Source: Alphaproteobacteria bacterium
GTDB taxonomy: Bacteria; Pseudomonadota; Alphaproteobacteria; UBA828
Assembly: GCA_965243375.1 (NCBI GenBank)
Contig: CBDEUT010000004.1
Coordinates: forward strand, 234,276-298,275
Length of the DNA: 64,000 nucleotides
Direction of reading: 5' to 3'
Shown: one piece after another, positions 1 to 64,000 of the stretch
Position numbering within the stretch: position 1 is the stretch's first letter
Layout of the letters: each line of letters begins with the position of its first letter
Notes under the pieces: model-generated
Databases searched by the model: none
What the model was told of the DNA's origin: nothing
The model's input: the letters and a program-made list of their open reading frames with translations, nothing else
Made by a program: the position numbers and the translations under genes

Positions 1-1
1 C

Positions 2-100
2 ATCCTGTCCGCACGCGTGCTCACCGGGCAGATGATCGCGCTCGACAGCGGTCAGCACCTCGGCTGGGCGATGCCGCAGGGGAAAGAAATCCTCGAATGA
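2..100 (+). CDS. C-terminal fragment of an SDR-type oxidoreductase (gene starts upstream of window)
   Basis: Open frame from the window edge reads ILSARVLTGQMIALDSGQHLGWAMPQGKEILE-stop, resembling the C-terminal segment of short-chain dehydrogenases. The TGA at 98-100 overlaps the folB ATG (ATGA). Confidence 0.45.
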   Translation: MLSARVLTGQMIALDSGQHLGWAMPQGKEILE

Positions 101-489
101 GCGCGAAATCTCCACCGCCGGCGGAGCCCGCGGCCGCAGAGCGCTGCCTGCTGATCCGCGACCTTGTCGTGCCCTGCCGGATCGGGGTTCACGAGCACGA
201 GCGCCACGGCACGCAACGGGTGCGAATCAACGTTCGTGCGCAGGTTGCGGACGACGAAGGGCCGATCGAGGACAGCATCGCCAACGTCGTCTCCTACGAG
301 ACCGTGGTGGACGGCATTCGCGCCATCATCGCCGGCGGCCATATCAACCTGGTGGAGACCCTGGCCGACCGCATCGTCGAGCTCTGCCTCGCCAACCGTC
401 GCGTGCTCAGCGTGTGGGTGCGGGTCGAGAAGCTCGACCTCTACCCGGATGCGGGCGGCGTGGGCGTCGAGGTGGAGCGGAGCCGCTAA
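97..489 (+). CDS. folB: dihydroneopterin aldolase
   Basis: 130-aa ORF. LLIRDLVVPCRIGVHEHERHGTQRVRINV...VVSYETVVDGI...LVETLADRI fits the FolB family pattern. Confidence 0.85.
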   Translation: MSAKSPPPAEPAAAERCLLIRDLVVPCRIGVHEHERHGTQRVRINVRAQVADDEGPIEDSIANVVSYETVVDGIRAIIAGGHINLVETLADRIVELCLANRRVLSVWVRVEKLDLYPDAGGVGVEVERSR

Positions 490-565
490 CGCGATTTCCG
501 ACCGGACGGGATCGAATTCGATTGTTACGCGGTGCCCCCTTGCGCGTGCAGTGCGGTCCGGAAAG

Positions 566-610
566 CCCCCACCTCACCCCGGCCCTCTCCGCCCCCAGGG
601 GCAGAGAGGG
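566..610. repeat. GC-rich palindromic intergenic (REP-like) element, left part (interrupted by IS)
   Basis: Hairpin CCCTCTCCGCCCCCAGGGGCAGAGAGGG at 583-610. It is preceded by CCCCCACCTCACCCC, which is near-complementary to GGGGGAGGTGGGGAG at 2032-2046 on the far side of the IS. Confidence 0.6.
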
Positions 611-1967
611 CATATGCGCTAACTTGTTTGACATTGTTCCATGAAGTATTCGGCGATCTGGAGCAGGCGCCGTCGAGGTGGTTCGGAGAGGGACTTGGAG
701 ATCTGGTTCCATTCGTCGATCGCCTGTGCAAGCGGCAGATGGGGTTCGATGGCGCGCGCGACCTGGTTGAGCATGAATCTGAAGTCACGCCAGGCGCTGT
801 GCGGCCGGCGCCGCCTCCAAGCTGTACCCCCAGGGGGAAACGGAGGTGGCGTGGCGGATCAGTTTTTCCACCAGCAGCGCCACCAGGAGTTTGCCGTAGA
901 GCCACGCCTTGGCGCTGTCGTCGTCGTGCTTGGGCAGATGCCCCAGCTGTGCCAGCGACTTGAAGCGCTTGAAGACCAACTCGACCTGCCAGCGGGTGCG
1001 ATACCACTCGAGAACCTCGGCGGCAGTGAAGGTCGCTTCCGGGAAGGTCGTGAACACGATGACGTAGCGCGCAAACTCCAGGGTTCGCGGCTGAACCTGC
1101 TTGCCCTTGCGCCCGGCCTCCTTGCGCAGCTTGCGCTGCGCGCGCCTGATGGCTTCCTGCGTCTTTCCGATCGCACACACCCGCCCCGGCACCGCGATGC
1201 CATCGCCCACCGCCAGCACGGGCCAGGACCGTACCGTGCCGACGCGCTTCAGCGTCGTGACCTGCGCAAGCAGGTCGAACGGCGCGCCGTCGCGCGTGCG
1301 AAGCGACAGCACCCCGGTGTTCACGCGCACCGTGACATGACCGCCTGCGGACACCACATGGTGCAAGCCCGCAGCGGTCGAGTAGGCCCGGTCGGCGAGC
1401 ACATGGTCGCCCGCGCCGATCGGGAACTGCGCGAACGCCTCGCCCGTGCCCCGGCCCTCCGTCGCCGTCAGCTTGAAGAAGTCGCACGCCAGCGAGGGAA
1501 GCCGCACGCTGTAGTGCAGGCGCCACAGCGAACCGGTCCTGCCCGGCTCCTTCACCGTCGTCGCGTCGAACACCCTGACCTGGAACCCGCCGGCCGCCAA
1601 CAGCGCGACCCCCTGTTCGCGAAACAGCGCGACGCACAACGCCTGCAGCCAGTCCGCCGACTTCCTCAGCCGCTTCATCAAGGCCACGTCGGACAGATCG
1701 GCCAGCTTCGCCTGCCTGGCCCGCACCACGGTCTCGCGCAGCGAGTGTCCGCAGGCCAGATGCAGCAACAGCGTGCGCAGCAGGGCGTCGGGCGACTTGT
1801 CCTTGCGCAGACCCTTCAAGGCGCCGGTCTCCCGTGCCAGCTCGCGCCAGCCCTCGGGCAGAAACGACGACACCACATCCCAGTCCTCGTCCATCCGCCG
1901 ATTCTCCCCGTAGCACGAATGGACCCAAAATACGGAGCGCCAACATGAAAAACAAGTTAGCGCTAAT
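611..1967 (-). mobile_element. IS4-family insertion sequence (~1.36 kb) with imperfect terminal inverted repeats and a 12-bp target duplication
   Basis: GCGCTAACTTGTTT (616-629) and its reverse complement AAACAAGTTAGCGC (1950-1963) sit at the ends. The identical 12-mer GGGCAGAGAGGG flanks them at 599-610 and 1968-1979. A single transposase ORF lies inside. Confidence 0.8.
785..1894 (-). CDS. IS4-family DDE transposase
   Basis: ORF 785..1996 trimmed to the ATG at 1894 (MDEDWDVVSSFLPEGW...). The C-terminal YRTRWQVELVFKRFK matches the Y-x2-R-x3-E-x6-K signature of IS4-type transposases. Candidate DDE context ADRAYS. Confidence 0.85.
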   Translation of the reverse strand: MDEDWDVVSSFLPEGWRELARETGALKGLRKDKSPDALLRTLLLHLACGHSLRETVVRARQAKLADLSDVALMKRLRKSADWLQALCVALFREQGVALLAAGGFQVRVFDATTVKEPGRTGSLWRLHYSVRLPSLACDFFKLTATEGRGTGEAFAQFPIGAGDHVLADRAYSTAAGLHHVVSAGGHVTVRVNTGVLSLRTRDGAPFDLLAQVTTLKRVGTVRSWPVLAVGDGIAVPGRVCAIGKTQEAIRRAQRKLRKEAGRKGKQVQPRTLEFARYVIVFTTFPEATFTAAEVLEWYRTRWQVELVFKRFKSLAQLGHLPKHDDDSAKAWLYGKLLVALLVEKLIRHATSVSPWGYSLEAAPAAQRLA

Positions 1968-2046
1968 GGGCAGAGAGGGAGAGTAGGCGGCGCCACCTAC
2001 GTTCCCCCTCCGCCTTCGGGGGAGGGGGACAGGGGGAGGTGGGGAG
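1968..2046. repeat. GC-rich palindromic intergenic (REP-like) element, right part
   Basis: Second hairpin TTCCCCCTCCGCCTTCGGGGGAGGGGGA (2002-2029), followed by the GGGGGAGGTGGGGAG arm. Confidence 0.55.
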
Positions 2047-2085
2047 CGTTCGGGTCAAGGTGATCCCGTGCGGTCGGATACTGCG

Positions 2086-2970
2086 CTAACCCAGCACGCG
2101 GCCGGCGACGGCGTCGAGGCGCTTCGCCATCGCCGGGTCTCGGGCCTCGGGCGCCGTGATCACGGCGTTCTCGAGCGCCCGGTCGCAGCCTGCGGCGCAG
2201 GGCTCGCGGCGGGCGGCGAGCGCTTCTCCCAGCGCCGCGACCAGGCGGCGGGCGGCTGCGGCGTTCTCCTGCAACGTGCGCACGATCGCTTCGACCGTGA
2301 CCGCGGCGCGGTCCGGGTGCCAGCAGTCGTAGTCGGTGACCATGGCGACGGTCGCGTAGCAAATCTCCGCCTCGCGGGCGAGCTTGGCCTCCGGCATGTT
2401 GGTCATGCCGATCACCGCGCAGCCCCACTGACGATAGAGCTCCGATTCGGCGACGGTGGAGAACTGCGGCCCTTCCATCGCGAGGTAGGTGCCGCCGCGC
2501 ACGATACCGAGGCCGAGGCTCCCGGCCGCTGCCAGCAGGTGGCCCCCGAGGCGCGGGCACACGGGCTCGGCCATGGAGACATGGGCCGCGAGGCCGGCGC
2601 CGAAAAAGCTCTTCTCGCGCGCGAAGGTGCGGTCGACGAACTGGTCGACGAGCACGAAGTCGCCGGGCGCGATGTCCTCTCGCAGGCTGCCCACCGCGCT
2701 CAGCGAAACGATGTCGGTCACGCCCGTGCGCTTCAGCGCATCGATGTTGGCGCGGTAGTCGACCGCGCCGGGCGGCAGCGGGTGGCCGCGGCCGTGGCGC
2801 GGCAGGAACACCATCTCGGTGCCCGCGAGACGGCCGAGCATGAGGGAGTCCGACGGCGTGCCGAAGGGCGAGCGGACGTCGATCCGCTCGACCTCGCTCA
2901 GTCCTTCGATCTCGTAGAGGCCGCTACCGCCGATGACGCCGAGGCGGACCGGGGTGGACTGGTCGGCCAC
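2086..2970 (-). CDS. mtnP: S-methyl-5'-thioadenosine phosphorylase
   Basis: 294 aa, GTG start. VRLGVIGGSGLY...FLPRHGRGH...GMTNMPEAKLAREAEICYATVAMVTDYDCW is the MTAP/purine nucleoside phosphorylase pattern. Confidence 0.85.
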   Translation of the reverse strand: MADQSTPVRLGVIGGSGLYEIEGLSEVERIDVRSPFGTPSDSLMLGRLAGTEMVFLPRHGRGHPLPPGAVDYRANIDALKRTGVTDIVSLSAVGSLREDIAPGDFVLVDQFVDRTFAREKSFFGAGLAAHVSMAEPVCPRLGGHLLAAAGSLGLGIVRGGTYLAMEGPQFSTVAESELYRQWGCAVIGMTNMPEAKLAREAEICYATVAMVTDYDCWHPDRAAVTVEAIVRTLQENAAAARRLVAALGEALAARREPCAAGCDRALENAVITAPEARDPAMAKRLDAVAGRVLG

Positions 2971-2979
2971 GGACGCGCG

Positions 2980-3648
2980 CTAGTCGATGTGGCGTGCGAG
3001 GTGGGCGAGGGATCGATCGCGTGCCAGCGCAGCGGCTTCGGGGTGGTAGTCGGCCCGCCGGTCGCAGTTGAAGCCGTGGCCGGCACCCTGGTAGACGTGA
3101 ACCGTGACGTCCGGGTGGGTCGTCGTGATCTCGTCCACGTCCGCCATCGGGATGCCCGCGTCCTCGGTGCCGAAGTGGAGCATCGTCGGGCAGGCCGGTG
3201 TCTCGCCCACGAACTCGATGATCTGGCCGCCGTAGTAGCCGACCGCCGCGTCGATCTCCAGCCGGCAGGCGGCAAGCCAGGCGAGCGAGCCGCCCCAGCA
3301 ATAGCCGACCACGACCACCTTCGGTGCGCCTTCCAGCGCATCGACGCCGGCCTTGATGTCCATGACCGGGCCTTCCCAACCGATATCGGCCTTGTGCGCA
3401 CGGCCCTCGTCGACCGTCTCGGCGCTGTAGCCGAGCTCGATCCCCGGCTCCTTGCGGTCGAACAGGCACGGCGCAAGGACGAGGAAACCCTGGGCCGCGT
3501 AGTCGTCGCAGACGCCTCTGATGTGGCCGTTGACGCCGAAGATCTCCTGCACGAGCACGAGGCCCGCGCGCGGCTCGCCATCGGGCGCAGCACGGTAAGC
3601 GTTGAGTACGTGACCATCGTCCGCAGTCAGCTGGACAACTGCGCCCAT
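2980..3648 (-). CDS. dienelactone hydrolase family protein
   Basis: ORF trimmed to the ATG at 3648, which has an upstream GGGAGG. VLVQEIFGVNGHIR..., nucleophile motif GYCWGG, and C-terminal GAGHGF. Confidence 0.8.
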   Translation of the reverse strand: MGAVVQLTADDGHVLNAYRAAPDGEPRAGLVLVQEIFGVNGHIRGVCDDYAAQGFLVLAPCLFDRKEPGIELGYSAETVDEGRAHKADIGWEGPVMDIKAGVDALEGAPKVVVVGYCWGGSLAWLAACRLEIDAAVGYYGGQIIEFVGETPACPTMLHFGTEDAGIPMADVDEITTTHPDVTVHVYQGAGHGFNCDRRADYHPEAAALARDRSLAHLARHID

Positions 3649-3746
3649 CGGGGGTGCCTCCCTGATCCTCCATTGCCTCGCGCTTATCCGCGCGCTGGAA
3701 CTCCACATAGCAGAAGGGGCATGGCTGCGCCACTCGTAGGCGGGGC

Positions 3747-4015
3747 TAGCCCGCCCTTCTCACCAGGGTCACGGCCTGCGTCGCGCTCAGGCGTTCGATC
3801 CGCCAGGAGCGGGCCGAAAAGCGTATCAGGGAATACGGTTGAGGCCCGCGACGCCGCGGGCGGGCGCCTGGGCGCGACCCGAAGGGCGGCGCTCTCCGGC
3901 CGACAGCGTGCGTCACGGCGCTTCCCCGATGCACCACATCGCGGTGCGCGCCGTTCCTGCTCTGCCGGCCGGACAGCGCCGCGCAGACCATGACCCTGGT
4001 GAGAAGGGCGGGCTA
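3747..4015. mobile_element. MITE-like element or long palindrome with perfect 25-bp terminal inverted repeats
   Basis: TAGCCCGCCCTTCTCACCAGGGTCA at 3747-3771 and its exact reverse complement at 3991-4015. Imperfect complementarity continues about 15 bp inward. The interior has no convincing coding frame. The ychF TAG stop (4013-4015) lies inside the right repeat. Confidence 0.6.
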
Positions 4016-5116
4016 AACATTGAAGCGGAAGTGCATGACATCGCCGTCCCGCACCACGTAGGCGCGGCCCTCCTGGCGCATGCGTCCGGCGCTGCGGGCG
4101 GCCTGCTCGCCGCCGAGCGCGATCAGCTCGTCGGCCGCGATGGTCTCGGCGCAGATGAAGCCGCGCGCGAAATCGGTGTGGATGCGGCCGGCCGCCTCGA
4201 CCGCCGTGCTGCCCGCCGGAACAGGCCAGGCGCGCGCCTCGGTCTCGGTGGCGGTGAGGAAGCGGATCAGGCCGAGCAGGCTGTGCCCGGCGTGGATCAC
4301 GCGGTCGAGGCCGGGCGCCCCGAGCCCCAGGGCTTCAACAAAGTCACTCTTCTCCGCCGGGTCTTCGAGCAGGGCGATCTCGGCTTCGAGCGCGGCCGAG
4401 ACCACGACCTGCTCCGCGCTGGCGGCGTTGGCATGGGCGGCGACGGCCTGGCTCATCCCGTTGCCGGTCGCAGCGCACGCCTCGTCGACGTTGCTGACGT
4501 AGAGCACCGGCTTGGCGCTGAGCAGGTTGAGGGCCGAGAATTCGCGCTTGGCCGTCTCATCGGGCAGGTCCGGGGCGCGCGCCGGGCGTCCGCTCTCGAG
4601 CAGGGCGAGCGCCGGCTCGATCGCCGCGAGCCGATCCTTCGCCTCCTTGTCGCCGCCGCGCGCGCGCTTGATCGCACCTTCGCGCTGCCGCTCCAGACTC
4701 TCCAGGTCGGCCAGCATGAGCTCGGTCTCGATCAGCTCGATGTCGTGCAGTGGATCGACCGCGCCGGGGCTGTGCGTCACCCGATCGTCCTCGAAGCAGC
4801 GAACCAGGTGGAGCAAGGCATCGACCTCGCGCACGTGACCCAGGAAGCGATTGCCGAGTCCCTCGCCTTTGCTGGCGCCTTCGACGAGGCCGGCGATATC
4901 CACCACCTCCAGCACGCTCGCCACGACCTTGCGCGAGCCGGCGAGGCGCGCGACCTCGTGGAGCGCAGGGTCCGGCACCGGCGCGCGCCCCACGTTGGGC
5001 TCGACGGTGCAGAAGGGGTAGTTGCCGACCTCGGCCGCGCCGCTTGCGACCAGCGCGTTGAAGAGCGTGGACTTGCCCACATTGGGCAGGCCCACAATGC
5101 CGCACCTAAACCCCAC
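4013..5116 (-). CDS. ychF: redox-regulated ribosome-binding ATPase YchF
   Basis: 367 aa, GTG start, P-loop GIVGLPNVGKSTLFNAL, conserved C-terminal TGS-like end DGDVMHFRFNV. Conserved position downstream of pth. Confidence 0.9.
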   Translation of the reverse strand: MGFRCGIVGLPNVGKSTLFNALVASGAAEVGNYPFCTVEPNVGRAPVPDPALHEVARLAGSRKVVASVLEVVDIAGLVEGASKGEGLGNRFLGHVREVDALLHLVRCFEDDRVTHSPGAVDPLHDIELIETELMLADLESLERQREGAIKRARGGDKEAKDRLAAIEPALALLESGRPARAPDLPDETAKREFSALNLLSAKPVLYVSNVDEACAATGNGMSQAVAAHANAASAEQVVVSAALEAEIALLEDPAEKSDFVEALGLGAPGLDRVIHAGHSLLGLIRFLTATETEARAWPVPAGSTAVEAAGRIHTDFARGFICAETIAADELIALGGEQAARSAGRMRQEGRAYVVRDGDVMHFRFNV

Positions 5117-5828
5117 CCGCTGGTCCCGGAGGTGTTTCGCCGCCTGCCTGCGCCGGGCTCGATCCCGGTGGCGGAGCGAGGAGCGCGACCCGGCTCATGA
5201 AGGCGCCGGCGTCGCCCGCCGTGAGCAGCGGGAAGGCATCGACGATGGCGTCGAGGGCCGGGTCGAGCCAGGTGCGGTCCGACGCGCCGAAGCTGGAGAG
5301 CACGTGGCCGGTCATCCGGTCGCGATCGCCGGGGTGGCCGATGCCGATCCGCACCCGCCAGAAGTCGGCGCCGATGTGGGCGCGGATGCTCCTGAGCCCG
5401 TTGTGGCCGGCGACCCCGCCGCCGCACTTGGCCCGCACCTTGCCGGAGGCGAGATCGACCTCGTCGTGCAGGACGATGACGGCCGCCGGCTCCAGGCGGT
5501 GGAAGCGCATGGCGGCGCCTACCGCGCGGCCCGATTCGTTCATGTAGGTCTGGGGCTTGAGCGCGACGATGCGGGCATCGCCCACGCGCCCCTCCGCGAT
5601 CTCGCCCTGGAAGCGCGTGCGCCGCTTGAACGCGCCGAAGCCATGCGCCGCTGCCAGCGCGTCGAGCGCCATGAAGCCCACGTTGTGACGATGCCGGACG
5701 GCATCGGCGCCGGGATTGCCGAGGCCGACCAGCAGGCGGGTGGGGGCGCCCCCCTGGGAGGCGCGGGAGCGGCGGAAGATGCCCGTGTTAAGAGTCCTCG
5801 CCTTCCTCGGCCGGTGTCGCCTCGGCAT
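5106..5828 (-). CDS. pth: peptidyl-tRNA hydrolase (start uncertain)
   Basis: LLVGLGNPG...HNVGF...GGVAGHNGLRS motifs. The only in-frame ATG/GTG/TTG upstream of the conserved core is the ATG at 5828, which overlaps rplY by 41 nt. A shorter product starting near 5735 (CTG) is possible. Confidence 0.8.
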   Translation of the reverse strand: MPRRHRPRKARTLNTGIFRRSRASQGGAPTRLLVGLGNPGADAVRHRHNVGFMALDALAAAHGFGAFKRRTRFQGEIAEGRVGDARIVALKPQTYMNESGRAVGAAMRFHRLEPAAVIVLHDEVDLASGKVRAKCGGGVAGHNGLRSIRAHIGADFWRVRIGIGHPGDRDRMTGHVLSSFGASDRTWLDPALDAIVDAFPLLTAGDAGAFMSRVALLAPPPGSSPAQAGGETPPGPAGGV

Positions 5829-6474
5829 CCTCTTCCGTAACCTCTGCGCCTTCCTCCTCCTCGCCTTCCTCGCCCTCTTCCTCGTCGACCGGCTCGACGA
5901 TGACCGTGGGCGCGGCGATGGTGGCGACGGTGAAGTCGCGGTCGGTGATGGTGGGCGTCACGCCCTCCGGAAGCTCGATGTGGCTGATGTGGATGCTGTC
6001 GCCGATCTCGCATCCGGCGACGTCGGCCACGAGAAACTCGGGGATCGCTTCGAGCGGGCACATCAGCTCGACCTCGTGGCGCACGATGTTGAGCACGCCG
6101 CCGCGCTTCAAGCCTTCGCACTCCTCCTGGCCGTCGAAGCGGACCTCGACCGAGACGGCGAGCGTCGCACCGGCGACGTAGCGGATGAAGTCGATATGGA
6201 TCGGCGCGTCGGTGACCGGGTCGACCTGAACGTCACGGGGCAATACGCGAATCATGGCGCCGTTGATCTTGAGGTCGTAGAGGCGGGCGAAGAAGCCCCG
6301 TCGCCCGATCTCGCGCTCCACCACATTGTAGTCGAGCGAGACGGAGAGCGGATCCGCGCCGCCGCCGTAGACGATGGCCGGCGTGCGGCCCTCGCGCCTG
6401 AGCGCCCGCGCGCCTCCCTTGCCGCGCGGCTCGCGCGGCTGTGCTTCGATGGTTGCCTGGTCACTCATGGTCAT
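5788..6474 (-). CDS. rplY: 50S ribosomal protein L25/general stress protein Ctc
   Basis: RGKGGARALRREGRTPAIVYGGG... N-terminus is typical of L25/Ctc. It carries a long acidic C-terminal tail. Conserved position between prs and pth. Confidence 0.9.
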   Translation of the reverse strand: MTMSDQATIEAQPREPRGKGGARALRREGRTPAIVYGGGADPLSVSLDYNVVEREIGRRGFFARLYDLKINGAMIRVLPRDVQVDPVTDAPIHIDFIRYVAGATLAVSVEVRFDGQEECEGLKRGGVLNIVRHEVELMCPLEAIPEFLVADVAGCEIGDSIHISHIELPEGVTPTITDRDFTVATIAAPTVIVEPVDEEEGEEGEEEEGAEVTEEDAEATPAEEGEDS

Positions 6475-6501
6475 GCGTCTCCGGTATTCTGGTCGCGCGC
6501 G

Positions 6502-7434
6502 TCAATCGAAGAGGCTCGAAACCGAAGTCTCCGAGCTGATGCGGAGAATCGATTCGGCCATCAACGGCGCGATCGGGAGCACGCGGATATTGCCCGCGCT
6601 CTCCACGGCTTCGGTGGTCTGAATGGTGTCCGTCACGACCAGCGACTCGAGCTGCGACGACGAGACCCGCGCCACCGCCTCGCCCGAGAGCACCGCGTGA
6701 GAGACATAGCCGTGGACCGCCTTCGCGCCCGCCTCCCTGAGCGCCGCCGCTGCGTTGCAGAGGGTCCCGGCCGAATCGACGATATCGTCCACGATGATGC
6801 AGCGCCGTCCCTCGACGTCGCCGATGATGTTCATGACCTCCGATTGGCCCGCACGCTCGCGCCGCTTGTCGACGATCGAGAGATCGGCATCGAAGCGCTT
6901 GGCCATGGCCCGCGCCCGCAGCACGCCGCCCACATCGGGCGAGACGAACATCAGCGGCTCGTTGTTGTAGTTCAGCCTGATGTCGTCGACCATCACCGGC
7001 GCCGCGTAGAGATTGTCCACAGGGATGTCGAAGAAGCCCTGAATCTGGCCGGCGTGCAGGTCGAGCGTGAGCACCCGGTTGGCGCCGCTCGCCTCGATCA
7101 GGTTGGCGACCAGCTTGGCGGAGATCGGCGTGCGCGGCGACGATTTCCGGTCCTGCCGTGCGTAGCCGAAATAGGGAACCACCGCAGTCACCCGCTGTGC
7201 CGAGGCGCGCTTCAGGGCATCGAGGCAGATCAGCAGCTCCATCAGGTTGTCGTTGGCCGGTGTCGACGTCGACTGAATCAGGAACACATCCTCGCCGCGC
7301 ACGTTCTCCTGGATCTCCACGAATATCTCGGAATCGGAGAAGCGGCGGATGGTGGCTCGAGTGAGACCGATGCCGAGGACCGACGAGATCGCCTCAGCCA
7401 GCGGCCGGTTGCTGTTGCCGGCAACGAGCTTCAT
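6502..7434 (-). CDS. prs: ribose-phosphate pyrophosphokinase
   Basis: ORF trimmed to MKLVAGNSN (ATG at 7434). [18 protein letters not shown] and PRPP-binding [12 protein letters not shown] motifs. Confidence 0.9.
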
Positions 7435-7541
7435 CGATGACGGTTCCCTGGAGCGTGGGGTGGGATGAGTCCTGCCGAGCCGCGCCACAGGCGCCGACGG
7501 CGCGCGGACTGTATCAATCCGACCCTGCCCTGTAAACGCCG

Positions 7542-8663
7542 TTACCGAACCGTGACGGAGACGGCGATCGGTGCCTCGACCAGCACCGACGGCGCCTGCG
7601 GCGCCTCGGGCTCAGGCTTGACGTGTGGCCTGGGTCGCGTCCTGGCGAGCAGTGAGAGTGGCGGCTCGACCGACGCCGCAGCCAGCTTGCCGGACGCTTG
7701 GATCGACAGGGAAAGCGGGGCTTGGGTCGGCGCACGGGTCGGCAGTTCCGCAAGGGCCCTTTGCCGCTGCGCCTCGACGATTCGGCGGACGGCCGGTTGC
7801 TCGAGCAGTTGCGCGATGCCCGGCGCACCGGCACGGGCAACGAGCCGCGGCAAGATGCCCCACGTACCGGCCAGTTGGTGGGCGCCGACCCGGTTGCTCT
7901 GGGTGATGGTGCCGAGCCTCGTGCCGTCGGGATGCAGCACGTCCCAGGTAATCGTGACGGTCGCGCTGTCCGCAACGGCGTGGTCTCGCGCGACCGAGAC
8001 CCAGCCCTGCAGCGTCAGCATCCCGTCCTCGGGAGCGTCGACGACAGCGACGCCCACGCGGGCGAGGGAATGCCGCATGGCGCGGGCGAGCGCGATCCCG
8101 CCGTCGCCGGGGGCACCGCGAACGGTCTCGACGGCCACAGGCACTTGGGGCGGGCGGCTCGGGTCCTGGGCTGCCGGCGGCTTCAGCACCGCAGCGACTC
8201 GCCCGGCGGCCCGCGCCGCGATCGCCTTCAGATCGTCCTCCGACTGCCCGATGGACGGCGCATCGAGCCTCGGCTCTTCGAAACGGAGCGCGGTTTCGCC
8301 GTCGGGCCCGATCAACGTCCATCTCAGCTTGCCTGCGGCGATCGAGACGTGCCCGGCCAGCACGATGCTGCCGCGGCCGCCGGCGTGGGCGCTGGCCGGT
8401 ATATCCCGCAGCTGCAGCGCCTCCACGACCTCCTCCACAAGCGCCCTCGACCGGTCTGCAGGCAGGCCCCCGATGGGAGGCACCACGATGCTGCCCCAGG
8501 CGACGTCTCCGGGAGCGGACCACGCCTGCGTGCTCTTGTCGGCCGGCTGGAAGGGGCGGGGCAGGTCGCCGCAGGCTGCCAGCACCACGCACAGGATCAG
8601 GCAGAGCGCGAGCGGCATCGCGCTCCGCTGACAGCGGGAGGCCGCGCCGCGCCGGTGCCTCAC
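7542..8663 (-). CDS. putative lipoprotein of unknown function with an internally duplicated domain
   Basis: GTG start at 8663 gives a basic n-region followed by [13 protein letters not shown], a lipobox (LAAC). Alternative ATG at 8618. Two similar segments (...[22 protein letters not shown]... and ...[11 protein letters not shown]...[12 protein letters not shown]...). No family recognised. Confidence 0.6.
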
Positions 8664-8740
8664 GGGCTCGCCATCGTCAGGGCGCAGCTCGCCACCATGC
8701 CGACGAAGAGGAGAACGCCGAAGATGATCACGTACGGCAT
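8660..8740 (-). CDS. candidate 26-aa hydrophobic micropeptide with a lipobox-like VASC
   Basis: My translation: [26 protein letters not shown]-stop. The ATG sits 1 nt after the pgeF stop (TGACATG). Its TGA overlaps the GTG of the downstream lipoprotein gene (GTGA). No clear Shine-Dalgarno. Below the ORF-track size cutoff. Confidence 0.25.
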   Translation of the reverse strand: MPYVIIFGVLLFVGMVASCALTMASP

Positions 8741-8741
8741 G

Positions 8742-9521
8742 TCAAGGAGCGAGAGCCACAATCGAGATATTGCGGCCGTAGTCGGGCTCGCCCCGGTGGA
8801 GGCTGCGGCGGTAGCTGAAGAAGCGGCCGGTCTCGGCGCAGGTGTCGCCGCCGGTCGCGTCGACCGCCGCGAGCCCGAGAGTACGCAGGCGACGGGCGAC
8901 GTAGCCCACGATGTCGAAGAGGAAGTGCCCGTCGCGTCCTGCCTGTACGAACAGGTCTTCGTCCTGCGCGCTGCGAGCCAGGAACGGCGCCGGGAACTCG
9001 GGCCCGACCTCGTAGGAGGCCGCGCCGATCGCTGGGCCGATGACCGCCCGTATCCCGCCCGCCTGGGCGCCGAGGCCCAGCATGGCCTCGACCGCAGCCT
9101 CCAGGATCCCGTTCAACGCGCCGCGCCAGCCGGCATGGGCTGCGCCGATCACGCCGGCCTCGCGATCCGCCAGCAACACCGGCACGCAATCGGCGGTGAG
9201 GATCGCGAGCGCCAAGCCGGGTGTCACCGTCGCCATGGCATCGACGCGTGGTGCGTCTTCCCGCGACCAGGGTTCGGTCACGACGAGGGCTTTGGCGCTG
9301 TGGACCTGATAGGCGGCGCAGAGCGCCGCCGGCGAAAGCCCACAGGCGCTCATCGCGCGTGCGCGGTTCTCGTGCACGGCCTCTGGGTCGTCGCCCGAGC
9401 CGTAACCGCAGTTGAGCGAGCTGTAGAGCCCCTCGCTGACACCGCCGGTGCGGCCGAAGAAGCCGTGACGGATCCGGCCGCCGGGATCCTCCAGCAGGGC
9501 GTGAGAGATGGGCTCGATCAT
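8742..9521 (-). CDS. pgeF: peptidoglycan editing factor PgeF (YfiH/laccase-domain protein)
   Basis: ORF 8742..10208 trimmed to MIEPISHALL (ATG at 9521). ILTADCVPVLL...GAAHAGWRG...DTCAETGRFFSYRR motifs of the YfiH family. ATGA overlap with the upstream gene. Confidence 0.85.
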   Translation of the reverse strand: MIEPISHALLEDPGGRIRHGFFGRTGGVSEGLYSSLNCGYGSGDDPEAVHENRARAMSACGLSPAALCAAYQVHSAKALVVTEPWSREDAPRVDAMATVTPGLALAILTADCVPVLLADREAGVIGAAHAGWRGALNGILEAAVEAMLGLGAQAGGIRAVIGPAIGAASYEVGPEFPAPFLARSAQDEDLFVQAGRDGHFLFDIVGYVARRLRTLGLAAVDATGGDTCAETGRFFSYRRSLHRGEPDYGRNISIVALAP

Positions 9522-10609
9522 GGGCTCGCTGCGCGCGCCGGCTGCTCGAAGCCCGGTGGGGCGCCGAGCGCCGGGTGTGCGAACGCCATCGCCTTGAACA
9601 GCGCGCCCATCCCGTGCGCGCCCGTCAGGCGGCGCAGCGCGGCGTCGATCTCCGTTGCCTGCTGGGTACTTGCGCCCTGCCGGAGCCGGGACGCCCGCGC
9701 GTCGATTCCCAGTGCTCTCAAAAATTGTCGCTGGTGCACGGGCCCGAACACGCTTGCGCCGGCCTGCCGAGCCGCAGTCCCCAACGAGGAGAAATCCACG
9801 TGGGCGGTCAGGTCGGCAGCTCCGGGGTCTTCCAGGACGTCGTGGCGGCGGTGCCGTCTCATCGCCTGAAGCGTGTCGCCGGGACCGGCCTGCTCGTATC
9901 CGTAGTCGATGACGAGGGTCGCGCCGCGATCCGCCGCGACCCGCTCGGCGAGCGCGGCAGCCAGCGCCTCCCGAGCCGGCGCACGTTCGACGATGGCGCC
10001 GGACGGCGCGCACCCAAGGCCGACCTCGACAGGGACCAAACCGGTGGTGGTAAAGCGAAGCGCCTGGGGCGAAGGCGCGAGCGCAACGACGCGCTCTTGC
10101 CAGGTGCCGTCGATCCGCTCGAACTGTCGGACCGGAAGGGCGTCGAAGAACTCGTTCGCAACGACCAGAACGGGGCCGGGAGGCACGGTCTCCAAGCAGT
10201 CGTGCCAAGTCGGCTGGGCGTCGGCGAGCATGGTGGCCTGTTCTGCGCGCAGGCTATCGCTCACTTCGACCAGGTGCAGGTCGATGGCGTCGCGAAAGGC
10301 CGATACGGTCCCTGCGGCGCGCAATGCGTCCGCGAGGAGGGTGCCGCGGCCGGGACCGAGCTCCACGAGGTGCAATCGCTGCGGCTCACCCATCGCCTGC
10401 CACACCGCCGCGCACCAAAGCCCGATCAGCTCGCCGAACATCTGGCTCACCTCGGGCGCGGTAATGAAGTCTCCGCCCGCGCCGATGGGCCGGCCGCGGC
10501 GGTAATAGCCGTGCTCGGGATGATGGAGGCAAAGCTCCATATAGGTCGCGATGCTGATCGGCCCGTCGCGCCGTATACGCTCCCGTATATCCTCCGCAAG
10601 CGCGGTCAT
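9518..10609 (-). CDS. class I SAM-dependent methyltransferase, NDUFAF7/MidA (DUF185) family
   Basis: ORF trimmed to MTALAEDIRERI (ATG at 10609). GDFITAPEVSQMFGELIG and LVELGPGRGTL motifs. Lies between lgt and pgeF, as in many alphaproteobacteria. Confidence 0.8.
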   Translation of the reverse strand: MTALAEDIRERIRRDGPISIATYMELCLHHPEHGYYRRGRPIGAGGDFITAPEVSQMFGELIGLWCAAVWQAMGEPQRLHLVELGPGRGTLLADALRAAGTVSAFRDAIDLHLVEVSDSLRAEQATMLADAQPTWHDCLETVPPGPVLVVANEFFDALPVRQFERIDGTWQERVVALAPSPQALRFTTTGLVPVEVGLGCAPSGAIVERAPAREALAAALAERVAADRGATLVIDYGYEQAGPGDTLQAMRRHRRHDVLEDPGAADLTAHVDFSSLGTAARQAGASVFGPVHQRQFLRALGIDARASRLRQGASTQQATEIDAALRRLTGAHGMGALFKAMAFAHPALGAPPGFEQPARAASP

Positions 10610-11436
10610 CACCCGGCTTGCCCGCCCGCTCGCCCGTCGATCCGCGGCACCGGCGGGATGCGGAGGATGAGGAAGAGCCCGAGCACGATCATCGGGAGCG
10701 AGAGCACCTGTCCCATGCTGATGCCTGGCAGGATGAAGCCGAGGAACGCATCCGGTTCGCGGAACAGCTCGGCGACGATCCGGGCGACGCCGTAACCGGC
10801 GAAGAACATGCCGGCGACTGTGCCCGGCCGCCGGACCACCCGCCGCATATGTATTGCGACCGCGAGGATCGCGAACAGGACGAGGCCCTCCAGGATTGCC
10901 TCGTAAATCTGGCTCGGGTGGCGCGGCTCGGGCCCGCCGCCCGGGAACACCATCGCCCAGGAAACATCGCTCACCCGGCCGTACAGCTCGCCGTTCACGA
11001 AATTCGCCATGCGGCCCAGGAAGAGGCCGATCGGCACCTGTGCACAAACAGCATCGGCGACGGAGAGCAGGCTGATTTTCATGATGCGGGTGTAGAGCAC
11101 CACGACGACGATCACGCCGAGCGCACCGCCGTGGAAGGACATCCCGCCCTGCCAGACCACGAAAATCTCGCCGGGATTCTCGAAGAAGTACCCCGGTTGA
11201 TAGAACAGCACGTAGCCCAGCCTGCCGCCCACCACGACGCCGAGGGTGCCGAACACCAGCAGGTCGTCGGCGTGGCGCTTGGTCATTCCCTCGATGCAAT
11301 TCCCGGCGAGATAGCGGACGTACTGCCAGCCGAGAAGCAGGCCGACGACGTAGGAGAGCGCATACCAGCGGATTGCGACGGGGCCGATTTCAATGGCTAC
11401 CGGGTCGATGGCGGGGAAGGCGAGGGCAAGGGTCAT
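10609..11436 (-). CDS. lgt: prolipoprotein diacylglyceryl transferase
   Basis: ORF trimmed to MTLALAFPAIDPV (ATG at 11436). IRWYALSYVVG..., GGMSFHGGALG, and the GRMANFVNGELYGR signature. Multi-pass hydrophobic profile. Confidence 0.9.
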   Translation of the reverse strand: MTLALAFPAIDPVAIEIGPVAIRWYALSYVVGLLLGWQYVRYLAGNCIEGMTKRHADDLLVFGTLGVVVGGRLGYVLFYQPGYFFENPGEIFVVWQGGMSFHGGALGVIVVVVLYTRIMKISLLSVADAVCAQVPIGLFLGRMANFVNGELYGRVSDVSWAMVFPGGGPEPRHPSQIYEAILEGLVLFAILAVAIHMRRVVRRPGTVAGMFFAGYGVARIVAELFREPDAFLGFILPGISMGQVLSLPMIVLGLFLILRIPPVPRIDGRAGGQAG

Positions 11437-11561
11437 CGATGGGGATCGTCCCTGTTCAAGGTCGTCGTGTAGGGCGGGGCGCGGCCGGTTATAGGGTCGT
11501 GCCCTTGTCGCCCGCAAGCATCGTTCGCGGGCGTTGACAGGGTTCCGACATGACGGTGCGG

Positions 11562-12440
11562 TCAGATCGTCCGCAACAGCCCGCCCGTGACCAGTCGTAG
11601 CTTCTGCGTCGCCGTGAACCTGATGCGCCGGCCCGCGACCGGGAAACCCGCCCGCTCGATGCGGTCGAGATAGGCCTCGTAGACGCTCCGCATGAGGATG
11701 GCGGGCCGCATGGAGCGGCGTTCGGAGCGCGGCAGAGCCTCGCTCGCGGCGCCGAAGTGCCGACGCGCCATCCCGCCCAGGGTGCGGCAGACCTTCTCCA
11801 CCCCCGGCGTGCGCCCGATCGCGTCCGGCTTGATGTCCGCGAGACCCTGCTTTTCCAGCAGCTCCTGCGGCAGGTAGATGCGGCCGCGCTTCGCGTCCTC
11901 CGCCACGTCGCGGAGGATGTTGGTAAGCTGGAAGGCCTGGCCGAGATGGCCCGCGAAAGTGGGAATGCTGCGCGCGCGGTACCCGAAAATCTCGACCGAG
12001 AGCAGGCCGACACAGCCGGCGACGCAGTGGCAGTAGCGTTCGAGCTCGGCGAGCGTGGGTCGCAGCATGGCGCCGCCGCCATCCATCTCGAAGCCTTCGA
12101 GTATTTCCATAAAGTGCTTCTCGGCGAGCCCGAAGCGCTGGACCGGGACGGCGAGCGCCTTCGTGACCGGATGACGCGGTACGCCCCGGTAGAGCGCCCG
12201 GATCTCGCCGCGCCAGGCGTCGATCAACGCGCGCGACTCCGCCGGGTCCTCTATCTCGTCGGCGACGTCGTCGGTCTCCCGGCAGAAGGCGTAGAGCGCC
12301 AGCATCGCCTCACGCTTCTCGCGCGGTAGCAGCATCATGGGCAGGAAGAACGAGCTCCCGGACGCCCGAGTCACCTCGGCGACGTAGCGCTTCGGGTCGG
12401 GTGCCTCCGGGATCGGCAGGCTGACCGCCGCGCTCACCAT
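11562..12440 (-). CDS. hpnD: presqualene diphosphate synthase HpnD
   Basis: ORF trimmed to the ATG at 12440. SGSSFFLPMMLLPREKREAMLALYAFCRETDDVADE and NILRDVAEDAKRGRIYLP (two Asp-rich motifs of squalene/phytoene synthases). Second gene after hpnC, as in hpnCDE loci. Confidence 0.8.
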   Translation of the reverse strand: MVSAAVSLPIPEAPDPKRYVAEVTRASGSSFFLPMMLLPREKREAMLALYAFCRETDDVADEIEDPAESRALIDAWRGEIRALYRGVPRHPVTKALAVPVQRFGLAEKHFMEILEGFEMDGGGAMLRPTLAELERYCHCVAGCVGLLSVEIFGYRARSIPTFAGHLGQAFQLTNILRDVAEDAKRGRIYLPQELLEKQGLADIKPDAIGRTPGVEKVCRTLGGMARRHFGAASEALPRSERRSMRPAILMRSVYEAYLDRIERAGFPVAGRRIRFTATQKLRLVTGGLLRTI

Positions 12441-13318
12441 GTTCCGACGATACCGCTCAGCGCGAGGCCGACGCGACTCACCTTGGGCACCCTGATGCGG
12501 CCGGCGAGGGGGTCGCCATGCCCCAGCCTGCGCTGGAGCGCCCAGGCCAGCCTGACGATCACCGCGCACTCCCAGCGAAAGCGCCGGCGGCGCACCGAGC
12601 GCGGCATCGCCTCGGCTCGCCTCAGCAAGTCGGCAGTGCCCGCGAGACAACGGTCGATGGCGTGGCGGACCGCCGGGGACGCCCGCCGCTCGGCCAGCAT
12701 CTCAACCCCGCCGCCGGCCTCTTGCAGCCAGGGTTCCGGCACATACACGCGGTCGAGCGCGAGGTAATCTTCGCCGCAGTCCTGCAGATGATTGAGTACC
12801 TGGAGTGCGTTGCAGAGCGCGTCCGAGCCCTCGATGTCGGCGTGGGCGCTCTCGCCGTGGATGTCCATCATCACCCGGCCGACCGAGGCTGCCGAGCGCT
12901 GGCAGTAGTCCATCAGATCGTCCCAGTCGGCGTAGCGCAGCTTGGTCGCGTCCTGGATGAAGGCGGAGAGCAGGTCGCGCCCGTTCTGCGCCGGACACCC
13001 GGTCTCGATCAGGCTCCGGTGATAGGGGACGGCCCAGTCGGGAAGCGCCGCCTCGTCCTTGCCGAGGGCGTCGCTCGCCTCTTGCAGCCGGGCCACCTTC
13101 TCGGCCGCCGGGATGGTCGGCGAATCGGCGATGTCATCGGCCTTGCGGGCGAACAGGTAGAACGCATGGACGTGGGGACGGCAATCCGGCGGGATCAGGA
13201 AGGAGCCGACCGGGAAATTCTCGGTATTCGCGCGGATCAGCGCACGGATGTTCTCCTCGCGCGCGGCCGGCGCCCGGCCGCCCGCCGTTTCCACCGCCGC
13301 GGATGCGGAAACCGTCAT
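12434..13318 (-). CDS. hpnC: hydroxysqualene/squalene synthase HpnC
   Basis: ENFPVGSFLIPPDCRPHVHAFYLFARKADDIADS and NHLQDCGEDYLALDRVYVP motifs. 7-nt overlap with hpnD. Confidence 0.8.
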   Translation of the reverse strand: MTVSASAAVETAGGRAPAAREENIRALIRANTENFPVGSFLIPPDCRPHVHAFYLFARKADDIADSPTIPAAEKVARLQEASDALGKDEAALPDWAVPYHRSLIETGCPAQNGRDLLSAFIQDATKLRYADWDDLMDYCQRSAASVGRVMMDIHGESAHADIEGSDALCNALQVLNHLQDCGEDYLALDRVYVPEPWLQEAGGGVEMLAERRASPAVRHAIDRCLAGTADLLRRAEAMPRSVRRRRFRWECAVIVRLAWALQRRLGHGDPLAGRIRVPKVSRVGLALSGIVGTW

Positions 13319-13324
13319 CGGCCG

Positions 13325-14551
13325 CTAGGTATCGTTGGCGAGCAGCCGCTCGGCGTGCTCCCTGGCGGCGCTGTCGATCGCGTACACATCGTCGAGCCCG
13401 GCGACGGCGCGATGGTCGGTCCGCTCCAGGCAACGCTCGACTGTTTGCGCGATCTCCAGGAAGCCGATGCGACGCTCCAGGAAGCCGCCGACGGCGACCT
13501 CGTTGGCGGCGTTGAGCACGATCGGGGCACTGCCGCCCTGGGTCAGCGCCTCTCGCGCGAGCCGAAGCGCCGGGAAGCGCACCTCGTCCGGCGGCTCGAA
13601 GGTGAGCCGGCCGAGCGCCGCGAGGTCGAGCCGGGGCGAGGGCGCCGCCATGCGGGCCGGCCAGGCGAGAGCGTAGGCGATCGGCGTGCGCATGTCGGGC
13701 GTGCCGAGCTGCGCGAGCACGGAGCCATCCTCGTAGGCCACCATGCTGTGGACCACCGACTGCGGATGCACCAGCACCTCGATCTGCTCGGCGTCCACAG
13801 GGAACAAGTGAAAGGCCTCGATCATCTCGAGGCCCTTGTTCATCATCGTCGCGGAATCCACCGAAATCTTGGCGCCCATGTCCCAGTTGGGGTGGGCCAC
13901 CGCCTGTTCGGGCGTGGCCTGCGCCATGGCCTCCACCGAGGCCTCGCGGAACGGCCCGCCCGAGGCGGTAAGCACGATCTTCTCCACGCCGTCCGCGCGC
14001 TCGAAATCGAACACCTGGTAGATGGCGTTGTGTTCCGAATCGACCGGGAGCAGCGTCGCGCCGCCGCGCTCGACCTCCGCCAGCATGAGCGAGCCGGCGC
14101 AGACCAGGCATTCCTTGTTGGCGAGGCCGATGACGGCGCCTTGCGCGGCAGCCGCCAGTGTCGGGCTGAGCCCCGCCGCACCGACGATCCCGGCCATGAC
14201 GAAATCGGCCGGCGCCGCAGCCGCCTCGACCAGGGCGTCGCGCCCCGCCGCGGCGACGGTATCCGAGCCGGCGAGCGCCTCCTTGAGTGCGCCGTAGAGC
14301 GTGGGATCGCCGATGACGGCCTGCCTCGCGCCGACCGCGCGGGCCTGCTCGGCGAGCTGCGCCACGCTGCGCTGGGCGGTCAGTGCCTCGACCTCGAAGG
14401 CCGCCGGGTGGCGGGCAATCAGGTCGATGGTGTTGCAGCCGATCGAGCCCGTGGAGCCCAGGATGGTGACGCGCCGGGGCGCCGCTCCCTCGCCGGCGGC
14501 GGGGCTATACGGCTCGGGCGAGACGTCGACGGCTGCGTCCATCGGCGCCAT
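13325..14551 (-). CDS. dxr: 1-deoxy-D-xylulose 5-phosphate reductoisomerase
   Basis: VTILGSTGSIGCNT NADPH-binding motif, GLANKECLV, SEHNAIYQ. The stop is 6 nt before the hpnC start. Confidence 0.9.
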   Translation of the reverse strand: MAPMDAAVDVSPEPYSPAAGEGAAPRRVTILGSTGSIGCNTIDLIARHPAAFEVEALTAQRSVAQLAEQARAVGARQAVIGDPTLYGALKEALAGSDTVAAAGRDALVEAAAAPADFVMAGIVGAAGLSPTLAAAAQGAVIGLANKECLVCAGSLMLAEVERGGATLLPVDSEHNAIYQVFDFERADGVEKIVLTASGGPFREASVEAMAQATPEQAVAHPNWDMGAKISVDSATMMNKGLEMIEAFHLFPVDAEQIEVLVHPQSVVHSMVAYEDGSVLAQLGTPDMRTPIAYALAWPARMAAPSPRLDLAALGRLTFEPPDEVRFPALRLAREALTQGGSAPIVLNAANEVAVGGFLERRIGFLEIAQTVERCLERTDHRAVAGLDDVYAIDSAAREHAERLLANDT

Positions 14552-14677
14552 TCACGAAGTCCCTTCGTCAGCCGGAGTCTTGGCGTAGTATGACGAATAT
14601 CTTTCCAGCCCTCTCTCGCCATCGCAACAGCAAAGGCCGAGGGGGCGAGTGAGAGACCCGCGCCGCCGGAGGACGAC

Positions 14678-15010
14678 ATGAGCCTGACGAGCAAGACCTG
14701 CGAACCCTGCCGGGGCGGCATTCCGCCGCTCGAAGAGGCCGAAGCCCGGTCGTTTATGGACCAGACGCCGGGATGGGAACTGATCGACGGCGCCACCAAG
14801 ATTCGCCGCACTTTCTCGCTCGGCAACTTCGCCGAGTCCATGGCGCTGGTGAACAAGGTGGGCGACCTGGCCGAGGACGAGGGCCATCACCCCGACATCA
14901 CTTTCGGCTGGGGCTACTGCACGGTCCTGTTCTACACGCACAAGATCAAGGGCCTGCACGAGAACGATTTCATCATGGCGGCCAAGGTCAACGAACTGGC
15001 TGGCGGTTAG
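14678..15010 (+). CDS. phhB: 4a-hydroxytetrahydrobiopterin dehydratase
   Basis: 110 aa with GGAGG upstream. ...GWELIDGATKIRRTF...AEDEGHHPDITFGWGYCTV... matches the PCD/DCoH pattern. Confidence 0.85.
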   Translation: MSLTSKTCEPCRGGIPPLEEAEARSFMDQTPGWELIDGATKIRRTFSLGNFAESMALVNKVGDLAEDEGHHPDITFGWGYCTVLFYTHKIKGLHENDFIMAAKVNELAGG

Positions 15011-15022
15011 GCATTCGACAGT

Positions 15023-15298
15023 TCATCGGCGATCCCGGGCGCCGTGAAAGACACCGATGATGCTGATGTCGGTGTCGTTTATGGTGTACACGACGATGTA
15101 GGGCAAGCCGGGGACGACGAGTTCGCGCGTACCGGAGATTTGGCCTGCCCGCCCGGACTTCGGAAAGGACTCCAGCCGCTCCACGGAGCGGAGTACGCGG
15201 TCCACGACCGCCCCGGCGGCCTTGAGGTCGCTTTCGCTGATGAAGTCTCGGATTTCTGCGAGGTCGCTGACGGCAGAATGCCGCCACCGAATCCTCAT
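15023..15298 (-). CDS. type II toxin, RelE/ParE family
   Basis: 91 aa. MRIRWRHSAVSDLAEIRDFI...ERLESFPKSGRAG...RELVV.GLPYIVVYTI.D..ISIIGVFHGARD is the ParE/RelE layout. ATGA overlap with the upstream small gene. Confidence 0.8.
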   Translation of the reverse strand: MRIRWRHSAVSDLAEIRDFISESDLKAAGAVVDRVLRSVERLESFPKSGRAGQISGTRELVVPGLPYIVVYTINDTDISIIGVFHGARDRR

Positions 15299-15519
15299 GT
15301 AGGGACTTTCTCTCGAAAGAAGGCGCGAACCTCATCGTGAGGGGCGTACTCTGTGGGTTGAGCAAGGCGGCGCTCGACTTCGGCAGCCTGTTGCGGCGTG
15401 AGGTGGAGCAAGTTGGAGTCCTGGTCGACCATGCTCAAGAGTAGCGCAGCCGCCTCATCCTGACGATCGGGCGGCAGCTTGCGCAGCTTCGCGATCGCTT
15501 CTTCGAGTCGCTCAGTCAT
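15295..15519 (-). CDS. cognate antitoxin (addiction-module component)
   Basis: 74-aa ORF immediately upstream of, and overlapping, the toxin gene. The AIAKLRKLPPDRQDEAAALLLSM pattern is seen in ParE-associated antitoxins. Confidence 0.65.
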   Translation of the reverse strand: MTERLEEAIAKLRKLPPDRQDEAAALLLSMVDQDSNLLHLTPQQAAEVERRLAQPTEYAPHDEVRAFFREKVPT

Positions 15520-15607
15520 GTCGAGATGTTAGCATGAGACGGAACCTCCCGTGAGTGCACGGAGGTCCTACAACGAGAGGCGTACGTCCTCGAGCCGGCT
15601 GCGCGAC

Positions 15608-16111
15608 TCACCCGTCCAGCAACGCGTCCAATTCGGATATCCGCAGGATCAGCATCAGGGGCTCGCGTTCAGAGAACGGGCGGAAACCGAAGCGTCCGTA
15701 AAACGTCTTTGCCTGCTCGTCGATGGCCTGCACCACGACGGCGCGGGCTCCAATGACCTCCGCCGCGGCGCGGGCACGGCGCGCGGCGTCGACCAGAAGG
15801 TCGGAGCCCAGCCGCCGGCCTTGGTAGGCACTGTCCACGGCGAGCTGTCCCAACAGGATGACTGGGACCGGTTCGGGCATGTTACGGCCGGCTCGGGACG
15901 AGAGCCGCCGCTTCTCGATAGCGCTTGCGGCCAAGCTGTAGAAGCCGGCAACGCGGTCGCCGTCGCAGGCGACATAGGTGCGCGCGCCACCTTTGGCCTC
16001 GTTGAGGCGCGCCTTGCCCTGCAGCCAGGCGTCGAGGGCAGGCACGCCCGATGAGAATTGCGAGACGTCGTGCCGGCGTCCGAGCGGCTCCGGCGCTGCT
16101 ACCGGTCCCAC
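15608..16111 (-). CDS. GNAT-family acetyltransferase toxin (TacT/AtaT-like)
   Basis: 167 aa, GTG start. The acetyl-CoA motif QLAVDSAYQGRRLGSDLL follows a DUF1778 gene and overlaps it by 13 nt, the canonical TacA-TacT architecture. Confidence 0.75.
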   Translation of the reverse strand: MGPVAAPEPLGRRHDVSQFSSGVPALDAWLQGKARLNEAKGGARTYVACDGDRVAGFYSLAASAIEKRRLSSRAGRNMPEPVPVILLGQLAVDSAYQGRRLGSDLLVDAARRARAAAEVIGARAVVVQAIDEQAKTFYGRFGFRPFSEREPLMLILRISELDALLDG

Positions 16112-16356
16112 TGCGGCCGGCGCTCGTAACGCTCCCTCACGGCGGGATCGGGAGCCACCGGCGCGTCTAGCGCGGCGACGAACGCGTTCCAGGCCTCATC
16201 GTCGAGGGCGATGATCGGACGCTCGTTCAGAGTCTCGATCGCCGCCGCCTCGCTCGACCGCAGCACGAACTCGGTCCGCGTAACGCCCCGGATCGCCGCC
16301 GCGCGGTCGATGAAGGCGAGTCGCTCCTCGGACATCCGGAAGTTGACCTGGGCCAA
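16099..16356 (-). CDS. DUF1778-family antitoxin (TacA/AtaR-like)
   Basis: 85 aa, TTG start with GGGAGG 6 nt upstream. FRMSEERLAFIDRAAAIRGVTRTEFVLRSSEAAA is the ribbon-helix-helix DUF1778 pattern. Confidence 0.75.
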   Translation of the reverse strand: MAQVNFRMSEERLAFIDRAAAIRGVTRTEFVLRSSEAAAIETLNERPIIALDDEAWNAFVAALDAPVAPDPAVRERYERRPQWDR

Positions 16357-16446
16357 TGTGGCCTCCCTCGCGAGGGTTGCGGACGCAGGATCGTGGAAGA
16401 CAAGCGTATAGCGTATGTATAGACGCTCGGCAAGGGGACAACTGTA

Positions 16447-19400
16447 TTAGTTGGGAACGGCCGACTCCGGTGGGGAGTTCCCGGCGAGGGCGCAGAGGTC
16501 GTGCAGGATGCGCTGGACGCCCTCCAGCCGCGCCTCGGTATCGGGCCAGCGGCGGTTGGCGACGAGGCGATTGTCGGGCCGAAGGCGCACCTCGTTCTCC
16601 GGGGTCGAGACGTAGCGGACCAGCGCCGCGGGCTCGCCGAAGCCGCCGTCCCGGAAGCTCAGCACCGCGCCCTTGGGCCCGGCCTCGACACGCTCGATGC
16701 CGCTCTGCCGGCAGAGCTGCTTGATCGCCATGATCTCCAGCAGATGGCGCACCGATGCCGGCGGCGGGCCGAACCGGTCGGTCAGCTCGTCGATGAAGGC
16801 GTCGATCCCGGCCTGGTCTTCGAGCGCGGCGACGCGGCGATAGAGGGTGAGCCGCACGTCGAGGTCGCGCACGTAGCTCTCCGGGATCAGCACCGAGGTG
16901 CCGAGGCCGATGGTGGGCGACCAGCGCTCGGCCGGCGGCGCCTCGCCGCCTGCGGCAGCGCGCGCGGTTGCCACGGCCTCCTCCAGCATGTGCTGGTAGA
17001 GCTCGATCCCGACCTCGCGGATATGGCCCGATTGCTCTGCGCCCAGCAGATTGCCCGCGCCCCTGATGTCGAGATCGTGGCTCGCCAGGCTGAAGCCGGC
17101 GCCGAGGCCGTCGAGGCGGTGGATGACCTGAAGCCGCTTGTGCGCGGTGTCGGTGAGGCGATGGCCCGGCGGGAGGGTGAGATAAGCGTAGCCGCGCAGC
17201 TTCGCCCGCCCGATCCGCCCGCGCAGCTGGTAGAGCTGGGCGAGGCCGAAGCGGTCCGCGCGATGGACGATCATGGTGTTGACCCGTTGCAGGTCGAGCC
17301 CCGATTCGATGATCGCGGTGGAGACCAGGACGTCGTACTTGCCGTCGTAGAAGTCTCCCATGATCGTATCGAGCGAGCGCGCCGCGAGCCGGCCGTGGGC
17401 GACGGCGAGCTTCACCTCGGGCACCAGCCGACGCACGCGCTCGGCCACCTCGTCGAGATCGGCGATGCGCGGGCACACGTAGAACGTCTGGCCGCCGCGC
17501 AGGTGCTCGCGCATCAGTGCTTCGCGCACCACCACCGGGTCGAAGGGCAGGATGAACGTGCGCACCGCGAGGCGATCCACAGGCGGGGTCGCGATAACGC
17601 TCATGTCGCGCACGCCGCTCAGAGCCATCTGCAAGGTGCGGGGGATCGGCGTCGCGGTGAGTGTCAGCACGTGGGCTTCGGCCTTGAGCTGCTTCAGGCG
17701 CTCCTTGTGGGCGACACCGAAATGCTGCTCCTCGTCCACGACGACGAGGCCGAGATCGTTGAAGACGATCTGCTTGCCGAGCAGCGCATGGGTGCCGATG
17801 ACGATGTCGACCGTGCCGGCGGCGATGCCGCGCCTGGTCTCCGCCTGCTCCTTGGCCGGCACCAGGCGCGAGAGCTGGGCGATCTCCACCGGCAGTCGGG
17901 CGAAGCGCTCGCGGAAGGTCTGCATGTGCTGCCGTGAGAGCAGCGTGGTCGGCGTCAGCACCGCGACCTGCCTGCCAGCGTGGACCGCGTGGAAGGCGGC
18001 GCGCAGAGCGACCTCGGTCTTGCCGAAGCCGACATCGCCGCAGATCAGGCGGTCCATCGCCCGCCCGGCATCCAGGTCGCCGAGCGCCTCGTCGATGGCG
18101 CGCGCCTGATCCTCGGTCTCGACGTAGGGGAAGCCCGCGCAGAAGGCGTCGTAGAGGGTGCCCGGCGCCGTGAGCTGCGGTGCGGGCCTGGTCGCGCGCT
18201 CGGCCGCGAGCCCGATGAGCTGATTCGCCATGTCGCGGATGCGCTGCTTGAGCCGCGCTTTACGTGCCTGCCAGCCGGCCCCGCCCAGCCGGTCCAGCGC
18301 AACCGGGCGGTCGGCCGAGCCGTAGCGCGAGAGCAGGTCGATGTTCTCCACCGGCAGGAAGAGCCGGTCGTCGCCCTCGTAGAGGATGCGCAGACAGTCG
18401 TGGGGGGCGTGATCGACCTCCAGCGTGACCAGGCCGTCGTAGCGGCCGATGCCATGGTCGACGTGCACCACCAGGTCGCCGTCGGCGAGCGCCGCCACAT
18501 CGACGAGAAACTCGTCGGCGGGCTTCCGGCGGCGGCGCTCCGGCCGGCTCGCGCGAGCGCCAAGGATGTCCTGCTCGGCGATGACGGCGAGGCCCGTCGA
18601 GACGAACCCGCGCTCCAGCGGCAGCACGGCCGCCGCCGCGATGGTCGGCGGTAGCGCGCAGGCCGCCCGCCAATCTGCGACCGGCTCGATTCCGTGCACC
18701 CCGTGCTCCTGCAGCAGGCGGACCATGCGGTCGCGGCTGCCGGCGCCGCCGCTTGCGATCAGGATGCGGAGGCCGCTCTCCTGCAGCCGGTCGACGTGCT
18801 CGCCGACAGACTCGAACAGTGCGCCATGCCGCTGCGCGCGCTCGGCGACGAAGTCGCGCCCGTCGCGGGCGCCGGCGTCCGCCCCGCCTTCGTCTTCCAA
18901 GAAGGGCGAGCACTGCACGACCGGGCGTCCGGCGAGCTGGCGTTGCCATTCTTCGGCATCGAGAAACAGCGACTCGGTCGGGACCGGGTGATAGGGGGTG
19001 TCGGCGATCGACGAGGTGGGCGGGTTGGCACGCGCGCCGTAGAAATCGGCGATGGTCTCGAAGCGGTCGTCGCGCACTTCCGCCGCCCGATGGTCGAGCA
19101 GAACCGGGCCTTCCGGGACGTAATCGAAGAGCGTCTCCAGCCCCTCGTGGAACATCGGCAGCCAGTGCTCGATGCCGGGATAGCGCCTGCCGGCAGAGAC
19201 CGCTTCGTAGAGCGGATCGTCGCCGGTCACGGCGCCGAACGCGCGGCGATAGGCACCGCGGAAACGAGCGATGGACTGCGGCGTGAGCAAGATCTCGCTG
19301 ACCGGCACGAGGTGCAACGCCGCGGCAGGCTCGGCCCGACGCTGCGATAGCGGGTCGAACCAGCGCATGGTTTCGACGACGTCGCCGAAGAAGTCGAGCC

Positions 19401-19959
19401 GCACCGGGCGCTCTGCGTTGGGCGGGAAGATGTCCACGATGCCGCCGCGCACGGCGTAGTCGCCGGCCTCCATCACCGTGCCGGTGCGCACGAAGCCGTT
19501 GCGTTCCAGGTAGCCCAGCAAGGTTTCCACATCGAGCACCGCACCGGCGGCCAGCGGAAGGGTCGCGTCGGCCAGCATGGTGCGGGGCGGCACGCGCTGC
19601 ACCGCCGCGTTGACCGTGGTGAGCACGACCTTGGGCCGGGCCGCGCCGTCGCTCAGCAGGCGGACGAGGCCGGCGAGGCGCCTGCTTGCGATATCGGCGC
19701 GCGGCGAGACCCGGTCGTAGGGCAGGCAATCCCAGGCCGGGATCGTGACCTGGGCGCAGTCGGGATCGAAGAAGGCGAGCATCGCGGCAAGCCGCGCCAG
19801 CCTGGCATCGTCGCGGGCGATGTAGAGGACGGGCGCGGCTTGTGCTTGCGCGAGGCCGAGCAGAACCGCCGCGGCGAAGCCCTCGGGGACGCCGCCGAGG
19901 GTGGTCTCGCCCGGCGCGGCGAGCGCCTGCAGGCAGCGGTCGGGAACGAGCGCGGTCAA
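16447..19959 (-). CDS. mfd: transcription-repair coupling factor
   Basis: 1170 aa, TTG start overlapping the sdhE stop. Helicase motifs GDVGFGKTEVALRAAF and VVDEEQHFGV. CarD-like and TRG regions present. Confidence 0.95.
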   Translation of the reverse strand: MTALVPDRCLQALAAPGETTLGGVPEGFAAAVLLGLAQAQAAPVLYIARDDARLARLAAMLAFFDPDCAQVTIPAWDCLPYDRVSPRADIASRRLAGLVRLLSDGAARPKVVLTTVNAAVQRVPPRTMLADATLPLAAGAVLDVETLLGYLERNGFVRTGTVMEAGDYAVRGGIVDIFPPNAERPVRLDFFGDVVETMRWFDPLSQRRAEPAAALHLVPVSEILLTPQSIARFRGAYRRAFGAVTGDDPLYEAVSAGRRYPGIEHWLPMFHEGLETLFDYVPEGPVLLDHRAAEVRDDRFETIADFYGARANPPTSSIADTPYHPVPTESLFLDAEEWQRQLAGRPVVQCSPFLEDEGGADAGARDGRDFVAERAQRHGALFESVGEHVDRLQESGLRILIASGGAGSRDRMVRLLQEHGVHGIEPVADWRAACALPPTIAAAAVLPLERGFVSTGLAVIAEQDILGARASRPERRRRKPADEFLVDVAALADGDLVVHVDHGIGRYDGLVTLEVDHAPHDCLRILYEGDDRLFLPVENIDLLSRYGSADRPVALDRLGGAGWQARKARLKQRIRDMANQLIGLAAERATRPAPQLTAPGTLYDAFCAGFPYVETEDQARAIDEALGDLDAGRAMDRLICGDVGFGKTEVALRAAFHAVHAGRQVAVLTPTTLLSRQHMQTFRERFARLPVEIAQLSRLVPAKEQAETRRGIAAGTVDIVIGTHALLGKQIVFNDLGLVVVDEEQHFGVAHKERLKQLKAEAHVLTLTATPIPRTLQMALSGVRDMSVIATPPVDRLAVRTFILPFDPVVVREALMREHLRGGQTFYVCPRIADLDEVAERVRRLVPEVKLAVAHGRLAARSLDTIMGDFYDGKYDVLVSTAIIESGLDLQRVNTMIVHRADRFGLAQLYQLRGRIGRAKLRGYAYLTLPPGHRLTDTAHKRLQVIHRLDGLGAGFSLASHDLDIRGAGNLLGAEQSGHIREVGIELYQHMLEEAVATARAAAGGEAPPAERWSPTIGLGTSVLIPESYVRDLDVRLTLYRRVAALEDQAGIDAFIDELTDRFGPPPASVRHLLEIMAIKQLCRQSGIERVEAGPKGAVLSFRDGGFGEPAALVRYVSTPENEVRLRPDNRLVANRRWPDTEARLEGVQRILHDLCALAGNSPPESAVPN

Positions 19960-20243
19960 CGGCGGCGATCGCGGCTTCGGCTCATGGCCTCGCGCCTGAG
20001 CCGCGCCATGAACGGGGTGTCGTGTTCGGCGGGGACCGGCGCCCGCCCGCTGATCCAGTTCGTGATGTCGACATCGCTCGCGGCCAGCAGGCGCTCCGCC
20101 TGCGCCACTTCGTCGGGCGGAAGCCGGTGACCAAGCCGGGCGATGACATCGCCGACCAGGAGGTCGGTCTCCTTGGTGCCGGTGCGCGCCGACCGATAAC
20201 GGAGCCGCCTGCGCCTGGTCTCGATGTCGAGGCCTGCGGTCAT
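19956..20243 (-). CDS. sdhE: succinate dehydrogenase assembly factor 2 (SdhE/DUF339)
   Basis: ORF trimmed to the ATG at 20243. RRRRLRYRSARTGTKETDLLVGDV matches the SdhE RGxxE-type motif region. Lies directly upstream of mfd. Confidence 0.75.
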   Translation of the reverse strand: MTAGLDIETRRRRLRYRSARTGTKETDLLVGDVIARLGHRLPPDEVAQAERLLAASDVDITNWISGRAPVPAEHDTPFMARLRREAMSRSRDRRR

Positions 20244-20274
20244 GGCCGGCGTGGCCTCGGCGTTGCGGGCGGGC

Positions 20275-21471
20275 TCAGCCCGCCACGACGGCGGCCGGGT
20301 CACGGCCGACGATCCGGCGGTAGATGTCGGGGTCGGTCGCGCCCTCGCTGCCGATGACCAGGATCCGGGAGGCTTCGCCTAGGCCCAATGCCTCGCGCGC
20401 CTCCGCATCGTCTGCCGCAGCCATCAGCCCGCCGAGGGAGGCGGCACCGGACTCGCCCAGCACGAGCGGCGGGTCGCCGGCGGCGGGGGCAGCGGCACGG
20501 CGCATGGCATCGGTGGCACCCGCATCGTCCAGTGCCATGAAGGCGAAGGCGCCTCGCGCGAGCATCTGCCAGGCGAGCGGCGAGACCTCGGCGGCGGCGA
20601 GGCAGGCCATCACCGTGTCGAGATCGCCGGAGGCGGGGCTCGGTTTGCCGTTGACCGCGCTCTGGTAGAGGCAGTCGGCGGTCGTCGGCTCGACCACTAC
20701 GCCTTTCGGGCTCTTGTCGCCGCAATCCTGGCGGAAGGCGCCGATTACCGCGGCCGCGAGCCCGCCGACACCGGCCTGTACGAAGAGATGGGTCGGCACC
20801 GCGCCGCCTAGCGCCGCCCTGATCTCGTCCACCAGCATGGCGTAGCCGTGCATGACCCGGCTCGGTGCCTCGTCGCCGCCGGCGTGCGAAGTGTCCGAGA
20901 CCAGCAGCCAGCCCCTTGCATTCGCCTCGTCGGCGCAGGCCTCCACCGCCTCGTCATAACTGCCGGCGATGCGCACGATGTCGGCACCCTGGGCTGCGAT
21001 GGCGCGCTCGCGGCCCTGGCTCACCGGCCCCGGAAGAAACACCGTGCAGCGCGCGCCGGCGCGGCGGGCGCCCCAGGCCACCGCAAGCCCGTGGTTGCCG
21101 TCGGTCGCGCAGCACACCCTCACGTCGCTTGCGCGCTTGGCGGCCCGGCCTGCGGCGACCTCCGCGATGGAGACGTCGTCTCCCAGCCGCTCGCGCAGCA
21201 GGTGCACCACGGCATAGGCGCCGCCCAACGCCTTGAAGCTGCCGAGGCCGAAGCGCCCGCTCTCGTCCTTGAGCCAGAGCGTCTCGATGCCGAGCGTGGC
21301 GGCGAGCCGGTCCAATCGGTGCAGCGGGGTGGGCCGGTAGCCTTCGAAGCCCATGATCGCGGCGCGCGCCGCGGCGCGACGCTCCAGCAGGATCGCCTGC
21401 TCGGAACCGCCGGCGTCTCCCGTGGCGGACGCGTAACGTGGATTCACATGGAGCTGGAAGGGGACGGTCAT
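20275..21471 (-). CDS. diaminopropionate ammonia-lyase (fold-type II PLP enzyme)
   Basis: 398 aa. LWLKDESGRFGLGSFKALGG (PLP-Lys region), ATDGNHG, and C-terminal GSEGATDPDIY are typical of the DpaL/YgeX family. Confidence 0.75.
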   Translation of the reverse strand: MTVPFQLHVNPRYASATGDAGGSEQAILLERRAAARAAIMGFEGYRPTPLHRLDRLAATLGIETLWLKDESGRFGLGSFKALGGAYAVVHLLRERLGDDVSIAEVAAGRAAKRASDVRVCCATDGNHGLAVAWGARRAGARCTVFLPGPVSQGRERAIAAQGADIVRIAGSYDEAVEACADEANARGWLLVSDTSHAGGDEAPSRVMHGYAMLVDEIRAALGGAVPTHLFVQAGVGGLAAAVIGAFRQDCGDKSPKGVVVEPTTADCLYQSAVNGKPSPASGDLDTVMACLAAAEVSPLAWQMLARGAFAFMALDDAGATDAMRRAAAPAAGDPPLVLGESGAASLGGLMAAADDAEAREALGLGEASRILVIGSEGATDPDIYRRIVGRDPAAVVAG

Positions 21472-21485
21472 GGCGCAGCCCCGGC

Positions 21486-23474
21486 TCAGCGCAGGTCAGC
21501 GAGCAAGGGCATGACCTCGTCCGCGAAGCGCTCCAGCTGCGCCGCCTTCCCGCTCTCCGGCGCCAGCACGTTCAAGACGAGATGGCGCATGCCGGCCGTG
21601 TGGAACGCTCGAATCAATTCAGCGACTTCCGCCGCGTCCCCGAGTGCGCAGTAACGCTCCGCCGCACGGGAAAAATCCATGGCGTAGCGGACGCTCAGGA
21701 ACTTGGCGGCGAATTCGAGAGCGGTCTCGCGGTCCTCGTCGAGCCTCACGAACAGCAGGTGCGATGTGCCGAAGCGCTCCAGCGTGCGTCCCGCATCGGC
21801 CGCAGCGGCGGCGATGGTATCGAGCGAGCGGCGGTAGCGCTCGGGGTCCACGACGTAGGACATCCAGCCGTCCGCCAGTCGGCCGGCGCGCCGCAGCGCG
21901 GGGTCGGCGCGGCCGCCGCACCAGATCGGCGGGCCGCCCGGCTGTGCAGGCGGCGGCTGGATCGCGACCTCGGGGAAGGTGTAGAAGCGCCCGTCATGAG
22001 CGACCGGGCGGCCGGACCAGAGCTTGCGCAGGACGCGAATCCCCTCACTGAGCCTGGCGCCGCGTTCCTCCACCGGCACGCCGCAAAGCTCGAACTCGAG
22101 AGGGAACTCGCCGCCGACGCCGACCCCAAAAATCACCCGGCCGTTCGAGATCGTGTCGAGGGTCGCAACCTGCTTCGCCACGGGCGACGGGTGGCGGAGC
22201 GGCAGCAGATAGACCGCCGTGCCGACGGTAAGCCGGTCGCTCAGCGCAGCCGCCTGGGCGAGCTGCAAGAGCGGATCGAGGATCGGGCCCGCGAAGGCCA
22301 CGTGATCGCCGGACCAGATCGAATCGAAACCCCGTGCATCGAGCAGGCGCACGGTCTCGGGCAGGTCGCGGCCGGCGGCCGCCCCCTCTTCATCGTCGTA
22401 GCCCGTCGGCGCCAGCACATTCTGGTAGCCGATGCTCAATCTCGATTCGAGGGGCAGATCCACAACCGGCTCCCGCCTTGGAGAAAATGGCCGCGCACTG
22501 TAGCCCGCATGTCTCGATGCGGTCACGGCCCGCGTTGCGCCGATGAGATTTGCGCCGCGCCGCCCTGTGCGGCGGGTGCGGAGGGCCCATACGGGCTGTG
22601 CGATCCGGGCGGGATCGCCGGTGTCGAGAGAGGTGACGCGGCGCATTTCGCGCCGGTGCAGGGTGTCGTCGAACGGCCGCGCCCGGTGCATCGTGGCGCG
22701 GTTGTCCCAGATCACGAAATCCCCGCTCCGCCACGAATGCCGGTGCACGAACTGAGGCTGTGTCGCGTGCTCGATGAGGTCGCGCAGCAGCAGCCGGCCG
22801 TCGGGGACGGGCCGGTCGAGGATTCGCGAGGCGTGCGAGGCGAGGTAGAGAGAGCGCCGCCCGGTGCGCGGGTTCTCCAATATCAGAGGCTGAATGGCCC
22901 CCTTGAGCCGGTCGCTCTCTTCCTCGGAGAAATCGAAGCCCAGCGTGATGCGCGAGTACGCGATCGAATGGTGCACGCGGAGGCCTTCGAGGGTCGCCTT
23001 CGCCTCGTCCGTCAGGGCGTCGTAGGCCGCCCGCATGTCCGCGAACTCGGTGTCCGACGCGACCGGCGGAAGCACGAGGGCGGCGAGCATCGAGTAGCGG
23101 CCGCGCGGATCCTGAAACGACGCGTCGGTGTGCCACAGGCGGTTAGCGATACCGTACTGACGCTTGCGGTCCTCCGCTTCCAGAATCTCTCCGTCCGGGC
23201 CCACGTTCGAGACATCGGTGAGCGCTTCGTCGCCGAAGCGGCTCTTCTGCAGGATGCTGATGCCGGTCTTGCGGTGGAGCTCGCCGTCGAGCCGGGTGGC
23301 GAAGTCGCGCTGCTCCTCGCTCGAAAGCGCCTGGTCCCGAAACACGAGCACCGCGTGCTCGTCCATGCCGGCCCGTATCTGCTCCAGAGTCTCGTCATCG
23401 TGCACGTCGCGGAGATCGACCGGGCTCGCCTCGGCGACGAAGAGGGGGTGGAGCTTGCGGAACTGGAGCGTCAT
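21486..23474 (-). CDS. in-frame fusion ORF: TauD/TfdA-family Fe(II)/2-oxoglutarate dioxygenase (N) + luciferase-like (LLM, F420/flavin-type) oxidoreductase (C)
   Basis: One frame without a stop from the ATG at 23474 to the TGA at 21486. N-part has LWHTDASF (HxD) and WDNRATMHRA. C-part has DSIWSGDHV...GVGVGGEFPLEF...LNVL. An Arg-rich linker lies at about 22464-22600. An internal GTG at 22463 has GGGAG upstream. Confidence 0.7.
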   Translation of the reverse strand: MTLQFRKLHPLFVAEASPVDLRDVHDDETLEQIRAGMDEHAVLVFRDQALSSEEQRDFATRLDGELHRKTGISILQKSRFGDEALTDVSNVGPDGEILEAEDRKRQYGIANRLWHTDASFQDPRGRYSMLAALVLPPVASDTEFADMRAAYDALTDEAKATLEGLRVHHSIAYSRITLGFDFSEEESDRLKGAIQPLILENPRTGRRSLYLASHASRILDRPVPDGRLLLRDLIEHATQPQFVHRHSWRSGDFVIWDNRATMHRARPFDDTLHRREMRRVTSLDTGDPARIAQPVWALRTRRTGRRGANLIGATRAVTASRHAGYSARPFSPRREPVVDLPLESRLSIGYQNVLAPTGYDDEEGAAAGRDLPETVRLLDARGFDSIWSGDHVAFAGPILDPLLQLAQAAALSDRLTVGTAVYLLPLRHPSPVAKQVATLDTISNGRVIFGVGVGGEFPLEFELCGVPVEERGARLSEGIRVLRKLWSGRPVAHDGRFYTFPEVAIQPPPAQPGGPPIWCGGRADPALRRAGRLADGWMSYVVDPERYRRSLDTIAAAAADAGRTLERFGTSHLLFVRLDEDRETALEFAAKFLSVRYAMDFSRAAERYCALGDAAEVAELIRAFHTAGMRHLVLNVLAPESGKAAQLERFADEVMPLLADLR

Positions 23475-24394
23475 CGGGTCTCGCCCGTCTGTGGGCCCGT
23501 TTCGATGGGCAGGTCGGGATCGTACGCCCACTCGCCCATCGAGCCGTCGTAGAGGGTGAGGTCACGGTAGCCGAGCTGGTGCAGGAGGAACAGGCCGACG
23601 GTGGCGGAGATACCCCCGCCGCAATAGGCGACGACCTGGCGGTCCGGGGTGATTCGGGCTTCCTCGTGCAGCCGCCGCGCCTCGTCCAGCGGTACGAAGG
23701 CGCCGTTCGACGGATCGAGGAGGGTCGCCGCAGGCACGTTGACGCTGCCCGGGATCCGCCCCGGGCGTCCGTAGCGGCTCGGGCCCTCGCCCAGGTGAAA
23801 CGCGGGCGCGAGCGCATTCACCGCGGCGGTGCCGGCATCGCCGAGCCGGGACAGCACGTACTCGCTGTCCACGAACCGGCCGGGCTGGAGCGAGGCGGTA
23901 AAGCTTGCGGGCGGGTATTCGCCCGGTGTGGAAGAGACGGGGCGGCCCTCCGCCTTCCACTTCTCCCAGCCGCCATCGAGCACCGCCGCGCTCTCGAAGC
24001 CGAAGGCGCGCAGCATCCACCAGACCCGTGTCGCCCACATGATGCTGCCGGCTGAGTAGAGCACAACGCGGGAGCCGTCGCCGATTCCGAGCGCGCCCAT
24101 GGCCTCCGCGAACTGCTCTGCGGTGGGGGCCATGAACTTGAGGCGCGTGTCCGGGTCGGAAATCTGGCCCTGGATGTCGAGAAAGACGGCGCCGGGGATG
24201 TGCTCGGCGTCGTACTCGGCCCGGCCGGGGACGACTCGGTAAGGGGCATCGTCGCCGGGCTCCGCCGGCTGGAGCCATGTCGTGCAGTCCACGATGCGAA
24301 GCCCCGGCGCACCCAGGCTCGCCTCGAGCGCGCCGGTCTCGATCAGCGCCTGCGGCTCGCGCCAGTTCGCGAGATCGGCTCGGCCTTCGGTCAT
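23471..24394 (-). CDS. two-domain rhodanese-type sulfurtransferase
   Basis: ORF trimmed to MTEGRADL (ATG at 24394). HIPGAVFLD in domain 1 and the active-site loop YCGGGISAT in domain 2. ATGA overlap with the downstream gene. Confidence 0.8.
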   Translation of the reverse strand: MTEGRADLANWREPQALIETGALEASLGAPGLRIVDCTTWLQPAEPGDDAPYRVVPGRAEYDAEHIPGAVFLDIQGQISDPDTRLKFMAPTAEQFAEAMGALGIGDGSRVVLYSAGSIMWATRVWWMLRAFGFESAAVLDGGWEKWKAEGRPVSSTPGEYPPASFTASLQPGRFVDSEYVLSRLGDAGTAAVNALAPAFHLGEGPSRYGRPGRIPGSVNVPAATLLDPSNGAFVPLDEARRLHEEARITPDRQVVAYCGGGISATVGLFLLHQLGYRDLTLYDGSMGEWAYDPDLPIETGPQTGETR

Positions 24395-24462
24395 CGACGG
24401 TCTCTCCTGCGCTCCGACCGCAATCCTATCGGGGCGCGGCGGCGCGGTCACCGTTGGCCCGT

Positions 24463-25209
24463 TCAGTGGTCGCTGAGCAGCGAGCCGCAGCCATAGATGC
24501 GGTCGTCGAACCCGTTGGCCCGGTAGGCGTGCCAGGCGATCGCGGCGTTGATGGCGATCACCGGCTTGCCCAGCCAGCCTTCCGCCTCCGCCGCGAGCCG
24601 CACCATGGAGAGGTTGGTGCCCACCTGCACGATGGCGTCCACGTCCGGGCCGTCGAGCGCGCGCAGCACATCCCGAAGCCTCTCCGGAGTCACCGCCGCG
24701 ATGGCTGTCGCGCTCGGACACTGGAGGTCCACGTAGCGGGTCACCGGGAAGCCGGATTCCTCGAAGTAGCGGACGATCTGCTCGCGCATGATCGGCTGGT
24801 ACGGGGTGAGCACCGCGATGCGCCGGGCGCCGACGGCCTCCAGGGCGGCGCTGCACGCTTCCGCCCCGGTCGTCACGCCAATCCCGCACAGCCGCCGGGC
24901 CCGTTCGCGGAAGGTCGCGTTGCCCGCGCGGCCGCCCCAGAACGTGGGCGCCGACATCCCCATCACAAGGTAGTCGGGCTCGCAGGTCATGACGTCACGC
25001 ACCGCGGTCTCGAAGGCCCCGTCCACCTGCTCCAGAAGCGCCGCGAACGCATCGTTCGAGTCGAGAGCCGGGCTCTCGATGTAAATCCGCCCGGTGTGAA
25101 ACGTGACGCCGGGAATGCGGAAGAGGTGGTTGAAGTCGGCCTCCACGATCGTGTTGGTGGAGGGCACGATGACGGCAAGCTTGGCGCGGAAACCGGCGAC
25201 GTCGGGCAT
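24463..25209 (-). CDS. Asp/Glu/hydantoin racemase superfamily protein (maleate isomerase / arylmalonate decarboxylase / EutA-like)
   Basis: 248 aa. KLAVIVPSTNTIVEADF N-terminus, RIAVLTPY, and GKPVIAINAAIAWH are typical of this superfamily. Confidence 0.7.
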   Translation of the reverse strand: MPDVAGFRAKLAVIVPSTNTIVEADFNHLFRIPGVTFHTGRIYIESPALDSNDAFAALLEQVDGAFETAVRDVMTCEPDYLVMGMSAPTFWGGRAGNATFRERARRLCGIGVTTGAEACSAALEAVGARRIAVLTPYQPIMREQIVRYFEESGFPVTRYVDLQCPSATAIAAVTPERLRDVLRALDGPDVDAIVQVGTNLSMVRLAAEAEGWLGKPVIAINAAIAWHAYRANGFDDRIYGCGSLLSDH

Positions 25210-25218
25210 GGCAGCGGA

Positions 25219-26535
25219 TTACTGACCGTCCGGCGTCTCGGCGCTGAGGTCGGGATAAATCGGGAAGGCGCGGCAGAGAGTCCGCACCTCGGTGCGAATA
25301 GCCTGCTCGACCGCCTCGTCGCGCCCGCCCGCCGTTGCCATGGCGTGCAGCACGTCGGCGATCCAGCCCCCGATGCGGCGGAACTCGGCTTCGCCGAAGC
25401 CTCGGGTGGTCCCGGCCGCCGAGCCGAAACGCAAGCCCGAGGTCACGCGGGGCGGCTGCGTGTCGCCGGGCACCGCGTTCTTGTTGCAGGTGAGACCGGC
25501 GGCTTCCAGGCTGTCGGAGGCCGCGGCCCCGGTCAGCCCGAGCGGACGGAGATCGGCCACCAGCAGCGGCGTGTCCGTGCCGCCCGCGACGATGGCGATG
25601 TCCCGCTCCATCAGCGTATCGGCGAGGCAACGCGCATTGGCCAGGACCTGGGCCGCGTAAGCCTTGAACTCGGGCTTGAGCGCTTCGCCCAGGCAGACTG
25701 CCTTGGCCGCGACCGCGTTGAGGATCACGCTGCCCTGCACGCCGGGGAAGACCGCTCTGTCCAGCTTGCGCGCGAGCACCGCGTCGTCGGTGAGGATGAT
25801 GCCGCCGCGTGCGCCGCGCAGGTTCTTGTAGGTGGTCGCCGTGGTGACGTGGGCGTGGGGCAGGGGGCTCGGGTGCGCGCCGCCCGCCACGAGACCGGCG
25901 AAATGCGCCATATCGGCGAGCAGGGTGGCACCAACCGAATCGGCAACCCTCCGAAAGCCGGCGAAGTCGATTGCGCGCGGATAGGCCGAGCCGCCGCAGA
26001 TGATGAGCCTGGGCCGGTGCTCGTGCGCGAGGCGCTCGACCTCGCCCATGTCGATGAGGCCCGCGGCATCGGTGCCGTAACGGACCGGGTTGAACCACTT
26101 GCCGGTGAGGTTCGGCGCCGCGCCGTGGCTCAGGTGGCCGCCGGCATCCAGCGCCATGCTGAGCACCGTGTCGCCCGGCTGGAGCAGGGCGAGGAAGACC
26201 GCCTGGTTGGCCTGGCTGCCCGAATGAGGCTGGACGTTGGCGAAGGCGCATCCGAAGAGCTGCTTGGCCCGCTCGATGGCGAGGGCCTCGACCTTGTCGG
26301 CGAACGCGGCGCCGCCGTAGTAGCGGGCGCCGGGCCGGCCTTCGACGGTCTTGTTCGTAATGACGGAGCCGAGGGCCTCCAAGCTCGCCCGGCTGACCAG
26401 GTTCTCCGACGCGATCAGCTCGATCCCATCCTGCTGGCGCGCAAGCTCGCCCGCGAGGGCCGCGTGGACCTCCGGGTCGACTGTTTGCAGGTGATCGAGA
26501 AAGTAACCCGGCTCGCGCGCCGGGGTGTCGCTCAT
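25219..26535 (-). CDS. glyA: serine hydroxymethyltransferase paralog (divergent)
   Basis: ORF trimmed to [10 protein letters not shown] (ATG at 26535). [29 protein letters not shown], and PLP-Lys motif [16 protein letters not shown] (Tyr where canonical SHMT has His). Confidence 0.8.
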
Positions 26536-27320
26536 TGGGCGGCTGCCGGTTCGAGCAGGCAATCGTCGGCGAGCGGCACCACCGGCGAGAAGTCGGTGTG
26601 GTGCTTGAACTCGGGCCGGGCGAACGCGGTCTGGGCGTTGGCGACCGGGTTGAGGATCAGCGAGAAGATCGCGCGGTCCCACGGCGACATGTTGCCCGGC
26701 GAGCCGTGGACCATCAGGTCGCCGAAAATGAGGACCGTTCCGGGCGGGCCGAGCGCGGGCGTGATGCCGCCCACGGCGATGAGGTTCGTGACCGTCTCGC
26801 GATCCACCACCCAGAGCGGATAGCTCGTGCTCGTCACGTCGTGGAAGGTGGGCAGGGGCTCGTGCCGATGGGAGCCGGGGATGAAATAGAGCGGACCGTT
26901 GTAGTGGCTCACTTCGTCCAGCAGGATGTGCAGGTTGAGCGCCTGCGGCGCCGGCACGCCGTCGTCCCGGTGATGGGTGGCGAAGTCGTAGTGCCACTGC
27001 CAGACATCGCCCTCGAACGCCGCCTTCACGTTGACCTTGACCTGCTGGATATAAAGCTCGGGGCCCGCGATCTGCTGCGCCGGCACGACCAGGCGCGGGT
27101 GGCGCGCGAGGCGATCGAATAGCTCGCTCCGCTGGTGCAGACCCATCATGGTGCGGGGCATGGTGCCCGTCTTCTCGCCGATGTTGGCGTCGCTCTCCTC
27201 ATCGAAGAGCGGCGGCAGGGCGGCGCGGATCGTTGCCACCTCGGCGGGCGAAAAGACGCCGGGGAGGACTAGCAGGCCGTCCCGGCGGAAGGCCTCAAGC
27301 TGTTCGCCGTTCAGCTTCAA
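26532..27320 (-). CDS. phytanoyl-CoA dioxygenase (PhyH) family Fe(II)/2OG oxygenase (ectoine-hydroxylase-like)
   Basis: 262 aa, TTG start. [18 protein letters not shown] (HxD), and the distal His in [13 protein letters not shown] overlap with the SHMT paralog. Confidence 0.75.
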
Positions 27321-27375
27321 TGGACCGGCCTCGCCGGTTGCTCACCGCCCCGGTCGCGCGGGGCGCGGGGGGCGC

Positions 27376-27407
27376 GGGGGTCTCCCTCCAGCGGCAGGGA
27401 AACCCCC
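27376..27407 (-). terminator. GC-rich stem-loop downstream of the amidohydrolase gene (terminator-like or REP-like, no U-tract)
   Basis: On the minus strand: GGGGGTTTCCCT-GCCGCTGG-AGGGAGACCCCC, 27 nt after the stop at 27434. Confidence 0.3.
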
Positions 27408-27433
27408 AACCCCGCTTTGCGAATCGCGACGGC

Positions 27434-28732
27434 CTACTCGGCGGCGGCGGGCGTCTCGCCCCGCCGGCGCTTGGCCAGCGCGATCTCGTTCGGCGCGCGG
27501 TGGTAGGCGCCGTCCTTCATGATCATGAGCAGGTTGTCGTTATCCTGCATGATCGAGACGTCTTTGGTCGGGTCGCCATCCACCAGCAGCAGGTCGGCGA
27601 GGTATCCCTCCTTGACCATGCCCACGTTCATGCCCATCAGCTCGCCGGCCCACTTGGTGGCCCCGATCAGCGCCTCGGCCGGCGTGTAGCCGAACATGTT
27701 GACGAAATGCTCGAGGTCGCGGGCGTTGGTGCCGATGGGGTTCCAGGCGAAGCCGTAGTCGCCGCCCGGCATGGCGCGGATGCCGCGCTTGCGCACCTCC
27801 TTATAGGTGCGGACCGTGTGCTCCATCTTGTAGAAGAGGTTGTAGCTCTCCGCGACCTCGCGGGTCATTCCCCACTCGGCGGCTTCGTACGCGGTCGTGT
27901 AGACGATGCCCACCGCCGGTGCCATGTAGACTTCCTTCTTCTTGGCCTCCAGCATGTCGAGGGTCTTATTGGTGCAGTAGTCGGCGTGGTAGATGATGTC
28001 GATACCGTGCTTGAGTGCGAGCCGCACCGCCTTGTCGGCCCTGGCGTGGGTGATGATGTTGACGTCGGCCTCGCGCGCGACCTCGGCCGCAGCCGCCACC
28101 TCGGCATCGAAGTAGGTGATCTTCTCGGACTGCCCGGGGTGCGCGAACTCGTCGCCCGAGATGTTGATCTTCAGGTTGTCCACGCCTTCCCGCACGCACA
28201 TGCGGCAGGCCTTGCGTACCTCGTCCGGCCCGTCGGCAATGTAGCCCACCGACTCCTGGTGCATGTGCCACATGCGCTCGTCGCCGAGCCCGCCGGATGA
28301 CACGATCTCAGGCGACGCCGCCTTGATGCGGGGCCCCGGATAGCGCCCGGCGTTTATCACGTCGCGCAGCACCGGCTCGATGCGGAGCTTGTTGTAGCCG
28401 ACGCCGGCGGCCGAGAAGAGGCTCGTGAAGCCGGCGTCGAGCATCGTCCGCGCATTGTCGAGCGCGAGCACCATGTGCTCCTCGGGCTGGAGCCGCCCGA
28501 TCTCTGGCAAGCTCGCGCTGTCGATGTAGCAAACGTGGGAGTGGGGTTCGACCATGCCCGGCATCAGGGTGGCGCCGGCACCGTCCACCACGGTCGCGCC
28601 GTTGGCCCTGATCTTGCCCTTGCCGCGCGCGACCTTCTTGATGAGGTTGCCCTGCAGCTTCACCTCGCCCGCATAGGGGCGCTTGGCGTTGCCGTCGAAA
28701 ATCATCACGTTCTTGAAGAGCGTCTCTGCCAT
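27434..28732 (-). CDS. amidohydrolase family protein (metal-dependent, TIM-barrel)
   Basis: ORF trimmed to MAETLFKNVMIFDG (ATG at 28732, GGAGG upstream). PGMVEPHSHV HxH motif and the C-terminal GYLADLLLVDGDP pattern. Confidence 0.8.
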   Translation of the reverse strand: MAETLFKNVMIFDGNAKRPYAGEVKLQGNLIKKVARGKGKIRANGATVVDGAGATLMPGMVEPHSHVCYIDSASLPEIGRLQPEEHMVLALDNARTMLDAGFTSLFSAAGVGYNKLRIEPVLRDVINAGRYPGPRIKAASPEIVSSGGLGDERMWHMHQESVGYIADGPDEVRKACRMCVREGVDNLKINISGDEFAHPGQSEKITYFDAEVAAAAEVAREADVNIITHARADKAVRLALKHGIDIIYHADYCTNKTLDMLEAKKKEVYMAPAVGIVYTTAYEAAEWGMTREVAESYNLFYKMEHTVRTYKEVRKRGIRAMPGGDYGFAWNPIGTNARDLEHFVNMFGYTPAEALIGATKWAGELMGMNVGMVKEGYLADLLLVDGDPTKDVSIMQDNDNLLMIMKDGAYHRAPNEIALAKRRRGETPAAAE

Positions 28733-28964
28733 CGTCTCAGCCTCCGCCTCTGGCATGCGCGGCCGCAGTCCCACGGGCCCATGCCGCAGGGTTCGATTCG
28801 TAGCGCCGCTCGGGGCGGCGCACGCCGCTGCGTATACCTTAGGCGTCAGTACCAGCGCCCGCAATCGCTAACCCGCGCCGGCAGCCTATGACCGGGAGCA
28901 CTGGCGGCGCTGTACATCGGCACGGCCGCGGTCTATGACGCGCGCGCCAGCAGGGAGGACACCC

Positions 28965-29552
28965 ATGAAGCTCTATTCGAGCTCCGCGACGCCGTTCGGC
29001 CGCAAGGCGGCGATCGTCGCGCAGGAGCACGGCATCGCGCCCGACATCGTGAACGTGAACCCCTTCGAGTCGGAGGAGCTCGAGCGGCTCAATCCGGCCA
29101 AGCTCATTCCGGTGCTGGTGATGGACGACGGCACCGTGCTCTACGACAGCCACGCGATCTGCGCCTATTTCGACGAGATCGGCTCGGGGCCGACGATCTA
29201 TCCCGACGACGACCGCTGGGGCTGGCAGCGCCGCCTGACCCTCGGCACCGCGCTCACGGAGACGAGCGTCCAGTGGATCTTCCAGAAGCGCCAGCCGGCG
29301 GACCAGCAGAGCGTCAATCTCAAGACCCACTTCGAGAAGCGGGTGAGGCGCATCGCCAAGGCGCTCGACGGCGATGTGGACGCTTACGCCGCCGCACCTT
29401 TCCGTATCGATCATATCGCCATCGTCTGCGGTCTCGGCCACCTGGAGTTCCGCCACGACGACACGTGGCGGGCGGACTGCCCCGCGCTCACGGCGTGGTA
29501 CGAGGACATCCAGAGCCGGCCGAGCGTCGCCGCGACACAGCCCACGGACTGA
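28965..29552 (+). CDS. glutathione S-transferase family protein
   Basis: ORF trimmed to MKLYSS (ATG at 28965, GGGAGG upstream). The N-terminal thioredoxin-like region has LIPVLVMDDGTVLYDSHAICAYF. Confidence 0.75.
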   Translation: MKLYSSSATPFGRKAAIVAQEHGIAPDIVNVNPFESEELERLNPAKLIPVLVMDDGTVLYDSHAICAYFDEIGSGPTIYPDDDRWGWQRRLTLGTALTETSVQWIFQKRQPADQQSVNLKTHFEKRVRRIAKALDGDVDAYAAAPFRIDHIAIVCGLGHLEFRHDDTWRADCPALTAWYEDIQSRPSVAATQPTD

Positions 29553-29573
29553 CGCCGGGAGGAAGAAAGCGCC

Positions 29574-30296
29574 ATGATCGACCTGCACTACTGGCCGACG
29601 CCCAACGGCAAGAAGGTGACCATCCTGCTGGAGGAATGCGGGATGCCCTATCGCCTTATCCCCTGCCACATCGGGAAGGGCGATCAGTTCGAGGAGTCGT
29701 TCCTTAGGATCAGCCCCAACAACCGCATGCCGGCGCTGGTGGACGACGACCCGCCCGGCGGCGGCGCGCCGGTTAGCGTCTTCGAATCGGGCGCGATGAT
29801 GATGTACATCGCCGAGAAGGCCGGTCGCTTCTACCCGCAGGACCTGCACGGCCGCTACGAGGTCAACCAGTGGATCATGTGGCAGATGGCGAACCAGGGC
29901 CCGAAGTTCGGCGAATTCGGCCACTTTCGCCGGCTGGGCGACGACGAGGGCGACCAGACCTACGCCATCACGCGCTTCGGCAACGAGGTCAACCGGCTCT
30001 ACGGTGTCATGAACAACCGGCTCTACGACCGGCCCTATCTCGCGGGCGAGGAGTACACCATCGCCGACATGGTCTCCTATCCCTGGGCCGTCTACTGGGA
30101 ATCTCAGGGGCAGGACATCAACGATTTCAAATACTTCAAGCGCTGGTTTGAAGTGCTTTCAGAGCGTAACGGTGTGAAGCGCGGCATGGCGGCGGGCGAA
30201 GACCTGCCGGAAGACCCCGATACCCTCTCCGACGAGGAGAAGGCGCGGCGCCGCGCTCTGCTCTACAACCAGCGGGCAAGGCCGGCGCCGGGTTGA
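29574..30296 (+). CDS. glutathione S-transferase, Nu-class (YfcG/YghU-like)
   Basis: MIDLHYWPTPNGKKVTILLEE...ISPNNRMPALVD...VFESGAMMMYIAEK is the YfcG-type pattern. Confidence 0.8.
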   Translation: MIDLHYWPTPNGKKVTILLEECGMPYRLIPCHIGKGDQFEESFLRISPNNRMPALVDDDPPGGGAPVSVFESGAMMMYIAEKAGRFYPQDLHGRYEVNQWIMWQMANQGPKFGEFGHFRRLGDDEGDQTYAITRFGNEVNRLYGVMNNRLYDRPYLAGEEYTIADMVSYPWAVYWESQGQDINDFKYFKRWFEVLSERNGVKRGMAAGEDLPEDPDTLSDEEKARRRALLYNQRARPAPG

Positions 30297-30319
30297 GCAG
30301 GCACGCGACTGCTTCGTTT

Positions 30320-30410
30320 CCCTCAGGCGCCGGGCGCTCGCTCCGTTCGCTTGGCTACGCGCCTTCGGCGCGGCGCGCGGTCGCGCGCTCCGGCCCGCTG
30401 CGCGGCCCGG
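30320..30410. repeat. REP-like GC-rich intergenic repeat, copy 1 (second copy at 48407-48493)
   Basis: CCCTCAGGCGCCGGGCGCTCGCTCCGTTCGCTTGGCTACGCGCCTTCGGCGCGG...GCGGCCCGG recurs with about 90 percent identity by eye at 48407-48493. Contains the hairpin GCGCC-TTC-GGCGC. Sits between convergent genes. Confidence 0.7.
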
Positions 30411-30421
30411 TGCACTGCTCG

Positions 30422-31453
30422 TCAGTCGACTGGCTTCCAGTCCCCTGCGGGTTTGAGCTTCTTGGCTTCGGGGATCACCTCGGCGCCGAAGCGCTCGATC
30501 TGGTCGAGCTGCTCGGAGAGCGCGCCCGAGGGGCAGTCCAGCATGCAGACCGCCATCGAGAAGCCGGCATCGGCGAACGCCGCGAGGTCTTCGAGTATCT
30601 GCTCGGCTGTGCCGGTGCAGGTGAGGCGCGGACTGGCCTGCGAGGCCGGGGCGCCGGCATCGGTAATGCGCGCGGTGGCGGCGCAGAGCATCAGGAAGTC
30701 GGAGGGGCTCCGGCCTTGCGCCTCAAGCTCGCGGCGCACCTCGTCCTGGAGGGGGGCGAAGCGCCCGGCCTCCACGTGGGAGTCGAGGAAGAGCGGATAG
30801 AGGCCGTTGCAGAAGCGCGCGGCACGCCTCGCGCCCCGGATCGTGTTGCCGCCGAAGACGATCGGCGGGTGCGGGCTCTGCTGCACCGGTTTCGGGTCCT
30901 GGGAGACGTCCTTGAAGCTGTAGTAGTTGCCCTCGAACGTGGCGAGGTCGCCGGTCCAGGAGGCCTTGTAGATCTGGATGCACTCCTCGGTGCGCCGGTT
31001 GCGCTCCTCGTAGTCGATGCCGACAGCGTCGAACTCCTCGACCATCCAGCCGACGCCGACGCCGAGCATGAGCCGGCCGCCCGAGAGCCGGTCCACGGTC
31101 ATGAACTGACGCGCGTCCGAGAGGGGATGGCGGTAGGGCGCGATCAGCACGCTGGTGGCGAGCTTGAGGGTCGTGGTCTGCACCGCGACGGCGCCCATGA
31201 CGACGGCTGCGTCCAGCATGTTGTGGCGGCGCTGGTAGGCGCGCTGGCCGGAGACGTTGGCGGTGTGGAAGCTCTCGGAAGCGTAAGGTATGCAGACGTG
31301 GTCGGGATACCAGATCGAGTGGATGCCCGCGCGCTCGGCGGTCTGGGCAACCCGGATCGGGTCCATCTGCTCCACCGGCGTGTGGTGGAGGAACATGTTG
31401 ACGTCGTCACGGTAGGACTGTCCGTGGGTGTTTCCGTAAAGCCCGACTTCCAT
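30422..31453 (-). CDS. LLM-class flavin/F420-dependent oxidoreductase
   Basis: 343 aa. HSIWYPDHV, RLMLGVGVGWMVEEF, and PPIVFGGN motifs of luciferase-like monooxygenases. Confidence 0.8.
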   Translation of the reverse strand: MEVGLYGNTHGQSYRDDVNMFLHHTPVEQMDPIRVAQTAERAGIHSIWYPDHVCIPYASESFHTANVSGQRAYQRRHNMLDAAVVMGAVAVQTTTLKLATSVLIAPYRHPLSDARQFMTVDRLSGGRLMLGVGVGWMVEEFDAVGIDYEERNRRTEECIQIYKASWTGDLATFEGNYYSFKDVSQDPKPVQQSPHPPIVFGGNTIRGARRAARFCNGLYPLFLDSHVEAGRFAPLQDEVRRELEAQGRSPSDFLMLCAATARITDAGAPASQASPRLTCTGTAEQILEDLAAFADAGFSMAVCMLDCPSGALSEQLDQIERFGAEVIPEAKKLKPAGDWKPVD

Positions 31454-31607
31454 GATGCTGCCCCTCTGGTTCGCCCGATTTCTGGCGGGCCGGGATTATG
31501 CCGTCCGCATCGCTTGCCTGGAAGCGCCGTCGCGCGCGCGGTAGCCTCGAAGAGCCGCGCGAGTCGAGGAGCCGCGCGGACCTGACACAGACGGATCGAG
31601 GGCGGTC

Positions 31608-33068
31608 ATGCGGGTCTTCATTGCCTGTCTCGGAACCGAGACAAACACCTTCTCGTCGTTGCCGACGGGCGAGCAGACCTATCGGGACACGGCCGTCTTC
31701 GACGACGATGCGACGCGCCATGCGCCCAACCCCTTCAGCCTGCCGCTGCACATCTGGCGCGAGCGCGCCGAGGCGGAAGGGCGCGAGGTGATCGAGGGTC
31801 TCTGCGCCTTCGCCCAGCCGGCGGGGCGGACGATCCGCCGGGTCTACGAGGGCTATCGCGACCGCATCCTTGCGCAGGCCAAGGCCGCGCTGCCGCTCGA
31901 CCTCGTGCTGGTGAACATGCATGGCGCGATGGTGGCGGAGGGCTACGACGACTGCGAGGGCGACCTGCTGGCCCGGCTGCGCGAGGTCGTTGGCCCCGAC
32001 GCGGTGATCGGCGGCGAGCTCGACCTGCACTGCCACATCACGCCGCTGATGCTGGAGGCGGCCACGGCGCTGCTCACCTACAAGGAGTATCCCCACATCG
32101 ACATCGGCGAGCGGGCGGGGGACCTGTTCAGGCTCTGCCACGACGCGGCTCTCGGGCGCACCGCGCCGGTGATGGCCGCCCACGACTGCCGCATGATCAG
32201 CATGTGGCGCACCACGGACGAGCCGATGCGGACCTTCGTCAACCGCATGAAGGTGCGCGAGGGGAGCGGCGGAATCCTCGCCGTTTCCTTCGGCCACGGC
32301 TTCCCCTGGGGCGACGTGGCCGAGGTAGGGGCCAAGACGCTGGTGGTGGCCGATGGCGACGAGGGCAAGGCGGCGGCGCTGGCCGCCGATCTCGGCGCCC
32401 GGCTCTGGGCGATGCGGGAGGAGACGCGGCCGACGTCAATCGGGATCGACGACGCCATCGACCGGGCATTGGCGGTCGACGGCGGGCCGGTCGTGCTGGC
32501 AGACGTCTCGGACAATGCCGGCGGCGGCGCGCCGAGCGATTCCACATTCATCCTGGAGCGCCTGATCGCGCGCGGCGTCGGCGATGCGGCGAGCGGTCTC
32601 TACTGGGACCCGGTGGCCGTGCGCTTCTGCATGGAAGCTGGGGAGGGGGCCTCGCTCCGGCTCCGCATCGGCGGCAAGTGCGGCCCGGATTCGGGCGACC
32701 CGGTGGACCTCGCGGTCACGGTCGAGCGCATCGTCACCGGTGCCGCGCAGACCTTCGGCGCGGCCCGCAACAGGATCGGCGATGCCGTTAGGGTGCGCGC
32801 GGAAGGCGGCCTGGACCTCGTGCTCAACACGGTGCGCACGCAGGTCTTCCATCCCGACGCGTTCGCCGCCGTCGGCCTCGATCCGGTGGGCAAGAAGATC
32901 GTGGTGGTGAAGTCCACCCAGCACTTCCACGCCGGCTTCGCCCCGATCGCGAAGGAGATTCTCTACGTCGCGGCGCCCGGCGCCATCGCGCCCGACTTCG
33001 CGGCGATCCCCTACACCAAGCTGGCGAAGCCATATTGGCCCAGGGTCGAAGACCCGTGGGCAGCGTGA
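31608..33068 (+). CDS. M81-family metallopeptidase (MlrC-like)
   Basis: 486 aa. MRVFIACLGTETNTFS N-terminus and the HGAMVAEGYDDCEGDLL pattern are typical of the MlrC family. Confidence 0.8.
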   Translation: MRVFIACLGTETNTFSSLPTGEQTYRDTAVFDDDATRHAPNPFSLPLHIWRERAEAEGREVIEGLCAFAQPAGRTIRRVYEGYRDRILAQAKAALPLDLVLVNMHGAMVAEGYDDCEGDLLARLREVVGPDAVIGGELDLHCHITPLMLEAATALLTYKEYPHIDIGERAGDLFRLCHDAALGRTAPVMAAHDCRMISMWRTTDEPMRTFVNRMKVREGSGGILAVSFGHGFPWGDVAEVGAKTLVVADGDEGKAAALAADLGARLWAMREETRPTSIGIDDAIDRALAVDGGPVVLADVSDNAGGGAPSDSTFILERLIARGVGDAASGLYWDPVAVRFCMEAGEGASLRLRIGGKCGPDSGDPVDLAVTVERIVTGAAQTFGAARNRIGDAVRVRAEGGLDLVLNTVRTQVFHPDAFAAVGLDPVGKKIVVVKSTQHFHAGFAPIAKEILYVAAPGAIAPDFAAIPYTKLAKPYWPRVEDPWAA

Positions 33069-33084
33069 GAGCGGGAGAGACGAC

Positions 33085-34374
33085 ATGGCGATGGACTTGA
33101 TCGTGCGCGGCGCCAATCTGCCCGATGGACGGATCGGCGTGGACATCGGCGTGCAGGATGGGCGCATCGTCGCCGTGGAGCCCGCGCTGCAGGCCGAGGC
33201 CGGGCAGGAGATCGACGCGACGGACCGGCTGGTCACGCCGCCCTTCGTCGATGCCCATTTCCACATGGATGCGACGCTGACGCGCGGCCTGCCGCGCACC
33301 AACCGCTCAGGCACCCTCTTCGAGGGCATTCAGCTATGGGGCGAGCTGAAGCCGCTCTTGACGTCCGAGGCGGTTGCCGAGCGGGCGATGACCTATTGCG
33401 ACATGGCGATCGCGCAGGGAATCCAGGCGATTCGCAGCCATGTCGACGTCTGCGACGAGAGGTTGATCGGGGTCGAGGCGCTGCTGGAGGTCAAGCGCCG
33501 GGTCGCGCCGTACATCGATCTGCAGCTCATCGCCTTCCCGCAACAGGGCTACTACCGCTATCCCAACGCGCAGGAACTGTTCAAGCGGGCGCTCGACATG
33601 GGTGTCGAGGTGATCGGCGGCATTCCGCACTTCGAGCGCACGATGGCGGATGGCGCCGCGTCGGTGACCGAGCTTCTGGAGATCGCGGCGGAGCGCGGGC
33701 TGCTGGTCGACATGCACTGCGACGAGACCGACGACCCGATGTCGCGGCACGTCGAGATGCTCGCCAGGGAGACCCTGCGCCTCAACCTGCAGGGGCGGGT
33801 GGCGGCATCGCACCTGACCTCCATGCACGTCATGGACAACTACTACGTCAGCAAGCTGATCCCGCTGATCGCCGAGTCGGAGATCGACGTGATCCCCAAT
33901 CCCCTGACCAACATCGCGGTGTGGGGGGACAACGACGGCAGCTATCCCAAGTGGCGCGGCATCACCCGCGTGCCGGAGCTGAACGCGGCCGGCATCACCA
34001 TAGCCTTCGGCCAGGATTGCGTGATGGACCCGTGGTACGCCTACGGCAGTGCCGACATGCTGGAGGTCGCGCACATGGGCTCGCACGTGACGGCCATGTT
34101 CGGGGAGAACGAGGTGCGGGCCTGCTTCGACGCGATCACCGTGAACCCCGCGAAGATCATGCACCTCGAGGGCTACGGGCTGGAGCCCGGCTGTTATGCC
34201 GACATGGTCGTGCTCCAGGCTGCGGACCCGTTGGAAGCGATCAGGCTGCGGGCGACGCGGCTCGCGGTGATCCGCCGCGGCGAGGTGGTCGCACGCACCC
34301 CGGTGGCCGTGACGGAGCTCTCCGTGCCGGGGCGGCCCAACAGCGTGGCGCTGACCTACAAGCCGCAAGGCTAA
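33085..34374 (+). CDS. cytosine-deaminase-like amidohydrolase
   Basis: 429 aa. LVTPPFVDAHFHMD HxH motif, DMHCDETDD, and SHLTSM are typical of CodA-related amidohydrolases. Confidence 0.75.
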   Translation: MAMDLIVRGANLPDGRIGVDIGVQDGRIVAVEPALQAEAGQEIDATDRLVTPPFVDAHFHMDATLTRGLPRTNRSGTLFEGIQLWGELKPLLTSEAVAERAMTYCDMAIAQGIQAIRSHVDVCDERLIGVEALLEVKRRVAPYIDLQLIAFPQQGYYRYPNAQELFKRALDMGVEVIGGIPHFERTMADGAASVTELLEIAAERGLLVDMHCDETDDPMSRHVEMLARETLRLNLQGRVAASHLTSMHVMDNYYVSKLIPLIAESEIDVIPNPLTNIAVWGDNDGSYPKWRGITRVPELNAAGITIAFGQDCVMDPWYAYGSADMLEVAHMGSHVTAMFGENEVRACFDAITVNPAKIMHLEGYGLEPGCYADMVVLQAADPLEAIRLRATRLAVIRRGEVVARTPVAVTELSVPGRPNSVALTYKPQG

Positions 34375-34417
34375 CCCGCCAGCGGCGCGCCGCTCGGAGG
34401 GAGCCCGATGGCCTGAC

Positions 34418-34456
34418 GAATCCCGCTTCATCCCGCGTTGTTCCGCTTCATCCCGG
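34418..34456 (+). repeat. short degenerate copy of the phased ATCCC array (3-4 cores)
   Basis: GAATCCCGCTTCATCCCGCGTTGTTCCGCTTCATCCCGG, with cores about 10 bp apart, in the same orientation as the 39.6-kb array. Confidence 0.5.
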
Positions 34457-34534
34457 TAGAACGTCCGCAAATGGTGTACACAAGGGCGCCGGGGCGGGCC
34501 GGCGACGGTTGCGAAAACGGGAGGGAACGGAGCG

Positions 34535-35314
34535 ATGTTGGGCAGGGTGGAGAGTATCTGGCGGTACCCGGTGAAGAGCATGCGGGGCGAGGAGGTCGAC
34601 GAGATTTTTGTCGCCTTCACCGGCCTGATGGGCGATCGGGTCTATGCCATCGCGTCCACCGCCGCGCCCGCGTCGTTCCCCTGGCATACGGCGCGCGAGC
34701 AGGAGGACCTGGTGCTCTACCAGGCGCGCTTCAAGCAGCGCGACGGCACGCTCAAGCCCGACAACATGGAAGAGGCGATGGGCCATCCCGCCAACGTCCA
34801 CGCGCCCTTTCCCGAGGCCGAGGCCTTCGCCGTCGAGGTCGAGCGCCCCGACGGCTCGGTCGTGGACATCGAGGACCCGGCCTTCCTGGACGGGATCGAG
34901 GACAGGTCCAAGGGCGCACTCTCGCTGCGCTTCACCCAGCGGAGCATTGTCGATTGTCGCCCGGTCACGCTGTTCTCGCTCCAGACCGTGGGCCAGCTTG
35001 CCGAGGAGACCGGCATCGATGTCCATAAGCTCCAGTTCCGCGCCAACTTCTACGTCGACTGGGCGGAGCAGGGCGGCTTCTACGAGGACGAGCTGGTGGG
35101 GCGCAGGGTCACGGTGGGCGACGCGGTCGAGCTGATGGTCGTGGAGCGCGACCCCCGCTGCAAGTTCATCACCATCCACCCGGAGACCGCCGAGACCGCG
35201 CCCGCGCTGCTCAAGCACGTCAACCGCACGCGCGACGGCTTCGCAGGGGTGTATGCGGCGGTGATCAAGGAGGGGCCGGTCAAGAGCGGCGACGAGATCG
35301 CGCTGGTGGACTGA
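34535..35314 (+). CDS. MOSC domain-containing protein
   Basis: 259 aa. The N-terminus SIWRYPVKSMRGEEV is the YcbX/MOSC beta-barrel signature. Confidence 0.8.
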   Translation: MLGRVESIWRYPVKSMRGEEVDEIFVAFTGLMGDRVYAIASTAAPASFPWHTAREQEDLVLYQARFKQRDGTLKPDNMEEAMGHPANVHAPFPEAEAFAVEVERPDGSVVDIEDPAFLDGIEDRSKGALSLRFTQRSIVDCRPVTLFSLQTVGQLAEETGIDVHKLQFRANFYVDWAEQGGFYEDELVGRRVTVGDAVELMVVERDPRCKFITIHPETAETAPALLKHVNRTRDGFAGVYAAVIKEGPVKSGDEIALVD

Positions 35315-35361
35315 GGGCCCAAGCCCGGCCGCCGTTCTTTCGATAGCGGGAGTATCGCGAC

Positions 35362-39006
<3,645 letters not shown>

Positions 39007-39041
39007 AGGTGAGCTACACGAAGATCCAGGGGAGGACTGCC

Positions 39042-39437
39042 ATGACGCTTACGCTCGACGAAGCCAACCGCATTGCCGCGGGCGCGATCGACCACGCGCG
39101 AAGCATCGATATCCTGGTCTGCGTCGCGGTGTGCGATGCGGGCGGAAAGCTGGTCTCGTTTCAGCGGATGGACGGGGCCATCTGGGCCGCCGTCTACGGC
39201 TGCCAGGGCAAGGCCGCCGCATCGGCCGCCTTCGGCCGCCCCAGCGGCGATCTCACCGAGCGCGCGGACCATCCCACCTTCCGCGGTATCGTCGCCGCCG
39301 ACGGTGGGCACATGATCCTGGGCCGCGGCGGCGTGCCGATCATGCGCGACGGCCGGGTCATCGGCGCCTGCGGTGTCGGCGGCGGCACCGGCGAGGAGGA
39401 CGAGGAGTGCGCCAGGGCGGGCGTCGCAGGCATTTGA
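39042..39437 (+). CDS. GlcG/HbpS-like heme-binding protein (DUF336)
   Basis: 131 aa starting at the ATG at 39042 with GGGGAGG upstream. MTLTLDEANRIAAGAIDHAR...VCDAGGKLVSFQRMDG...GGVPI..DGRVIGACGVGGGTGEEDE. Confidence 0.8.
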   Translation: MTLTLDEANRIAAGAIDHARSIDILVCVAVCDAGGKLVSFQRMDGAIWAAVYGCQGKAAASAAFGRPSGDLTERADHPTFRGIVAADGGHMILGRGGVPIMRDGRVIGACGVGGGTGEEDEECARAGVAGI

Positions 39438-39619
39438 CCGTGGACTTCCGCGCGGAGTCTTGAGGCGCAGGCGCGCGGTCGGGCCTGACGATCCGGCCGG
39501 CTCGACGCCCCGGACCATGGTGCGGTTCACGGCACGGGGCACCTGTGCCAGGATCGCGCCATGCTGCCTACGAGCGAACCGCCCGCGCCCTACGCCATTG
39601 CCACCGCTTGTCTCGGTGA

Positions 39620-39862
39620 ATCCCACTCATCCCACTTAATCCCGCTTATCCCAGGGAATCCCACTTATCCCAGGGAATCCCACTTATCCCAGGGAATCCC
39701 ACTTATCCCGGCGAATCCCGCTTGTCCCGGCGAATCCCGCTTATCCCAGGGAATGCCGCTTATCCCAGGGAATCCCGCTTATCCCAGGGAATCCCGCTTA
39801 TCCCAGGGAATCCCGCTTATCCCAGGGAATCCCACTTATCCCACTCAATCCCGGCTAATCCC
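39620..39862 (+). repeat. tandem array of 26 phased ATCCC cores (19-bp unit, alternating 9/10-bp spacing)
   Basis: Counted directly: cores start at 39620, 39629, 39639, 39648, 39658 and so on up to 39858. 24 are perfect ATCCC, with one GTCCC and one ATGCC variant. The main unit is GGGAATCCC(A/G)CTTATCCCA. No unique spacers. Confidence 0.95.
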
Positions 39863-39936
39863 GCATGAAGTACAGGCATGCCGAGGTGGGACGCGGAACG
39901 GGACCGGGGGTGCGGTGAGATACTCGGGTTAGCCGG

Positions 39937-41625
39937 TCAGCCGTAGCGGTAGTCGCGGCGCGCGCCTTCCGGCGTGATCCAGCCCTCGCTCAGGTCTTCG
40001 GCGATCATGGCGGGGTCGCGCTCTGCGACATCGCCGTAGCCGCCTGCGCCCGGCGCGATCAGGCGCACGCGGTCGCCGGGGCCGATGGTCGCGTTGGCGA
40101 ACTTGCTGGGCGAGGTCTTGCCGAAGGCCTCGGTGAAGGGGCGCCAGCCGTTGCCGCCGGCTTCCTGATAGAAGAGCCCGCCCGTCGCGCCCGGCCCGCC
40201 GCCGAGCAGGCCCCAGGGCTGCATCTTGTGACGGTCTGAGACCGAGCTCACCGTGATCTCGGTGTCCATGCAGCGGAGGATCTTGGCGAGCGCATGGGCG
40301 CCCCGGTATTGGCCGGGCCCGCCGGTGTCCGGCTGCAGCGCGTACTCCTCGATCATCCACGGATAGCGCACCTCGAACACCTCGATCGGCACCATGCGCG
40401 AGTTGCCGTTGATGCAGTTGATGACCTCGTTGCCGTCGGCGAAGGAGCGCCCGCCCCAGGCGGCGCAGGTGAAGTCGTAGCAGACCACGTAGTCGCCGGA
40501 GCGCGGGTCGGTGGCGCCGAACAGGAAGTTGCTGTGGGTGCCCGCGTCGGTGGCGAAGGCGCGGTCCGGCACGCACTGCGCGAGCGCCGCGATGATCGTG
40601 TAGGCGATGCGGATGTGGGTCTCGGTGTTGCCGCCGACGCAGGTGGCCGGATAGTCCGCGTTCACCAGGGAGCCGCCGGGCGCCACGATCTTGATCGGGC
40701 GGAAGCAGCCCGAGTTCTTGGGGATCGACGGGTCGGTGAGGTGCAGGATCGCGTTGTAGGCCGAGGACCACGCGACCGAGAGGACGGCGTTGATCGGCCC
40801 CTGCGCCTGGGCGTCCGTGCGGCCGTAGTCGACCACCACCTCGTCGCCCTGGACGTGGACATCGACGTGGATCTTGTAGGGCCGGTCCTCGATGCCGTCG
40901 TCCTCCATGTAGTCGGCGAAGCTGTAGACCCCGTCGCGGAAGGCGGAGAGCTCGGCCCGCATGCGCGACTCCGCGTAGTCCATCAGGTCGTCGGCGGTCT
41001 TGCGGAATGTGTCCGGCCCGTACTTCTCGATCAGCGCGGTGAGCCTGGCGGCGCCCACGTCGACGGCGCTGATGAGGGCGCGGAAGTCGCCGTAGTTGGC
41101 GCGGGGCGTGCGGTAGTTCGCGAGCAGCAGCTTCCACACCTCGACCACGTCCTTTCCGCCCTCCTTGATCTTGACCGGGGGGACGCGCATGCCCTCGTGG
41201 AAGATCTCGGTGGCCTCGCCGGCGAAGCCGCCGGGGACCATGCCGCCGACCTCCGCCACATGACCGATGGCGACGGCGTAGCCCATCAGCTCGCCCCGGT
41301 AGAACACGGGCTTGATGAAGGTGTGCTCGGGCGTGTGCATGCCGCCCCGGTAGGGGTCGTTGTGGACGATGACGTCGCCTTCCTCGACCTCGTCGTGCGG
41401 GATTTCCTGGGCCGAGGTCTGCAGCACGAGCGGCAATCCGCCGATCTGCGAGGGGTTGAACTCGGCAACCCCGATCAGCTCGCCCCGCGTGTTGCCGAGG
41501 CCGCAGGTGAAGTCCAGGCCCTCGTTGAAAATGGTCGAGTAGGAGGTCTTCATCATCGTGATGCCCATCTCGCGGCAGATGGACACCATCGTCGAATCGA
41601 TGATGTTCATGGTGACCATGTCCAT
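39937..41625 (-). CDS. hydantoinase B/oxoprolinase family protein (HyuB-type, no adjacent HyuA)
   Basis: 562 aa, AGGAGG upstream. NIIDSTMVSICREMG...SYSTIFNEGLDFTCG is the HyuB N-terminal pattern. Confidence 0.85.
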   Translation of the reverse strand: MDMVTMNIIDSTMVSICREMGITMMKTSYSTIFNEGLDFTCGLGNTRGELIGVAEFNPSQIGGLPLVLQTSAQEIPHDEVEEGDVIVHNDPYRGGMHTPEHTFIKPVFYRGELMGYAVAIGHVAEVGGMVPGGFAGEATEIFHEGMRVPPVKIKEGGKDVVEVWKLLLANYRTPRANYGDFRALISAVDVGAARLTALIEKYGPDTFRKTADDLMDYAESRMRAELSAFRDGVYSFADYMEDDGIEDRPYKIHVDVHVQGDEVVVDYGRTDAQAQGPINAVLSVAWSSAYNAILHLTDPSIPKNSGCFRPIKIVAPGGSLVNADYPATCVGGNTETHIRIAYTIIAALAQCVPDRAFATDAGTHSNFLFGATDPRSGDYVVCYDFTCAAWGGRSFADGNEVINCINGNSRMVPIEVFEVRYPWMIEEYALQPDTGGPGQYRGAHALAKILRCMDTEITVSSVSDRHKMQPWGLLGGGPGATGGLFYQEAGGNGWRPFTEAFGKTSPSKFANATIGPGDRVRLIAPGAGGYGDVAERDPAMIAEDLSEGWITPEGARRDYRYG

Positions 41626-41746
41626 GGCCGGACCTCCTGAGGGGTGTCGCTATCGGGGCGGCGGCCACAGTGGCGCAGCACCTGCCGAGCCGCAAGGCGG
41701 GAGGGAGGCACTCCCGTCGCTGGTCTTGCTCGGCGATCCAGCAGGG

Positions 41747-41804
41747 GTTGACTTGCGATCAACTATGTCCCATATATGGGTTCAGGTGTTGATTTCTAAT
41801 CAAC
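41747..41804 (+). promoter_or_regulatory. putative promoter/operator: three consecutive palindromes upstream of the DUF4258 gene
   Basis: GTTGA-N7-TCAAC (41747-41763), CCCATATATGGG (41769-41780), GTTGAT-N5-ATCAAC (41788-41804). TTGACT at 41748-41753 followed 17 nt later by CATATA could be -35/-10. Confidence 0.4.
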
Positions 41805-41910
41805 CTGTCCGCGAGCCTGACGAGCACGCGGCCAAACAATTCAAATGGAAGGGGACTAGCGATGTCTGATGCAACAAGACCATGGCCGAAGGGTCTAAGG
41901 AGACGACGCA

Positions 41911-42219
41911 ATGGCAGCGAGTACGCCACCCAGTAAGTACCGTTCATACTACGGCAATTTCTTTCGGAATTTTCCCAATTTCAGTATCAACCTTAAAGTT
42001 CATGCGCGTGATCGGATGCGGCAGCGCAATATTCAGTTGCCGCAGATATCGACAGTCTTGAGATCAGGATCGCTAGTGCGCGTTGAGTCCGATATCAGGA
42101 GTGGACTCGACAAGTATCGGGTGTCAGGACGCGACGCGGACGGAAGGAACCTGGAGATCGTAGTTAATCTGGTTGAATCCGGCGAAGGCCGAGTCGATGT
42201 CATCACAGTTATAGGCTAA
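41911..42219 (+). CDS. DUF4258-like protein (putative toxin)
   Basis: 102 aa with AAGGAG 8 nt upstream. The segment INLKVHARDRMRQRNIQLPQISTVL matches the HA..RM..R.I signature I associate with DUF4258. Visibly AT-richer than its surroundings. Confidence 0.6.
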   Translation: MAASTPPSKYRSYYGNFFRNFPNFSINLKVHARDRMRQRNIQLPQISTVLRSGSLVRVESDIRSGLDKYRVSGRDADGRNLEIVVNLVESGEGRVDVITVIG

Positions 42220-42352
42220 TCCGACACCGGAAGTGACGGCCGGCATGGGAGAAGAGAAGTAGCTAGTGAATGGCATTAGGCAGGGGGAGGAAAGGCGGGG
42301 CGAGCGTGGCTGAAGACGTTCAGACCTAAGTTCGCCCTAAATTGAAGGAGCA

Positions 42353-42847
42353 ATGCGTAAGACGAGTGAATACGACGCCACGGTCGAGATGGGGCTACCC
42401 GTGACCCTGATCGATACCGTTCTGGAAGACGATGACGGCAACGTGGAAATACCGAACCTGGACATGCTGCTGGCGTCCGTCGCCGTGGCTCGCGTAATCG
42501 CGCCGGTTCAATTGGTCGGGGCGGAACTCCGCTTTCTCCGTCATGTTCTGCATCAGACGGGGTCTGAGTTCGCCCGTGCCATCGATCTGAGTGACAAGAC
42601 CGTCGTCTCGCGCTGGGAGAACGGCAAGTCGCGCCCTGGAGGCTACACGGAAAAGATCATCCGGCAGCTAATCCTGAATATGCTGGGTCACCGCGCCCCC
42701 GGTATCGAGATACCGGAAAACGCAATCCCCGGCATGAGGATCCGGCAGCGCGAAGCCTCGGAGGGTCCACTGCCGATGGCGTTCAGCTTCAAGGGCCGTT
42801 CAGAATCGGATGGCCGGCCCGTAGATTGTTACGCGGAGGCGGCGTGA
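42353..42847 (+). CDS. MqsA-like XRE-family HTH protein lacking zinc-ribbon cysteines (putative antitoxin/regulator)
   Basis: 164 aa with GAAGGAG upstream. GAELRFLRHVLHQTGSEFARAIDLSDKTVVSRWENGKSRPGG is the MqsA/XRE HTH pattern. The N-terminal region is alignable by eye to the MqsA ribbon but has no Cys. Confidence 0.6.
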   Translation: MRKTSEYDATVEMGLPVTLIDTVLEDDDGNVEIPNLDMLLASVAVARVIAPVQLVGAELRFLRHVLHQTGSEFARAIDLSDKTVVSRWENGKSRPGGYTEKIIRQLILNMLGHRAPGIEIPENAIPGMRIRQREASEGPLPMAFSFKGRSESDGRPVDCYAEAA

Positions 42848-42887
42848 TTGGCGGCGAAGGAGCCCACCGCCGCGGAGTTCACTGCAA

Positions 42888-43232
42888 TCAGTCGAAGGGC
42901 GCGAGGCTTGCCTGCGCCTTGCGTGTCAGGCCCTTGCGCACGATGCGGTAGGAGTCGGCGAGCCGCTGGCGAAGCTCGTCCTCCGGCAGATCCCAGGGGA
43001 TGTTGATCCAGGAGCGGTGGAAGTAGGGCGCCTTGCGGCCGACGCCCATCTCGATGAGCATCTGGGCGGTCTCGACGCTGTCGGTCTTGATGGAGACTCC
43101 CGGCAGCTTCGAGCCGATGGAGGCGAACATCTTGCCGCCCACCTTCCAGGCGTCGTGTCCGCCGCCCCAGGGATCCGACACCTCGGCGCCGGGGAACGTC
43201 TCGCAGATTGCATTCACCGTATCGCGGCTCAT
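42888..43232 (-). CDS. MmcQ/YjbR family DNA-binding protein
   Basis: ORF trimmed to MSRDTVNAICETFPGAEVSDPWGGGHDAWKVGGKMFA, the characteristic YjbR N-terminus. Confidence 0.75.
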   Translation of the reverse strand: MSRDTVNAICETFPGAEVSDPWGGGHDAWKVGGKMFASIGSKLPGVSIKTDSVETAQMLIEMGVGRKAPYFHRSWINIPWDLPEDELRQRLADSYRIVRKGLTRKAQASLAPFD

Positions 43233-43415
43233 CCATTGCCTCCCGCCCGCCTCGGCAGATCGGACCAAGCTGCCATTCTACCGCGCGACGATGCACGTGA
43301 GCAGAGCGTGAGAGCGGGGCGACTCCCGCCGCGCCATGACTCTCTGCCGCCCGTCGGTTAGCATCGGCGCCGGCCCGCGCGGCGGATGGACGCCAAGCGC
43401 GTAAGGGAGGGACCG

Positions 43416-44828
43416 ATGGAAGGGCACGCCGCAACCAATTTGAGCCTCGAGCAGATGGATGTGGAGACGACGCTCCACGCCTTCACCCCCATCCACGAGC
43501 ACGAGAAGACCGGCCCGCATATCATCACTAACGGCGACGGTATCTACGTCACCGACAGCAAGGGCGACACGTATATCGACGCGATGGCCTCGCTCTTCTG
43601 CGTCAACGCGGGCTACGGGCGGAGCGAGATCGGCGAGGCGATCGCCGACCAGGCTCGGAGCTTCCCCTACTTCCACACCATGGCGGGCCACGCCAACGAG
43701 CAGCAGATCAAGCTGAGCGATCGGCTCATGGATATTCTGCCGGACAACATGAGCCGGATCCTCTACGCAAGCTCGGGCTCGGAGGCGAACGACGCCAACG
43801 TCAAGCTCGCCTGGATGTATCAGCGCTGCCGCGGCAAGCCCGAGAAGCGCAAGATGATCGCGCGGAGCATGGGCTATCACGGCGTGACCGGGATCGCGAC
43901 CAACCTCTCGGGCCTGCCGCTCATGCACGAGGCCTTCGGGCTGCCGCTGCCGGGCTTCCTGCACACCGAGAAGGGCCACTATTTCTGGGAGGGCGAGCCC
44001 GGCGAGAGCGAGCGGGATTTCTCCAAGCGCATGGCCGCCGCGCTGGAGGAGCAGATCGTCCAGGAGGGGCCGGAGACCGTCTGCGCCTTCATCGCCGAGC
44101 CCGTGATGGGCGCGGCCGCCTGCGTCTCGCCGCCCGAGGGCTATTTCGAGGAAGTCCAGGCGGTGCTCAAGCGCCACGACGTGCTCTTCATCGCCGATGA
44201 GGTGATTACCGGCTTCGGGCGCCTCGGCTCCTGGTTCGCGACCGAGAAGTACGGCCTCGATCCCGATCTGATGACGCTGTCCAAGGGCATCACCAGCGCT
44301 TACGTGCCGCTCTCCGCCTCGGTGATCTCGGACCGCGTGTGGGAGGTGCTGCACGAGGGCTCTAAGGACATCCCGATCTTCGCCCACGGCCACACCGCGA
44401 GCGCCCATCCGCTCGCCTGCGCGGCTGCCAACGCCAACCTTGCGTTGATGGAGCAGGAGGACATGGTGGGGAACGCCGCATCCACCGGTGCCTACTTCAA
44501 GCAGCAGCTCGAGGAGCGCGTCGGCCCCCACCCGCTGATGGGTGAGATTCGCGGCGACGGCCTGATGCTGGCGATCGAGCTGGTGGCCAACAAGGAGACC
44601 AAGGAGGAGCTCAACCTGGAGTGGGATTGCTCACACCGGTTGTTCGACCTTTGCCTCGAGGAGAAGCTGATCACACGCGGCTTCTTCGGCCACAACTCGA
44701 CCTCGTTCGCGCCGCCGCTCTCAATCACGCGCGACCAGGTGGACGACGTGATCGACCGCTTCTCCCGCGGCCTCGACAAGCTGACGGCCGACCTCAAGTC
44801 GGAGTACGGGTTCAGCCCGGCGGGCTGA
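43416..44828 (+). CDS. class III (omega) aminotransferase
   Basis: Start chosen at the ATG at 43416 (GGGAGG upstream); alternative ATG at 43386. SGSEANDANVKL, DEVITGFGRLG, and PLP-Lys in TLSKGITSAY. Confidence 0.85.
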   Translation: MEGHAATNLSLEQMDVETTLHAFTPIHEHEKTGPHIITNGDGIYVTDSKGDTYIDAMASLFCVNAGYGRSEIGEAIADQARSFPYFHTMAGHANEQQIKLSDRLMDILPDNMSRILYASSGSEANDANVKLAWMYQRCRGKPEKRKMIARSMGYHGVTGIATNLSGLPLMHEAFGLPLPGFLHTEKGHYFWEGEPGESERDFSKRMAAALEEQIVQEGPETVCAFIAEPVMGAAACVSPPEGYFEEVQAVLKRHDVLFIADEVITGFGRLGSWFATEKYGLDPDLMTLSKGITSAYVPLSASVISDRVWEVLHEGSKDIPIFAHGHTASAHPLACAAANANLALMEQEDMVGNAASTGAYFKQQLEERVGPHPLMGEIRGDGLMLAIELVANKETKEELNLEWDCSHRLFDLCLEEKLITRGFFGHNSTSFAPPLSITRDQVDDVIDRFSRGLDKLTADLKSEYGFSPAG

Positions 44829-44895
44829 GGGGTAAGTCTCAACAGAATAGGGCGTCCGCCTTCGCGTGGCAGGCGCCCGGACGAGCAGGCGGCAG

Positions 44896-46356
44896 CTACG
44901 CCGCCTGCTTCGTCTTGAAGCCGTTCTCCTCGATCCAGCGGGTGGTGTCGTCGAGGGCGGCGGCGAAGCGGCGCATCATCTCCTCGACCTCGGCCTCGGT
45001 CATCACCAGCGGCGGGGCGAAGGCGAGACTGTCGCCGGCTAGCGCGCTTCTGATGATGAGGCCGTGCTCGCGGGCGCGGTCCACCGCGTAGGTCTTCACG
45101 CCGAAGGAGGGGTCGAAGGAACGCCGGGTCTCCTTGTCGGCCACCAGCTCGATGGCGCCCATCATGCCGACTCCGCGGGTGGTGCCCACCAACGGGTGAT
45201 CGGCGAAGCCCCGGATGCGCTCCTGCAGCAGGCCGCCCGCGCGGCGGACGTTGCCGAGCACGTCGCGCTCCTCCATCAGCTCCTGGCAGCGGAGCGCCAC
45301 GGCGACTGCCACCGGGTGGCCGGTGGTGGTGAAGGCGTGCGCGAAGAAACCTAATTTGCGGCTCTCGGCCAGCATGGCGTCGTAGAGCTTCTGGTTGATC
45401 ATCACCGCCGAGATCGGCTGGTAGGCGCTGGCCAGCCCCTTGGCGAGCGAGAGGCCGTCGGGCCGGATGTTGAAGGTCTCCGACCCCAACCAGCTTCCGG
45501 TCCTGCCTGAACCGGTGATCACCTCGTCGGCGAAGAACAGGATCTCGTACTTGTCGAGGACCGCCTGCACCTTCTCGAAGTAGGTCCTGGGCGGCACGAT
45601 GCAGCCACCGCCGCCCATCACGGGCTCGGCGAAGAAGGCCGCCACGGTCTCGGGCCCCTCCTTCACGATCAGCTCTTCGAGGTTGCCGGCGAGCCTGGAG
45701 GCGTAGTCCTCCTCGCTCTCGCCCGGCTCGCCGTATCGGTAGAAGTGCGGGCAATCGGTCTTGAGGAAGAGGTCGTTGACCGGCAGGTCGAAGTCCGCGT
45801 GCATCTGCGGTATGCCGGTGACGCTGGCCGCGCCGCAGGTGACGCCGTGGAAGCCCATGAAGCGGGAGATGATCTTCTTCTTCTCCGGCTTGCCGATGGC
45901 GTTGTGGTAATACCAGGCGAGCTTGACCAGCGTGTCGTTGGCCTCCGAGCCCGAGTTGGCGAAGAAGACCCGCGCCATCGGCACATGGGTCGACGCCTTG
46001 AGCCGCTCGGCGAGGCGGCCCATGGGCTCAGTCGTCTTGTCGATCAGAGAGTGGTAGTAGGGCAGCGCCCGGAACTGCTCGATCGCAGCGTCCACCAGTT
46101 CGCTCTCGCTGAACCCGAAGTTGGCGCACCACATGCCGGCGACGCCTTCGATGTAGTCGCGGCCTTCCTCGTCGATGATGGAGACACCCTTGCCGCGGGT
46201 GACGACCATAGGTGGCGTCCGTTCCAGCGCGTCCAGGTTGCCGTAGCCGTGGGCGACGTGGGCCACGTTGCGCGCGCCGAGGGAGTTCGGGTTGCCGATC
46301 GGCGCGTCGCTCTCGGTGCCGCCGTTATCGGGTCTGCTGCTGGCATCGTCCATCAC
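44896..46356 (-). CDS. class III (omega) aminotransferase
   Basis: 486 aa. SGSEANDTLVKL, DEVITGSGRTG, and SLAKGLASAY. Convergent with the previous aminotransferase gene. Confidence 0.85.
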   Translation of the reverse strand: MMDDASSRPDNGGTESDAPIGNPNSLGARNVAHVAHGYGNLDALERTPPMVVTRGKGVSIIDEEGRDYIEGVAGMWCANFGFSESELVDAAIEQFRALPYYHSLIDKTTEPMGRLAERLKASTHVPMARVFFANSGSEANDTLVKLAWYYHNAIGKPEKKKIISRFMGFHGVTCGAASVTGIPQMHADFDLPVNDLFLKTDCPHFYRYGEPGESEEDYASRLAGNLEELIVKEGPETVAAFFAEPVMGGGGCIVPPRTYFEKVQAVLDKYEILFFADEVITGSGRTGSWLGSETFNIRPDGLSLAKGLASAYQPISAVMINQKLYDAMLAESRKLGFFAHAFTTTGHPVAVAVALRCQELMEERDVLGNVRRAGGLLQERIRGFADHPLVGTTRGVGMMGAIELVADKETRRSFDPSFGVKTYAVDRAREHGLIIRSALAGDSLAFAPPLVMTEAEVEEMMRRFAAALDDTTRWIEENGFKTKQAA

Positions 46357-46440
46357 GGGCCATCTCCGTCTCTTGGGGCCGTCGGCCGGGGGCCATACTT
46401 GGCAACGTTCATAGTAGCAAGGTCTTGTCTTGTTTATATC

Positions 46441-48402
46441 GAGGAATGTGCGCTGTGGCGTATTTCGACATCGTGACGCTGATCTTTGGCGGCCGGATAT
46501 CGACTGCCTGATCCCCGCCGGGTGAGCAGAATGCAGCGATTAGACGCGAGATCGGAACGCTACGGGAACATCGTGACATGGATGGCCGCGGTCTGCCATC
46601 CGCCGGCAGGCGGCTTGGTCGAGCGGCGATGTCGGAGGTGGGACAACCGGTCAGCCGGTGTCGAGGTACGGCACCGCGCCGACCAGCGAGCGCATCCGCT
46701 CCGCGTGGCCGGCCCGCACCTGCGCAAGGGCCAGCGCCATCATCACCACCAGCGCCAGCCCGACACGGGTCTTCATCTTAGCGAGCCCGCGGATGTAGTG
46801 GGTCTCGAAGTTGAAGCTGTTGTCGAGGCGGCTGTTGATCCTCTCTATCGCAGAGCGCCGGTTGTAGCCGCGCCGCCAGGACGGGCTGCCCCAGGGCGTC
46901 GGGGTGAAGACGCGCCGGTCGTTCTTGTCGAGATCGATGCGCACGATGCGGCCGTACTCGCCGGGCTCCACCCCGCCCGCCCGGTGGCACGCCTTGCTGC
47001 CTGCACAGTCGAAGCCGAAGGCCGCCGCCGGGCAGCGGTATTTCAGCGTGCCGCAGAGGCCGCGCTCGGCCTCGAAGCCCTGGAAGGCCATGGCGCGGAC
47101 CTCGCCGGTCTGGGGGCAGATGCAGGACACGCGGCCGCGCTCGTCGTGAACGACGACGTCGGCGCGGTTGGGGAACAGCGCCCGCGTGATCGGCTTCGTC
47201 GGATCATAGCCCGGCTCCTCCTTCTCGGCCTTCCACATCAAGCGCGTGTCGACCAGCGGCCGAATGGCCCACTTATCCCAGAGCAACTTCTTCTGGGGAG
47301 CGTTGTCGAGACCGCGGTCGGCGCTGAAGTCGTCGCAGCGCTCCACCATTTCCGGCGCTCTTGCGAACAGGTTCTCCAGCATCTTGGGGAGCATCTTGAC
47401 CTCCGAGTCCGACGCCCGCGTCACCTCGAAGGCCACCGGGACCTCGTAGTGGGTGTCGGCGATCAGGTGGAGGCCGTAGCCGAACCATGATTTCACCTTC
47501 TTCCAGATCGCGCCGGTCTTGGCGTTCACCCCGCTCGTCTCATGCTTGCCCCAGTCGGCGTCGGGGTCGGAGGTCTTCCCCTTGTCCTCGGCAACCCGGC
47601 CCGTCGAGTGGCTCTCGATCGCCTTGCCGTCGTAGCCGAGATGGCGGCCGAAGTCGGGCAGCTCTTCGAAGAGCGACGCGCGCAGGCTCTCGACCATTGC
47701 GGACACCAGGCTGCACTCGTTCTCAAGCAGCACGACGCGCCGCAGGAAGCGCGAGAAGTTCCAGTGGCTGGGCACCGTCGAGCGGACCTGCGCCGGATGC
47801 GCCACCGCGCATGGTGGCTCCTTCGTACCTGCGCGAAGCTCCAACACGGGCGCGCTCTGGAAAGGCAGCGGGTCGAACCCGCAGAGTTCCAGGAGCGCCG
47901 GGTTGCGGCCCATCTCCCGCAGCAGCGACTGGATCGAGGCGTGCTGGAACACCACGCCCGCGATCAGCGCACGCCACATCGACCGCACCGGGTAGTCGTT
48001 GCGCCCGCGACCTCGCCCGGCCTCAAGCGCAGCCACGATCTCCTCGTCGGGCAGGGTGTCGAGCACCAGACGCAGGCGATCCAGGTCCGGCAGGCCTTCG
48101 ACAGCCTGCCAGGAAAAGGGTAGCTTCTCCGTTGTCGCCATCACGTTCTCCCTACCAGGGCTGGTGGATGGAACGAGGGCCTCTGGCCCGATGGCGACAC
48201 CTTCTATCCGATTCGGGCGGGACGACGCGACGGGGCCGGAAGTGAGCCTGGGAGCGTCGTCGGCTATGGGGTGGAAATCCTCGATCCGCCCTATCCGCCG
48301 ATCTCAGGGCCGCAGATGTCTGCGAAGCCGCCGGGGTAAGAAAAATCTCGGATCAGCTGGAGCCCTTGATCACCAAGGGATGCGTGACAGCGCACACGCC
48401 TC
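46441..48402 (-). mobile_element. insertion sequence (~1.96 kb, IS4/IS5-superfamily DDE transposase) with 23-bp imperfect inverted repeats and a 5-bp target duplication
   Basis: GAGGAATGTGCGCTGTGGCGTAT (46441-46463) versus the reverse complement of 48380-48402, GAGGCGTGTGCGCTGTCACGCAT (18 of 23 identical). ATATC occurs directly outside both ends (46436-46440 and 48403-48407). Confidence 0.7.
46651..48144 (-). CDS. DDE transposase (IS4/IS5 superfamily, InsH-like N-terminal domain)
   Basis: 497 aa. The N-terminal NDYPVRSMWRALIAGVVFQHASIQSLLREM resembles the IS5-type N-domain. C-terminal YNRRSAIERINSRL (Y-x2-R-x3-E). Precise family not resolved. Confidence 0.8.
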   Translation of the reverse strand: MMATTEKLPFSWQAVEGLPDLDRLRLVLDTLPDEEIVAALEAGRGRGRNDYPVRSMWRALIAGVVFQHASIQSLLREMGRNPALLELCGFDPLPFQSAPVLELRAGTKEPPCAVAHPAQVRSTVPSHWNFSRFLRRVVLLENECSLVSAMVESLRASLFEELPDFGRHLGYDGKAIESHSTGRVAEDKGKTSDPDADWGKHETSGVNAKTGAIWKKVKSWFGYGLHLIADTHYEVPVAFEVTRASDSEVKMLPKMLENLFARAPEMVERCDDFSADRGLDNAPQKKLLWDKWAIRPLVDTRLMWKAEKEEPGYDPTKPITRALFPNRADVVVHDERGRVSCICPQTGEVRAMAFQGFEAERGLCGTLKYRCPAAAFGFDCAGSKACHRAGGVEPGEYGRIVRIDLDKNDRRVFTPTPWGSPSWRRGYNRRSAIERINSRLDNSFNFETHYIRGLAKMKTRVGLALVVMMALALAQVRAGHAERMRSLVGAVPYLDTG

Positions 48403-48406
48403 ATAT

Positions 48407-48493
48407 CCCTCAGTCGCCGGGCGCTCGCTCCGCTCGCTTGGCTACGCGCCTTCGGCGCGCGGCGCGGTCGCGCCGTCCGGGCCTGCGGCCCGG
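48407..48493. repeat. REP-like GC-rich intergenic repeat, copy 2
   Basis: CCCTCAGTCGCCGGGCGCTCGCTCCGCTCGCTTGGCTACGCGCCTTCGGCGCGCGG...GCGGCCCGG matches 30320-30410. It starts at the IS target duplication. Confidence 0.7.
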
Positions 48494-48529
48494 CCCCCAA
48501 TACTACCCGCCCTGCGAGTGGCCCCGCAC

Positions 48530-48991
48530 TTACGGCCGGGTCACGTTCCAGGTTGCGTCGATCTTCGTTCCGGCGCGGGCGAGGATGACCGTCACCGGGC
48601 AGCGCTTCTCGAGGTCTTCGCGGAGACGCGCGATCTCGGCGTCCGAGGCAGCCGTGGTGAGGTTCATGGTCAGCGCGATTTCGGGGAAGGGCACCGTCGC
48701 AGGCTTGGAATCACGGACTCCCGTCGTGTCGAAAGCGGCGTCGAGCGACATGGAAAGGTCGTCGATCTCGATTCCCATCTCGTCGGCGATGAGGTGCGAG
48801 ATGACATTGAGGCAGGCCAGGTAGGAGGAGAGCATGGTCTCCAGCGGCGTGGCGGCGCTGTCGCTCCCGCCGCGGATCTCAGGCTCGTCGATGACCACCG
48901 TGTGCTGGCGGGTGCGGGCCTCCAGACGGCAACGGCTGGTGGCGGCAGCCTCTACCTGAAAGCGATGGATGCGCGGTAGATCGAATGTCAC
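48530..48991 (-). CDS. OsmC family protein
   Basis: 153 aa. The GGSDSAATPLETMLSSYLACLN pattern and the C-terminal CPV motif are typical of the OsmC/Ohr fold. Confidence 0.8.
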   Translation of the reverse strand: MTFDLPRIHRFQVEAAATSRCRLEARTRQHTVVIDEPEIRGGSDSAATPLETMLSSYLACLNVISHLIADEMGIEIDDLSMSLDAAFDTTGVRDSKPATVPFPEIALTMNLTTAASDAEIARLREDLEKRCPVTVILARAGTKIDATWNVTRP

Positions 48992-49043
48992 GGAATCCTC
49001 CCGCCGGTTGCGGAGTGGTGACAGAAAGCCCGCCTGCCGTGGC

Positions 49044-50138
49044 TCAGGCAGCCAGCGGATACTCCTCGAAGTCGGATTGGCAGGGCTGCGTGTCGGTGAT
49101 GTGGAGCGTCCGCTGCTTCAGTGAGATAACGACCGAGTGGTTGGTCTGCAGGCGCAGTGTCTCCGGCTCGTGCTCGTCATAGTGCGCGCAGATCGAGTGC
49201 GGATGGGAGAAGTGATCCGCCATCGCCGCCCCGATGGTGGAGACGTCGAGCTCCTGCGACTGGCGCAGCAGCCGTTCCAGGCGCACGTTACGGTACATCG
49301 TGTTGGGCCAGAGCTTCACCACCTCCGACTCCACGTCCAGCTCGCAGAAGTGGTTGGAGTGGGTGAGCAGCCCGTCCTCGGGATAAATGAAGGCCTCCTT
49401 GTCCGGGCTGGTCTCGATGTCCATGGCGATGCCGTCTTCATGGGCGATGAGGAAGTTCATCGATACCGAGCGGCTGGTGCCGCAGATCGCCAGGATCGCC
49501 TCCTGCATGTTGCGGGCGTTCATGATGTCCCGCACCCGCATGCGATAGGGCTTCTCGTATTCGTTCTTGGTACCGTCTTCTGGCGTCAGCAGCGCGTTGA
49601 TGACCACGCCAATGCCGTGCTCGTTGACCCCCTGCAGACCGCCGATGGTGCCGGTTTCGCCGATGTGGATGAAGTCCGGTCCGTCCTCCCGGGTCACCCG
49701 CGAGACCACGGTGTTGATGTCCTTCACCCAGTCCCAATTCTGGCCGATCACGGTGTCGCCGGTCTTCGAGCGTTCGGGCAGCACGGCGAACGAGGTGCAG
49801 GCATCGAGCGCGGTGGGCTGGAACTGTGCCTGGGCATCGCTCTTCATCATGCCGACCAGCAGCTCGTAGCGCACGTTGAGCAACGTGATCTCCTCCAGGG
49901 TGCGGCCCGAGCCCTCGACCACACCGTCGATTTCCTCCCAGAAGATGGGGTCCTTGGGCCTCAGCGCCTCGGCCCATTTGGCCGATTCGGCCATCAGCGC
50001 GTCCTTCTCGAAGCCCAGAATCTGGAATCGCTTGAGATAGCGCTCGAGGTTCTCGTCGATCTCCCTCGACAGGATTTCGCCATGGGCACGGCCGCGATCC
50101 TTGGGATCGCCGGTCAAGTTGAGCACTGGCTTGGTCAT
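49044..50138 (-). CDS. C45-family peptidase (acyl-CoA:6-aminopenicillanic acid acyltransferase-like)
   Basis: ORF trimmed to MTKPVLNLTGDPKDRGRAHGE (ATG at 50138, GGAGG upstream). Candidate autoprocessing site DACTSF. GQNWDW motif. Confidence 0.75.
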   Translation of the reverse strand: MTKPVLNLTGDPKDRGRAHGEILSREIDENLERYLKRFQILGFEKDALMAESAKWAEALRPKDPIFWEEIDGVVEGSGRTLEEITLLNVRYELLVGMMKSDAQAQFQPTALDACTSFAVLPERSKTGDTVIGQNWDWVKDINTVVSRVTREDGPDFIHIGETGTIGGLQGVNEHGIGVVINALLTPEDGTKNEYEKPYRMRVRDIMNARNMQEAILAICGTSRSVSMNFLIAHEDGIAMDIETSPDKEAFIYPEDGLLTHSNHFCELDVESEVVKLWPNTMYRNVRLERLLRQSQELDVSTIGAAMADHFSHPHSICAHYDEHEPETLRLQTNHSVVISLKQRTLHITDTQPCQSDFEEYPLAA

Positions 50139-50432
50139 CGCTCGCCTCCTGCATGGTCTCGTCGCACGAGTTTTATGCTTGCTCTTGCCGCACGATCGGG
50201 CCGGTCGAATTCGTTGCCAGCGAAAATAGCGCGGCGGCTGGAGCAATAGAAGGCGGAAAGAACGCTGTGGCATCGGGGTGCTCCTGCTCGTGGCTGTTCG
50301 CTAACCACAGGGAGTACCCCTTTCCCGCCTGATGCATAATCCCGTGCGTCACCTCGGCACGATTGCGCCTTGACGGGTTAACGCGCGAACGGGCAAGCTT
50401 TTCGCAACGTTCGGGACGCCAGGGCAGCACCA

Positions 50433-51455
50433 ATGACCCTTCAGCAGGTTCCCGTTATCGACATCGCGCCGTTCCTCGGCGGAGACCGCGAAGGCAAAGC
50501 GCGGGTGGCAGCCGAGGTCAAGCAGGCATGCGAGGACATCGGCTTCTTCGTCATCACCGGTCATGGGGTCGACCCGTCGGTGACCCAGGCGACCCACGAT
50601 GTCAGCCGGCGCTTCTTCAATCTTCCGCTTGACGAGAAGATGACGATCGAGCGCTGGGCGGACGACGTCATCCGGGGTTACAGCCCGGCTCTGAAGGAGT
50701 GCCTGGCCGAAAGCCGCGGCGAGCGCGGACCGGGCGATCTCAAGGAATCGCTGACCGTTGGCCCGCCCTTTGTGCCGGACGAGACCTACTATCACTGCGC
50801 CGAGGCCGGTCAGCACTTCGTCGAGAACCGGTGGCCGACGCGTCCCGCCGAGCTCAAGGAGACATGGATCGCTTACTGGGAGGCCATGGAGCAGCTCGCG
50901 TTCACACTGATGCGTATCTTCGCCCTCGCGCTCGATCTCGACGAAGACTACTTCGAGAAAAGGATCGACAAGCACGTCAGCCAGTTCCGGGTGCTCAACT
51001 ACCCGGACCAGCCGGACCCGCCGCTGGACGACCAGTTCCGTGCCAGCGCGCACTCCGACTTCGGTGCCTGCACGATCTGTGCGATCGAGGACAGGCCCGG
51101 CGGTCTCCAGGCCATGAACCGAGACGGCGAGTGGGTGGACGTGCCGGTGGTGCCCAACGCGTTCAGCATCAATCTGGGCGACCAGATGCAGATGTGGACC
51201 AACGACATGTGGGTTTCCACCTTGCACCGGGTCGTCAATCCGCCGCGTGACAAGGCGAACGACAGCCGCCGGCAGTCGATGATCTTCTTCTTCTATACGA
51301 ACTACGACTGCATGATCGAATGCTTCCCGGCCTGTCAGAGCGAGGCCAATCCGGCCAAGTATCCGCCGGTCACCACGGGCAAGAACCTGCTCGACAAGTT
51401 CCTGATGATGACCGCCATCGGCGCCTCGGGCCAACGGGCGTCCGATCGGCCCTGA
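50433..51455 (+). CDS. isopenicillin N synthase-family 2OG/Fe(II) oxygenase
   Basis: 340 aa. VPVIDIAPF N-domain, facial triad in SAHSDFG ... STLHRV, and RQSMIFF. Confidence 0.8.
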   Translation: MTLQQVPVIDIAPFLGGDREGKARVAAEVKQACEDIGFFVITGHGVDPSVTQATHDVSRRFFNLPLDEKMTIERWADDVIRGYSPALKECLAESRGERGPGDLKESLTVGPPFVPDETYYHCAEAGQHFVENRWPTRPAELKETWIAYWEAMEQLAFTLMRIFALALDLDEDYFEKRIDKHVSQFRVLNYPDQPDPPLDDQFRASAHSDFGACTICAIEDRPGGLQAMNRDGEWVDVPVVPNAFSINLGDQMQMWTNDMWVSTLHRVVNPPRDKANDSRRQSMIFFFYTNYDCMIECFPACQSEANPAKYPPVTTGKNLLDKFLMMTAIGASGQRASDRP

Positions 51456-51529
51456 GGCGCCGAACCGCTTCGCCGACGTGTGGCATCCCTGGGTTGGTGA
51501 GCTCGGCCTGTTCTCAGCGCTCGAGGGCA

Positions 51530-51577
51530 GGGTGCCGGAAGGCCAATAGCAAACGGCCTAGCAGGGAGGCACCCTTT
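51530..51577 (+). terminator. nested stem-loop followed by TTT (possible intrinsic terminator of the oxygenase gene)
   Basis: GGGTGCC-ggaa-GGCC-aatagcaaac-GGCC-tagcaggga-GGCACCC, then TTTAG. Lies 75 nt after the stop at 51455. Confidence 0.3.
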
Positions 51578-51709
51578 AGCGTGCAGGATCTGCGCAAGCG
51601 GGTCCCGCGCGGGCGCTTGAGTCAGCCTCAAAAGTGCACGAGCGCGTAAGGCAAGGGGGCAGGGGCTGGCGATACCCTTCGCGATGCGGTGACAGAGGGA
51701 GGCGAAATC

Positions 51710-52606
51710 ATGGCCACGCAGAAAGACATTCAGGTTTGCTTCAATCCCCACTTCGATGCGGTATCGCTCTGGATCGGATCGTTCGGCGGCGCCGACTCGC
51801 CCTGCGATATCTCGCGCGGTGTCTTCGCAGCGCGCCAGGGGGTGCCGCGAATCGTGGAGATGTTCGCCCGCTACGGCATCAAGACGACCTGGGACATCAC
51901 CGGCCATTCGATCGAGAGCTTCCCCAAGGAGGCGGAGCTCGTCGTCAAGCACGGCCACGAGATCGGCGTTCACGGTTACACGCACGAGAATCCGCTCGCC
52001 ATGTCGCGCGAGCAGGAGGCCGATGTGCTCGACAAGTGCGTCGAGCTGGTGACGGACCTCTGCGGCGTGCGCCCGGTCGGCTACGTCGCGCCGTGGTGGG
52101 AGCTGAGCCCCAACACCATCGACCTGCTGATAGAGCGGGGCTTCAAGTACGACAGCAGCCTCATGGAGGACGACTACACGCCCTACTACCTGCGCAAGGG
52201 CGACCGCTGGACCAAGATCGATTACAGCCAGGACGCGAAGGAGTGGATGAAGCCGTGGGTGGCCGGGGAGCCGGTCGACCTGGTCGAGCTGCCGGCGAGC
52301 TGGTACCTCGACGACGCGCCGCCGATGATGTTCGTCAAGACGTTCCCCAACAGCCACGGCTGGGTGAACCCACGGGACATCGAGGAAATCTGGCGCGACC
52401 AGTTCGACTGGATTTATCGCCACTACGACCACGCGGTCTACTGCTGCGTGATCCATCCCGACTGTGCCGGCAAGCCGCAAGTCCTGATGATGGTCGAGCG
52501 GCTTATCGATCACATTCTCGCCCATACGGGCGTGCGCATGGTCACCAAGGGCGAGATGGCGGAGGACTTCAAGCGGCGTCGGCCCTTCAACGGCACGTCT
52601 GCATAA
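51710..52606 (+). CDS. polysaccharide deacetylase family protein (PuuE/allantoinase-like)
   Basis: Start at the ATG at 51710 (GAGGGAGG upstream). KTTWDITGHSIE, HGYTHE, and WWELSPNT are motifs of the NodB-fold PuuE group. Confidence 0.75.
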   Translation: MATQKDIQVCFNPHFDAVSLWIGSFGGADSPCDISRGVFAARQGVPRIVEMFARYGIKTTWDITGHSIESFPKEAELVVKHGHEIGVHGYTHENPLAMSREQEADVLDKCVELVTDLCGVRPVGYVAPWWELSPNTIDLLIERGFKYDSSLMEDDYTPYYLRKGDRWTKIDYSQDAKEWMKPWVAGEPVDLVELPASWYLDDAPPMMFVKTFPNSHGWVNPRDIEEIWRDQFDWIYRHYDHAVYCCVIHPDCAGKPQVLMMVERLIDHILAHTGVRMVTKGEMAEDFKRRRPFNGTSA

Positions 52607-52651
52607 GGGTCCGCCACGGAACGGACGGAGCGCGCGAACCGTAGCGCCGCT

Positions 52652-53752
52652 CTAACCATCCACGGCCTCCCGCATCCATTTCTGGAGAGTCCGGATGGAG
52701 TGCTCGGAGTTGAGCCCGCCGGCCGGATCGACCACCAAGGGGCCGGGCCGGTAGCCGCGGCTCTTCAGCCCCTTCGCCACGCTTTCCACCAGCCGGACAT
52801 CCTCCGCGACCGTGGTCTGCCTGTCTTGCGCGGCAAGCTCCCGGATCGCCGCGCTCTCGGCACCGCCCGGCGTGTACCAGCCGCGCCAGACGGTGCAGCT
52901 GTCCACGTCGTGGGCGCGCCAGTGGTAGGTGTTCAACACGTTGCCGGGATAGACCTGGAACGAGAACATCGGCCAGAGGAAGAACGAGCGGTACTCGCCG
53001 GCGTGCGGGACCGACAAGTCGATCGGGTAGCTCATCCGATCCAGGTCCTGGCACTCGGTCATGTGGCGCAGCACGTAGCCGTCCGTCGCAGGCTGGATGT
53101 CGTAGGTCTCGGGCCGAATTACGCCGGTCGCGAAGGTCGGATGGCGCAGCACGCAGTGGTAGCACTCGGAGTAGTTCTCGACCGAAACCTTCCAGTTGCA
53201 CGCCTCCGGGACCTCGATCCATTCCAGCGGTGCCAGCGACTCGATGCCGGGCACGTACTGCTCGAGTTCCTCCCGCACGCCGGGGTACCACGTGTCCATC
53301 GGCGCGGCGTCGTCATCGAGGTTGACGAAGACGAAGCCGTGCAGGCTCTCGCTCCTAACCGCCGTCAGGCGGATCGACGCGCCGTCGAAGCCGGGAACCG
53401 ACGTCACGTTCGGCCCGCTGCGGAACGCGCCGGTCAGCTCGTAGGACCAGGCGTGGTAGGGGCAGACGATCGCGCGGGTCGTGCCGGCGCCTTCCAACAG
53501 CCGATGTGCGCGGTGCTGGCACACGTTGTAGAAGGCGCGCAGGGTGCCGTCGTGCCCGCGGATGCAGAACAGGCTCTCGCCCGCAATCTCGAACGTGAAG
53601 TAATCGCCGGGATTTCGCGCCTGGCTCTCGTGCCCGGCGAACTGCCAGGTGCGGGAGAGCAGGCCCAGACGCTCCTTCTCGAAGACGGCCGGATCGGTGT
53701 AATAGCTTGCGGCAAGCGAACGGACGGGCACTGGCGGGTCTTGACCGGTCAT
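52652..53752 (-). CDS. Rieske [2Fe-2S] aromatic-ring-hydroxylating oxygenase alpha subunit (GbcA/CntA-like)
   Basis: 366 aa. Rieske motif CQHRAHRL...CPYHAW. Catalytic-domain NYSECYHC...H. No reductase gene adjacent. Confidence 0.8.
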   Translation of the reverse strand: MTGQDPPVPVRSLAASYYTDPAVFEKERLGLLSRTWQFAGHESQARNPGDYFTFEIAGESLFCIRGHDGTLRAFYNVCQHRAHRLLEGAGTTRAIVCPYHAWSYELTGAFRSGPNVTSVPGFDGASIRLTAVRSESLHGFVFVNLDDDAAPMDTWYPGVREELEQYVPGIESLAPLEWIEVPEACNWKVSVENYSECYHCVLRHPTFATGVIRPETYDIQPATDGYVLRHMTECQDLDRMSYPIDLSVPHAGEYRSFFLWPMFSFQVYPGNVLNTYHWRAHDVDSCTVWRGWYTPGGAESAAIRELAAQDRQTTVAEDVRLVESVAKGLKSRGYRPGPLVVDPAGGLNSEHSIRTLQKWMREAVDG

Positions 53753-53932
53753 CCCCGGCGATCCTTGTCACGAAGGGTTAAGCGGCGCACGCGGTGCCGG
53801 CTACGATAGGCGAAACGGTCATTCATCGCCCAGCAGAATGTCCATGCGAGGCAGTCGGTTGAGGGGAGCTCACTCGATGGTTCCATCTGAGGCGCGGGTC
53901 GAAGGCGGCGCCGGCACCATCGCGGTCGCGCC

Positions 53933-54412
53933 ATGACGGCGACCCGCATCCGGCACGTGGCACTCGCGGTTGCGCTGGGGGCACTACTCGCGGTCGCGGG
54001 GCTCGCCTCGGCCGGCAAGGCGGAGAGCGGCACCCTCGAACGGCTGACCATCGAAACCGCCGCGGGCGAGCACGTCGTCATGGTCGAGGTCGCGCGCACG
54101 TCGGAAGAGCGCAGCATCGGCCTCATGCACCGCACCGCGCTCGCGCCGAACCGCGGCATGCTCTTCGACTTCGGAGCCACGCGGCCGGTCACGATGTGGA
54201 TGAAGAACACGTTGATTCCGCTGGACATGTTCTTCGTCGAAAGCGACGGGCGCATCGTCGCCATCGCCGAGCGAACCACGCCGCTCTCCGAGAGGCGGAT
54301 CGGCTCGGGCCGGCCGGTCCGCTTCGTGTTGGAGATGATCGGCGGCAGCGCCGAGCGCCTCGGCACACTGCCCGGCGATCGGCTCCGCCACGCGCTGATC
54401 GAGCAGCCGTGA
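53933..54412 (+). CDS. DUF192 domain-containing protein (secreted)
   Basis: 159 aa with a signal-peptide-like N-terminus. GLMHRTALAPNRGMLFDF...MWMKNTLIPLDMFF is the DUF192 pattern. Confidence 0.8.
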   Translation: MTATRIRHVALAVALGALLAVAGLASAGKAESGTLERLTIETAAGEHVVMVEVARTSEERSIGLMHRTALAPNRGMLFDFGATRPVTMWMKNTLIPLDMFFVESDGRIVAIAERTTPLSERRIGSGRPVRFVLEMIGGSAERLGTLPGDRLRHALIEQP

Positions 54413-54747
54413 GCGCGGCCAGCCTCAAAACCGAGGTGCTGGTGCAGGCGGGCTTTCGTTATTGCCAGCAAGCGCTGCTGTTCGCTGCGCTCCGGCGGCG
54501 CGGCGATGCCGACGCGGGCGCGCTCCTGGTCAAGGTCAGCCGACTCGACGGCACGGCAGCGGTCTTCGCCCGGATGCCGTCGCTCGACGGCGACCTCGCC
54601 TGGCGCCGCGCCACCGGCGAAGGCTGGATTCCGGAGGAGGAGGCCGAGGCGCGGCTCGCGCGGGAGATCGACTTCGATCCCGACGTCTGGATCGTCGAGG
54701 TCGAGGACCCCGAAGGCCGCAACCCCTTCGCGACGCTGACCGGCTGA
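54409..54747 (+). CDS. DUF1491 family protein
   Basis: GTG at 54409 overlaps the DUF192 stop (GTGA). LKTEVLVQAGFRYCQQALLFAALRRRGDADAGALLVKV resembles DUF1491 N-termini. Confidence 0.65.
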   Translation: MSAASLKTEVLVQAGFRYCQQALLFAALRRRGDADAGALLVKVSRLDGTAAVFARMPSLDGDLAWRRATGEGWIPEEEAEARLAREIDFDPDVWIVEVEDPEGRNPFATLTG

Positions 54748-54819
54748 ACCGCTCGCCCGCATCGCCCGCCACGTTCGCGGCCCGGTCCGCGCCCCACCGC
54801 GGCACACCGGCTTCCATGC

Positions 54820-54941
54820 GGGATACGCCGGGATTAACCGGGATAAGTGGGATTCGCCGGGATAAGTGGGATTCGCCGGGATATGCGGGATTGAGTGGGA
54901 TGAACCGGGATAGAGCGGGATGAAGCAGGACCAATCGGGAT
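54820..54941 (-). repeat. phased GGGAT (=ATCCC) core array, 12 perfect cores plus 1 degenerate, inverted relative to the 39.6-kb array
   Basis: GGGAT starts at 54820, 54830, 54840, 54849, 54859, 54868, 54878, 54887, 54897, 54907, 54917 and 54937, with a degenerate core at 54927. Includes GGGATAAGTGGGATTCGCC twice, the reverse complement of a unit variant of the other array. Confidence 0.9.
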
Positions 54942-55053
54942 TCCTCCGGGACGAGCGGTGGCGATGACTTCGGGCGTGGGCGCTTCGCTCCTGCACTGCA
55001 TGACGCGATACTGACGCTTGCGCCGCGCCCCCTCCACCGCACCATGGTGCGGG

Positions 55054-57141
55054 TTATCCCGAGCGCAGGTAGCGCACCGCCATGTCGCGCTCGAAGAGAT
55101 AAAGCAGCGTGCGCAGCGCCTGGCCGCGCTCCGATTCGAGCTCGGGGTCGCGCTCCAGCACGAGGCGTACGTCGTCGCGCGCGACCGCCAGCAGTTCCTC
55201 GTGCACGGCGAGGTCGGCGAGGTGGAAGGCGGGCATGCCGCTCTGGCGCGTGCCCAGCAGCTCGCCGGCGCCCCTGAGACGCAGGTCCTCCTCGGCGATA
55301 CGGAAGCCGTCGTCGGTCTCGCGCAGAATGGCGATCCGCGAGCGCGCGGTCTCGCCGAGCGGCGCCGTATAGAGCAGCAGGCAGGTCCCCGGCTTCGCCC
55401 CGCGCCCCACACGGCCGCGCAGCTGGTGAAGCTGAGCGAGGCCGAAGCGTTCCGCGTGCTCGACGATCATGATGGTGGCGGAGGGCACGTCGACCCCCAC
55501 CTCGACCACCGTCGTCGCCACCAGGATGTCGGCGCCGTCGCCCGCGAAGGCGGCCATGGCGGCGTCCTTCTCCGGCCCCTTCATGCGGCCGTGGATCAAC
55601 GCGACGCGGGCGCCGAATGCTTCCGCCAGCTTCGCGTGCCGGTCGGTCGCGGCGGCGAGGTCCACCGCCTCCGACTCCTCCACCAGCGGGCAGACCCAGT
55701 AGACCTTGGCGCCGGTGGCGAGCGCCCGGCGCACAGCGGCGACGACCTCCTCCAGGCGCTCCAGCGGCATGGCGCGGGTCGCGACGGCGGCGCGGCCCGG
55801 CAGCCGCCCCTCGATGCGCGAAACATCCATGTCGCCGTAGGCGGTGAGCACGAGCGAGCGCGGGATCGGGGTCGCGGTCATCACCAGCAGGTCCGCCGCC
55901 GGCCCCTTGCGCGCGAGCAGCATGCGCTGGTGCACCCCGAAGCGGTGCTGCTCGTCGACCACGGCGAGCGCGAGGTCCTTGAAGTCCACGCCCTTTTGGA
56001 ACAGTGCGTGGGTGCCGACCAGGATATCGATCTCGCCGGCGGCCAGTGCCGCCAGAGTCCGCTCGCGGGCGCGGCCCTTCTCCCGCCCCGTGAGCAGGGC
56101 GAGGGAGACGCCGCTCTCCGCCAGCAGCGTGCCCAGGGTTTCCGCGTGCTGGTTCGCCAGCAGCTCGGTCGGCACCATCAGGGCGGCCTGCGCGCCGGTC
56201 TCGACCGCGACCAGCATGGCGAGCAGCGCCACCACCGTCTTGCCGCTGCCGACATCGCCCTGGAGGAGGCGGAGCATGCGGCGCTCCTTCGCGAGGTCCT
56301 CGGCGATTTCGCCAGCGGCGGCGCGCTGGCTCTCGGTCAGGCGGAAGGGAAGCCTGGCTTCCAACGCGCGGCGGAGCCGACCGTCGCCCTCGATGGAACG
56401 GCCACGCCCGCCTCTGGCCGAGCGGCGGACCAGCGCCAGCGCCATCTGGTTCGCCAGCAGCTCGTCGTAGGCAAGGCGGGAGCGCTCCGGGGTGTCCGCC
56501 TCCAGGTCGGCTGCGCTCTGGGGCGCATGTGCGGCCGCGAGCGCCTGGTTCCAGGGCGGCCAGCGGCGCGCCTCCACCAGGCGGGGCTCGATCCATTCGT
56601 GAAGCACCGGCGCCCGTGTCAGCGCGGCGCGCACCGCGCGGGTCATCGGCTTCAGCGTGACGCCCGCCGTCAGCGGATAGATGGGCTCGACCGTCTGCAC
56701 GCTCTCGCGCTGATCCAGCGGCGCGATGTGGTCGGGATGCGCCATCTGGATCTCGCTGCCGTAGTGCTCGACGCGCCCGCTCACCACGCGCACCGATCCC
56801 TCGGGCAGGCGTTGCCGCAGCCAGTCGCCCTTCGCGTGGAAGAAGACGAGCGTGAGACTCCCCGTCTCGTCCGAGCAATAGACCTTGGCCGGGCGCCGCC
56901 GGTCGGGTGCGGGCTGGTGGCGGTCGACCCGCACCGTGAGCGTCGCCGTGGTGCCGGCCGCGGCCTCCGCGACCTTCGGCGCATGGCGCCGGTCGATCAG
57001 CCCGGAGGGCAGGTGCCAGAGCAGATGCACCACCAGCGGCCCGGCCAGGCGCTCGTAGGCCGAAGCGGTGCGGGCGCCGACCCCCGGCAGCACCGTCGCC
57101 GGCGCGAACAGCGGATTGAGGATTGCCGGGCGCATGGTCAT
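55054..57141 (-). CDS. recG: ATP-dependent DNA helicase RecG
   Basis: 695 aa. Helicase motifs GDVGSGKTVVALLAM and VVDEQHRFGV, with a wedge-domain N-terminus. Confidence 0.95.
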   Translation of the reverse strand: MTMRPAILNPLFAPATVLPGVGARTASAYERLAGPLVVHLLWHLPSGLIDRRHAPKVAEAAAGTTATLTVRVDRHQPAPDRRRPAKVYCSDETGSLTLVFFHAKGDWLRQRLPEGSVRVVSGRVEHYGSEIQMAHPDHIAPLDQRESVQTVEPIYPLTAGVTLKPMTRAVRAALTRAPVLHEWIEPRLVEARRWPPWNQALAAAHAPQSAADLEADTPERSRLAYDELLANQMALALVRRSARGGRGRSIEGDGRLRRALEARLPFRLTESQRAAAGEIAEDLAKERRMLRLLQGDVGSGKTVVALLAMLVAVETGAQAALMVPTELLANQHAETLGTLLAESGVSLALLTGREKGRARERTLAALAAGEIDILVGTHALFQKGVDFKDLALAVVDEQHRFGVHQRMLLARKGPAADLLVMTATPIPRSLVLTAYGDMDVSRIEGRLPGRAAVATRAMPLERLEEVVAAVRRALATGAKVYWVCPLVEESEAVDLAAATDRHAKLAEAFGARVALIHGRMKGPEKDAAMAAFAGDGADILVATTVVEVGVDVPSATIMIVEHAERFGLAQLHQLRGRVGRGAKPGTCLLLYTAPLGETARSRIAILRETDDGFRIAEEDLRLRGAGELLGTRQSGMPAFHLADLAVHEELLAVARDDVRLVLERDPELESERGQALRTLLYLFERDMAVRYLRSG

Positions 57142-57220
57142 CGCACCCTATCCGGGCGGTATGCGAGCGCCAACCGGGCGGCTAAGGTGCACCGATTGTT
57201 TCAAGCGGCGGAGGCATCCC

Positions 57221-57658
57221 ATGACGGGCGCAGACACTCACGAGGCGACGTGCGGATGCGGCGCGCTCCGCGTGACGACGATCGGCGTACCCGACCTCGT
57301 CGTCGCCTGCAGCTGCATGGCCTGCCAGCGCAGGACCGGCAGCCCCTTCGGCGTCGGCGCGTACTTCCGCAAGGAGACGGTCTCGTCGGAGGGCGAGGCG
57401 GGAGTCTACACCCGGGTGGCGGACTCGGGCCTGACGGTCTCGATCAACTTCTGCCCCTCGTGCGGCACGAGCGTCTACTGGTTCGCCGAGCTTCGCCCCG
57501 ATCACTTTGGCGTCGCGGTGGGCTGCTTCGGCGAGCCGGATTTCGTTGAGCCCACCCGCGTGGTCTGGAACGAGAGCAAGCATCCCTGGGTCGAATTCCC
57601 GGACGGCGTGCCCGCGTTCGACAAGGGCTCGCCGCCGCCTGCGGCCCAGTCCTCCTAG
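57221..57658 (+). CDS. GFA (CENP-V/glutathione-dependent formaldehyde-activating) family protein
   Basis: ATG at 57221 with GGAGG upstream. Cys clusters CGCG...CSCMACQ...CPSCG are typical of the GFA zinc sites. Confidence 0.75.
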   Translation: MTGADTHEATCGCGALRVTTIGVPDLVVACSCMACQRRTGSPFGVGAYFRKETVSSEGEAGVYTRVADSGLTVSINFCPSCGTSVYWFAELRPDHFGVAVGCFGEPDFVEPTRVVWNESKHPWVEFPDGVPAFDKGSPPPAAQSS

Positions 57659-57695
57659 GAAGGAAAGGGGGCGATGGACCCGATCCTGCCCCGAG

Positions 57696-58382
57696 TTAGA
57701 ACGGCACGCCGACGGCCTTGCACAGGAAGCTGGTAAATTCGGCGCCGGCGCGCGCGATCGCTGCGAAGCGGTCCAGAAAATCGGGTCGGACCGCCTCGGT
57801 TTCCTCGACGTCGGCGATCACGACGAAGTCCTTGCGCTTGAGGTCCTCGATCAGGGAGTGCTCCGGGTCGTAGCCGCGCGGCGGCCGCTTGAGCGCCTCT
57901 CCCGCCAGCCGGAAGGTCCGGCAGAAGTCGTCGCCCGTGGTGATGTGCGTCCATTCCTCCGGCTTCTCGACGATGGCGTCGCGAATCCTGCCGAGCGTGG
58001 GACTGTCCGGGTGCCAGACGCCGCAGCCGGCGAAGCACATGCCAGGCTCCAGGTGCAGATAGAAGCCGGGCGCGTGGGCGTCCTTGCCGGCGGCGTGGCG
58101 AAAGTGCGCGCCGACGTTGGTCTTGTAAGGCGTCTTGTCCTTCGAGAACCGCGTGTCCCGATAGATGCGGAAGAGCGAGCCGCCGTTCGCCCGTGGATCG
58201 GCGCGGAAGTGCGGGCTGATCTCCGCCAGCGGCTCCGCGAAGGCCTGGATGAAGTCGAGCATGGGGTCGCGCACCTCGGCCCGGTAGCGCGCCTTGTTCT
58301 CCTCGAACCACGGCCGCTCGTTGTTGACCTTGAGCTCGCGTAGGAAGTCGAAGAGCGCGGGCGTGATGAGTTGCGCGGTCAT
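57696..58382 (-). CDS. DUF2461 domain-containing protein (TIGR02453 family)
   Basis: ORF trimmed to the ATG at 58382. FDFLRELKVNNERPWFEENKARY and FRIYRDTRFSKDKTPYKT motifs. Confidence 0.8.
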   Translation of the reverse strand: MTAQLITPALFDFLRELKVNNERPWFEENKARYRAEVRDPMLDFIQAFAEPLAEISPHFRADPRANGGSLFRIYRDTRFSKDKTPYKTNVGAHFRHAAGKDAHAPGFYLHLEPGMCFAGCGVWHPDSPTLGRIRDAIVEKPEEWTHITTGDDFCRTFRLAGEALKRPPRGYDPEHSLIEDLKRKDFVVIADVEETEAVRPDFLDRFAAIARAGAEFTSFLCKAVGVPF

Positions 58383-58506
58383 GGTCTCCTCTCCAGGCAA
58401 GGGCGCATCGGTGCGCCACCATCGCACGGCGGCGGCGGCGTCCAAAGAGCCCCGCTGCCGTGGTAGAGTGGGGCCGGCCGATCCCCCACAACCACAGAGA
58501 CTCCCG

Positions 58507-59931
58507 ATGGCCCTCGCCGAAGCGACCGCCCCGCAGACCGAACCCGCGCCGAGCGAGCCGATCGCGCGCACGCTTGCGCGCTTCGCCCGCGAGCTCACGC
58601 TCGACGACGTGCCCGACGCGGTGGTCGAGCGCGCCAAGCTGCACATCCTCGACGCGGTGGGCATCGGCCTTGCGGCGTCCCGCTACGACTTCAGTCACAA
58701 GACGCTGACCGCGATCCACGGGCTTGCCGGCGACGGGCCCTATCCGGTCATCGGGATGCCGGCGCGGCTGCCGCTACGCGATGCCGCGCAGATGAACGGC
58801 TTCCTGATCCACGGCCTCGATTACGACGACACCCACGTCGGCGGCGTGATCCACGCCACGACCAGCGCGGTGCCGACGGTGATGGCCGCCGGCCAGCGGC
58901 ACGGTGCCTCGGGGCGCGAGGTGCTGGAAGCCTATCTCGTGGCCATCGAGGGCGCGGCGCGGATCGCCGCTGCGGCGCAGGGCGGCTTCCATCGCCTGGG
59001 CTTCCACCCCACCGGCATGGTGGGCGTCTTCGGCGCGGCGCTGGCCGCTGGCCGGCTCGCCGGCATGACCGAGGCACAGCTTGCGCACGCGCAAGGCATC
59101 GCGCTCAGCATGGCGTCGGGCAGCCTGCAGTTCCTGGACGACGGCGCCTGGACCAAGCGGATGCACCCCGGCTGGGCGGCGGTCGGCGGGATCAGCGCCG
59201 CGGCGCTGGCCCAGCAGGGCTTTCGGGGCCCGGCCGAGCCCTACGAGGGGCGCTTCGGCCTCTACGCGCTCTACGGTGCCCCCGACGCGGAGATCGACTG
59301 GGCCATGTGCACCGCCGGCCTCGGCGAGGATTGGGAGATGCTGCGCATCGGCATCAAGCCTTACCCGGCCTGCCACCTGGTCCACGCGCTGGGCGACGCG
59401 GCCCAGGCGCTGCGCGACGAGCACGGAATCACGCCGGCGCAAGTCGAGAGCGTAGATGCGTTGATCGGCGAGGGCTGCGTCAGCGTGGTGTGCGAGCCCG
59501 AGGCCGCCAAGCGCCGCCCGGCCAACGCCTACGAGGCCCAGTTCAGCGCCCACTACATGATCGCGAGCGTGCTCGAGCGCGGGCGCTTCACCCTCACCGA
59601 GCTCGAGCCCGAGGCCTACACGGATCCGGCGGTGCTCGCGCTCTGCGACAGGGTCAGCTACCGCGTCGATCCCGACTCGGCGTTTCCGACCTACTACTCG
59701 GGCGAGGTGGTGATCCGCACCGCCGATGGCCGCACGCTGCGACACCGCGAGCAGGTCAACCGCGGCGCCGACACCCGCCCGCTCTCCGCCGACGAGATCG
59801 TCGCCAAGTACCGCGACAACGCCGCGATGACGCTGGCGCCCGACCGCGCCGAACGCGCCCTCGACGCCGTGATGTCGCTCGACCGGGACTCGACGCCCGA
59901 GGAGGTTGCGGCGCTGCTGAGCCTCGCCTGA
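58507..59931 (+). CDS. MmgE/PrpD family protein
   Basis: ORF trimmed to the ATG at 58507. ARFARELTLDDVPDAVVERAKLHILD, GLDYDDTH, and IKPYPACH motifs. Confidence 0.85.
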   Translation: MALAEATAPQTEPAPSEPIARTLARFARELTLDDVPDAVVERAKLHILDAVGIGLAASRYDFSHKTLTAIHGLAGDGPYPVIGMPARLPLRDAAQMNGFLIHGLDYDDTHVGGVIHATTSAVPTVMAAGQRHGASGREVLEAYLVAIEGAARIAAAAQGGFHRLGFHPTGMVGVFGAALAAGRLAGMTEAQLAHAQGIALSMASGSLQFLDDGAWTKRMHPGWAAVGGISAAALAQQGFRGPAEPYEGRFGLYALYGAPDAEIDWAMCTAGLGEDWEMLRIGIKPYPACHLVHALGDAAQALRDEHGITPAQVESVDALIGEGCVSVVCEPEAAKRRPANAYEAQFSAHYMIASVLERGRFTLTELEPEAYTDPAVLALCDRVSYRVDPDSAFPTYYSGEVVIRTADGRTLRHREQVNRGADTRPLSADEIVAKYRDNAAMTLAPDRAERALDAVMSLDRDSTPEEVAALLSLA

Positions 59932-59957
59932 CCGGATACAGTCTCGGCCCCTTCGCC

Positions 59958-60269
59958 ATGACCGCCCGAATCGCCATACCCGCCGACGGGATTGCCGCCT
60001 TCTGCGAGCGCTGGCAGGTGACGGAGTTGGCGCTGTTCGGCTCTGTCCTGCGCGACGACTTCGGCCCGGAGAGCGACATTGACGTGCTGGTCTCGTTCGA
60101 GGACAGCGCGCGCCACACGCTCTTCGACATGGTTCGCATGGAGGAGGAGCTCAAGGCGCTTTTCGGCCGCGAAGTCGATCTGGTCAGCCGGCGGGGCATC
60201 GAGCGGAGCGGTAATCAACTGCGCCGAGAGGCCATCCTGGAGGCTGCCGAAACCATCCATGCAGCGTGA
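59958..60269 (+). CDS. nucleotidyltransferase-domain antitoxin (MntA-type)
   Basis: 103 aa from the ATG at 59958. GSVLRDDFGPESDIDVLV is the minimal NTase G-S-x10-D-x-D motif. Confidence 0.8.
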   Translation: MTARIAIPADGIAAFCERWQVTELALFGSVLRDDFGPESDIDVLVSFEDSARHTLFDMVRMEEELKALFGREVDLVSRRGIERSGNQLRREAILEAAETIHAA

Positions 60270-60600
60270 CGCCATACACCTTGCCGACATCATCAAGTCT
60301 GCGCGCATGATTCGGGAGTATGTTTCAGGAGCTTCGCGCCAAGTGTTTTTGGCAAATCCTCAGTTGCAGGACTCCGTTATCCGCCGCTTCGAAATCATCG
60401 GAGAGGCGGCGGGACGCATCTCGCAACGGTTTCGCGACGAGAACCCTGACGTTCCCTGGTCTGAAATGAGGGGGATGCGAAATCGGGTCATCCACCGTTA
60501 CGACGACATAGACATGGACATCGTGTGGGAGACGGTGGAGCAGGACATTCCCCGCCTCATCGTGCAACTCGAAGGTCTAGTCTCGGAAGAGCCGTCGTAG
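60259..60600 (+). CDS. HEPN-domain toxin (DUF86/HepT-type)
   Basis: 113 aa from the ATG at 60259, overlapping the NTase gene by 11 nt. RNRVIHRYDDID contains the R-x4-H HEPN motif. Confidence 0.8.
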   Translation: MQRDAIHLADIIKSARMIREYVSGASRQVFLANPQLQDSVIRRFEIIGEAAGRISQRFRDENPDVPWSEMRGMRNRVIHRYDDIDMDIVWETVEQDIPRLIVQLEGLVSEEPS

Positions 60601-60609
60601 CGGCCGGCG

Positions 60610-60786
60610 CTATGCGTTTCGGGCGCGGTGGATCGTGCCGTCGGCTACCAGGGCCGCGATCTCGTTCGCATCGCAGCCGAGCTCGGCAAGGATGGCGGCG
60701 GTGTCGGCGCCGAGTGCAGGCGCCGCGCGGGCTTGACGGGCGCGGGCGGCTGCCCATGAATGTGGGCCACCCGCCGAGGTGCCCAT
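60610..60786 (-). pseudogene. remnant of the 3' end of a family III (CaiB/BaiF) CoA-transferase gene
   Basis: My translation of the minus strand: ...RAAPALGADTAAILAELGCDANEIAALVADGTIHRARNA-stop. This is the characteristic C-terminal P.LG.(H)T..iL.eLG....eI..L...G.I of CaiB-family enzymes. The frame is closed by a TAG just upstream and runs into the ubiD start. Confidence 0.5.
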
Positions 60787-62293
60787 GGCCTATCGATCGC
60801 TGCGCGACTTCATCGCCCGCCTGGAGGGCGCGGGCCGGCTCAGCCGGGTCTCCGCGCCGGTCTCGCCCCACCTGGAGATGACCGAGATTCAGACCCGTCT
60901 GATCGCGGAGGAGGGGCCGGCGGTGCTGTTCGAGACCGTCGTCGGCGAGGACGGCACGCGTTTCGACATGCCGGTGCTGGTCAACCTCTTCGGCACCGTA
61001 GAGCGGGTCGCCTGGGGCATGAACCGGGAGCCGGGTGCACTGCGCGAGGTGGGCGAGACCCTGGCCTTCCTGCGCCAGCCGGAGCCGCCGAGCGGCTGGC
61101 GCGAGGCGGTCGAGATGCTGCCGCTGCTCAACACGGTGCGCGCCATGAAGCCCCGTACCGTGGGCGACGGGCCGGTGCACGAGGTGGTGCTCACCGGCGA
61201 CGACATCGATCTCGCCCGGCTCCCGATCCAGACCTGCTGGCCGGGGGAGCCCGCGCCGCTCATCACCTGGCCGCTGGTGGTGACCAGAGGGCCGAGCAAG
61301 TCGCGCATCGACAACTACAACCTCGGCATCTACCGGATGCAGGTCACGGGCCGCGATACCACGCTGATGCGCTGGCTCGCGCACCGGGGCGGCGCCCAGC
61401 AGCACCGGCGCTGGGGGCAGGAGAAGCGCGAGCCGCTGCCGGCTGCGGCGGTGATCGGCGCGGACCCCGGCACCATCCTCGCGGCGGTGACGCCAGTGCC
61501 GGACACGCTGTCCGAGTATCAGTTCGCGGGCCTCCTGCGCGGCCGGAAGGTCGAGCTGGTGCGGGCCAAGACCGTGCCGCTGGAGGTGCCGGCCGAAGCC
61601 GAGATCGTCATCGAGGGCCATGTCAGCCTCGACGACTATGAGGACGAAGGCCCCTACGGCGACCATACCGGCTACTACAACGCGGTCGAGCCGTTCCCCG
61701 TGTTCACGGTCTCCGCCATCACCATGCGGCGCGACCCGATCTACCTCTCGACCTATACCGGGCGCCCGCCGGACGAGCCCAGCATTTTGGGCGAGGCGCT
61801 CAACGAGGTCTTCATTCCGCTGCTGGTCCAGCAGTTTCCGGAGATCGTGGATTTCTGGCTGCCGCCGGAGGGCTGCAGCTACCGGATCGCCGTGGTCTCC
61901 ATCAGGAAGTCCTACGCGGGCCACGCCAAGCGGGTGATGATGGCCGTCTGGTCCTATCTGCGGCAGTTCATGTATACGAAATGGGTGATCGTGGTGGACG
62001 ACGACATCGATGCGCGCGACTGGAAGGACGTGATGTGGGCGGTCTCCACCCGCATGGACCCCGCGCGCGACATCACCATGGTCGAGAACACGCCCATCGA
62101 CTATCTCGACTTCGCGAGCCCGGAGCCGGGGCTCGGCGCCAAGATCGGCCTGGATGCGACCACCAAGATCGGGCCCGAGACCGGCCGGACCTGGGGCACG
62201 CGCATCCGCATGGCGGACGAGATCGTGGAGCGCGTGACGGGCAAGTGGGACAGTTACGGCCTGCCGGGCTCCGGCAAGCCGATCTGGCGCTAA
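60785..62293 (+). CDS. ubiD: UbiD-family decarboxylase (4-hydroxy-3-polyprenylbenzoate decarboxylase-like)
   Basis: [39 protein letters not shown]... The typical UbiD N-terminus and the length (about 500 aa) both fit. Confidence 0.85.
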
Positions 62294-62318
62294 GTAGGAC
62301 ACAGTTGGGGAATACAGC

Positions 62319-63269
62319 ATGACAGGGAAAACCGCGTTCGTCACCGGCGCCTCGGGATTCATCGGCACCAACCTGGTGAAGCAGCTGGGCGAGGCTGGCT
62401 GGTCGGTGACCGCGATGCACCGCGAGACCTCGGACCTCACCTACCTGAGCCAGTTCCCGGCCACATTGGTGGTTGGCGATATCGGGGACCGGGAGTTTCT
62501 TGTAGGCGCGATCCCCGAAGGCGTCGACGCGCTCTTCCACGTGGCCGGCAACGTGAGCTTCGATTCGGCCGGCGACGAGGCCCAGACCCATGCGAACGTG
62601 GCGGGCACCCGCGCCATCGTCGAGGTGGCGCAGGCCAGGAACGTCGGGCGCTTCATCCACACGTCTACGGGCGCGACGTGGGGTCTTCACGACGGCATGC
62701 CCATCGACGAGACGGCGCCCTCCAATGCCGACGATCTGCCGGTCAACTATTGCCGCACCAAGAAGGCGGCCGAGGACATCGTGCTGGAGGCTGTGGCCGG
62801 CGGCCTCGATGCGGTCTGCGTCAACCCCGGCAACGTGGTCGGCCCCTACGACCGGGTGATCTGGGGCCCCTTCGTCCAGGCCATCGCGAGCGGCGCCATG
62901 ACCGCCGTGGGCGTCGGCGGCGGCTCTTTCTGCCATATCGACGAGACCGCGAAGGCGCACATCAGCGCCTACGAGCGGGGAAGGAGTGGGGAGCGCTATA
63001 TCCTCGGCGGCGCCAACGAGAAGTTTGCCACCGCAGCCGGGATCGTGGCCGAGATCGTCGGAGTCGAGCCGCCGCAGCCCACGAGCGAGCGCAATCCCGA
63101 CGCCAGCGACGAGATCCACTTCGTCACGAACCTGGATCAGATCATGCTGTGCGACAAGGCAGTGCGGGAGCTCGGCTTCAGGCCGCTGCCGCTCCGCACC
63201 ATGTTCGAGGATCTCTGCGCCTGGATGCGCGCGGAGGGGATGCTGCCCGCCGCCCCGGCCGGCGCTTGA
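62319..63269 (+). CDS. NAD-dependent epimerase/dehydratase family (extended SDR) protein
   Basis: 316 aa. VTGASGFIGTNL Rossmann motif and the YCRTKKAAE catalytic Y-x3-K. Confidence 0.8.
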   Translation: MTGKTAFVTGASGFIGTNLVKQLGEAGWSVTAMHRETSDLTYLSQFPATLVVGDIGDREFLVGAIPEGVDALFHVAGNVSFDSAGDEAQTHANVAGTRAIVEVAQARNVGRFIHTSTGATWGLHDGMPIDETAPSNADDLPVNYCRTKKAAEDIVLEAVAGGLDAVCVNPGNVVGPYDRVIWGPFVQAIASGAMTAVGVGGGSFCHIDETAKAHISAYERGRSGERYILGGANEKFATAAGIVAEIVGVEPPQPTSERNPDASDEIHFVTNLDQIMLCDKAVRELGFRPLPLRTMFEDLCAWMRAEGMLPAAPAGA

Positions 63270-63278
63270 GCGCGCTCC

Positions 63279-63410
63279 TTAAGGGACGATGCCGCCGGCG
63301 GAGAGGCCCGCGAGGACGCCGATGATGAGGACGGTGAGGGCGAGTCCCGCCACGTAAGGAATTCGTGCCCGCGTCAGCTCCTCGAGCGAGGGGCCGTGAT
63401 CGTCGCTCAT
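63279..63410 (-). CDS. candidate 43-aa single-pass membrane micropeptide
   Basis: My translation: MSDDHGPSLEELTRARIPYVAGLALTVLIIGVLAGLSAGGIVP-stop. GAGGAG lies 9 nt upstream of the ATG. Co-directional with and downstream of pxpA. Below the ORF-track size cutoff. Confidence 0.35.
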   Translation of the reverse strand: MSDDHGPSLEELTRARIPYVAGLALTVLIIGVLAGLSAGGIVP

Positions 63411-63498
63411 CGAGGTCTACTCCTCTGGTCTGCCCACCGCGACTCTTCGGGGGCGCGAGGCCGGACCATGCCTCAACCGGCGCCGCGTTTCCAGCCCC

Positions 63499-64000
63499 TT
63501 ACTCGGCCGCCTGGTGCCGGATCGTCGGCGCGGGCTCGAGCGGCTCCAGCGCATAGCCGTGCTCCGAGAGGGTCGCGCCGATGGTCGTGGCGAGATCGAC
63601 CGCGTTCGGCCCGTCGCCGTGGAGGCAGATGCTGCGCGCCGCAATGGGCACGCGCGCGCCGTTGATGCTCAGTGTCGCGCCGGTCTCCAGGAAGAGCCCG
63701 AGCTTGTGACGGGTGTCGTCGAGGTCCGCGCCCTCGTTGGAGCGCTTGAGCACCAGCGTGCCGTCATCGTCGTAGGGCAGGTCGAAATAGAGCTCGCCCA
63801 CCACGTCGATGCCCATGTCGGCCGCGATCTTCGTCACCGCGTGGCGCTCCACCGGCGCCGGGTAATAGATCATCGGCTCGGGGCAGAGATCGATCACCGC
63901 GCGGGCGAACGCCTCGCCCAGCGCCTCGTCTTCGTTGAGCATGCGGTAGAGGGCGCCGTGGGGCTTGACGTGGTGGAGCGCCATGCCGTTGGCATCCAGC
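63499..64000 (-). CDS. pxpA: 5-oxoprolinase subunit PxpA (LamB/YcsF family), N-terminus outside window
   Basis: HHVKPHGALY and CLHGDGPNAV motifs of the LamB/YcsF family. The frame stays open to the window edge. Confidence 0.8.
   Translation of the reverse strand, partial: LDANGMALHHVKPHGALYRMLNEDEALGEAFARAVIDLCPEPMIYYPAPVERHAVTKIAADMGIDVVGELYFDLPYDDDGTLVLKRSNEGADLDDTRHKLGLFLETGATLSINGARVPIAARSICLHGDGPNAVDLATTIGATLSEHGYALEPLEPAPTIRHQAAE

Follow-up and report, generated by a model that had tools for sequence, protein, structure and literature searches.

Seven enzyme genes lie one behind the other on the minus strand of a contig from an alphaproteobacterium of the UBA828 lineage (NCBI GenBank assembly GCA_965243375.1, contig CBDEUT010000004.1), and the question raised by this locus is whether such a compact string encodes the steps of a single pathway. 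The window analysed here is the whole 64,000-nucleotide stretch at positions 234,276 to 298,275 of that contig, and coordinates are those of the window unless stated otherwise.

Organization of the gene string

The open reading frames and the Pfam and NCBIfam assignments agree on seven intact co-directional genes at 20275-28732 (Table 1), as described in the first-pass annotation, which was also right that the string holds neither a regulator nor a transporter. Its tight junctions are correct on the sequence too, viz., ATGA overlaps at 26532-26535 and 23471-23474, the latter between the stop of the rhodanese gene and the start of the TfdA-like gene, and gaps of 9 nt (25210-25218) and 14 nt (21472-21485). 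The remaining three gaps measure 113 nt between the amidohydrolase and PhyH genes, 68 nt between the racemase-like and rhodanese genes, and 123 nt between the TfdA-like and LLM regions, the last being read through here. The rhodanese gene starts at the ATG at 24394, with GGAGAG ahead of it, and not immediately 3' of the racemase-like gene. Directly downstream of the string lie sdhE and mfd.

Table 1. Features of the gene string and its immediate context, in window coordinates
Feature	Coordinates	Strand	Remarks
Amidohydrolase, 432 aa	27434-28732	minus	Pfam Amidohydro_1; imidazolonepropionase/prolidase-like branch
Module-border spacer, 113 nt	27321-27433	minus	amidohydrolase/PhyH junction; contains a 12-bp G+C-rich hairpin
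PhyH-family Fe(II)/2OG hydroxylase, 262 aa	26532-27320	minus	TTG start; Pfam/NCBIfam, alignment and fold
SHMT paralog with altered pocket, 438 aa	25219-26535	minus	start overlaps PhyH stop (ATGA)
Amdase/maleate-isomerase/EutA-fold (Asp_Glu_race) protein, 248 aa	24463-25209	minus	lacks both catalytic cysteines
Two-domain rhodanese, 3-mercaptopyruvate-sulfurtransferase-like, 307 aa	23471-24394	minus	loop CGGGIS
TfdA-like Fe(II)/2OG dioxygenase, 295 codons, then TGG at 22587-22589	22587-23474	minus	PDB 5bke match
Former intergenic spacer, 123 nt, today an in-frame 'linker'	22464-22586	minus	GGGAG 6 nt before LLM GTG
Luciferase-like (LLM) oxidoreductase, 325 aa	21486-22463	minus	own GTG start; F420-dependent TIGR03619 family
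TauD-fold and LLM regions as a single 662-codon frame	21486-23474	minus	ORF and Pfam/NCBIfam
Diaminopropionate (DAP) ammonia-lyase (DAPAL), 398 aa	20275-21471	minus	fold-type II PLP; NF006058
Two GST genes, divergent to the string (context)	28935-30296	plus	neighbours of amidohydrolase

Inside the string no sigma-70-like promoters could be identified, and terminator-like sites did not exceed those in shuffled controls. The 113-nt spacer folds as RNA with an energy of -68.9 kcal/mol (z -2.55), lacks a T-run and was negative in terminator calling. A search of the locus against Rfam gave no family at E <= 0.1, and neither IS remnants nor flanking direct or inverted repeats were found around the inserted module. 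Judging from the sequence, the seven genes are probably co-transcribed in this species. A neighbouring Amidohydro_3 gene encodes a protein of the cytosine-deaminase type, and D-aminoacylase was dropped as an assignment for it on that ground.

Behaviour of the modules across the genus

The genus comparison covered 21 congeneric genomes, the present one (G000) among them, together with two sister genera (G041 and G042). The first-pass annotation had taken conservation of the cluster as one unit to be decisive for its reading; a survey of gene neighbourhoods finds the seven genes colinear in only three of the 21 genomes (G000, G012 and G005), which keep the arrangement at ~90% DNA identity, and the modules separate elsewhere. 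In ten congeners, amidohydrolase-PhyH-SHMT is followed directly by LLM-DAPAL-sdhE-mfd, and the fragments of G007 are consistent with this order. The amidohydrolase-PhyH-SHMT block stands apart from the LLM-DAPAL block in G008, G006, G010 and G017, while G015 and G016 have amidohydrolase-LLM-DAPAL only; the sister genera have amidohydrolase-LLM-DAPAL (G042) and LLM-DAPAL (G041). The amidohydrolase gene, which is the most conserved of the string (87% identity in a sister genus), adjoins LLM-DAPAL in G015, G016 and G042 and PhyH-SHMT in the remaining congeners, and the GST pair goes with the amidohydrolase-PhyH-SHMT block in most of them. The DAPAL gene always follows immediately after the LLM gene, in the genus as well as in both sister genera.

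The rhodanese-TfdA pair, on the other hand, sits at a distant locus of varied position in most congeners. The racemase-like gene is absent from these loci, lies between both genes or lies upstream of them, and where congeners have it, it is found beside rhodanese/TfdA only, in two different gene orders. These three genes occupy the junction between SHMT and LLM only in G000, G012 and G005. The same junction tolerates insertions, as it carries a ~270-nt dispersed repeat in G004. Within the string itself, the stable pairs are those with ATGA overlaps, and the module borders have the spacers of 113 nt and 123 nt. In locus trees the closest relatives of the three carriers are G008 and G001, both with other arrangements, and the SHMT gene of G012 is frameshifted near residue 220-226. 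The deep nodes of the rooted LLM+DAPAL tree are weak, and PhyH-SHMT may have been either inserted or lost. Outside the lineage, homologues of the amidohydrolase and of the TfdA-like protein do not keep the string neighbours, LLM orthologues of other families (55-58% identity) have no other string gene nearby, and TfdA-like genes at 69-71% identity outside the genus have no adjacent rhodanese.

Read-through of the TfdA-like frame into the LLM gene

The first-pass annotation had described a TauD::LLM fusion, of which neither the design nor the name could be upheld. The two frames are joined in G000 by a TAG to TGG change, the relatives having TAG at this position, and the LLM gene keeps its ribosome site and start codon despite the read-through. 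The LLM-proximal ~45-75 nt of the former spacer are common to the spacer 5' of LLM in G004 and G008, and in G000 the former spacer does not form a dispersed repeat. Among 5.8 billion proteins no other TfdA-like::LLM fusion was found, and no protein in the 364-1159 aa range had both domains; a natural two-domain fusion was rejected, since it does not recur in relatives and its linker is the former spacer. The read-through is worth documenting because the frame by itself would pass for a new bifunctional enzyme in annotation.

The N-terminal part of the joined frame scores 135.6 bits against the taurine dioxygenase model NF007104, for which the cut-off is 313, and an identity as taurine dioxygenase TauD was rejected. 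It resembles TfdA (2,4-dichlorophenoxyacetate/2OG dioxygenase), with HxD...H ligands present and a full-length best PDB match of 248 bits to 5bke (2,4-D dioxygenase), compared with 97 bits for taurine dioxygenase. Unlike that of TfdA, the gene overlaps here with a rhodanese gene, and only in this genus was such a pairing seen; a fused rhodanese::TfdA ORF occurs in one metagenome (P0245).

Remaining enzymes of the string

The assignment of the last gene as a diaminopropionate ammonia-lyase holds, with 438.3 bits to the equivalog NF006058 (cut-off 276), the PLP-lysine motif SFKALGG and TDGNHG; TIGR01747 is also exceeded (303 against 274), and TIGR03528 gives 322 bits, below its cut-off of 532. 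The LLM protein passes the F420-dependent family model TIGR03619 (187.8 bits, cut-off 166.9), and the genome has F420 biosynthesis genes above their cut-offs, viz., cofD and a cofH-containing fbiC-like gene. For the amidohydrolase the best NCBIfam match is the Caulobacter-type Xaa-Pro dipeptidase at 190 bits, under the cut-off of 500. The rhodanese has two rhodanese stretches and reaches 166.7 bits against NF008557 (3-mercaptopyruvate sulfurtransferase; cut-off 250).

An echo of EutA/EutB of hydroxyectoine utilisation had been seen in the string, which does combine an Asp/Glu-racemase-fold protein with a fold-type II PLP enzyme. However, both proteins fail the EutA and EutB models and their genes belong to different modules, the racemase-like gene travelling with rhodanese-TfdA and the lyase, which passes the DAP ammonia-lyase model, with LLM. 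The racemase-like protein scores 73.6 bits for EutA (cut-off 318) and 63.8 for AMDase (cut-off 225), and has Met and Gly at the positions of Cys76 and Cys194 of maleate isomerase and Gly at that of Cys188 of AMDase. Being below cut-off and devoid of the catalytic cysteines, it was rejected as EutA, arylmalonate decarboxylase or maleate isomerase.

The PhyH hydroxylase and the SHMT paralog

The PhyH protein, whose TTG start aligns with the Met of its orthologues, has the features of a PhyH-fold Fe(II)/2OG oxygenase, namely the HxD...H triad, the 2OG-binding Arg and a double-stranded beta-helix; the metal ligands H110, D112 and H205 as well as R216 are invariant (alignment A1). Its structural model (pLDDT 83.7) finds fold matches with Z up to 30.7, the closest solved folds being those of GriE (leucine 5-hydroxylase, Z 30.7), the trans-3/4-proline hydroxylase H11 (Z 29.8) and EctD (Z 27), within a range of Z 27-31 and 33-36% identity and with the same metal ligands. 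An 11-residue motif is EctD-like, and the description of the enzyme as ectoine-hydroxylase-like is borne out by these nearest solved relatives. The EctD signature reads FxWHSDFETWHxEDG(M/L)P, from which the corresponding 17-residue stretch of the PhyH protein deviates. EctD itself was rejected as an identity (139.7 bits to TIGR02408, cut-off 336.5); the protein differs from it in this low score, in forming a distinct and very conserved family (62-75% identity across phyla) and in having no ect genes nearby. It is a predicted hydroxylase of free amino acids from a sister family resembling EctD and GriE. PHYHD1/2'-O-methyl-nucleoside demethylase belongs to a different PhyH branch and was discarded as a guide, and a literature search on the PDB codes of the nearest structures gave nothing relevant.

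The SHMT paralog exceeds the NF000586 cut-off (536.6 bits against 335) and has the PLP lysine, but the canonical NKYAEG/TTTHK/QGGP pocket is altered; its pocket motifs are NKTVEG, GGHLSHG, TTYK, RGARGG, QGS and AVCLGEA. A separate canonical glyA (C2:344667-345923), ~61-62% identical to the paralog, is present in the same genome. All 12 linked SHMTs examined have the common pocket changes, and the two unlinked GlyA sequences lack them. The majority of the changes occur as well in the mSHMT of the TRIS-degradation plasmid p1_Teo1 of Pseudomonas hunanensis Teo1, with which the linked SHMTs have Y55T, NKTVEG, GGHLSHG, RGARGG, QGS and AVCLGEA in common. Their overall identity to this mSHMT (53-59%) is no higher than that to housekeeping GlyA (55-63%). 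The folate-side residues, i.e., the Glu of the VEG motif and the CNKN motif, are retained. The pocket resembles that of alpha-methylserine-type SHMT (mSHMT, EC 2.1.2.7), an enzyme type that acts on alpha,alpha-disubstituted serines and gives a D-amino acid. Given this likeness, retro-aldol splitting of a beta-hydroxy amino acid is no more likely than removal of a hydroxymethyl group from a quaternary amino acid.

The functional tie between the PhyH enzyme and the SHMT paralog proposed in the first-pass annotation is borne out by their adjacency in several phyla and by the common altered pocket of the linked SHMTs. The pair is the sole part of the string that recurs across phyla. The PhyH gene has an SHMT-family neighbour in 13 of 80 loci; the two are adjacent in 11 of the 80 species-level loci, eight of which lie beyond the genus, in Gammaproteobacteria, Nitrospiraceae and Bryobacterales among others, while in two Actinomycetes loci PhyH lies beside a second, 32%-identical SHMT-family lineage instead. 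Neighbouring genes in the other phyla (USP, RidA, NUDIX/DUF4743, MatE, EamA, LysR, GST) offered no consistent third partner or substrate clue. Dehydrogenase genes consistently come after PhyH in its more distant orthologues (45-50% identity), a DRL/SAF oxidoreductase in 13 loci and SDRs besides. A literature search for ectoine hydroxylase or PhyH paired with SHMT found no described pathway.

Origin of the string and plausible functions

We hypothesize that the string is probably a mosaic of separately inherited modules that happen to be co-oriented, and not a dedicated seven-step pathway. The patchwork would be recent and comprise three or four such modules. The first would be the lineage-specific amidohydrolase with the F420-type LLM and the DAP ammonia-lyase, upstream of sdhE-mfd. 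The translationally coupled PhyH and SHMT genes, located between amidohydrolase and LLM in most of the genus, would form the second. Here PhyH would hydroxylate an unactivated carbon of a non-standard free amino acid, and the SHMT paralog would then strip the resulting C-alpha substituent, a hydroxymethyl or hydroxyalkyl group, by transfer to tetrahydrofolate or in a retro-aldol reaction, and leave a simpler amino acid; the amidohydrolase may free the substrate from an amide. The third module would consist of the Cys-less Amdase-fold protein and the overlapping rhodanese/TfdA-like pair, and a later stop-codon change carried the TfdA-like frame through the spacer into LLM. Of all this, the gene content, the behaviour of the modules, the stop-codon change and the signature residues are direct observations, and the substrates, the chemistry and co-transcription are inferred.

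Against a mosaic it may be held that the seven genes are closely packed in G000, G012 and G005 and that no internal promoter or terminator is recognisable, which is compatible with a common regulon or a genuine metabolic connection in the three species. Likewise, the position of PhyH-SHMT between the amidohydrolase and LLM-DAPAL could reflect function, as in the TRIS cluster, where D-serine dehydratase comes after mSHMT, as opposed to a permissive insertion site. As a mosaic, the string would exemplify how an orderly operon can lead pathway inference astray, its overlaps marking true functional pairs and its spacers recent joins. Experimental effort then narrows to one widespread uncharacterised pair, an EctD/GriE-like hydroxylase with a methylserine-type SHMT. 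Its characterisation would give names to thousands of proteins mislabelled as ectoine hydroxylase and GlyA, and could shed light on the use of unusual amino acids by environmental bacteria.

For this pair we tentatively put forward, as possible rather than probable, a two-step route in which a non-proteinogenic amino acid is hydroxylated on a methyl or methylene group and the new hydroxymethyl group then passed to tetrahydrofolate, the pair standing between a substrate-freeing amidohydrolase and a product-finishing ammonia-lyase of DAP/D-serine type. Candidate substrates named for it are alpha-methyl compounds such as 2-aminoisobutyrate and alpha-methylserine. Such a route, if true, has not been described before, and it would parallel the mSHMT and D-serine dehydratase of TRIS degradation, where cluster II of p1_Teo1 encodes mSHMT, D-serine dehydratase, FolD and PurU (PMC10848231). 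The likeness lies in the pocket substitutions, which the two SHMT paralogs share, and in a fold-type II PLP ammonia-lyase encoded later in the operon, the order in most congeners here being SHMT, LLM and then DAP ammonia-lyase. However, the TRIS route obtains its hydroxymethyl amino acid by alcohol and aldehyde dehydrogenases and not by a 2OG oxygenase (PMC10848231). FolD and PurU are linked there and unlinked here, position 228 is Thr in the TRIS mSHMT and Tyr in the linked SHMTs, and the lyase here is a DAP ammonia-lyase by type, which some congeners have without SHMT beside it.

In eukaryotic carnitine synthesis, steps 2-3 are catalysed by trimethyllysine hydroxylase and hydroxytrimethyllysine aldolase/SHMT. 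By the same logic of a 2OG hydroxylase followed by SHMT-type cleavage, PhyH would beta-hydroxylate an L-amino acid of the ordinary type and the SHMT paralog would split the product, independently of folate, into glycine and an aldehyde. GriE, H11 and EctD hydroxylate side-chain carbons of free amino acids, cleavage of beta-hydroxy amino acids by SHMT is established enzymology, some loci have aldehyde or alcohol dehydrogenase genes in the vicinity of the pair, and the divergent, transaldolase-like SHMT lineage pairs with PhyH too. Nevertheless, we consider this unlikely, since the linked SHMTs keep their folate-side residues, have the above pocket motifs in common with alpha-methylserine-type SHMT and are not consistently linked to an aldehyde-handling gene. 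The hydroxylase of carnitine synthesis has the TauD/BBOX fold and not that of PhyH, and neither a betaine-aldehyde dehydrogenase nor a second such hydroxylase is present here.

The first-pass annotation proposed a pathway for a compound derived from an amino acid and either cyclic or beta-substituted; that all seven enzymes act in one such catabolic route, with the arrangement of G000 as its complete form, now appears quite improbable. It could draw on the co-directional genes with their tight or overlapping junctions, internal promoter- and terminator-like sites not above chance, the maintenance of the arrangement in three species and the recurrence of sulfur- or thiol-related genes around the modules, i.e., the two GSTs, the rhodanese and a Cys_Met_Meta_PP gene in G042 and in a Kiloniellaceae locus. 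Yet the arrangement is missing from 18 of the 21 genomes, each module occurs alone in some of them, and the carriers' nearest relatives are arranged otherwise. The SHMT frameshift in G012, the absence of catalytic cysteines from the racemase-like protein and the lack of an attached transporter or regulator argue against it as well.

Least probable of all is that the SHMT paralog decarboxylates an aminomalonate-type intermediate after further oxidation of the hydroxylated product, as AibC, an SHMT homologue without hydroxymethyltransferase activity, does after two oxidations in the Rhodococcus wratislaviensis 2-aminoisobutyrate cluster, which also encodes the hydroxylase AibH1H2 and dehydrogenases (PMC7782822). 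That cluster likewise combines a hydroxylase of a quaternary-amino-acid methyl group with an SHMT-family PLP enzyme, and the dehydrogenases behind distant PhyH orthologues would suit such oxidations; but its hydroxylase is a diiron three-component monooxygenase, its dehydrogenases are missing from the string and not consistently beside PhyH-SHMT pairs, and the pocket signature matches the TRIS mSHMT in a sequence comparison that covered mSHMT and GlyA, with AibC considered by description. A GST2-like gene flanks the PhyH-SHMT pair in the Kiloniellaceae metagenome-assembled genome.

Organization of the gene string

ORF calling combined with Pfam and NCBIfam searches recovered all seven co-directional genes intact on the minus strand of the window (G000:C4:234276-298275; G+C ~70%), as the first-pass annotation had described them. 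The junctions that it listed match the sequence exactly: PhyH and SHMT overlap by ATGA, as do the rhodanese and the dioxygenase, and two gaps measure 9 nt and 14 nt. Three longer gaps (113, 68 and 123 nt) had gone unmentioned. The string is followed downstream by sdhE and mfd, and two divergent GST genes lie upstream. The amidohydrolase-PhyH spacer (window 27321-27433) folds strongly (z -2.55) as a hairpin whose 12-bp stem is G+C-rich; the congeneric genome G004 apparently has a different G+C-rich inverted repeat there (by eye only).

Genes of the seven-gene string (window coordinates)
Gene	Position	Strand	Basis
Amidohydrolase	27434-28732	-	ORF + Pfam/NCBIfam
PhyH-family oxygenase	26532-27320	-	ORF + Pfam/NCBIfam
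SHMT paralog	25219-26535	-	ORF + Pfam/NCBIfam
Amdase/Asp-Glu-racemase-fold protein	24463-25209	-	ORF + Pfam/NCBIfam
Two-domain rhodanese	23471-24394	-	ORF + Pfam/NCBIfam
TauD-fold + LLM (luciferase-like oxidoreductase) domain, one 662-codon frame	21486-23474	-	ORF + Pfam/NCBIfam
Diaminopropionate (DAP) ammonia-lyase	20275-21471	-	ORF + Pfam/NCBIfam

Gene order in the genus and its relatives

The genes had been read as one operon serving one pathway. A DNA comparison of the 13.9-kb region against the genomes of 20 congeneric species (G001-G020), with the window proteins mapped onto the fetched loci, shows that they are not a conserved unit: four arrangements occur in the genus and all seven genes are colinear only in the source genome (G000), G012 and G005 (DNA identity ~90%). 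In the second arrangement, amidohydrolase-PhyH-SHMT runs directly into LLM-DAP ammonia-lyase-sdhE-mfd and the rhodanese-dioxygenase genes are found at a distant locus (G001-G004, G011, G013, G014 and G018-G020; fragments of G007 agree with this gene order). In the third (G006, G008, G010 and G017), GST-GST/amidohydrolase-PhyH-SHMT is separate from LLM-DAP ammonia-lyase-sdhE-mfd, and the fourth (G015 and G016) is amidohydrolase-LLM-DAP ammonia-lyase-sdhE-mfd without PhyH-SHMT. One sister genus (G042) has amidohydrolase (87% identity), LLM (75%) and DAP ammonia-lyase (67%) in a row and the other (G041) only LLM-DAP ammonia-lyase, while neighbours of the seven-gene string were not found beside more distant amidohydrolase homologues (<=66% identity), LLM orthologues of 55-58% identity or TfdA-like proteins of 69-71% identity.

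Stand-alone rhodanese-dioxygenase pairs have species-varying neighbours (Zn-ADH, GMC oxidoreductase, SDR, binding proteins, multicopper oxidase). Across G000 and the 20 congeners, the racemase-like gene is seen only beside the rhodanese-dioxygenase pair, either upstream of it (G000, G012, G005 and G007) or between its two genes (G014, G001 and G009), and is absent from the remaining congeners.

Locus trees place G000, G012 and G005 in one shallow group with G008, which has a split arrangement. From these sequence comparisons, the distribution of PhyH-SHMT may reflect insertion in some lineages or loss in others, and the trees favour neither because their deep nodes are weak. The SHMT-LLM junction is evidently labile; in G004, a copy of a ~270-nt dispersed element lies exactly in this spacer. 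G000 has seven copies of the element, one of them at window 3746-4014 (G000:C4:238021-238289), and it is MITE-like with inverted ends. In G012, the closest relative with all seven genes, the reading frame of the SHMT paralog (L020:11495-12813) shifts around residue 220-226, immediately ahead of the PLP-lysine motif; either the gene is a pseudogene or the assembly is in error here.

Read-through between the dioxygenase and the LLM

The 662-codon frame had been taken for a TauD::LLM fusion. The two genes are adjacent only in G000, G012 and G005, and the dioxygenase ends in ...CCC GTA TAG in the two congeners versus ...CCC GTA TGG in G000, where the following 123-nt spacer is open in frame by chance and the GGGAG and GTG start of the LLM are retained. 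No protein with both domains was found in a search of 5.8 billion proteins (364-1159 aa), and the 120 dioxygenase homologues listed as closest each have a single domain, 114 being exactly 295 aa long. Thus, the TAG of the relatives, the retained LLM start and the failure to find two-domain homologues identify the supposed linker as a former intergenic spacer, though the TGG itself may be a sequencing error. A 600-aa ORF called on a 7871-bp ENA metagenome contig (P0245) fuses a rhodanese to a TfdA-like dioxygenase 88% identical to that of the window, in keeping with an ATGA overlap that a single frameshift would turn into a fusion.

The best reading of the seven-gene string is that of a mosaic. 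Its base would be a lineage-specific trio of amidohydrolase, LLM and DAP ammonia-lyase, with a widely distributed hydroxylase-SHMT pair sitting between the first two through insertion, or through loss elsewhere. A rhodanese/TfdA-like unit confined to the genus, together with its Cys-less accessory protein, would have joined at the soft SHMT-LLM junction in one shallow species group, and a later point change would have merged the dioxygenase and LLM frames. The string itself is then ordinary operon shuffling, well observed in the first-pass annotation and over-unified in its interpretation.

Identities of the single proteins

The dioxygenase does contain a TauD-fold domain, but is TfdA-like and not TauD itself (248 bits to 2,4-D dioxygenase versus 97 bits to TauD). 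The lyase passes the DAP ammonia-lyase equivalog model. The suggested echo of EutA/EutB is not borne out, as the racemase-fold protein fails the EutA model and also the AMDase model; it has Met and Gly at the two catalytic cysteine positions of maleate isomerase and Gly at the AMDase cysteine. The LLM passes the F420-dependent TIGR03619 model, and F420 biosynthesis is encoded in the alphaproteobacterial genome G000 (cofD and cofH match; G000:C4:208843-209754 and G000:C7:785852-788101). The cofH match sits in an 889-aa open frame, which could be an fbiC-type fusion.

A second TIGR03619-type F420 LLM is encoded at window 30422-31453 (minus strand) beside the GST genes. On the plus strand, window 31608-34374 carries a gene for an MlrC-like M81 peptidase, whose 358 bits fall far short of the microcystinase cut-off, and then one for an amidohydrolase of the cytosine-deaminase subfamily (737 bits). 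Congeners keep the M81 gene in synteny with the GST/amidohydrolase block.

The PhyH-SHMT pair

The PhyH family (~260 aa) is very conserved, with 62-75% identity across phyla and an EctD-like motif, and the window protein scores below the EctD cut-off. The best fold matches of its structure model (pLDDT 83.7) are GriE, proline hydroxylase H11 and EctD, all hydroxylases of free amino acids or ectoine. G000 has two more PhyH paralogs (C9:1470892-1471692 and C8:283013-283801; 50% and 41% identical to that of the window).

Among the best 80 PhyH loci from one-genome-per-species collections, an SHMT gene (at least 56% identity) adjoins PhyH in 11, eight of them outside the genus (Alpha- and Gammaproteobacteria, Nitrospiraceae and Bryobacterales). 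Two further loci of the 80, from Actinomycetes, have a different SHMT-family gene, 32% identical, in the same place. This very divergent protein, encoded directly upstream of the PhyH orthologue in Actinomycetes MAGs (L085:3429-4610 and L086:8786-9937; Pfam SHMT 137-153 bits), belongs to a second lineage of SHMTs that has acquired the same PhyH partner.

All 12 PhyH-linked SHMTs examined depart from the canonical pocket, with NKTVEG (NTTVEG in one) versus NKYAEG, GGHLSHG versus GGHLTHG, TTYK versus TTHK, QG(S/T) versus QGGP and AVC(L/F)GEA (ATCLGEA in one) versus AVALGEA, and all but one have RG(A/V/G)RGG versus RGPRGG. The canonical motifs are kept in the housekeeping GlyA of G000 and in an unlinked GlyA (locus L055). 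The alpha-methylserine-type mSHMT of the TRIS-degradation plasmid p1_Teo1 of Pseudomonas hunanensis Teo1 (PMC10848231) has every one of these changes except at position 228, which is Thr; in overall identity, the linked SHMTs are no closer to mSHMT than to GlyA.

The predicted function of the pair is most likely hydroxylation of an unusual free amino acid, after which C-alpha would lose the hydroxymethyl or hydroxyalkyl group so formed, a credible candidate for an undescribed two-step route. The nearest published logic comes from two systems: TRIS degradation, which combines mSHMT with a D-serine dehydratase (PMC10848231), and Aib catabolism, which combines a methyl hydroxylase with the SHMT-like decarboxylase AibC (PMC7782822).

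In Beta- and Alphaproteobacteria and one Acidimicrobiia MAG (L081, L082, L088, L089, L091-L093, L095, L096, L098, L102, L104 and L109), PhyH orthologues of 45-51% identity have, within ~10 nt downstream, a gene for a DRL/SAF-domain NAD(P) oxidoreductase in place of SHMT. A GntR(FCD) regulator lies upstream in L082, L096 and L104, as in Pseudomonas and Reyranella soli loci.

Follow-up and report, generated by a model that had tools for sequence, protein, structure and literature searches.

An apparently undescribed mosaic repeat of sponge- and marine-associated Alphaproteobacteria joins a head with Mu-like late-promoter architecture to a variable array of phased cores

The repeat element at 39507-39936 of the window, by which we mean the whole 64-kb stretch of DNA analysed here, is ~430 bp long and lies on the plus strand. 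It is very probably a gene-less derivative of a phage-derived module consisting of a late promoter, a small-terminase gene, a repeat array and a tail. The same element recurs as a multi-copy family in sponge- and marine-associated Alphaproteobacteria. Tentatively, the array may be a TerS-linked, pac-like row of sites for sequence-specific protein recognition that would be transcribed from the late promoter.

Organization of the element in the window

The element is divided in three parts, the head, the array and the tail, and a short spacer separates head and array (Table 1). The array of copy 1 was detected by Tandem Repeats Finder at 39618-39862 as 12.8 copies of the 19-bp unit GAATCCCGCTTATCCCAGG (89% matches, score 348). 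Listing of the cores by script returned the 26 phased positions of the original prediction, from 39620 to 39858. Their steps are alternately 9 and 10 bp, the sole exception being the final step, which is also 10 bp. The pentamer ATCCC is exact in 24 of the 26 cores, the two others being GTCCC (39724) and ATGCC (39753); the linkers vary (AGGG, GGCG, ACTT, GCTT) around the unchanged pentamer. The final units show the family-typical ending ...ATCCCGGCTAATCCCGC. The pattern ATCCC-N4-5-ATCCC-N4-5-ATCCC has 27 matches in the window, none of them outside the two arrays, and 0.01 would be expected in shuffled sequence.

Table 1. Coordinates of the repeat elements and their parts in the window
Feature	Position	Strand	Remarks
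Copy 1, head (Mor/C-type promoter)	39507..39563	+	head profile E = 4e-14
Copy 1, 16-bp imperfect dyad	39510-39525	+	CCGGACCA and TGGTGCGG; gapless 18-sequence alignment
Copy 1, near-invariant 19-mer	39514-39532	+	ACCATGGTGCGGTTCACGG
Copy 1, head spacer	39533-39548	+	16 nt, fixed length
Copy 1, -10 box	39549-39554	+	CAGGAT
Copy 1, invariant ATG	39561-39563	+	presumed transcription start
Copy 1, spacer from ATG to array	39564..39619	+	conserved motif GAGCGA at +12
Copy 1, array	39620..39862	+	26 cores (A/G)T(C/G)CC, 9-/10-bp steps, 19-bp double unit x 12.8
Copy 1, tail	39863..39936	+	GCATGAAG..., inverted core GGTGGGAC, then GCGGAACGGGACCGGG...
Copy 2, head	54998..55054	-	head profile E = 2.4e-13; starts at recG stop codon
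Copy 2, dyad	55037-55052	-	
Copy 2, -10 box	55008-55013	-	CAGTAT
Copy 2, ATG	54999-55001	-	
Copy 2, array	54820..54941	-	13 cores: 12 ATCCC and 1 GTCCT; linkers very diverse
Copy 2, tail	54748..54819	-	reaches stop codon of convergent DUF1491 gene
Head-less remnant	34411..34455	+	four cores: AATCCCGCTTC ATCCCGCGTTG TTCCGCTTC ATCCCGG

The head begins ~110 bp before the array, at CCGGACCATGGTGCGG, and is longer than originally stated. The tail extends to the stop codon of a convergent hydantoinase B gene and can be aligned with the tails of copy 2 and of related loci (L046, L039, L003, L011, L047). Its 13-mer GAACGGGACCGGG is identical to a stretch found just 3' of the Gp27 gene in the phage-like element L181.

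Copy 2 is the reverse-complemented copy that had been noticed at 54.8 kb, and its cores were recovered there on the minus strand. Both heads align gaplessly over 88 columns; head and spacer together are 73% identical between the two copies, and the tails 63%. The genes flanking copies 1 and 2 are recG, DUF1491, an HbpS-like gene and a hydantoinase gene. The remnant at 34.4 kb is located between an amidohydrolase gene and a MOSC-domain gene, and no head was detected at this position by the head profile. The window thus holds two to three copies of the element, with both orientations present within 15 kb.

The window heads drive no gene, and no gp27, mor or gam homolog is encoded in the 64 kb. 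No tRNA or tmRNA gene is present in the window, and scans found neither a sigma-70 consensus promoter with both hexamers nor an intrinsic terminator.

An open reading frame of 123 aa (39561-39932) spans the array, as none of the plus-strand frames of the unit contains a stop codon. It has no Pfam match and is not conserved in other members. The original description is corrected in that a frame does cross the array. A coding function was rejected, as the frames opened by the ATG in other gene-less members stop at arbitrary places. Nine GANTC sites occur in copy 1 in 19-bp steps; CcrM sites were rejected as a defining feature, because GANTC arises only where G precedes AATCCC and is missing from the other core classes. 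The array was also rejected as a CRISPR: its units are contiguous, and the linkers of 4-5 nt belong to a few recurring types and include no unique spacers.

The head has the architecture of a Mor/C-dependent late promoter

A head matching ACCATGGTGCGGTGCACGG is found 79-383 nt 5' of the array in 18 of 18 members, a count that covers the elements found via their arrays and having upstream DNA. The alignment of these 18 heads contains no gaps, and its spacer is of fixed length and free sequence, which is typical of a promoter. The dyad occupies alignment columns 9-24, the -10 box columns 48-53, and +1 is column 60. The consensus over 49 distinct heads shows the -10 box CAnnnT at a fixed position, followed after seven bases by the invariant ATG, which stands at +1 in 44 of the 49. 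When this ATG is set as +1, a presumed start, the centre of the dyad falls at -43.5. By inspection, TGCACG, the hexamer found at -35, agrees with the consensus in three of six positions, and no -35 box is present.

The late promoters of phage Mu have a -10 box without a -35 box, and their 16-bp imperfect dyad, whose centre is at -43.5, is the binding site of the C protein (PMC2582627). Judged by its sequence, the head is shown to have this architecture of a Mor/C-dependent late promoter. In several head-driven genes the ATG is itself the start codon, which implies that the transcript would be leaderless. The head is conserved far above the spacer and the tail of the same copies, even across genomes. 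A Mor-family activator of ~115 aa is represented by 63 clusters, most of them 75-96% identical and some on multi-Mb contigs; its gene was found in L127 and L180-182 among the related loci.

Genes behind the head and the link to the small terminase

In related genomes, the genes behind the same head belong to lysis, the portal, the head-tail cluster and a stand-alone TerS of the Mu Gp27 type. The proteins starting at the invariant ATG include DUF5675 (2.8e-24), which in related loci is accompanied by a holin-like gene, and Gp27/phrog_426 small-terminase proteins. In the phage-like elements L174-176 and L180-182, heads also lie 5' of DUF5675, of the portal gene and of the head-tail cluster; L180-182 additionally encode Mor, GemA, Gp27, TerL and Portal_Mu. 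Assignment of the first gene of the head-tail cluster (L107 type) as the Mu gene I protease/scaffold was rejected, being unsupported by Pfam. The connection of the element with a phage late promoter and a small terminase is visible only from these related loci.

The array begins directly at the stop codon of the Gp27 gene in L103, L156, L168-170, L172-173 and L135. Arrays are also located 3' of Gp27 forms without the helix-turn-helix domain (L025, L123, L110), and L171 and L179 are stand-alone TerS forms that have this domain and no arrays. No terL gene adjoins the stand-alone TerS modules. An orthologous pair illustrates how a gene-less copy can arise: the TerS gene is kept in L135 and lost in L127, which leaves head and array as in the window copies. 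Members with and without the gene alike have the motif AGCGA in frame, at +6 or +12, and the spacer of copy 1 is probably the leftover 5' end of a Gp27-like gene.

No array was found at the end of the head-driven lysis operon, which makes the arrays specific to the gp27 flank. Between Gp27 and TerL of L181, the most complete of the phage-like elements, there is no array and only a single core facing an inverted core. An array is likewise missing between Gp27 and TerL of a bona fide Mu-like prophage from Geobacter. The array is therefore dispensable for the parental packaging unit.

The putative recognition helix of the Gp27-like protein (CSRSAVxRY) is nearly invariant, while the cores differ among lineages. 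In a structural model of the protein, a confidently predicted N-terminal helical domain precedes long helices, in agreement with the modular layout of TerS proteins (PMC6854486). A Foldseek search with the model gave no significant terminase match, and a sequence search of the PDB gave nothing significant.

Spread of the family and constraint on the array

A four-core pattern scan of the genome collection returned 98 loci, 17 of which belong to the family; the rest are mostly unrelated low-complexity tandem repeats (Streptomyces, Bacteroidales, Stellaceae and others). Of the metagenome matches to the head 19-mer, about half belong to two unrelated repeat families or to coding sequence. Additional copies with conserved heads and tails were found, and the original prediction of a discrete mosaic element with polarity is confirmed in several copies, the element consisting of head, variable-copy array and tail.

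The family appears to be undescribed, as its earlier reader had supposed. Rfam searches of the whole window at gathering thresholds and of the element at permissive E-values returned noise only (H19_3, CcsR1, ALIL), and the papers searched by topic and by sequence string do not describe the element. A head 16-mer found no true heads in the viral contigs of IMG/VR. The Gp27 clade is absent from the IMG/VR search and, by tblastn, from cultured phages.

Single genomes carry several loci, at least five in MAG CBDEUP and three in RHO3_bin_80. The latter is the genome closest to that of the window, and it contains the gene-carrying L025 and the gene-less L039 and L046, with one shared core. Arrays have 4 to 26 cores across the family, and copy number differs between orthologous loci of related genomes. 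The array is always 3' of the head, on the transcribed strand.

The constrained part of the array is the pentamer with its spacing of ~10 bp, as had been suspected. Among 18 related arrays, the interior cores are exact in 172 of 202 cases; entropy is 0.05-0.43 bits per core position and 1.0-1.6 bits per linker position, and core position 2 is T in 201 of 202. The strict one-turn phasing that had been claimed does not extend to the family, where 9- and 10-bp steps are mixed (89 vs 130). The core class changes with the lineage (ATCCC, GTCTC, GnGCC, GTGCC), all classes having the form YC-R-C-Y-T-T, and the array grammar is common to the lineages.

Alternatively, the element could be a mobile or decaying mosaic without function for the cell, a fossil of the promoter-terS junction that has spread through the gaps between convergent genes; its array would change in length by replication slippage, and its head would be conserved because the copies are young or because spreading needs the head. 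We regard this as rather unlikely, in spite of several observations in its favour. The same element, ~90% identical and with sharp ends, lies between unrelated flanks in L027 and L062/L136, and single MAGs carry the several loci given above with variable numbers of cores. Some copies are deletion derivatives (the remnant at 34.4 kb, which has no head; L127 as compared with L135), some of the phage-like clusters are partly fragmented, and arrays are missing from the intact terS-terL junction. Orthologous loci also diverge rapidly. At the recG locus, L046 has its element in the position of copy 2; the orthologous elements there are only 53-78% identical between flanks of ~92%, and L046 is closer to copy 1 (88%) than to its positional ortholog copy 2 (77%). 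However, neither terminal inverted repeats nor target-site duplications were found at the one boundary pair examined. Slippage alone, which copies whole units, does not predict cores that are kept while linkers diverge, and the persistence of one array grammar in lineages with diverged cores and the conservation of the head far above spacer and tail, even between genomes, also speak against a functionless repeat.

Possible role of the array

The conserved cores, the free linkers and the grammar shared by lineages with different cores make protein recognition the leading reading of the array. The array would then offer a series of binding sites to a sequence-specific factor. The likeliest candidate is a Gp27-type small terminase binding through its helix-turn-helix domain, and in this case the array would be a multiplied pac-like site. 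Firing of the head by a Mor/C-family activator would transcribe the array and so open it. The window copies have no TerS gene of their own and could consequently act only in trans, or they may be relics. Several observations speak against this reading: the presence of arrays does not follow that of the helix-turn-helix domain, the mixed 9- and 10-bp periods do not hold the sites on one helix face, the putative recognition helix is nearly invariant among lineages with different cores, and the packaging units of L181 and the Geobacter prophage have no array. The strong divergence of the element at the orthologous recG locus, the absence of gp27, mor and gam homologs from the window and the Foldseek search without a significant terminase match count against it as well.

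It is quite improbable that the arrays serve as scattered chromosomal packaging-initiation sites of a domesticated Mu-like particle system, or as a host decoy that diverts a phage terminase. The components of such a system under one promoter type would be the Mor-like activator, the TerS paralogs, TerL, the portal and the head-tail and lysis genes. The arrays would be activated jointly with this system, and its particles would begin the packaging of host DNA at defined, polar sites tunable by their copy number, like a gene transfer agent equipped with designated pac sites.

Another conceivable role lies at the RNA level. A C-rich, G-poor transcript of the late promoter, with one YC-rich motif per ~9.5-10 nt, could be a very strong rut site, at which Rho loads, with a U-rich pause region behind it. 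Transcription from the late promoter and from the upstream gene would thereby be halted before the convergent gene. The six primary sites of Rho together hold ~57 nt, equal to three 19-nt units. This role, which we consider unlikely, agrees with the invariable position of the array 3' of the head, with the composition of copy 1 (39.5% C, 17% G) and with the YC-containing form of every core class. Most members have an A/T-rich stretch 3' of the last core; the gene upstream is co-directional in 15 of 18 elements, and the one downstream is mostly convergent. The intact terS-terL operon, in which a termination signal would do harm, has no array either. On the other hand, the nearly invariant T at core position 2 and the preservation of the whole pentamer are more specific than a YC preference, and the GGGCC and GAGCC classes are not G-poor. 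Pairing is possible between the AGGG linkers and the CCC cores, and folding of the array is not weaker than that of shuffled sequence (z = 0.36). Furthermore, the stand-alone lysis operon with the same head ends without an array, and if orphan promoters were harmful, their loss would be the simpler remedy, yet the heads are conserved.

Other roles had been proposed for the repeats, namely iterons, a plasmid-type centromere, a DnaA-titrating cluster or an opposite-strand RNA with GGA motifs acting as a protein sponge. These are largely refuted and now appear highly improbable. Short direct repeats at about one helical turn do look like iterons or centromeres, and an A/T-rich stretch lies past the array in many members. 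By inspection, TTATCCCAG shares six of nine positions with the DnaA box. However, the box TTATNCACA with at most one mismatch occurs nine times in the window, against 6.2 expected, and not once inside either array, and the core varies with the lineage. No rep or par gene flanks the elements, their setting near recG is chromosomal, and the head has no match in a plasmid collection. Of the predicted protein-binding array, the iteron-like recognition array persists as the leading candidate, and its plasmid iteron or centromere version is dropped. The sponge RNA would have carried GGGAU, but the promoter drives the ATCCC strand; the minus strand (z = -0.21) folds no better than shuffled sequence, and Rfam gave no match. 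The fold of the tail alignment is also weak, with an unfavourable covariation term. The occurrence of elements in both orientations within 15 kb also counts against these proposals.

Significance

If the TerS-linked reading is correct, dispersed intergenic mosaic repeats would be joined with phage regulatory and packaging signals, which are usually studied apart. A set of orphan, activator-dependent late promoters would then lie among housekeeping genes, and constrained cores that change with the lineage would provide a ready pair with which to search for the protein that binds them. In the prevailing view, gene transfer agents and defective prophages begin packaging at no defined site (PMC6854486), and a system with designated packaging sites would change this picture. 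Even in the dullest reading, the element illustrates clearly how a piece of a phage operon turns into a mobile element whose tandem repeats vary in number, and it offers a practical marker with which strains of sponge-associated Alphaproteobacteria can be typed.

Comparison with known systems

Like iterons and centromeres of the parC/tubC type, the arrays are contiguous short direct repeats with putative cooperative binding by a small DNA-binding protein. Unlike these, they are chromosomal, occur in several copies and in both orientations without rep or par genes, and mix 9- and 10-bp periods.

Packaging sites are known from several phages. The pac site of P1 contains repeated hexamers, those of SPP1, P22 and Sf6 are located in or near terS, and the SaPI/PICI satellites are modules of terS and pac. 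The family resembles them in its short repeated motifs beside or inside a small-terminase gene and in satellite-like terS genes without adjoining terL. In contrast to pac sites, the arrays reach up to 26 units and are much longer, differ in copy number, mostly lie apart from terS and do not occur at the intact terS-terL junction; their pac-like function is putative.

Mosaic intergenic repeats include BOX of Streptococcus pneumoniae (boxA-boxB(n)-boxC, with an internal unit of 45 bp), BIME, RIME and ERIC. With these repeats, the element shares a dispersed, multi-copy, intergenic and modular nature, with conserved ends, variable tandem units and unrelated flanks. It differs by its internal unit of 9-10 bp instead of 45 bp, by a head that is a recognisable phage promoter, by a traceable derivation from a terS module and by the lack of a predicted stable RNA fold.

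No discrete packaging sites are known from gene transfer agents. The resemblance to RcGTA lies in phage-like head-tail, lysis and terminase genes at syntenic sites, with one promoter type and a conserved activator. Like gp1 of RcGTA, some of the TerS paralogs have no N-terminal DNA-binding domain (PMC6854486). In contrast, the structural genes are unrelated to those of RcGTA, parts of the clusters are fragmented, and any particles would be hypothetical.

The closest parallel to the head is provided by the late promoters of Mu (Plys, PI, PP and Pmom) and its middle promoter Pm, which are activated by the Mor/C family. As in the Mu late promoters, a -10 box is combined with a 16-bp imperfect dyad at -43.5 and no -35 box (PMC2582627). 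The heads likewise precede operons for lysis, packaging and the head, and the same phage-like element contains a gene of the Mor family. In contrast to Mu, the dyad has a sequence (CCGGACCATGGTGCGG) unrelated to that of the Mu dyad, activation is predicted, and the presumed start at the ATG would give a leaderless transcript. Many copies of the head, moreover, are orphaned from phage genes and scattered among housekeeping genes.

Copies of the Element in the Window

The array of copy 1 is built from a 19-bp unit repeated 12.8 times (TRF score 348) and is the longest seen, with 26 cores (ATCCC pentamers in the window); the remaining members have 4-14 exact cores. A scripted listing returned these 26 cores at the very positions originally predicted: ATCCC is exact in 24, and the other two read GTCCC and ATGCC. 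The predicted strict alternation of 9- and 10-bp steps holds throughout, except at the final step, which is also 10 bp. The three-core pattern has 27 matches in the window, confined to the two arrays, where 0.01 would be expected. The second copy is inverted, as predicted, and a headless remnant contains four cores (Table).

Coordinates of the repeats and neighboring features, in the window and in related loci
Feature	Sequence	Position	Strand
Array of copy 1	window	39618-39862	+
Array of copy 2	window	54820-54941	-
Headless remnant, four cores	window	34411-34455	
123-aa open reading frame	window	39561-39932	+
Nine GANTC sites in array 1	window	39656-39827	
Fused hydantoinase/oxoprolinase A+B, 1214 aa	window	35362-39006	+
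Separate hydantoinase B subunit	window	39937-41625	-
REP-like unit, first copy	window	30321-30411	
REP-like unit, second copy	window	48408-48496	
Hairpin repeat	L168/L170	~3880-3990	
Hairpin repeat	L171	~3830-3880	
Hairpin repeat	L179	~4840-4960	
Hairpin repeat	L110	after gene X	

Both copies occupy ordinary chromosomal settings: copy 1 has an HbpS-like gene on one side and a convergent hydantoinase B gene on the other, and copy 2 is bounded by recG and by a DUF1491 gene, also convergent. These flanking genes contradict the earlier proposals of a DnaA-box cluster, iterons, a plasmid centromere or a sponge RNA, as do the plasmid-collection search, the head consensus, the minus-strand fold and the DnaA-box search, leaving such roles highly improbable. 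Hydantoinase/oxoprolinase paralogs flank copy 1 on either side, the fused form upstream and the separate B subunit convergent on the element.

The original prediction saw no credible coding frame. A 123-aa frame does span the array and tail, but it has no Pfam match and is unconserved in other members. It opens at the invariant ATG of the head, the plus-strand frames of the unit all being stop-free, and could yield a proline-rich repeat peptide if the transcript is leaderless. The GANTC (CcrM methylation) sites of array 1, spaced in 19-bp steps (window total 152), are probably incidental, because they arise from G + AATCCC and are missing from other core classes.

Family Members and Array Anatomy

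A scan with a four-core pattern, using one genome per species, returned at least 98 loci, the majority being unrelated low-complexity repeats. At least 17 have the family syntax (AATCCCACTTATCCC..., closing in ...ATCCCGGCGAATCCCG) and originate from Alphaproteobacteria, Rhodospirillales and Defluviicoccus MAGs, with at least five loci in one MAG and at least three in another. The search brought the further copies expected of a discrete element, and their heads are conserved without gaps. The recG locus that carries copy 2 has its ortholog in L046 (Rhodospirillales RHO3_bin_80), where the flanks show ~92% identity, so the window organism is a close relative of RHO3_bin_80. An unrelated dispersed element, ATCCCCCCGATCCCCAA(C/T)CATCCCCCCGATCCCC with T-rich flanks, occurs on at least eight contigs of the Stellaceae MAG SMAG_U3529 (L001, L028, L034, L037, L045, L049, L075, L076) and surfaced only through its fit to the four-core pattern.

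Units across the lineages share the form NNNYC-R-C-Y-T-T, and arrays end with a core, GGnnA, a core, GC and an A/T-rich stretch. The first core positions vary by lineage (ATCCC, (G/A)TCTC, G(G/A)GCC, GTGCC). Of the 202 interior cores in the ATCCC lineage, 172 match exactly, a count mildly biased toward cores since segmentation takes the best core within 8-11 bp. Per-position entropy in this lineage amounts to 0.05-0.43 bits across the core, against 1.0-1.6 bits across the linker (the bases between cores). Its arrays mix 9-bp periods (89 steps) with 10-bp periods (130 steps). Variable-number behavior, raised by the original prediction, is seen between relatives, where orthologous loci differ in core number (7 vs 12, 11 vs 5, 2 vs 3 terminal units).

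Such an array could be a Rho loading site or an insulator on a C-rich transcript, which would suit its polarity, its composition, the downstream U-rich stretch and its absence from the operon. This is unlikely, since the core keeps a nearly invariant T, some core classes are G-rich and the lysis operon has no array.

Promoter Architecture of the Head

The most conserved part of the family is the head. Among loci chosen via their arrays, independently of the heads, all 18 arrays with upstream DNA (16 loci and the two window copies) have ACCATGGTGCGGTGCACGG, with few mismatches, 79-383 nt upstream. The 88-column alignment is gap-free and consists of CCCCGGACCATGGTGCGGTGCACGG, 16 nt of fixed length and free sequence, CAnnAT, six bases and an invariant ATG. 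This conserved block, fixed-length spacer and hexamer with an invariant A (position 2) and T (position 6) have the look of a promoter.

A metagenome scan with the head 19-mer yielded ~30 true heads. In several, a genuine protein begins at this ATG, which suggests that transcription probably starts at its A, seven bases past the -10 box, giving a leaderless message. A DUF5675 protein starts there (Pfam 2.8e-24, match beginning at profile position 2), as do proteins of the Phage_Mu_Gp27/phrog_426 small-terminase family. Given this start, a 16-bp imperfect dyad (CCGGACCA/TGGTGCGG) is centered at -43.5. The 49 distinct heads have a CAnnnT -10 box, with ATG at +1 in 44. Mu late promoters have recognizable -10 hexamers and lack typical -35 hexamers, and the site bound by the C protein is a 16-bp element of imperfect dyad symmetry, centered at -43.5 (PMC2582627). 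Provided that the proposed start point is right, the head is by its structure a Mor/C-dependent late promoter, its activation being presumed.

The same 19-mer also occurs, inside GTGCAGGAACCATGGTGCGGTGCACGGGTTAAGGGTGC..., in a different marine metagenome repeat family (L137, L149 and ~20 others, among them L106, L111, L116-L118, L120 and L122), sometimes with long tandem arrays of GGTGCAGG-like units. A hairpin repeat, GTCATGCCCGGAC...GTCCGGGCATGAC, in many cases with a G run behind it, lies directly upstream of heads in several genomes.

Locus L127 encodes a Mor-family protein (PF08765, above the gathering score) near heads. Its homologs form 63 clusters of ~115 aa, most at 75-96% identity, some on multi-Mb contigs. 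In L180-182, the Mor gene is located within a phage-like element, in the order S24-family repressor, GemA, Mor, head, DUF5675, holin-like gene, DUF2730, Gp27 (small terminase), TerL (large terminase). A second head precedes Portal_Mu and a third, on the opposite strand, the head-tail cluster (compare L174-176). A separate REP-like unit of ~95 nt (CCTCAG(G/T)CGCCGGGCGCTCGCTCCG(C/T)TCGCTTGGCTACGCGCC...) has two window copies, ~90% identical to units just upstream of heads and after Gp27 in L181. This likeness ties the window genome to the L181 element through a second repeat family.

Small-Terminase Modules and Origin of the Element

In stand-alone Gp27 modules (L103, L156, L168-170, L172-173), the head lies ~110 nt upstream and the array runs from the stop codon; no terL adjoins these modules. 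One of them (L172/L173, GCA_028874855.1) sits in a MAG labelled Gemmatimonadota, every other member being alphaproteobacterial, and reflects either transfer across phyla between sponge symbionts or misbinning. Shorter Gp27 paralogs (L025, L123, L110) lack profile positions 1-40, the helix-turn-helix part, and start at the head ATG, with arrays following. Gene X of L110/L153 encodes a 293-aa Gp27-like protein lacking the helix-turn-helix domain, whose C-terminal half has a coding tandem repeat, HARGAHDDV, in four to five copies (the number differs between L110 and L138).

Locus L135 reads head, Gp27, mini-array, tail, second head, DUF5675. Its ortholog L127 matches it but for the missing Gp27 gene, leaving a gene-less head and array, which is how the window copies are built. 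Gene-carrying and gene-less members share an in-frame AGCGA at +6 or +12 past the ATG. The copy 1 tail has GAACGGGACCGGG after an inverted core (GGTGGGAC), and the identical 13-mer occurs in L181 just past the Gp27 stop codon, preceded by GGTGTGGGAT, a likeness that is short but specific. No array lies between Gp27 and TerL in L181 or in a Geobacter Mu-like prophage, so the array belongs to the stand-alone modules and not to the intact operon.

Dispersal and Turnover

One element variant, ~90% identical, is found between unrelated flanks (L027 vs L062/L136), the identity spanning ~6 nt before ACCATGG to ~100 nt past the array. At the recG locus, the element of copy 2 is only 53-78% identical to that of L046. 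Over head and spacer, copy 1, from a different locus, is nearer to L046 than copy 2 (88% vs 77%). The elements are therefore subject to turnover, to conversion by one another or to re-insertion. They occupy entire gaps between convergent genes, and 15 of 18 are oriented like the gene upstream. Dispersal, a decay series and rapid change would all suit a functionless mobile relic, a somewhat unlikely explanation given the core/linker contrast and the conservation of the head.

Possible Mechanism

The conserved head, the constrained lineage-specific cores and the restriction of arrays to the Gp27 3' flank suggest a sequence-specific factor associated with the small terminase; no array stands at the end of the lysis operon that such a head also drives. 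A Gp27-type TerS would bind the array as its multiplied, pac-like recognition site, which would be transcribed once a Mor/C-type activator switches on the head, and the window copies could act in trans only. This is our tentative preference, at somewhat less than even probability. Small terminases are thought to wrap ~100 bp of DNA (PMC6854486), and the predicted model of a Gp27-like protein has their general layout. Against TerS recognition stand the intact terS-terL junction without an array, array occurrence that does not track the helix-turn-helix domain, a putative recognition helix that is almost invariant while the cores differ, the loose 9-/10-bp phasing and the fast divergence of elements at orthologous loci.

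Comparison with Known Systems

No Rfam family covers the element, and in the papers searched neither its sequences nor any account of orphan Mor/C-type promoters joined to repeat arrays was found, in agreement with the initial impression that this is not a described repeat family. Like a pac site (the packaging start of a phage), the array adjoins terS in related loci, whereas it is missing from the intact packaging unit; it may work like a pac site, yet it is not classed as one. The element resembles BOX/BIME-type mosaic repeats in being dispersed, with conserved ends and a variable internal unit number. Their RNA fold is absent from it, however, and its phage origin can be traced. The surrounding phage-like system, some genes of which are fragmented, recalls a gene transfer agent or a grounded Mu-like prophage in its syntenic sites and one shared promoter type. 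It is quite improbable that the arrays serve a domesticated particle system as its designated sites of packaging. This is a genuine multi-copy family, to all appearances undescribed, and its component parts (promoter type, terminase family and mosaic repeat) are each of a known kind.
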